Of a stretch of DNA of 4,057 nucleotides, positions 1-4,057 are shown one piece after another. The stretch lies in the IMG/VR virus record IMGVR_UViG_2693429733_000020, positions 1 through 4,057 of that record; one strand, 5' to 3'. Both the position numbers and the translations under genes were made by a program. This DNA comes from a virus (taxonomy: Duplodnaviria; Heunggongvirae; Uroviricota; Caudoviricetes). The notes beneath the pieces are model-generated. The model made no database searches. It saw only the letters and a list, made by a program, of their open reading frames with translations, and had not been told where the DNA came from. Numbering within the stretch: position 1 is the first letter of the stretch; each line of letters opens with the position of its first letter.

Positions 1-262
1 AAATAAATAACGCGTCGCCGGAAGCCACGTCATAAACCGTTTTACCCCGATGATCTTCAACGAGATGCCACGATGACTCATCACTGTTGAAAACAGCCAC
101 GAAACCAGCCGGAATATCTGGCGGTGCAATATCGGTACTGTTTGCAGGCAGACCTGTATGAGGCGGAATATATGCGTCACCTTCACCAATAAATTCATTA
201 GTTCCGGCCAGCAGGTTATAAATTTTTATGGTCCGTGCTTGTTCACTCATTCTGAATGCCAT
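1..262 (-). CDS. tfa: tail fibre assembly protein (Tfa), N-terminal 87 codons; gene continues beyond the window start
   Basis: Reverse-complement translation from ATG at 262..260 gives [87 protein letters not shown]..., which matches the lambda Tfa N-terminus as I recall it almost residue for residue. GAGG Shine-Dalgarno 8 nt upstream. Start overlaps the stf stop (TAATG). Open to the window edge. Confidence 0.9.
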
Positions 263-3200
263 TATGCGAGCCTCACAATATAGTTAAATGCGATGTTTTT
301 GACGGTGTTTTCCGCGTTACCAGCAGCGTTAACGGTGATGGTGTGTCCATGTGAACCAATCGCAACAGAGTGCGTATGAGCACCAATACCGACAGTATGC
401 GCGTGTGCACCCGCAGATGCTGCTGTGCCGGACAGTGAGTGTGTATGGTTTCCTTCTGAAGATGATTTACCTACCCATTGGGAGGTGCCACTGGTTAATG
501 AGCCACTGATACCAACCTGATTAGTCCCGCTAACTTGAGTACTCCCTGCCGGAAACATTCCAGTAGGTTGACTCCCGCTATTCGTTCTGGGCCCAGTCTG
601 ACTATGTTGGTGGGCCCCAGCTGAACTTGTAGAGCCGCTCAGACTGTGCGTATGCGCCCCGGTGTTATTCGTGGATTTAGTGCCGTAATCAAACGACGAT
701 GTGGTTTTCGTCCCCAAATCCGTACTGGATGCGCTGGCGCTGTGGGTGTGCGATTTAATGCCATCCTGTTCCTGAGACAATACGGCACGACCACTGGCGG
801 GCTTGCCCTTAATCGTCCAGCCACGCATATCAGGGATCACGCCTGACGGATAAGCGGCTGCAAGTTTCGGGTAAGCAGATTTGTCAAAAGTCTGCCCCTG
901 CATCAGGGCATAACCAGACGGAACGGTATCTGATGGCCACGGGATTGGTGCACCGACTGGATAAAACTCTGCAGGAGGATGAGCCGAGGTGTAAAGCTGC
1001 GCCCACGGCGACCAGTTTGCGTCGGTCGTATCCCGTCGTGAACGAATAAATGCCGGAGCATGAGCACCGCTTGTACCACTCCAGCCGATGAGTAACTCAC
1101 CTTCGCCAACGGCTGTCATCCCTTTCAGGTGAATGATATTTCCATACGCTGTTGGATATCCGTTGTTATACACCTCGTATAACTCAAGACCTGCTGCCCC
1201 CTGCGTATTGTCTGTCAGCGCGGCTACCCGACCTTTTGAAGCCAGATTAACTGATGATACTGCTGTTCCACCTGACGGTAGCGCCCCGATCTCTGATGCC
1301 GTTGGCTTATTTCTGGAGTTATAGTCCCTTCGCCAGCCAGGTGAATAATCTGTTCCGTGATTAATATAGGTAAACTGGGCGTTGGTTGTTCCGCCACCGC
1401 TGGATGTGGTCGGAGTGGTAATGCGGATCGTCATCGCTGACTTTATCCCCATTACTTCAATGACAGCTCCGGCGAGATGAATATTACCGCAGCCAGTATC
1501 AGTAATGATTTTATTATTGCCATAAGACCAGGAACCCTTGCACATCCAGTATGGATGGTTAAATGCTCCCTGAGAATCCAGCCACTCGATAAACTGTGCA
1601 GTCGTCCAGTTTCCTGTTGTTGTGCTTACTGACCCACCGAAGGCACGGCAGGCACCAATATTTTTCGTAAAGGTGTCTTTGCCAGGGATATCCGCACCGT
1701 TCTGATCTTTCTGCAGACGTTTCTCAGCATTGTCATTGGCTGCTTTTACTGCCTTTGGCGTTGCCGCCAGCGTTTCAGACGTGCTGTTGGTCGCGCTGCT
1801 TAGCTGGATTATCCCTTTCTGTGCTGTCGTTGCATCCTGTGCGGTGTATTTCCCGTTAGCCAGGTCATACGCGGCCTTAACGGCTTTTGGTGTTGCCGCC
1901 AGTGACTCGGAAGTGCTGTTAGTCGCACTACTGAGCTGTACTATCCCCTTTTTCGTCGTGCTCGCATCCTCAAGCGCCACGGCGGATGCAATATCCTCTG
2001 CCCGTTTTGCCGCTGTCTCAGCGCGCGTTGCTGCAGATTCCGCCGTACTTTTGCTCTGAGCTGCTGCCGTCGCACTACCAGCAGCCTCTGTCGCCTTCGT
2101 GGATGCCGTCGTGGCGCTGCCCNNNNNNNNNNNNNNNNNNNNNNNNNNNNNNNNTCGCTGCTGACGCCTGTCTGGTCGCCTCATCTTTTGAAGCAGACGC
2201 CGATGATGCCGATGACGCCGCCGAACTGGCGGACGATGCGGCAGCCGTTTTTGAGGATTCTGCGCTGGTTTCCGACGCTTTCGCGTTCGTTTCGGATGTC
2301 TTCGCTGCGGAAGCAGACCTCGCTGCTGCGCTGGCCTGTTCAGTGGCTTCGCCAGCCTTCGTTGTGGCTGTTGAAGCGGATGATGCGGCGCTTTCTGCCG
2401 ATTTTCCGGCGGCGGTGGCACTGACTGCTGCCTCCTCTGCCTTAATGGACGCCTCACGGGCCGATGATGCAGCTGCTGTCTCAGAGTCTGCCGCAGCTGA
2501 GGCGCTCTGTTCCGCTGCCGTTTCAGAAGACTTAGCATTCGTCTCGGACGTTTTTGCCGCCTTCACGGAATTTCCTGCCGCCGTTGCCGAGGAGGCTGCA
2601 CTGCTGGCGCTTGTGGAGGCGTTCGTTTCTGATGATTTTGCCGCCTCTTTGGAGGCCGCCGCATCTCTGGCTGAAGTGGCGGCTTCTGACGCTTTCGTCG
2701 TCGCAGTGGATGCAGAAGTGGCTGCTGATTTTTGTGACGCTGCAGCATTCGTTTCTGACGTTTTCGCCGCACCGGCACTGGTGGCCGCCGCGCTTTTTGA
2801 GGACTCTGCAGCGGCAGCACTTTTTTCCGCNTGTTGAAGCGGATGATGCGGCGCTTTCTGCCGATTTTCCGGCGGCGGTGGCACTGGCTGAGGCCTGCCC
2901 GGCACTTGTTGACGCGGCGCTGGCAGACGACGCAGCCGCTGTTTTTGAGCCTGCCGCAGCTGAGGCACTCTGTCCCGCTGCCGTTTCAGAAGACCTGGCG
3001 TTCGTCTCGGACGTTTTGGCCGCCTTCGCAGAATTTGCAGCCGCCGTCGCCGAGGAAGCTGCGCTACTGGCGCTTGATGATGCGTTCGTTTCTGATGATT
3101 TTGCCGCCTCTTTTGAAGCCGACGCATCCCGGGCTGAGGTGGCAGCTTCTGACGCTTTCGTGGTCGCGGTGGATGCAGAAGTGGCTGCTGATTGTTGTGA

Positions 3201-3987
3201 CGCTGCCGCATTCGTTTCTAACGTTTTCGCCGCACCGGCACTGGTAGCCGCCGCGCTTTTTGAGGACTCTGCAGCGGCAGCACTTTTTGAGGCTTCAGTG
3301 GCCTTTGTTGATGCCGTTCCTGCGCTGGAAGACGCTGACTGAGCCGACGAAGCGGCCTGTCCGGCTGACGTGCTGGCTGCACGTGCTGAATCTGCAGCAT
3401 CAGTCGCATGGGTTGCCGCCTCACGGGCTGATGTGCTGGCATCGCTGGCTGATTTCTTCGCGGCTGCCGTGTTCTGTGCCACCGCGGACGCGTTANNNNG
3501 CGGCCTGTCCGGCTGACGTGCTGGCTGCACGCGCTGAGCCTGCAGCATCAGTCGCATGGGTTGCCGCCTCACGGGCAGATGTGCCGGCATCACTGGCTGA
3601 CTTCTTCGCGGCTGCCGTGTTCTGTGCCACCGCGGACGCGTTACGCGCCACCTCTTCCACCATCAGCTCAAAACGGCGCAGTGCCTCCGGACGGGCATCA
3701 TCCTCCGTCATGGCACCGAGAAAATCATTCAGCGTACCGGGTCGGGAATCTTCATACACGGTGATGGTCCCGGCATGTGACGGCGGGAATCCTTCCACCA
3801 ACAGAATAACGCTGTACTGACCGTACTCAACGTCCATGCTGTAACGCCCGGCTTCATCCGGATTTTCTGAGGCCAGCGTGTTCACCACCACCGTGGTGCT
3901 GTTACGTTTTGCTTTCAGCTGGATTGTGCAGTTCTGTACCGGTTTTCCTGTGCCGTCTTTCAGTACACCTGAAATCTTTACTGCCAT
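262..3987 (-). CDS. stf: side tail fibre protein (Stf), lambda-like and mosaic; reading frame as given is broken at three N-runs
   Basis: ATG at 3987..3985 (the track's GTG at 3993 is 2 codons upstream) opens [36 protein letters not shown]..., the recognisable lambda Stf N-terminus. Four collinear in-frame segments on the minus strand: 3500..3987, 2832..3495, 2155..2830 and 262..2122, separated only by N-runs. The protein ends ...[31 protein letters not shown], then TAA at 262..264, which is lambda-Stf-like. Start and stop are in the same frame overall. Segments 2 and 3 read as continuous Ala/Ser/Thr-rich Stf repeat sequence. Confidence 0.9.
271..274 (-). promoter_or_regulatory. putative ribosome-binding site for tfa, inside the 3' end of stf
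   Basis: Minus strand GTGAGGCTCGCATA-ATG: GAGG with 8-nt spacing to the tfa ATG at 262..260. Confidence 0.4.
336..750 (-). other. His-rich repeat region of the Stf C-terminal tip (HTH/HAH/HQH/HGH motifs)
   Basis: Translation contains [57 protein letters not shown]: repeated G-x-H-x-H units of the kind found in lambda Stf and T4 gp37 distal tips. Confidence 0.55.
1732..1968. repeat. in-frame coding repeat, 2 copies with period 132 bp (44 aa), encoding the KGI(V/I)[11 protein letters not shown](S/T)[11 protein letters not shown] motif
   Basis: Minus-strand translation shows [35 protein letters not shown] and [35 protein letters not shown] at 1864..1968 and 1732..1836; the DNA copies are visibly similar on the plus strand. 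Confidence 0.75.
2123..2154. other. assembly gap or ambiguous bases (32 N)
   Basis: Run of 32 n characters inside the Ala/Ser/Thr-rich part of stf. Confidence 0.99.
2369..3293. repeat. tandem direct repeat, 2 x ~462 bp (2369..2830 and 2832..3293) joined by a single N; offset 463
   Basis: Both copies start tgttgaagcggatgatgcggcgctttctgccgattttccggcggcggtggcactg and end gaggactctgcagcggcagcacttttt. About 45 bp identical, then a ~65-bp divergent block, then roughly 92% identity. Both encode ~154 aa of Ala/Ser/Thr-rich Stf repeat ([24 protein letters not shown]...[11 protein letters not shown]). Confidence 0.8.
2831..2831. other. single ambiguous base (N)
   Basis: One n character, sitting exactly at the junction of two ~462-bp tandem repeat copies. 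Confidence 0.99.
3352..3643. repeat. tandem direct repeat, 2 x 144 bp (3352..3495 and 3500..3643) separated by NNNN; 137/144 identical
   Basis: Direct base-by-base comparison: copies start gcggcctgtccggctgacg and end gacgcgtta, with 7 substitutions. Each encodes [19 protein letters not shown](G/S)[14 protein letters not shown](G/D)[12 protein letters not shown] on the minus strand. Confidence 0.85.
3496..3499. other. assembly gap or ambiguous bases (4 N)
   Basis: Run of n characters, sitting exactly between two 144-bp near-identical direct repeats. Confidence 0.99.
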
Positions 3988-3990
3988 ATT

Positions 3991-3996
3991 CACCCC
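3991..3996 (-). promoter_or_regulatory. putative ribosome-binding site for stf
   Basis: Minus strand TTGTGGGGTGAAT-ATG: G-rich stretch 5 nt upstream of ATG 3987. Weak match to the SD consensus. Confidence 0.3.
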
Positions 3997-3998
3997 AC

Positions 3999-4025
3999 AA
4001 AAAAGCCCGCCTGAACCGGCGGGCT
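3999..4025 (-). terminator. rho-independent terminator between the upstream gene and stf
   Basis: Minus strand reads AGCCCGCC-GGTTCA-GGCGGGCT followed by TTTTT: a perfect 8-bp GC-rich stem (4004..4011 paired with 4018..4025), 6-nt loop and T-tract 3999..4003. The T-tract ends 11 nt before the stf ATG. Confidence 0.65.
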
Positions 4026-4057
4026 GTCATAACACTGTGTTACCTGGCTAATCAGAA

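What the first reader, a model, noticed from the sequence alone, without database searches (positions are those of the whole stretch)
961..1731. Central ~257-aa Cys-containing module not matching lambda Stf
Between the duplicated [14 protein letters not shown] linker motif and the lambda-like GAPIPWPSD tip, the protein reads ...[82 protein letters not shown]...[67 protein letters not shown] do not recognise this as lambda Stf, which as I recall has a different Thr/Ala-rich segment here. It contains four Cys, unusual for a fibre shaft, and could be an inserted globular domain (secondary receptor binding, carbohydrate binding or intramolecular chaperone). This makes the gene a three-part mosaic.
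Basis: inference. Interest (0 to 1): 0.5.

Follow-up and report, generated by a model that had tools for sequence, protein, structure and literature searches.

The report
Shuffled knob domains in prophage tail fibre
The stretch that does not look like phage lambda's side tail fibre is two ordinary globular fibre domains borrowed from the phage Mu/P1 fibre family; it is common in E. coli prophages, one domain has a solved close relative, so this is routine tail-fibre mosaicism.

Summary
Window 961-1731 (minus strand) encodes 257 in-frame residues of a lambda-type side tail fibre (stf) gene. Lambda-homologous DNA stops at 1745 and resumes at 954. The segment has three Cys, not four, and it is two modules rather than one.

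- **Module B (about 973-1272)** is a six-strand beta domain. Its best fold matches are the "Knob" domains of T4 gp34, R-pyocin fibres, and Staphylococcus phage phi11 and K receptor-binding proteins.

A and B shuffle independently. P1 S' has B before A, Mu and P2-like fibres have A only, and Photorhabdus proteins carry A twice. The A-B pair also sits in front of at least three different tips. The contiguous A-B block occurs in 800 of 5426 complete E. coli genomes and, at 99% identity, in two sequenced phages. K-12's Qin stfQ pseudogene is a truncated copy.

The modules are most likely trimeric folding and spacer nodes that may also touch LPS core sugars. Specificity lies in the gp37-like tip, which is folded with help from the separate tfa gene. 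An intramolecular chaperone role is not supported. Low interest; already known in kind.

The parts
262..3987 (-). Side tail fibre gene (stf), lambda/Qin type. ATG at 3987-3985, TAA at 264-262. The 5' two-thirds is interrupted by N runs (3496-3499, 2831, 2123-2154) with restarted shaft sequence. The last 619 codons (262-2121) are one continuous frame.
   Evidence: 87.6% DNA identity to the lambda orf-401 5' end. 98% identity to the 983-aa intact gene in CP148382, annotated 'prophage tail fiber N-terminal domain-containing protein'.
1714..1962 (-). Two tandem Phage_fiber_2 repeats ([14 protein letters not shown]...ATPKAVK), about 1837-1962 and 1714-1836. This conserved linker forms the upstream recombination seam.
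   Evidence: Pfam PF03406, E 2e-42, 2 stretches. Both copies match the single lambda copy. The intact allele in CP148382 has only one.
1285..1716 (-). Module A: Mu S'/P1 S'-type globular fibre domain (segment residues about 6-149; predicted structured core 18-136). It holds all three Cys; Cys64 and Cys81 are nearly invariant in homologues.
973..1272 (-). Module B: Knob-like six-strand beta domain (segment residues about 154-253; predicted structured core 163-246), ending in the W..W..YT...P motif.
811..954 (-). Phage tail Collar domain (GAPIPWPSD...). Lambda homology resumes here.
   Evidence: Pfam PF07484, E 3e-12. blastn to lambda from window 954. 2xgf (T4 gp37 tip), 3e-81.
265..810 (-). gp37/lambda-Stf-type His-x-His needle and distal head. 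The head insert at about 442-627 has no lambda DNA match and aligns poorly to T4 gp37, so it is the probable receptor-specificity determinant.
   Evidence: Pfam Phage_fiber HxH repeats just below cut-off (19.3 vs 20 bits).
1..262 (-). 5' part of the tail fibre assembly gene (tfa). Its ATG overlaps the stf stop codon (TAATG).
   Evidence: 93% DNA identity to lambda across the stf end and the start of orf-194 (tfa). Annotated tail fiber assembly protein / tfaQ in E. coli genomes.

Best explanation
The segment is two tandem, self-contained globular domains of a trimeric side tail fibre. They replace the corresponding stretch of about 147 aa in lambda Stf. They were acquired by recombination at short conserved linker motifs: upstream the Phage_fiber_2 / 'RLxKDxNGADIP' motif, and downstream the 'W..W..Y(T)...(K)P.A...GA' motif that closes each domain. 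Module A is the domain that opens the variable part of the Mu and P1 S' fibres. Module B is a Knob-like beta domain of the kind seen in T4 gp34, R-pyocin fibres and Staphylococcus phage receptor-binding proteins. In the assembled fibre each module most likely forms a trimeric node. Such a node keeps the three chains in register, stiffens and lengthens the distal fibre, and holds the gp37-like tip away from the shaft. Host specificity resides mainly in the tip head, which the separately encoded Tfa chaperone helps to fold. The knobs may add weak contacts with conserved LPS core sugars. Shown here: the homology, the predicted domain structure, the breakpoints and the independent shuffling. Inferred: the trimeric node role and any sugar contact.
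Against: No trimer model could be made, because only monomer prediction was available, so the node architecture is inferred from homologues. Whether module A has a Knob fold was not resolved. Profile comparison links A, B and the second Mu S' domain only through the shared C-terminal motif. Buth et al. argue that pyocin Knob2 contributes to target specificity and that the K1F knob binds sialic acid. A real binding role therefore cannot be ruled out. Module A does have a variable surface-like stretch at segment residues about 25-41. The 8JU3 paper (Mori et al. 2024, Virology 593:110017) could not be read.
Confidence: 0.65

Rival explanations
1. One or both modules are a genuine secondary receptor-binding site, for example a lectin for LPS core sugars, that contributes to host range and orients the fibre. 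This is what has been proposed for Knob2 of R-type pyocin fibres.
For: Module B has the Knob fold. Buth et al. report ligand mimics bound to pyocin Knob2, high Knob2 sequence diversity, and sialic acid bound by the K1F knob-like beta-prism (PMC6116203). Module A belongs to the host-range-switching variable part of Mu/P1 S', and Mu gp51/gp52 fibres are said to recognise LPS core (PMC11821841). Segment residues about 25-41 of A vary among homologues.
Against: A is 70-85% identical across lambda-like, Mu, P1, P2-like and Yersinia phage fibres that carry unrelated tips and infect different hosts. That conservation argues against a specificity determinant. Both modules are internal. No carbohydrate-binding family is matched in Pfam or NCBIfam.
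Confidence: 0.25
2. The segment is an intramolecular chaperone or assembly domain that is needed for trimerisation and then removed.
For: Knob-like domains are proposed to aid trimer folding. A weak, sub-threshold Pfam match to the T4 gp34 trimerisation domain (18.3 bits against a cut-off of 27) covers the A-B linker.
Against: Known intramolecular chaperone domains are C-terminal and cleaved off (my own knowledge of the endosialidase/Peptidase_S74 type). This segment is internal, with 234 further residues of tip after it. No such family is matched. A dedicated tfa chaperone gene follows immediately. The Mu homologue is part of the crystallised fibre protein (8ju3).
Confidence: 0.03
3. The arrangement is an assembly artefact. 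The window contains N runs and restarted repeats, so the A-B-tip junctions could be chimeric joins of different prophage fibres.
For: There are three N runs, each at a point where the shaft sequence restarts, with copies 95% and 88% identical. E. coli genomes carry a median of two, and up to nine, related fibre loci.
Against: All N runs lie upstream, at window 2123 or higher. The 262-2121 stretch is continuous and is found intact in complete genomes: 100% identity over 955-1744 in CP148034, and 800 genomes with at least 80% coverage. It is also present in two phage isolates.
Confidence: 0.02

Closest known systems
Phage Mu tail fibre S' (gp52, G(-) orientation), PDB 8JU3 (Mori et al. 2024, Virology 593:110017)
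   Different: In Mu the domain is followed by Mu's own second domain and a Mu/P2-type distal tip, and it sits in the Gin-invertible G segment. Here it is followed by module B and a gp37/lambda-type tip, in a lambdoid stf gene with no cix/gix-like site.
Phage P1 tail fibre S' variable part (Sv', C(-) orientation)
   Same: It contains both modules: B at 64% identity and A at 82%. It is annotated as the alternative host-range fibre end.
   Different: The order is reversed (B, then a linker, then A). The tip is Mu-type, and the segment is invertible by Cin.
Phage lambda Stf (orf-401 + orf-314) and T4 gp37 tip (PDB 2XGF)
   Same: N-terminal domain, Ala/Ser-rich shaft, Phage_fiber_2 linker, Collar, HxH needle and downstream tfa.
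   Different: Lambda's central stretch of about 147 aa is replaced by the 263-aa A-B block, the linker repeat is duplicated, and the distal head insert differs.
Knob domains of R1/R2 pyocin fibres, T4 gp34, phi11 gp45 and phage K gp144 (Buth et al. 2018, PMC6116203)
   Different: Sequence identity is only 9-19%. The trimeric geometry was not tested. Module A is larger, has helices and was not shown to be a Knob.
E. coli K-12 Qin prophage stfQ pseudogene
   Same: 100% identical from the middle of module B onward, and followed by tfaQ and pinQ. The best-matching intact allele in another strain (CP148382) lies at the same ydfJ-ydfK locus as K-12 Qin.
   Different: K-12 has lost everything upstream of mid-module B by a deletion that abuts nohA.

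Membership tests
Lambda-type side tail fibre (Stf) | N-terminal tail-attachment domain and Ala/Ser-rich shaft homologous to lambda Stf | tested here: met
   87.6% and 86% DNA identity to lambda orf-401. RefSeq name 'prophage tail fiber N-terminal domain-containing protein'.
Lambda-type side tail fibre (Stf) | C-terminal Collar plus HxH needle tip homologous to lambda Stf / T4 gp37, followed by tfa | tested here: met
   2xgf 3e-81. orf-314 70% identity over 252 aa, and tfa DNA 93% identical.
Lambda-type side tail fibre (Stf) | Central region collinear with lambda Stf | tested here: not met
   No lambda match for window 955-1744.
Mu/P1 S' variable-region domain (as in PDB 8JU3) | Sequence homology across the whole domain | tested here: met
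   8e-70, about 80% identity, query 131-315 against chain 178-362.
Mu/P1 S' variable-region domain (as in PDB 8JU3) | Same fold | tested here: met
Mu/P1 S' variable-region domain (as in PDB 8JU3) | Located in an invertible segment bounded by gix/cix sites next to a Gin/Cin invertase | tested here: not met
   No site within 5 mismatches of the 20-nt P1 cixL core in the window, CP148382 or the K-12 locus. A pin-like recombinase gene lies beyond tfa in intact loci, but no alternative fibre end is annotated.
Fibre Knob-like domain (Buth et al. 2018) | Antiparallel beta-sheet of five or six strands with connecting loops | tested here: met
   Module B model: six strands, pLDDT 83.5, pTM 0.74.
Fibre Knob-like domain (Buth et al. 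2018) | Structural similarity to reference Knob domains (5NXF/5NXH, 5EFV, 5M9F, 6EU4, 6CL6) | tested here: met
Fibre Knob-like domain (Buth et al. 2018) | Trimer with the beta-sheets buried at the threefold interface | not testable with these tools
   Only monomer prediction was available.
Fibre Knob-like domain (Buth et al. 2018) | Module A also has this fold | tested here: inconclusive
   The whole-segment model hits gp34 and pyocin fibres, but those hits may be carried by module B. hhalign links A and B only through a 20-residue C-terminal motif.
Pfam PF21446 Gp34_trimer | Score at or above the gathering cut-off (27 bits) | tested here: not met
   18.3 bits, E 0.003, segment residues 116-175.
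Intramolecular chaperone domain (Peptidase_S74 type) | C-terminal position and a family match | tested here: not met
   The segment is internal, and no such Pfam hit appears at E up to 1.

The most novel reading that the evidence does not exclude
The A-B pair is a tip-independent lectin cassette. On this reading it binds a conserved LPS core sugar about 10 nm above the tip, which would make the side tail fibre bivalent (a strain-specific tip receptor plus core sugar). It would fix the fibre's angle on the cell surface, as proposed for R-pyocin Knob2 plus foot. This would explain why the cassette is carried unchanged in front of unrelated tips.
Probability: 0.2. Interest if true: 0.35.

Novelty: already known. 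Interest (0 to 1): 0.12.

Why it matters
It matters little as a discovery. Horizontal exchange of fibre modules among lambda, Mu, P1, P2 and T4 has been textbook knowledge since the early 1990s (my own knowledge: Haggard-Ljungquist et al. 1992; Sandmeier et al. 1992). This particular block is abundant and already annotated as tail fibre. The practical value is modest. The mapped seams (window about 1745/1716, 1284/1272 and 954-973) are natural fusion points. They could guide chimeric stf designs like those used for lambda-based delivery particles (PMC11338833). The K-12 stfQ pseudogene can now be read as a truncated copy of this architecture.

Tried and rejected
1. Pfam and NCBIfam gave no family for either module. 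The only hit was a sub-threshold Gp34_trimer match, so domain databases alone would have left the segment looking "unknown".
2. A PDB sequence search with module B alone found nothing even at E up to 10. Only fold comparison placed it.
3. hhalign of A, B and the second Mu S' domain detected only the shared C-terminal motif. The alignments were shallow (Neff about 2), so common ancestry of the modules is not shown.
4. The 8JU3 paper is not held in the library, so its functional data were not used.
5. Rfam and promoter/terminator scans showed nothing relevant on either strand within the segment. The short plus-strand ORFs over the segment are mechanical.
6. An invertible-segment reading was rejected because no cix-like site was found.
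7. An assembly artefact was rejected for these coordinates.
8. The search of protein representatives and the metagenome and genome scans were not used, because the answer did not depend on them.

Full report
**What is there.** The window carries, on the minus strand, a lambda-type side tail fibre gene (stf). Its ATG is at 3987 and its TAA at 264-262. The start of the tail fibre assembly gene tfa follows, overlapping the stop codon as TAATG. Upstream lie two Pfam Phage_fiber_2 repeats (about 1837-1962 and 1714-1836). Downstream lie a Collar domain (811-954) and a His-x-His needle and tip that match the T4 gp37 tip structure 2XGF at 3e-81.

**Check of the observation.** blastn against lambda 18900-23200 shows homology up to window 1745, which is the end of the second linker repeat, and again from 954 (GAPIPWPSD). 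Nothing matches in between. tblastn of the segment against the same lambda DNA gives only noise. Lambda has an unrelated stretch of about 147 aa at this position; its orf-314 N-terminus is visible. The Cys count is three (residues 28, 64, 81), not four.

**Two modules, not one.** BLAST of the segment against 120 database homologues shows two blocks that occur separately, in either order, and in duplicate.
- Module A covers segment residues about 6-149. Module B covers about 154-253.
- Phage records show the same pattern. Mu, SfMu, P2-like and Yersinia phages have A only. Goslar, Ro157c2YLVW, SI7 and many Vibrio phages have B only. P1, SSU5 and P1-like phages have both.
- In P1 Sv' the order is B (residues 47-153) and then A (215-358).
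- Photorhabdus proteins carry A twice in tandem.
- The A-B pair also precedes different tips: another gp37-type variant in P0009/P0012 and a Mu/P2-type distal domain in P0032/P0044.
- Homology blocks end at a recurring motif, W..W..Y(T/N)...(K)P.A...GA. This motif closes A, B and the second domain of Mu S', and it is the only similarity hhalign finds between them.

- phi812 receptor-binding protein
- AS12 tailspike (6EU4)
- phage K gp144 (5M9F)
- phi11 receptor-binding protein (5EFV)

**Distribution and context.** The 790-nt block occurs with at least 80% coverage in 800 of 5426 complete E. coli genomes, and 711 records (any coverage) match at 99% identity or more. Phages SPF_0923 and PhiR42_1 carry it at 99%. 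In CP148382 the intact gene is 983 aa and lies between lom/J and tfaQ plus a pin-type recombinase, at the ydfJ-ydfK (Qin) site. In K-12 the Qin stfQ pseudogene keeps the sequence from mid-module B onward at 100% identity, abutting nohA. No cix/gix-like site is present, so the Mu/P1-type module is not invertible here.

**How it most likely works.**
- Shown here: the module identities, folds, seams and mobility.
- Inferred: each module forms a trimeric node that registers the three chains, stiffens and lengthens the distal fibre, and carries the gp37-type tip.
- The head insert of that tip (about 442-627) has no lambda DNA match and aligns poorly to T4 gp37. It is the likeliest specificity determinant.
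- Folding of the tip is helped by the separate Tfa.
- High conservation of A (70-85% identity) in front of unrelated tips argues against A setting strain specificity.

A secondary, conserved-sugar binding role remains possible. It has precedent for Knob domains and fits Mu gp51/gp52 fibres recognising LPS core (PMC11821841). I give it about 0.2-0.25. An intramolecular chaperone role is not supported, because the segment is internal, no family match exists and a dedicated tfa gene follows.

**Novelty.** Tail-fibre mosaicism among lambda, Mu, P1, P2 and T4 is long established (my own knowledge of the 1992 P2/P1 fibre papers). Chimeric lambda stf engineering already exploits it (PMC11338833). This exact block is abundant and annotated, and one of its domains has a solved close homologue. 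The finding is correct as an observation but ordinary.

Noticed in passing
window 3496-3499, 2831, 2123-2154: Each N run sits where the Ala/Ser-rich shaft sequence restarts: 3500-3643 repeats 3352-3495 at 95% identity, and 2832-3288 repeats 2369-2825 at 88%. The reading frame is not continuous across the 4-N and 32-N runs. The gene spans 3726 nt here against 2952 nt in the intact allele of CP148382. This is either a scaffolded join of paralogous fibre fragments or a real shaft expansion; it is unresolved.
   Followed up: partly
window 442-627 (-): The distal head insert inside the HxH needle ([59 protein letters not shown]) has no lambda DNA match and aligns poorly to T4 gp37. It is probably the true receptor-specificity determinant of this fibre.
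   Followed up: partly
window 1714-1962 (-): The Phage_fiber_2 linker is present twice here, but only once in lambda and in the otherwise 98%-identical CP148382 allele. The two-copy form also occurs in database fragment P0003.
   Followed up: partly
L004 (E. coli K-12, NZ_CP064679) 2501-3453: The K-12 Qin prophage stfQ pseudogene is a truncated copy of this gene. It is 100% identical from the middle of module B onward, the upstream part has been deleted up to nohA, and tfaQ and pinQ follow.
   Followed up: yes
module A homologues (alignment built, counted): Cys at segment positions 66 and 89 occur at nearly the same frequency (33 and 32 of 80 sequences, P1-type). A Cys at position 85 marks the Mu type. 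Cys64 and Cys81 are nearly invariant. This suggests paired cysteines or a metal site, but no coordinates were available to check.
   Followed up: no
proteins P0017 and P0021 (Photorhabdus): Module A is duplicated in tandem within one fibre protein, for example P0017 residues 12-156 and 139-278.
   Followed up: no
window 4004-4025 (-): A strong terminator-like hairpin (8 pairs, 7 of them GC, then TTTTTTG) lies about 17 nt upstream of the stf ATG, presumably ending the upstream lom-like gene. Stf expression would therefore need read-through or its own promoter.
   Followed up: no
protein P0071: A fibre fragment 88% identical to module A is named 'sugar ABC transporter permease' by its source. 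This is an evident annotation error.
   Followed up: no

Follow-up and report, generated by a model that had tools for sequence, protein, structure and literature searches.

The frameshift in the side tail fibre gene, stf, of laboratory lambda PaPa is a real single-base change in determined sequence, and was reportedly documented by Hendrix and Duda in 1992. Apparent changes to a gene can also be introduced by assembly. False allelic or paralogous duplications have been described for diploid vertebrate haplotypes at the kilobase to megabase scale (Kelley and Salzberg 2010, PMC2864568; Ko et al. 2022, PMC9516828), and false duplications lying beside an assembly gap are a documented signature of this class of error (Ko et al. 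2022, PMC9516828).

The window, the whole 4,057-nt stretch of DNA that was analysed, carries an stf gene interrupted by three runs of N. Comparison with other genomes suggests, with a probability of roughly 0.86, that it is a draft scaffold with false duplications at the joins in an ordinary lambdoid prophage stf, and stf in the organism is most likely intact, with ~1027 codons. The features of the window are as follows.

4004..4025, minus strand: terminator-like hairpin and T-run, downstream of lom and just upstream of the stf start.
262..3987, minus strand: stf, the lambdoid side tail fibre gene, in its apparent extent from ATG at 3987 to TAA at 264-262, 3726 nt, with three N-runs inside.
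3500..4057, minus strand: segment A, comprising the last part of the lom-stf spacer, the stf codons 1-162 and a further 2 nt; allele type CP065615/CP017220; reference 301-858, ungapped.
3496-3499: N-run 1, 4 N, join of segments A and B, whose reference positions overlap by 144 nt.
2832..3495, minus strand: segment B, 664 nt, second stf allele of the CP138399/64EVA type; reference 715-1378.
2831: N-run 2, 1 N, join of segments B and C, whose reference positions overlap by 462 nt.
2155..2830, minus strand: segment C, 676 nt, reference 917-1592; allele type as segment A.
2123-2154: N-run 3, 32 N, standing for one base, A or G by allele.
262..2122, minus strand: coding part of segment D (whole segment 2122-1), with the shaft end, two PF03406 repeats, collar domain, HxH-rich C-terminal tip and TAA.
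1..262, minus strand: 5' part of tfa (tail fibre assembly gene), cut at the window edge; start codon ATG at 262-260, in a TAATG overlap with the stf stop.
3352-3495, where B begins, and 3500-3643, where A ends, minus strand: putative false tandem duplication 1, 144 nt each, 7 differences, 95% identical.
2369-2830, where C begins, and 2832-3293, where B ends, minus strand: putative false tandem duplication 2, 462 nt each, 56 differences, 88% identical.

When the overlaps are collapsed, an open stf reading frame of 1027 codons is obtained, whichever copy is retained. Over its whole length the collapsed Stf shares 94-95% identity with 1023-aa Stf proteins of E. coli, the alignment containing 4 gap columns. 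A length of 1027 aa is also found in P0003 and P0004, which reach it through other indels, and the match in length is for this reason not specific evidence. The prophage tail fibre N-terminal domain, PF08400, is found at residues 1-134 (134/134 profile positions, E = 1.4e-71), and the distal part contains two stretches of PF03406 tail fibre repeats (E = 6e-37) and the PF07484 collar domain at residues 798-845 (E = 7e-12). The gene order is lom-stf-tfa. In four finished E. coli genomes (L001 to L004), the regions that match the ends of the window are annotated as Ail/Lom and tail fibre assembly genes, and the homologue found between lom and tfa in finished genomes is annotated as a prophage tail fibre. 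The TAATG stop/start overlap at 264-260 corresponds to an identical 1-nt stf/tfa overlap annotated in L001-L004, though the 87-aa N-terminal Tfa fragment itself had no match in Pfam. The N-terminal domain, the distal domains and the genetic context of a lambdoid Stf are all present.

Aligned with L001-L004, segments A, B and C lie without gaps at reference 301-858, 715-1378 and 917 onward, which gives the overlaps of 144 and 462 nt. In the window, the two copies of each overlapping stretch adjoin the gap directly, separated by NNNN in the first case and by a single N in the second. Both small N-runs are the exact single junction of 2.0-copy tandem repeats, with periods of 148 and 463. The duplicated stretches are single-copy in finished E. 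coli genomes and phages, and the whole window fits into 3283-3403 nt in finished genomes and phage records. Both flanks of a junction run on perfectly in the references, but in different registers. In megablast searches across the junctions, all matches listed were in 2 pieces within 462 or 253 nt; out-of-order halves are merged in this output, which does not discriminate. The two-piece matches were an early hint of overlap.

The third join is of another kind. The 20-mers that flank N-run 3 are exactly one base apart in L002, L003 and L004, and the alignments across this run carry a single 31-nt excess in 4/4 references, the fourth having it at the same place. The original prediction that the N counts are not true base counts is borne out here.

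The segments do not all derive from the same version of the gene. Segment A has 3 mismatches to L002, 3 to L004 (CP065615) and 7 to L003 (CP138399). Segment B is 99.1% identical to 64EVA, with 6 mismatches to L003, 65 to L004 and 67 to L002, and segment C is 99.9% identical to CP065615, with 1 mismatch to L004 and 58 to L003. Segments A and C are of the L004 type and segment B is of the L003 type. The differences between the copies coincide with sites that distinguish L003 from L004 at 7/7 positions in the first pair and, bar a few, at the 56 positions in the second. Judged from these sites, the overlapping copies represent one stretch in two distinct natural alleles. Segment A stops right before the allele-variable columns 859/860 and segment C right before variable column 1593, while variable columns make up 10.7% of the alignment overall. 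Such end points are as extension halting where reads disagree would give.

Asymmetric queries, in which a 40-nt half served as a built-in positive control, were used to search for the junctions in 5,426 complete E. coli genomes. Junction 1 (A-B) was crossed at 0 of the 6,250 stf places that match its control half, and junction 2 (B-C) at 0 of 4,751. A 51-mer spanning 2831, a query that has no positive control, found no match in the complete genomes. Exact junction patterns, in which, as a control showed, N in the query matches a literal N, had 0 matches in 185,579 species genomes and 0 in IMG/VR, and the exact B-C pattern had 0 matches in JGI metagenomes. Over its full length, the window has no match above ~97% in complete E. 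coli genomes or phage records, and a look-up of the 164-aa product encoded by the frame as written returned no entry. The stretches that are repeated in the window are single-copy in the tiling of L001-L004, and the junctions are absent from the 5,426 genomes and the three contig collections.

These results bear on the possibility that the organism truly has an stf of ~1229-1240 codons, its Ala/Ser-rich shaft having gained 48 and 154 codons by in-frame tandem duplication, the Ns being miscounted or uncalled junction bases. The ORF does stay open to the stop whether the first run counts 0 or 3 N and the third 1 or 31 nt, with 0 N in the second, tail-fibre shafts differ in length among alleles (943 to 1092 aa in L001-L004), and the copies have diverged, as expected of old duplications. 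This reading is nevertheless very unlikely. It would need a gene composed of allele 1 up to 858, allele 2 from 715 to 1378 and allele 1 from 917 onward, with two illegitimate joins that lack junction homology and with 58 nt of allele 1 missing, and neither junction is found in >4,700 finished-genome stf copies or in the three large contig collections. A protein search with the 1229-aa model that keeps the duplications returned 7,889 matches, of which the best 120 are all 967-1028 aa, with none above 1028 aa, and N-run 3, with its 32 N, takes the place of 1 base rather than 31. Neither a contiguous junction nor an equally long homologue was found elsewhere. A true chimeric Stf of ~1229 aa, in which a 664-nt block of the second allele is inserted out of register and 48 + 154 shaft codons are duplicated in frame, is highly improbable, and this architecture occurs in none of the finished E. 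coli genomes searched.

Two observations run against an assembly artefact. The overlaps of 144 and 462 nt are both multiples of 3, which a real in-frame duplication predicts and which is a 1-in-9 coincidence if the duplications are artefactual. A genuine tandem repeat with diverged copies could also cause a de Bruijn-graph assembler to break at precisely its junction. Because of the latter, the presence of Ns exactly at the junction is not decisive, and the conclusion that the duplications are false rests on the allele map and the population evidence.

On the minus strand, open frames extend over 4026..3496 (coordinate of codon base 1 = 0 mod 3), 3662..2535 (2 mod 3), 3217..2078 (1 mod 3) and 2562..265 (0 mod 3). 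Between the flanking intact codons there are 7 nt (3501..3495), 1 nt (2831) and 34 nt (2155..2122), all 1 mod 3, and with 3, 0 and 31 N in the three runs the frame reads through to a 1240-aa product. This arithmetic, first set out in the original prediction together with the 3726-nt in-frame span, was reproduced in full on recomputation. It had been taken to mean that each gap is off by one and that the gene is an uninterrupted ORF of ~1240 codons. Instead, the 4-N and 1-N runs join overlapping segments, and collapse leaves 1027 codons, in line with the lengths of the best 120 homologues. The proposal that the gene is intact and broken only in the assembly holds in that the frame changes are all at N-runs and the segments are open, but its length is most likely ~1027 and not 1240 codons. 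The duplicated sequence that flanks two of the N-runs had been overlooked, and its presence changes the meaning of the frame numbers.

Relative to finished genomes, the net excess at the three joins is 148, 463 and 31 nt, each 1 mod 3, and stf as assembled has 642 nt too many and a broken frame. The apparent +1 frameshifts would simply be this net excess. A common phase at three independent joins has a chance of 1 in 9, and a start and stop in the same frame a chance of 1 in 3, so that the phase statistic is weak. A systematic cause of the common +1 phase was considered and rejected, as the N-run lengths are 1, 1 and 2 mod 3 and only the net excesses agree; the common phase is a 1-in-9 coincidence.

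It is scarcely credible that stf is a genuine pseudogene with real frameshifts, as in laboratory lambda PaPa, and with Ns nearby by chance. The frame from the ATG as written does end at a stop after 164 codons, cryptic prophage genes often decay, and the adjoining tfaQ of L001 is annotated as frameshifted. However, the determined bases contain no stop or indel relative to the references, the segment alignments are ungapped apart from the N-runs, and the Stf frame stays open over the whole of every segment. Since all frame changes fall on N-runs and all four segments are open, nothing points to a genuine pseudogene.

An assembly artefact would account for the arrangement as follows. Four segments (A 4057-3500, B 3495-2832, C 2830-2155 and D 2122-1) would have been linked by placeholder N-runs, A, C and D representing one stf allele and B the matching stretch of a second allele that is 5-12% divergent. 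Divergent overlapping ends that the assembler could not merge would have been laid in series by the scaffolder, and this serial placement would produce spurious tandem duplications of 144 and 462 nt beside minimal N-runs. At the third join, 32 N would have taken the place of one missing polymorphic base. The likeliest source of the second allele is another lambdoid prophage of the same genome, or else a second strain in the sample. An origin in a two-strain mixture or metagenome bin, rather than in one genome with two lambdoid prophages, is on balance unlikely. Both alleles are common natural ones and nothing links them to one genome, but the number of stf-related places in complete E. coli genomes that match the window has a median of 3 and reaches 17. 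With several such places per complete genome, two alleles in one genome is the simpler assumption.

The duplicated arrangement is most likely not a real biological feature, and the collapsed gene is an ordinary lambdoid stf that raises no biological question. Annotation of stf as deposited would yield three or four pseudogene fragments, and a 1240-aa repair would give a tail fibre with ~200 spurious residues. Either error would skew prophage intactness calls, host-range predictions based on tail fibres, and counts of tail-fibre diversity. In practice, frame arithmetic across short N-runs in phage genes that are repeat-rich or multi-copy should be trusted only once the flanks have been checked for duplication.

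Among known systems, the gene and its product resemble lambda and lambdoid Stf (e.g. StfR of Rac) with Tfa, sharing PF08400, an Ala/Ser-rich shaft, PF03406, the collar, an HxH-rich tip, the lom-stf-tfa order and the TAATG overlap; after collapse, only ordinary allelic mosaicism sets the window gene apart. As in stf of lambda PaPa (orf401/orf314), a side tail fibre gene is split into ORFs in shifted frames, but the shifts in the window all coincide with N-runs and duplicated flanks. A further likeness is to false duplications at scaffold gaps (PMC2864568, PMC9516828), where two diverged versions placed in tandem around a gap give rise to spurious gene sequence and broken frames. Unlike the cases described, those in the window appear to involve a bacterial assembly and two alleles of one prophage gene, with duplications of 144 and 462 nt and gaps of 1-4 N.

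The gene interrupted by three runs of N lies on the minus strand and, from its sequence, its identity as a side tail fibre gene (stf) is not in doubt. In its product, Pfam assigns the prophage tail fibre N-terminal domain PF08400 to residues 1-134 (E = 1.4e-71), and also finds the tail fibre repeat PF03406 twice and the collar domain PF07484. Thousands of complete E. coli genomes, and lambdoid phage records as well, align with the window in genes whose annotations are Ail/Lom, prophage tail fibre and tail fibre assembly protein. The features, the pieces between the N-runs (segments A to D) and their positions on finished E. coli loci are as follows.

Features of the window, with positions of the segments on the finished references
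3987 (ATG) to 264-262 (TAA), minus strand: stf, from sequence
ATG overlapping the stf stop as TAATG, minus strand: first 87 codons of the tail fibre assembly gene tfa, from sequence
Upstream of stf, minus strand: end part of the lom-stf spacer; hairpin resembling a terminator at 4025-4004
3496-3499: run of 4 N
2831: single N
2123-2154: run of 32 N
4057-3500: segment A, reference positions 301-858, no gaps
3495-2832: segment B, reference positions 715-1378
2830-2155: segment C, reference positions 917-1592
2122-1: segment D, starting at reference position 1594
3352-3495 and 3500-3643: tandem copies of 144 nt each, 7 differences, period 148
2369-2830 and 2832-3293: tandem copies of 462 nt each, 56 differences, period 463

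The hairpin (4004-4025, minus strand; AGCCCGCCGGTTCAGGCGGGCT then TTTTTGTGGG) is located between the end of the lom-like gene and the start of stf, with only about 10 nt separating it from the ATG (3987). Two antisense ORFs on the plus strand (283 aa at 1986-2837 and 262 aa at 2554-3342), with a high content of Ala, Asp, Phe and Val, sit opposite the Ala/Ser/Thr-rich Stf shaft, and look like shadow ORFs arising from GCN/TCN/ACN codon composition, not genes. In the finished genome CP148382, the tfaQ gene (3322-3883 of the compared locus) that follows the closest full-length homologue of stf is annotated as frameshifted, so real decay of the stf-tfa module does happen in some strains.

The first base of the Stf codons falls at window coordinates 0, 2, 1 and 0 mod 3 in the four successive pieces, and recomputing from these frames returned the inter-codon stretches originally given for the N-runs, 3501..3495 (7 nt), 2831 (1 nt) and 2155..2122 (34 nt), together with the ATG-to-TAA span of 3726 nt. 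With the Ns left unchanged, the frame opened by the ATG at 3987 ends after 164 codons, and setting the N-runs to 3, 0 and 31 N does give the read-through to a 1240-aa product that had been predicted. The common phase of the three joins is not statistically remarkable, being expected 1 in 9. That stf is a genuine pseudogene is very improbable, as all frame changes coincide with N-runs and every segment alignment is ungapped, leaving this reading without support.

Pairwise BLAST of the window against four finished loci (CP148382, CP017220, CP138399 and CP065615) gave an identical geometry in all four; in the real gene, adjoining segments therefore share 144 and 462 nt. Overlooked in the original prediction, these shared stretches are the two-copy tandem repeats listed, and the single junction of each is the exact site of an N-run, accounting for two of the three. 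Both sides of each junction run on perfectly in the references, yet in different register. The 4057-nt window fits into only 3283 or 3403 nt of the best-matching finished genomes, and phage records likewise hold it in a shorter length. In three references exactly one base (G, A and G) separates the two flanks of the 32-N run, and alignments across it carry a single 31-nt excess in all four. The base beneath this run (window 2122-2155, reference position 1593) is A or G by allele, in a Lys/Arg codon AAG/AGG, placing the third break exactly on a polymorphic site. The PF03406 repeat KGI(V/I)[11 protein letters not shown](S/T)[11 protein letters not shown], in two diverged tandem copies at 1727-1952 (minus strand; ~77-79% DNA identity), is genuine and internal, and unlike both N-flanked duplications is also found in finished genomes.

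Segment A has 3 mismatches to CP065615 and to CP017220, and segment C has 1 in 676 nt to CP065615. Segment B, however, has 65 to CP065615 and only 6 in 664 nt to CP138399 (strain 64EVA), which at 99.1% ranks first among the 4,195 records matching it. The window thus threads allele 1 (CP065615 type), allele 2 (64EVA type) and allele 1 again through one stretch of gene. The 7 differences between the A and B copies are exactly the positions at which the two alleles vary, and the 56 between the B and C copies coincide with such positions almost exactly. Segments A and C both stop directly before allele-variable columns (859/860 and 1593), which make up 10.7% of columns; this would be the expected product of extension halting where reads of two alleles disagree.

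A real in-frame tandem duplication is improbable; the sole genuine point in its favour is that 144 and 462 are both divisible by three. Since a real diverged repeat could likewise make a graph assembler break at its junction, N position alone is not decisive, but the duplication is opposed by the allele map and by the junctions being wholly absent elsewhere. Taken as a real molecule, the window would be allele 1 to 858, allele 2 from 715 to 1378 and allele 1 from 917, with two joins lacking junction homology and allele 1 left short of 58 nt. Junction queries of 25 nt, the N-run and 40 nt were searched against 5,426 complete E. coli genomes, at an E-value limit where a reportable match had to be the 40-nt half or to cross the junction; the halves were located at 6,250 and 4,751 places, none covering 80% of either query. 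A symmetric 51-mer across 2831 had no match in complete E. coli genomes. Exact junction patterns permitting 0-4 intervening bases, which do match the window itself with its literal N, gave no matches in 185,579 species (one genome per species) or in IMG/VR, nor did the B-C pattern in 241 million metagenome records. Among 7,889 homologues (E <= 1e-100) scored with a duplication-kept 1229-aa model, the best 120 were all 967-1028 aa, whereas a duplication-bearing protein would have outscored them.

The favoured explanation (probability about 0.86) is therefore a scaffolding artefact, with the stf gene itself an ordinary lambdoid one. Contig ends of two unmergeable stf alleles would have been put in series around placeholder Ns, and such tiling would need nothing special. 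The most likely source of the two alleles is a pair of lambdoid prophages in one genome, since matching genomes carry a median of 3 stf-related places; a mixed sample is less likely. The N count appears to grow with true distance (1 N for the 462-nt overlap, 4 N for the 144-nt overlap, 32 N for the 1-nt gap), a pattern that would be expected if gaps were estimated from paired ends with a lower floor.

The proposal that the N counts are meaningless and the gene probably intact holds, 32 N standing for one base in three references, but the 1240-codon ORF carries about 200 spurious codons from the duplicated 144 and 462 nt. With both overlaps collapsed and a single base in place of the 32 N, an open 3084-nt ORF of 1027 codons results, whichever overlap copy is kept; between reference positions 715 and 1378 the locus may carry either allele. 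A tip segment at 458-617 (minus strand), between HxH motifs (…[26 protein letters not shown]…GNHTHS), matches CP148382 and has no alignment to CP017220 or to 1023-aa Stf proteins; these alignments mark it as a cassette exchanged within the probable receptor-binding tip, an instance of ordinary tail-fibre mosaicism. Aligned end to end with the 1023-aa proteins, the collapsed product shows 94-95% identity and 4 gap columns, and the residual differences cluster in the usual variable cassette at the C-terminal tip.

Follow-up and report, generated by a model that had tools for sequence, protein, structure and literature searches.

A probable scaffolding origin for an apparent tandem duplication in a lambda-type side tail fibre gene

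Introduction

The side tail fibre gene of phage lambda and its homologues in prophages (stfR in some E. coli genomes) belong to a J-lom-stf-tfa module. The same gene order is found in the window considered here (the whole stretch of DNA analysed, 4057 nt from IMG/VR virus record IMGVR_UViG_2693429733_000020), which also shares with the lambda Stf group a (probable) lom terminator upstream, a tfa gene that overlaps the stf stop codon, a PF08400 domain, an Ala/Ser/Thr-rich shaft with heptad periodicity, two PF03406 matches and a PF07484 domain. Part of this shaft is apparently duplicated in the window. The unit of the repeat is represented once in lambda, at 88% identity over about 360 nt.

A second kind of precedent comes from genome assembly. 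Several scaffolders put one N or a few between contigs that they expect to abut or overlap and could not merge. With such joins, made across zero or negative gaps, the locus described below shares the presence of N at repeat junctions, flanks that overlap on the references, flanks that are paralogous, and contig ends at branch points.

Gene content of the window

The stf gene occupies positions 262–3987 on the minus strand, with its ATG at 3987 and its stop codon at 264–262, and in the list of open reading frames its frame is broken at all three N runs; reference annotations call the product side tail fiber protein or prophage tail fiber N-terminal domain-containing protein. The 5' part of tfa (tail fibre assembly) follows on the same strand at positions 1–262, its ATG overlapping the stf stop codon (TAATG). 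In the references tfa is annotated directly after stf with a 1-nt overlap, and it is on this annotation that the identity of the 87-aa Tfa fragment rests, a Pfam search with the fragment having given no match. Upstream of stf, again on the minus strand, a terminator-like hairpin with a T run (4004–4025) probably serves as terminator for lom, the gene immediately before stf in the references; the matching references show the order J, Lom, Stf, Tfa.

Pfam domains were sought in the contiguous protein of one of the two alleles described below (allele Q). The prophage tail fibre N-terminal domain, PF08400, takes up residues 1–134 of this protein (E = 1.4e-71). These residues are encoded at 3987–3586 of the window, where 3644–3987 fall in a tract identical to Q, and 3586–3643 are of the type of the other allele, P. 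Two PF03406 matches (E = 6.2e-37) and the PF07484 Collar domain (E = 7e-12) are in the distal part of the protein, which is encoded by positions 1–2122 and is 100% identical to Q.

Four contigs from two alleles

As a draft scaffold, the window covers a lambda-type stf gene on the minus strand and is made up of four contigs that are separated by N runs at 2123–2154 (32 N), 2831 (1 N) and 3496–3499 (4 N). Two alleles, each of them known from elsewhere as an intact stf gene in which the 462-nt segment at issue occurs once, account for its sequence: P, found in E. coli FDAARGOS_943 (locus L001; 943 aa), and Q, found in several IMG/VR prophage contigs (e.g. L069 and L091; 1027 aa).

Contig 1 (1–2122) is allele Q, matching L069 (IMG/VR contig 2698536366_000004) at 2122 of 2122 positions and differing from L001 in the C-terminal part of stf. 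The 32-N gap that follows it (2123–2154) corresponds to a single base in alignments to L001 and L002, which is C in allele P and T in allele Q. Contig 2 (2155–2830), the final 462 nt of which form copy A of the repeat, is allele P (675/676 against L001, and 612/676 against Q). It is joined by the single N at 2831 to contig 3 (2832–3495), and in gene coordinates these two contigs share 462 nt: on L002, contig 2 ends at 4287 (the alignment stopping 5 nt short, at 4282) and contig 3 starts at 3826. Contig 3 comprises copy B, a single-copy stretch of 58 nt and the first copy of a second repeat pair; it is allele Q, identical at all 664 positions to L069, L058, L091, L094 and L081, and 99.1% identical to E. 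coli 64EVA. The NNNN at 3496–3499 then joins it to contig 4 (3500–4057), with an overlap of 144 nt in gene coordinates. Contig 4 is P-type as far as 3643 and Q-identical beyond, its remainder (3644–4057) carrying the 5' end of stf, which encodes the N-terminal domain, and the intergenic sequence upstream of it (414/414 against Q, 411/414 against L001). Along the scaffold, therefore, the alleles come in the order Q, P, Q, P and then Q, at 99.9–100% identity per segment.

When placed on L002, the pieces are colinear but overlapping (617–2825 onto 2105–4282, 2832–3495 onto 3826–4489, and 3500–4057 onto 4346–4903). The 1566 nt from 2155 to 3720 map onto 955 nt in complete genomes, the difference of 611 being 463 + 148, and the lengths of all three N runs disagree with the references, which give one base for the 32 N and overlaps for the other two. 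On a map of the differences between P and Q, the contig ends lie at or within tracts that are identical in the two alleles, that is, at branch points. The break between contigs 1 and 2 is exactly a P/Q SNP, contig 2 ends 2 nt past a P-specific triplet, contig 4 starts immediately past two P/Q differences, and the ends of contig 3 lie 29 and 42 nt beyond the outermost Q-specific sites.

Two pairs of apparent tandem repeats

An earlier note on this DNA had described a tandem pair at 2369–2830 and 2832–3293 joined by one N, and the coordinates are correct: the copies are 462 nt each, offset by 463, with 56 mismatches (87.9% identity) and the N at 2831 between them, and Tandem Repeats Finder reports a period of 463, 2.0 copies, 88% matches and a score of 1469, which is far beyond chance. 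The description also holds in that, once the N is dropped, the period becomes 462 nt, or 154 codons, in frame on the minus (coding) strand, and in that the copies differ by a replaced block together with a background of about 8% divergence (a 64-nt block at 2424–2487 holds 23 of the 56 mismatches; elsewhere 33 of 398 positions, or 8.3%, differ). The two copies are, however, not each other's nearest relatives. Copy A (2369–2830) is the P version of the segment, matching L001 at 462 of 462 positions and Q at 404, and copy B (2832–3293) is the Q version, for which the figures are 462/462 against Q and 404/462 against P; the 87.9% identity between the copies is the allelic divergence of P from Q (404/462).

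Beyond copy B lies the single-copy stretch of 58 nt (3294–3351), in which P and Q agree at 56 of 58 positions and for which the corresponding piece of allele P is absent between contigs 2 and 4. It is followed by the second tandem pair (3352–3495 and 3500–3643; 144 nt, 95.1% identity), with NNNN exactly at the junction. Here the first copy is the Q version (144/144 against Q, 137/144 against P), while the second, at the start of contig 4, is the P version (144/144 against P, 137/144 against Q), so that this pair is a pseudo-duplication of the same pattern as the 462-nt pair. At both pairs the sequence running from copy to copy is interrupted by N, and the frame as written is shifted at the 1 N and at the 4 N; it is kept if these are deleted, as 462 and 144 are both multiples of three. 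The second N-joined pair is about 670 nt from the first junction, and the earlier note left the 462-nt repeat unlinked both to it and to the 32-N run in the same gene.

Copy A ends in TTTTTTCCGC, where copy B has TTTTTGAGGC. An error at a contig end was considered as the source of this difference and rejected, because the same end is found in FDAARGOS_943 and in 50 IMG/VR contigs; it is a natural feature of P-type alleles.

The alleles and the junctions in other genomes

Among 91 related loci, 90 have one copy of the 462-nt segment. The sole locus with two copies, L081, is an IMG/VR contig that is itself a single-N scaffold with the same join signature, and so the idea that variation in repeat number changes fibre length at this locus is left without support. 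Complete E. coli genomes that have the region at all have it in a median of 2 matching places and a maximum of 8. A comparison with complete genomes of related strains, which the earlier note had proposed, gave a twofold result: it revealed paralogues in two prophages of one genome, but no junction. In the genome in question, that of E. coli O26:H11 11368, two prophages have J-lom-stf-tfa modules separated by 1.47 Mb; the allele in one is P-like and 99.6% identical to copy A, and that in the other is Q-like and 96.3% identical to copy B. P-like and Q-like alleles also occur together in the complete genome of E2865. The junctions were sought with 40-nt probes, neither half of which reaches the seed length of 28 nt, so that a match has to span the junction. 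No match to junction 1, either in its written form or corrected to a Q-type end, or to junction 2 was present in 5426 complete E. coli genomes; in the same set, a 40-mer from the native boundary, used as a control, matched 325 genomes. Degenerate patterns for junction 1 likewise found no match in IMG/VR, the JGI metagenomes or the GTDB representative genomes.

In several loci (among them L004, L005, L006, L008 and L037), a P-type end and a Q-type block occur together. This combination, seen in several IMG/VR contigs, was considered as a possible sign of the duplication and discarded, because one copy contains both markers, about 385 nt from each other; the contigs carrying both allele markers are mosaic single-copy alleles.

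How might two alleles have come to look like a duplication?

We consider the 462-bp tandem duplication to be a scaffolding artefact, in which contigs of two stf alleles were placed in series, and give this reading a probability of roughly 94%. The sample would have held two diverged lambdoid stf alleles, P (like that of FDAARGOS_943) and Q (like those of the IMG/VR prophage contigs), which most likely belong to separate prophages of a single genome. We suppose that the assembler split stf into contigs at the points where the alleles converge or diverge, and that the scaffolder then chained both alleles (Q at 1–2122, P at 2155–2830, Q at 2832–3495 and P/Q at 3500–4057), presumably writing short N runs where its gap estimate was close to zero or negative. 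Because the coverage of contigs 2 and 3 overlaps by 462 nt and that of contigs 3 and 4 by 144 nt, the overlaps read as diverged tandem repeats with N at the junction. The earlier note had seen in the divergence of the copies an argument against a trivial artefact, but the reverse applies: it is because paralogous alleles have diverged that an assembler would be unable to merge the overlapping contig ends. The note's other suggestion, that paralogous fibre genes of different prophages were joined, is supported, provided that the join is placed in assembly or scaffolding and not in recombination within the organism. Two observations do not sit easily with an artefact. Both overlaps are multiples of three, as a real in-frame duplication predicts and as an artefact has no need to be; this carries limited weight, because it is allelic SNPs, mostly in codon phase, that set the contig ends. 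In addition, the Q version of 2155–2368 is absent from the window, and hence the scaffold is not a plain layout with both alleles complete.

A real, in-frame duplication of 154 codons in stf, arising for example by unequal recombination between prophage alleles and giving a longer Ala/Ser/Thr-rich shaft, with the N as a mere ambiguity or a spurious base, would be attractive in that 154 codons, once the N is removed, preserve the heptad register (154 = 22 × 7) as well as the frame, and in that recombination does occur among the mosaic fibre genes of lambdoid phages, as the alleles with a P-type end and a Q-type block illustrate. We nevertheless think it very improbable. The N falls exactly on the junction, NNNN recurs in the same position at the pair about 670 nt away, and a run of 32 N stands for one base; the two copies match two different alleles at 100% identity, both of which have the segment once, and the searches for the junctions gave no match, although the control junction is common among complete E. 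coli genomes. Two events would be needed, both ending at tracts of allele identity and both coinciding with a sequence gap. The same facts dispose us against the old, genuine duplication and expanded shaft of the earlier note, and it would be a considerable surprise if recombination of two resident prophage alleles had produced in-frame duplications of 154 codons (22 heptads) and 48 codons alongside N runs that were there by coincidence. If it had, the two duplications together would add about 200 residues to the coiled shaft. Even less credible, and in our judgement to be rejected, is the notion that real sequence was deliberately masked at the N runs, with the flanking repeats genuine. The description of the genome collection does mention a few stretches masked as runs of N, but masking would keep the length of the sequence, whereas the 32 N correspond to one base in every reference, and the 1 N and 4 N to negative distances (overlaps of 462 and 144 nt).

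A variant of the scaffolding artefact, with P and Q derived from two genomes (through mixed culture, contamination or metagenome co-assembly), is a good deal more plausible than either of these, though still unlikely. It is favoured by the lack of any sign of clonality within the window, and by a search for the source record with N-spanning and allele-specific patterns, which gave no match to it in IMG/VR, the GTDB representative genomes or the JGI metagenomes; as an N in a pattern does match an N in a sequence, these collections probably lack the record. Against it, the region is multi-copy in complete E. coli genomes, and the co-occurrence of P-like and Q-like alleles in O26:H11 11368 and in E2865 means that one genome suffices; furthermore, comparable single-N joins are present in IMG contigs derived from isolates (L081, L069 and L024).

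Implications for draft prophage sequences

If the duplication is a scaffolding artefact, as we believe, diverged "tandem duplications" bounded by N in the tail fibre genes of draft prophages would represent paralogous contigs set in series, and are a matter for caution and not for discovery: such repeats are unfit as evidence of fibre-length variation or host-range evolution, or as grounds for annotating a frameshifted pseudogene. The biology beneath the artefact, most likely two mosaic lambdoid stf alleles in one genome, is already well known. Both alleles (1027 aa for Q and 943 aa for P) are longer than lambda Stf (774 aa, from a CDS of 2325 nt), and they owe this to a different mosaic C-terminal part, not to the 462-nt segment.

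The stf gene and the reported repeat

The lambda-type side tail fibre gene stf, as read from the ORF, runs on the minus strand from an ATG at 3987 to a stop at 264-262. There the tail fibre assembly gene tfa begins, overlapping the stop (TAATG); by sequence and reference annotation it continues on the same strand from 262 downward. Just upstream of stf, also on the minus strand, lies a terminator-like hairpin (4004-4025; eight pairs, seven of them G-C, followed by TTTTT), presumably the lom terminator. The order J, Lom, side tail fibre, tail fibre assembly is the same in the annotation of the best-matching records. Beyond tfa, phage PhiR68_2 (L002) and E. coli O26:H11 str. 11368 carry a PinQ/PinR-type serine recombinase.

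The tandem pair that the earlier note located in this gene (copy A, 2369-2830; copy B, 2832-3293; 462 nt each) is present in the sequence, with 56 mismatches (87.9% identity) and a TRF score of 1469. Its divergence follows the described pattern of a ~65-bp block and about 8% elsewhere, 23 of the 56 mismatches being packed into 2424-2487 and the remaining divergence being 8.3%. A second tandem pair (3352-3495 and 3500-3643; 144 nt, seven mismatches, 95.1% identity) is the same artefact. In both "duplications" an N run falls precisely on the copy-copy junction, a single N at 2831 in the one and NNNN at 3496-3499 in the other. Of the two interpretations offered by the note, an expanded Ala/Ser/Thr-rich shaft and a chimeric join of paralogous fibre genes, the former falls and the latter stands: the 462-nt tandem duplication is not a real feature but paralogous fibre alleles joined into a chimera, its copies being different single-copy alleles whose junction was not found in the collections searched.

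Two alleles in one scaffold

The two alleles are P, as in E. coli FDAARGOS_943 (L001), and Q, as in IMG/VR prophage contig 2698536366_000004 (L069). Contig 1 (1-2122) is Q throughout (2122/2122), the C-terminal part of P being different. Contig 2 (2155-2830) matches P at 675 of 676 positions and Q at 612, and copy A within it is 462/462 P and 404/462 Q. Contig 3 (2832-3495), which includes copy B, is 664/664 Q (and likewise 664/664 to L058, L091, L094 and L081) against 597/664 P; for copy B itself the values are 462/462 and 404/462. In the second pair, 3352-3495 is 144/144 Q, and 3500-3643, at the start of contig 4, is 144/144 P and 137/144 Q; the remainder, 3644-4057, is 414/414 Q and 411/414 P. 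From these identities the scaffold reads Q, P, Q, and then P followed by Q, and the divergence between copies A and B is the allelic divergence between P and Q, and nothing more.

Intact stf genes with a single copy of the segment encode 943 aa in P (FDAARGOS_943) and 1027 aa in Q (L069, L091), and lambda, like both, has the segment once. At 969-1700 the Q fibre, in its central and C-terminal part, lacks a counterpart in L001 (16 of 732 positions aligned), and similarity is 86% at the extreme C-terminus and in tfa; the difference at 969-1700 is the usual mosaic swap of receptor-binding modules in lambdoid fibres. Five IMG/VR loci (L004, L005, L006, L008 and L037) have both the Q-type divergent block (window 2887-2920) and the P-type segment end TTTTTTCCGC. 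These are natural alleles in which the segment is single-copy, and they show real recombination of P and Q types inside it.

Contig joins and branch points

Pairwise BLAST placed window 617-2825 at 2105-4282 of PhiR68_2, 2832-3495 at 3826-4489 and 3500-4057 at 4346-4903, so the stretches that the N runs separate are colinear with a gene carrying one copy and overlap by 462 and 144 nt. Complete E. coli genomes fully cover window 2155-3720 (1566 nt), yet with only 955 nt of record, in three overlapping pieces; the shortfall of 611 is the sum of both repeat periods (463 + 148). The 32-N run at 2123-2154, between contigs 1 and 2, stands for one base in both aligned references (L001 and L002), exactly one P/Q SNP (C vs T), and scaffold gap sizes are therefore untrustworthy: the N runs are contig joins, with lengths unrelated to real distances.

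The other contig ends also lie at allele branch points. Contig 2 stops 2 nt past a P-specific triplet, bordering a 58-nt tract common to P and Q, and contig 4 starts on the opposite side of this tract, immediately past two P/Q differences. In allele P only these 58 nt (L001 3677-3734; 56/58 identical to window 3294-3351) separate contigs 2 and 4. Contig 3, of Q type, spans the common tract and ends 29 and 42 nt past its outermost Q-specific sites, within tracts identical in P and Q. A scaffolder guided by read links via the common tract would naturally place contigs 2, 3 and 4 in that order and estimate the gaps at roughly zero or less, a case in which several scaffolders insert one or a few N.

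Duplication or artefact?

That stf has undergone real duplication is very improbable. The main point in its favour is that both overlaps (462 and 144 nt) are multiples of three, such that the frame is kept when the N runs are deleted; the earlier note was right that the larger, without its N, amounts to 154 codons, which is also a multiple of the shaft heptad period. The event would be needed twice within one gene, each time with end points at allele-identity tracts and exactly under a sequence gap; the two copies would have to remain 100% identical to two different circulating alleles, and no trace could be left in any other assembly.

The junctions were sought with 40-nt probes (20 nt from each side) by Megablast with a 28-nt exact seed, by which a probe matches solely junction-spanning DNA. 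None of the 5,426 complete E. coli genomes matched junction 1 (at N 2831), as written or with a Q-type end, or junction 2 (at 3496-3499); a control 40-mer spanning the native boundary (3274-3313) had hits in 325 genomes. Junction 1 patterns were likewise absent from 2.9 million IMG/VR contigs and 185,579 representative genomes, and a degenerate form (one extra base present or absent, P- or Q-type ends) from IMG/VR and 241 million metagenome records. Among fetched loci containing the unit, 90 of 91 have it once. The exception, L081 (IMGVR_UViG_2695420382_000009), has two copies 1.5 kb apart and is another chimeric scaffold of this kind, containing pieces of two stf genes: single-N joins at 3411 and 6838 split a Q-allele stf, a 3.4-kb insert with the 5' part of another stf allele lies between them, and the flanks overlap by ~177 nt in gene coordinates. 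Single-N joins occur also in L024, L069, L075, L084 and L088.

Complete E. coli genomes that hold the region have a median of two matching places, and up to eight. Strain 11368 has two J-lom-stf-tfa modules 1.47 Mb apart, each with a single copy: that at 2.12 Mb is 99.6% identical to copy A (87.9% to copy B), and that at 0.65 Mb is 96.3% identical to copy B (90.2% to copy A). Copies at different prophage loci, which the earlier note had named as evidence against a duplication, are thus found in related genomes such as this one rather than in the source strain, and the duplication is not upheld. That P and Q came from a mixed sample instead of one genome is unlikely, and would leave the verdict of an artefact unchanged.

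Genuine repeats

The genuine repeats here (heptads and two PF03406) are already known from Stf-like fibres. The Ala/Ser/Thr-rich shaft (about 2040-3590, minus-strand codons; residues about 135-455 of the contiguous protein) shows strong heptad periodicity, with residue self-matches of 0.43-0.48 whenever the lag is a multiple of 7 vs 0.23 expected from composition. In the DNA, repeat families are mostly spaced by multiples of 21 nt, with a period-21 TRF match at 2872-2925. An internal repeat free of N (1732-1838 and 1864-1970; 107 nt, 74%), in frame with a period of 132 nt (44 codons), encodes two Phage tail fibre repeats (PF03406), the protein motif starting GI[VI]. Pfam assigns the contiguous protein these two, the Prophage tail fibre N-terminal domain (PF08400, 1.4e-71) and one Collar domain (PF07484). 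Opposite the shaft-coding region are three long antisense ORFs on the plus strand (1986-2837, 2554-3342 and 3260-3820; 186-283 aa, rich in Ala, Asp, Phe and Val), which are most likely not genes but a by-product of the GCN-, TCN- and ACN-rich codons of the coding strand.

Follow-up and report, generated by a model that had tools for sequence, protein, structure and literature searches.

The window (the whole 4,057-nucleotide stretch analysed, positions 1 to 4,057 of IMG/VR record IMGVR_UViG_2693429733_000020) covers the side tail fibre gene stf of a lambdoid prophage, which is encoded on the minus strand. The gene (262-3987, minus strand) runs from an ATG at 3987-3985 to a TAA at 264-262 in the list of open reading frames, and it is colinear with the annotated stf of PhiR68_2, Escherichia coli 64EVA, and E. 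coli FDAARGOS_943. In the window, stf is cut by three runs of N and lengthened by two duplications that we consider false. The 5' part of the tail fibre assembly gene tfa (1-262, minus strand) was recognized from its translation and from its annotation beside stf in relatives. Its first 87 codons are inside the window, and its ATG at 262-260 overlaps the stf stop codon as TAATG (260-264). Open reading frames also place the last codon and stop of lom at 4052-4057 (minus strand). Between lom and stf is a terminator-like hairpin with a T run (4004-4025, minus strand), in which an 8-pair stem with seven G-C pairs is followed by TTTTTGTGGG. The order lom-stf-tfa is also annotated in PhiR68_2, 64EVA, FDAARGOS_943, and lambda.

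The intact equivalent of this stf in the IMG/VR prophage contig L012 encodes a 1027-aa protein with one copy of a 144-bp segment that the window has twice. Pfam profiles were run on the L012 protein, which is identical to blocks A and C of the window (the blocks are defined below) and to block D from 3602. It matched PF08400 (phage_tail_N, residues 1-134, 1.4e-71), PF03406 (Phage_fiber_2, 6.2e-37, two stretches), and PF07484 (Collar, 7e-12). Judged by domain content and gene order, the window gene is a lambda-type side tail fibre gene. It resembles lambda Stf in its gene order, domain content, and N- and C-terminal sequences, and a 47-48-aa segment that the window encodes twice occurs once in lambda. 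It differs in length and in the middle: lambda Stf has about 774 aa, whereas the true gene (as in L012) would encode 1027 aa, and its Ala/Ser-rich shaft is longer and its central part different. Toward the C terminus (window ~290-790, minus strand), Stf carries repeated His-x-His motifs (SHTHS, GAHTHS, GAHQHS, GNHTHS, GAHAHT, GAHTHS, and GSHGHT). These may resemble the metal-binding HxH repeats at the tip of the phage T4 long tail fibre.

The Ala/Ser-rich shaft (window ~2190-3290) consists of degenerate units with a commonest spacing of 42 nt (14 aa). One shaft family, D1, has twelve copies that are 60-73% identical to a 45-nt reference. Alternative frames of the shaft are open, and there are several long spurious open reading frames on both strands. 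Stf length varies among relatives: 1092 aa in 64EVA (L002), 1027 in L012, 1025 in PhiR68_2 (L001), 943 in FDAARGOS_943 (L015), and 774 in lambda (L040). The stf genes of L002, L012, and L015 were scanned and contained no large recent tandem repeat, so these length differences arose in some other way, for example by exchange of modules or through repeats that are old and diverged.

A 144-bp tandem repeat is present in stf. Its units, copy A (3352-3495, minus strand) and copy B (3500-3643, minus strand), flank NNNN at 3496-3499, and a recount in the sequence gave the 137/144 identity reported in the initial annotation. TRF detects the repeat with a period of 148, and it forms direct-repeat family D3. 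The seven differences are at 3384/3532, 3390/3538, 3391/3539, 3429/3577, 3437/3585, 3444/3592, and 3453/3601. Translation bore out the earlier description of the coding content: both copies encode the same minus-strand segment (19 residues, S or G, 14 residues, D or G, and 12 residues), S/G and D/G are the two non-synonymous differences between them, and the frame is kept when 0 or 3 bases replace NNNN. As written, NNNN breaks the frame at 3496-3499 and gives three stops. The segment corresponds to residues 116-162 of intact Stf, where the N-terminal domain meets the Ala/Ser-rich shaft. It had been placed immediately after the N-terminal domain, but the final ~19 residues of the Pfam model for that domain (1-134) fall within it, and it is not wholly beyond the domain. 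Lambda has one homologous copy in a single place, 83% and 79% identical to the two window copies, in agreement with the single copy given for that phage in the initial annotation.

Three N runs occur in the window: 32 N at 2123-2154, a single N at 2831, and four N at 3496-3499. They split it into four blocks, A (1-2122), B (2155-2830), C (2832-3495), and D (3500-4057). Block A contains the 3' two-thirds of stf and the start of tfa, and block B an alternative version of the Ala/Ser-rich shaft. Copy A is the end of block C and copy B the start of block D, which also contains the conserved N-terminal domain and start of stf, the terminator-like hairpin, and the end of lom. The frame is broken at all three N runs as written, and the blocks themselves are otherwise intact. 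At 2831, the frame shift was determined from reading frame phases and translations, because open alternative frames in Ala/Ser-rich sequence make stop counts uninformative. The initial annotation had made no link from NNNN to the N runs at 2123-2154 and 2831.

Block geometry was measured against PhiR68_2 and 64EVA, and every N run is a break in colinearity with the finished references. At the A-B join the true gap is one base: A stops at L012 position 3281, and B begins at the base that corresponds to 3283. The base between them, 3282, is T in one stf allele (allele 1) and C in another (allele 2). The 32 N stand for this T/C difference, which is one base in every reference, and their stated length is off by 31 bases; the frame is kept there only with a gap length of 1 mod 3. 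The B-C and C-D scaffold joins are overlaps. Blocks C and D share exactly 144 bases, C ending at L012 position 4160 and D starting at 4017, and NNNN represents a negative gap of 144 bases in reference coordinates. Blocks B and C share 462 bases (457 aligned bases and the five terminal bases of B).

The overlap between blocks B and C appears in the window as a second repeat, with the single N at its junction (2369-2830 and 2832-3293). TRF reports it at 2367-3288 with a period of 463 and ~88% matches, and it forms direct-repeat family D2. Its first unit (462 bp, 2369-2830) is the allele-2 version of a part of stf, and the block C unit is the allele-1 version of the same part. In total, stf in the window is inflated by 606 duplicated bases and 37 Ns. 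For 215 bases of the gene between blocks A and C, the window has the allele-2 version only.

Comparison with related loci indicates that the blocks come from two stf alleles and are interleaved. Block A is identical to L008 and L012 (2122/2122) and, over the portion covered, to L014 (915/915). These three IMG/VR prophage contigs are contiguous at the stf locus, contain no N there, and have one copy of the segment. Block C is identical to L004, L008, L010, L012, and L014 (664/664) and aligns with single-copy loci as one colinear piece, and copy A, its true continuation, is identical to allele-1 loci (144/144). Block B reaches only 91.4% identity with allele 1. Its best match is the complete genome of E. 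coli FDAARGOS_943 (675/676 to stf, L015 4001-4676), which includes even the odd terminal TCCGC of the block. There the end of B runs on into TTCAGTGG... and not into the start of C. Copy B is identical to FDAARGOS_943 and 24 IMG/VR loci (144/144), and in FDAARGOS_943 its sequence follows block B after 58 bases, on the same strand and in one stf gene. On these identities, allele 1 (L012 type) comprises A, C (copy A included), and the part of D with the conserved N terminus, and allele 2 (FDAARGOS_943 type) comprises B and copy B.

Block D carries allele-2 variants in its first 102 bases and is equal to allele 1 from 3602. It has seven mismatches to L012, all within 3532-3601, and these are precisely the seven positions at which copy A and copy B differ; 3602-4057 is identical (456/456). 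Against L015 there are three mismatches (3667, 3682, and 4046). The block is a mosaic in which allele-2 variants at 3532-3601 give way to allele 1 inside a 65-nt stretch common to both alleles. It could be either a chimeric contig or a piece of a second source stf with an allele-1-like N-terminal domain.

The association of copy A with the C type and of copy B with the B type had no exception among 39 fetched loci. Loci with a 100% match to copy A match C at 93-100% where enough of it is present, and match B at no more than 92%. Loci with a 100% match to copy B match C at ~90% and match B at 99.1-99.9% where at least 600 nt of B aligns (21 of 25 loci, FDAARGOS_943 included). The segment is single copy in 38 of the 39 loci; the remaining locus, L013, has two copies with an N in between.

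The ends of the blocks coincide with transitions between the alleles. A ends before and B starts after the sole T/C difference within a 92-nt stretch that is otherwise identical between alleles. B ends two bases inside a 58-nt stretch common to both, and the first base of D is also the first of a 32-nt common stretch that follows an AA/TC difference. C reaches 42 nt beyond the last variant, and D starts 32 nt ahead of the first. Block ends at allele boundaries fit the branching of an assembly graph between similar sequences and not a biological duplication. We also considered deriving a k-mer size from the block ends; the distances are mutually inconsistent and gave no single value.

Tandem duplication would create junctions that can be searched for. 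A synthetic 80-nt C-D junction (the last 40 bases of copy A followed by the first 40 bases of copy B) had no match in 5,426 complete E. coli genomes at E<=1e-13. At the same threshold, a control of 80 nt over the natural boundary (window 3604-3683) was found at 5,336 places in 3,320 genomes. The synthetic B-C junction likewise had no match in the 5,426 genomes. The gapped pattern CCACCGCGGACGCGTTA-N{0,9}-GCGGCCTGTCCGGCTGA, which matches the window itself, had zero matches in IMG/VR, GTDB species representatives, and JGI metagenomes. A 561-base query taken across the repeat covers 413 bases in complete E. coli genomes, a shortfall of 148 (one copy and four Ns). TRF found no repeat of period 148 or 463 in stf of L012, FDAARGOS_943, or 64EVA.

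These searches bear on the possibility that stf has genuine in-frame shaft duplications of 48 aa and 154 aa, produced by unequal or illegitimate recombination between the stf genes of co-resident prophages and with junctions that were simply not read. With the Ns deleted, both duplications are in frame (144 bases are 48 codons and 462 bases are 154 codons), which counts against an artefact; two overlaps that are multiples of three by chance have a probability of about 1/9, and the third N run departs from the rule. The shaft is also naturally built of degenerate Ala/Ser-rich repeats with 42-nt periodicity (family D1), and Stf length naturally ranges from 774 to 1092 aa across lambda, FDAARGOS_943, L012, and 64EVA. 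Against this, no tandem junction occurs in the complete genomes or the three public contig collections, contiguous references have no large tandem repeat, and contigs identical to the window across 3.2 kb of the locus have one copy. Two independent hybrid events would be needed, each with its junction right at an unreadable base, and also a third N run that happens to coincide with an allele SNP. The frames are broken as written. We regard genuine duplication as very unlikely. Of the two explanations that the initial annotation had offered, a real 48-aa tandem repeat is not supported, given these absent junctions, the broken frame, and the recurrence of the pattern at the other N runs. The other explanation, two alleles or paralogs scaffolded end to end, held up, with copy A from allele 1 and copy B from allele 2.

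The 144-bp tandem duplication is, with high confidence, a false duplication introduced by draft-assembly scaffolding, in which two versions of stf were set end to end. For both the 144-bp and the 462-bp repeats, an N run (3496-3499 and 2831, respectively) lies exactly between the copies, the copies carry the variant sets of two alleles and not random errors, and finished or contiguous assemblies of the locus are single copy. A genuine in-frame repeat would have a readable junction and would recur in independent assemblies; here the junction is NNNN, the frame is lost, and the junction had no match in the complete E. coli genomes, IMG/VR, the GTDB representatives, or the JGI metagenomes.

The course of events that we infer is as follows. 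The sample would have held two stf versions that matched exactly or almost exactly across the N-terminal domain and at short stretches within the shaft, and that differed by ~5-10% between these shared stretches. The assembler may have broken the stf region into four contigs. The scaffolder would then have set the alternative versions in series instead of in parallel, as A (allele 1), B (allele 2), C (allele 1), and D (allele 2 leading into shared sequence), and would have written short N runs at joins whose predicted distance was negative or close to zero. Block D opens with the 144 bases of the gene on which block C closes, so the segment appears twice, and the second repeat would arise by the same mechanism from the 462 bases that B and C both cover. 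No source read would be expected to link ...GCGGACGCGTTA to GCGGCCTGTCC... if the duplication is an artefact. The true gene almost certainly encodes a single-copy Stf of 1027 aa, the same protein as in L012.

The two versions may have come from two co-resident prophages or from two strains. There was no overlap between the IMG genome identifiers of contigs with copy A and those of contigs with copy B when isolates with both alleles were sought. The window itself is the basis on which we infer the co-residence of both alleles in one genome.

False duplication can also arise when one sequence is assembled twice, with the seven differences as sequencing errors. Contig ends that overlap across a gap would give the same geometry. 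The seven differences match the second allele in many independent records (the FDAARGOS_943 locus and the 24 IMG/VR contigs noted above, each over the full 144 bases). The variant set reproduces a known allele, which random errors would not, and this excludes the sequencing-error reading for practical purposes; its probability is negligible. The initial annotation had likewise argued from the non-synonymous differences that the copies do not come from one molecule read twice, and the match of all seven differences to the second stf allele supports that argument. There is hardly any chance that the Ns were introduced by the data provider to mask real bases of a triply frameshifted stf pseudogene with real tandem duplications: some collections do mask stretches as Ns, but masking keeps length, and lengths here are not kept relative to any reference (the 32 Ns take the place of one base in each reference, and at the two remaining N runs the distances are negative), and the blocks are otherwise intact frames that are 99.9-100% identical to functional-looking genes.

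Scaffolding of two stf versions in series has a published parallel in vertebrate genome assembly. A gap between the members of a duplicated pair on one scaffold is a hallmark of false heterotype duplication (Ko et al. 2022, Genome Biol 23:205, PMC9516828). The window shares with these cases the gap between the pair, the allele-specific variants, and the single copy in finished assemblies. The published examples involve haplotypes of diploid vertebrates, whereas the window involves variants of a bacterial prophage gene. The artefact is a bacterial counterpart of the vertebrate false heterotype duplications (PMC9516828), here judged by criteria other than read depth and read pairs.

The window also contains a genuine repeat for comparison. 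Two sequences at 1732-1838 and 1864-1970 are 74% identical with a spacing of 132, and they encode two KGI[VI]... units of Phage_fiber_2 (PF03406) that are present in the contiguous references too. This repeat is old, diverged, in frame, free of N, and found in every relative; none of these properties applies to the 144-bp and 462-bp repeats.

The 144-bp repeat is an ordinary product of assembly and scaffolding and not a biological feature of the gene. It has little biological importance, and its value is practical. Gene callers would split stf in the window into three or four fragments or call it a pseudogene, and repeat finders would show two large tandem repeats in a receptor-binding protein; both would be untrue. 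Prophage tail fibre genes, conserved at both ends and variable in between, are present several times in an E. coli genome and are a predictable site for such artefacts. Studies of tail fibre length or repeat expansion that use draft genomes should drop repeats that flank Ns.

Single-N joins were also observed in other allele-1 drafts from IMG/VR: L013 (1348), L010 (3411 and 6838), and L008 (7274 and 10455). In L013 and L010, the joins are inside or beside stf, and pieces of stf are repeated on both sides. Scaffolding errors seem to recur at the stf locus. In L013, one N parts two 5' portions of stf.
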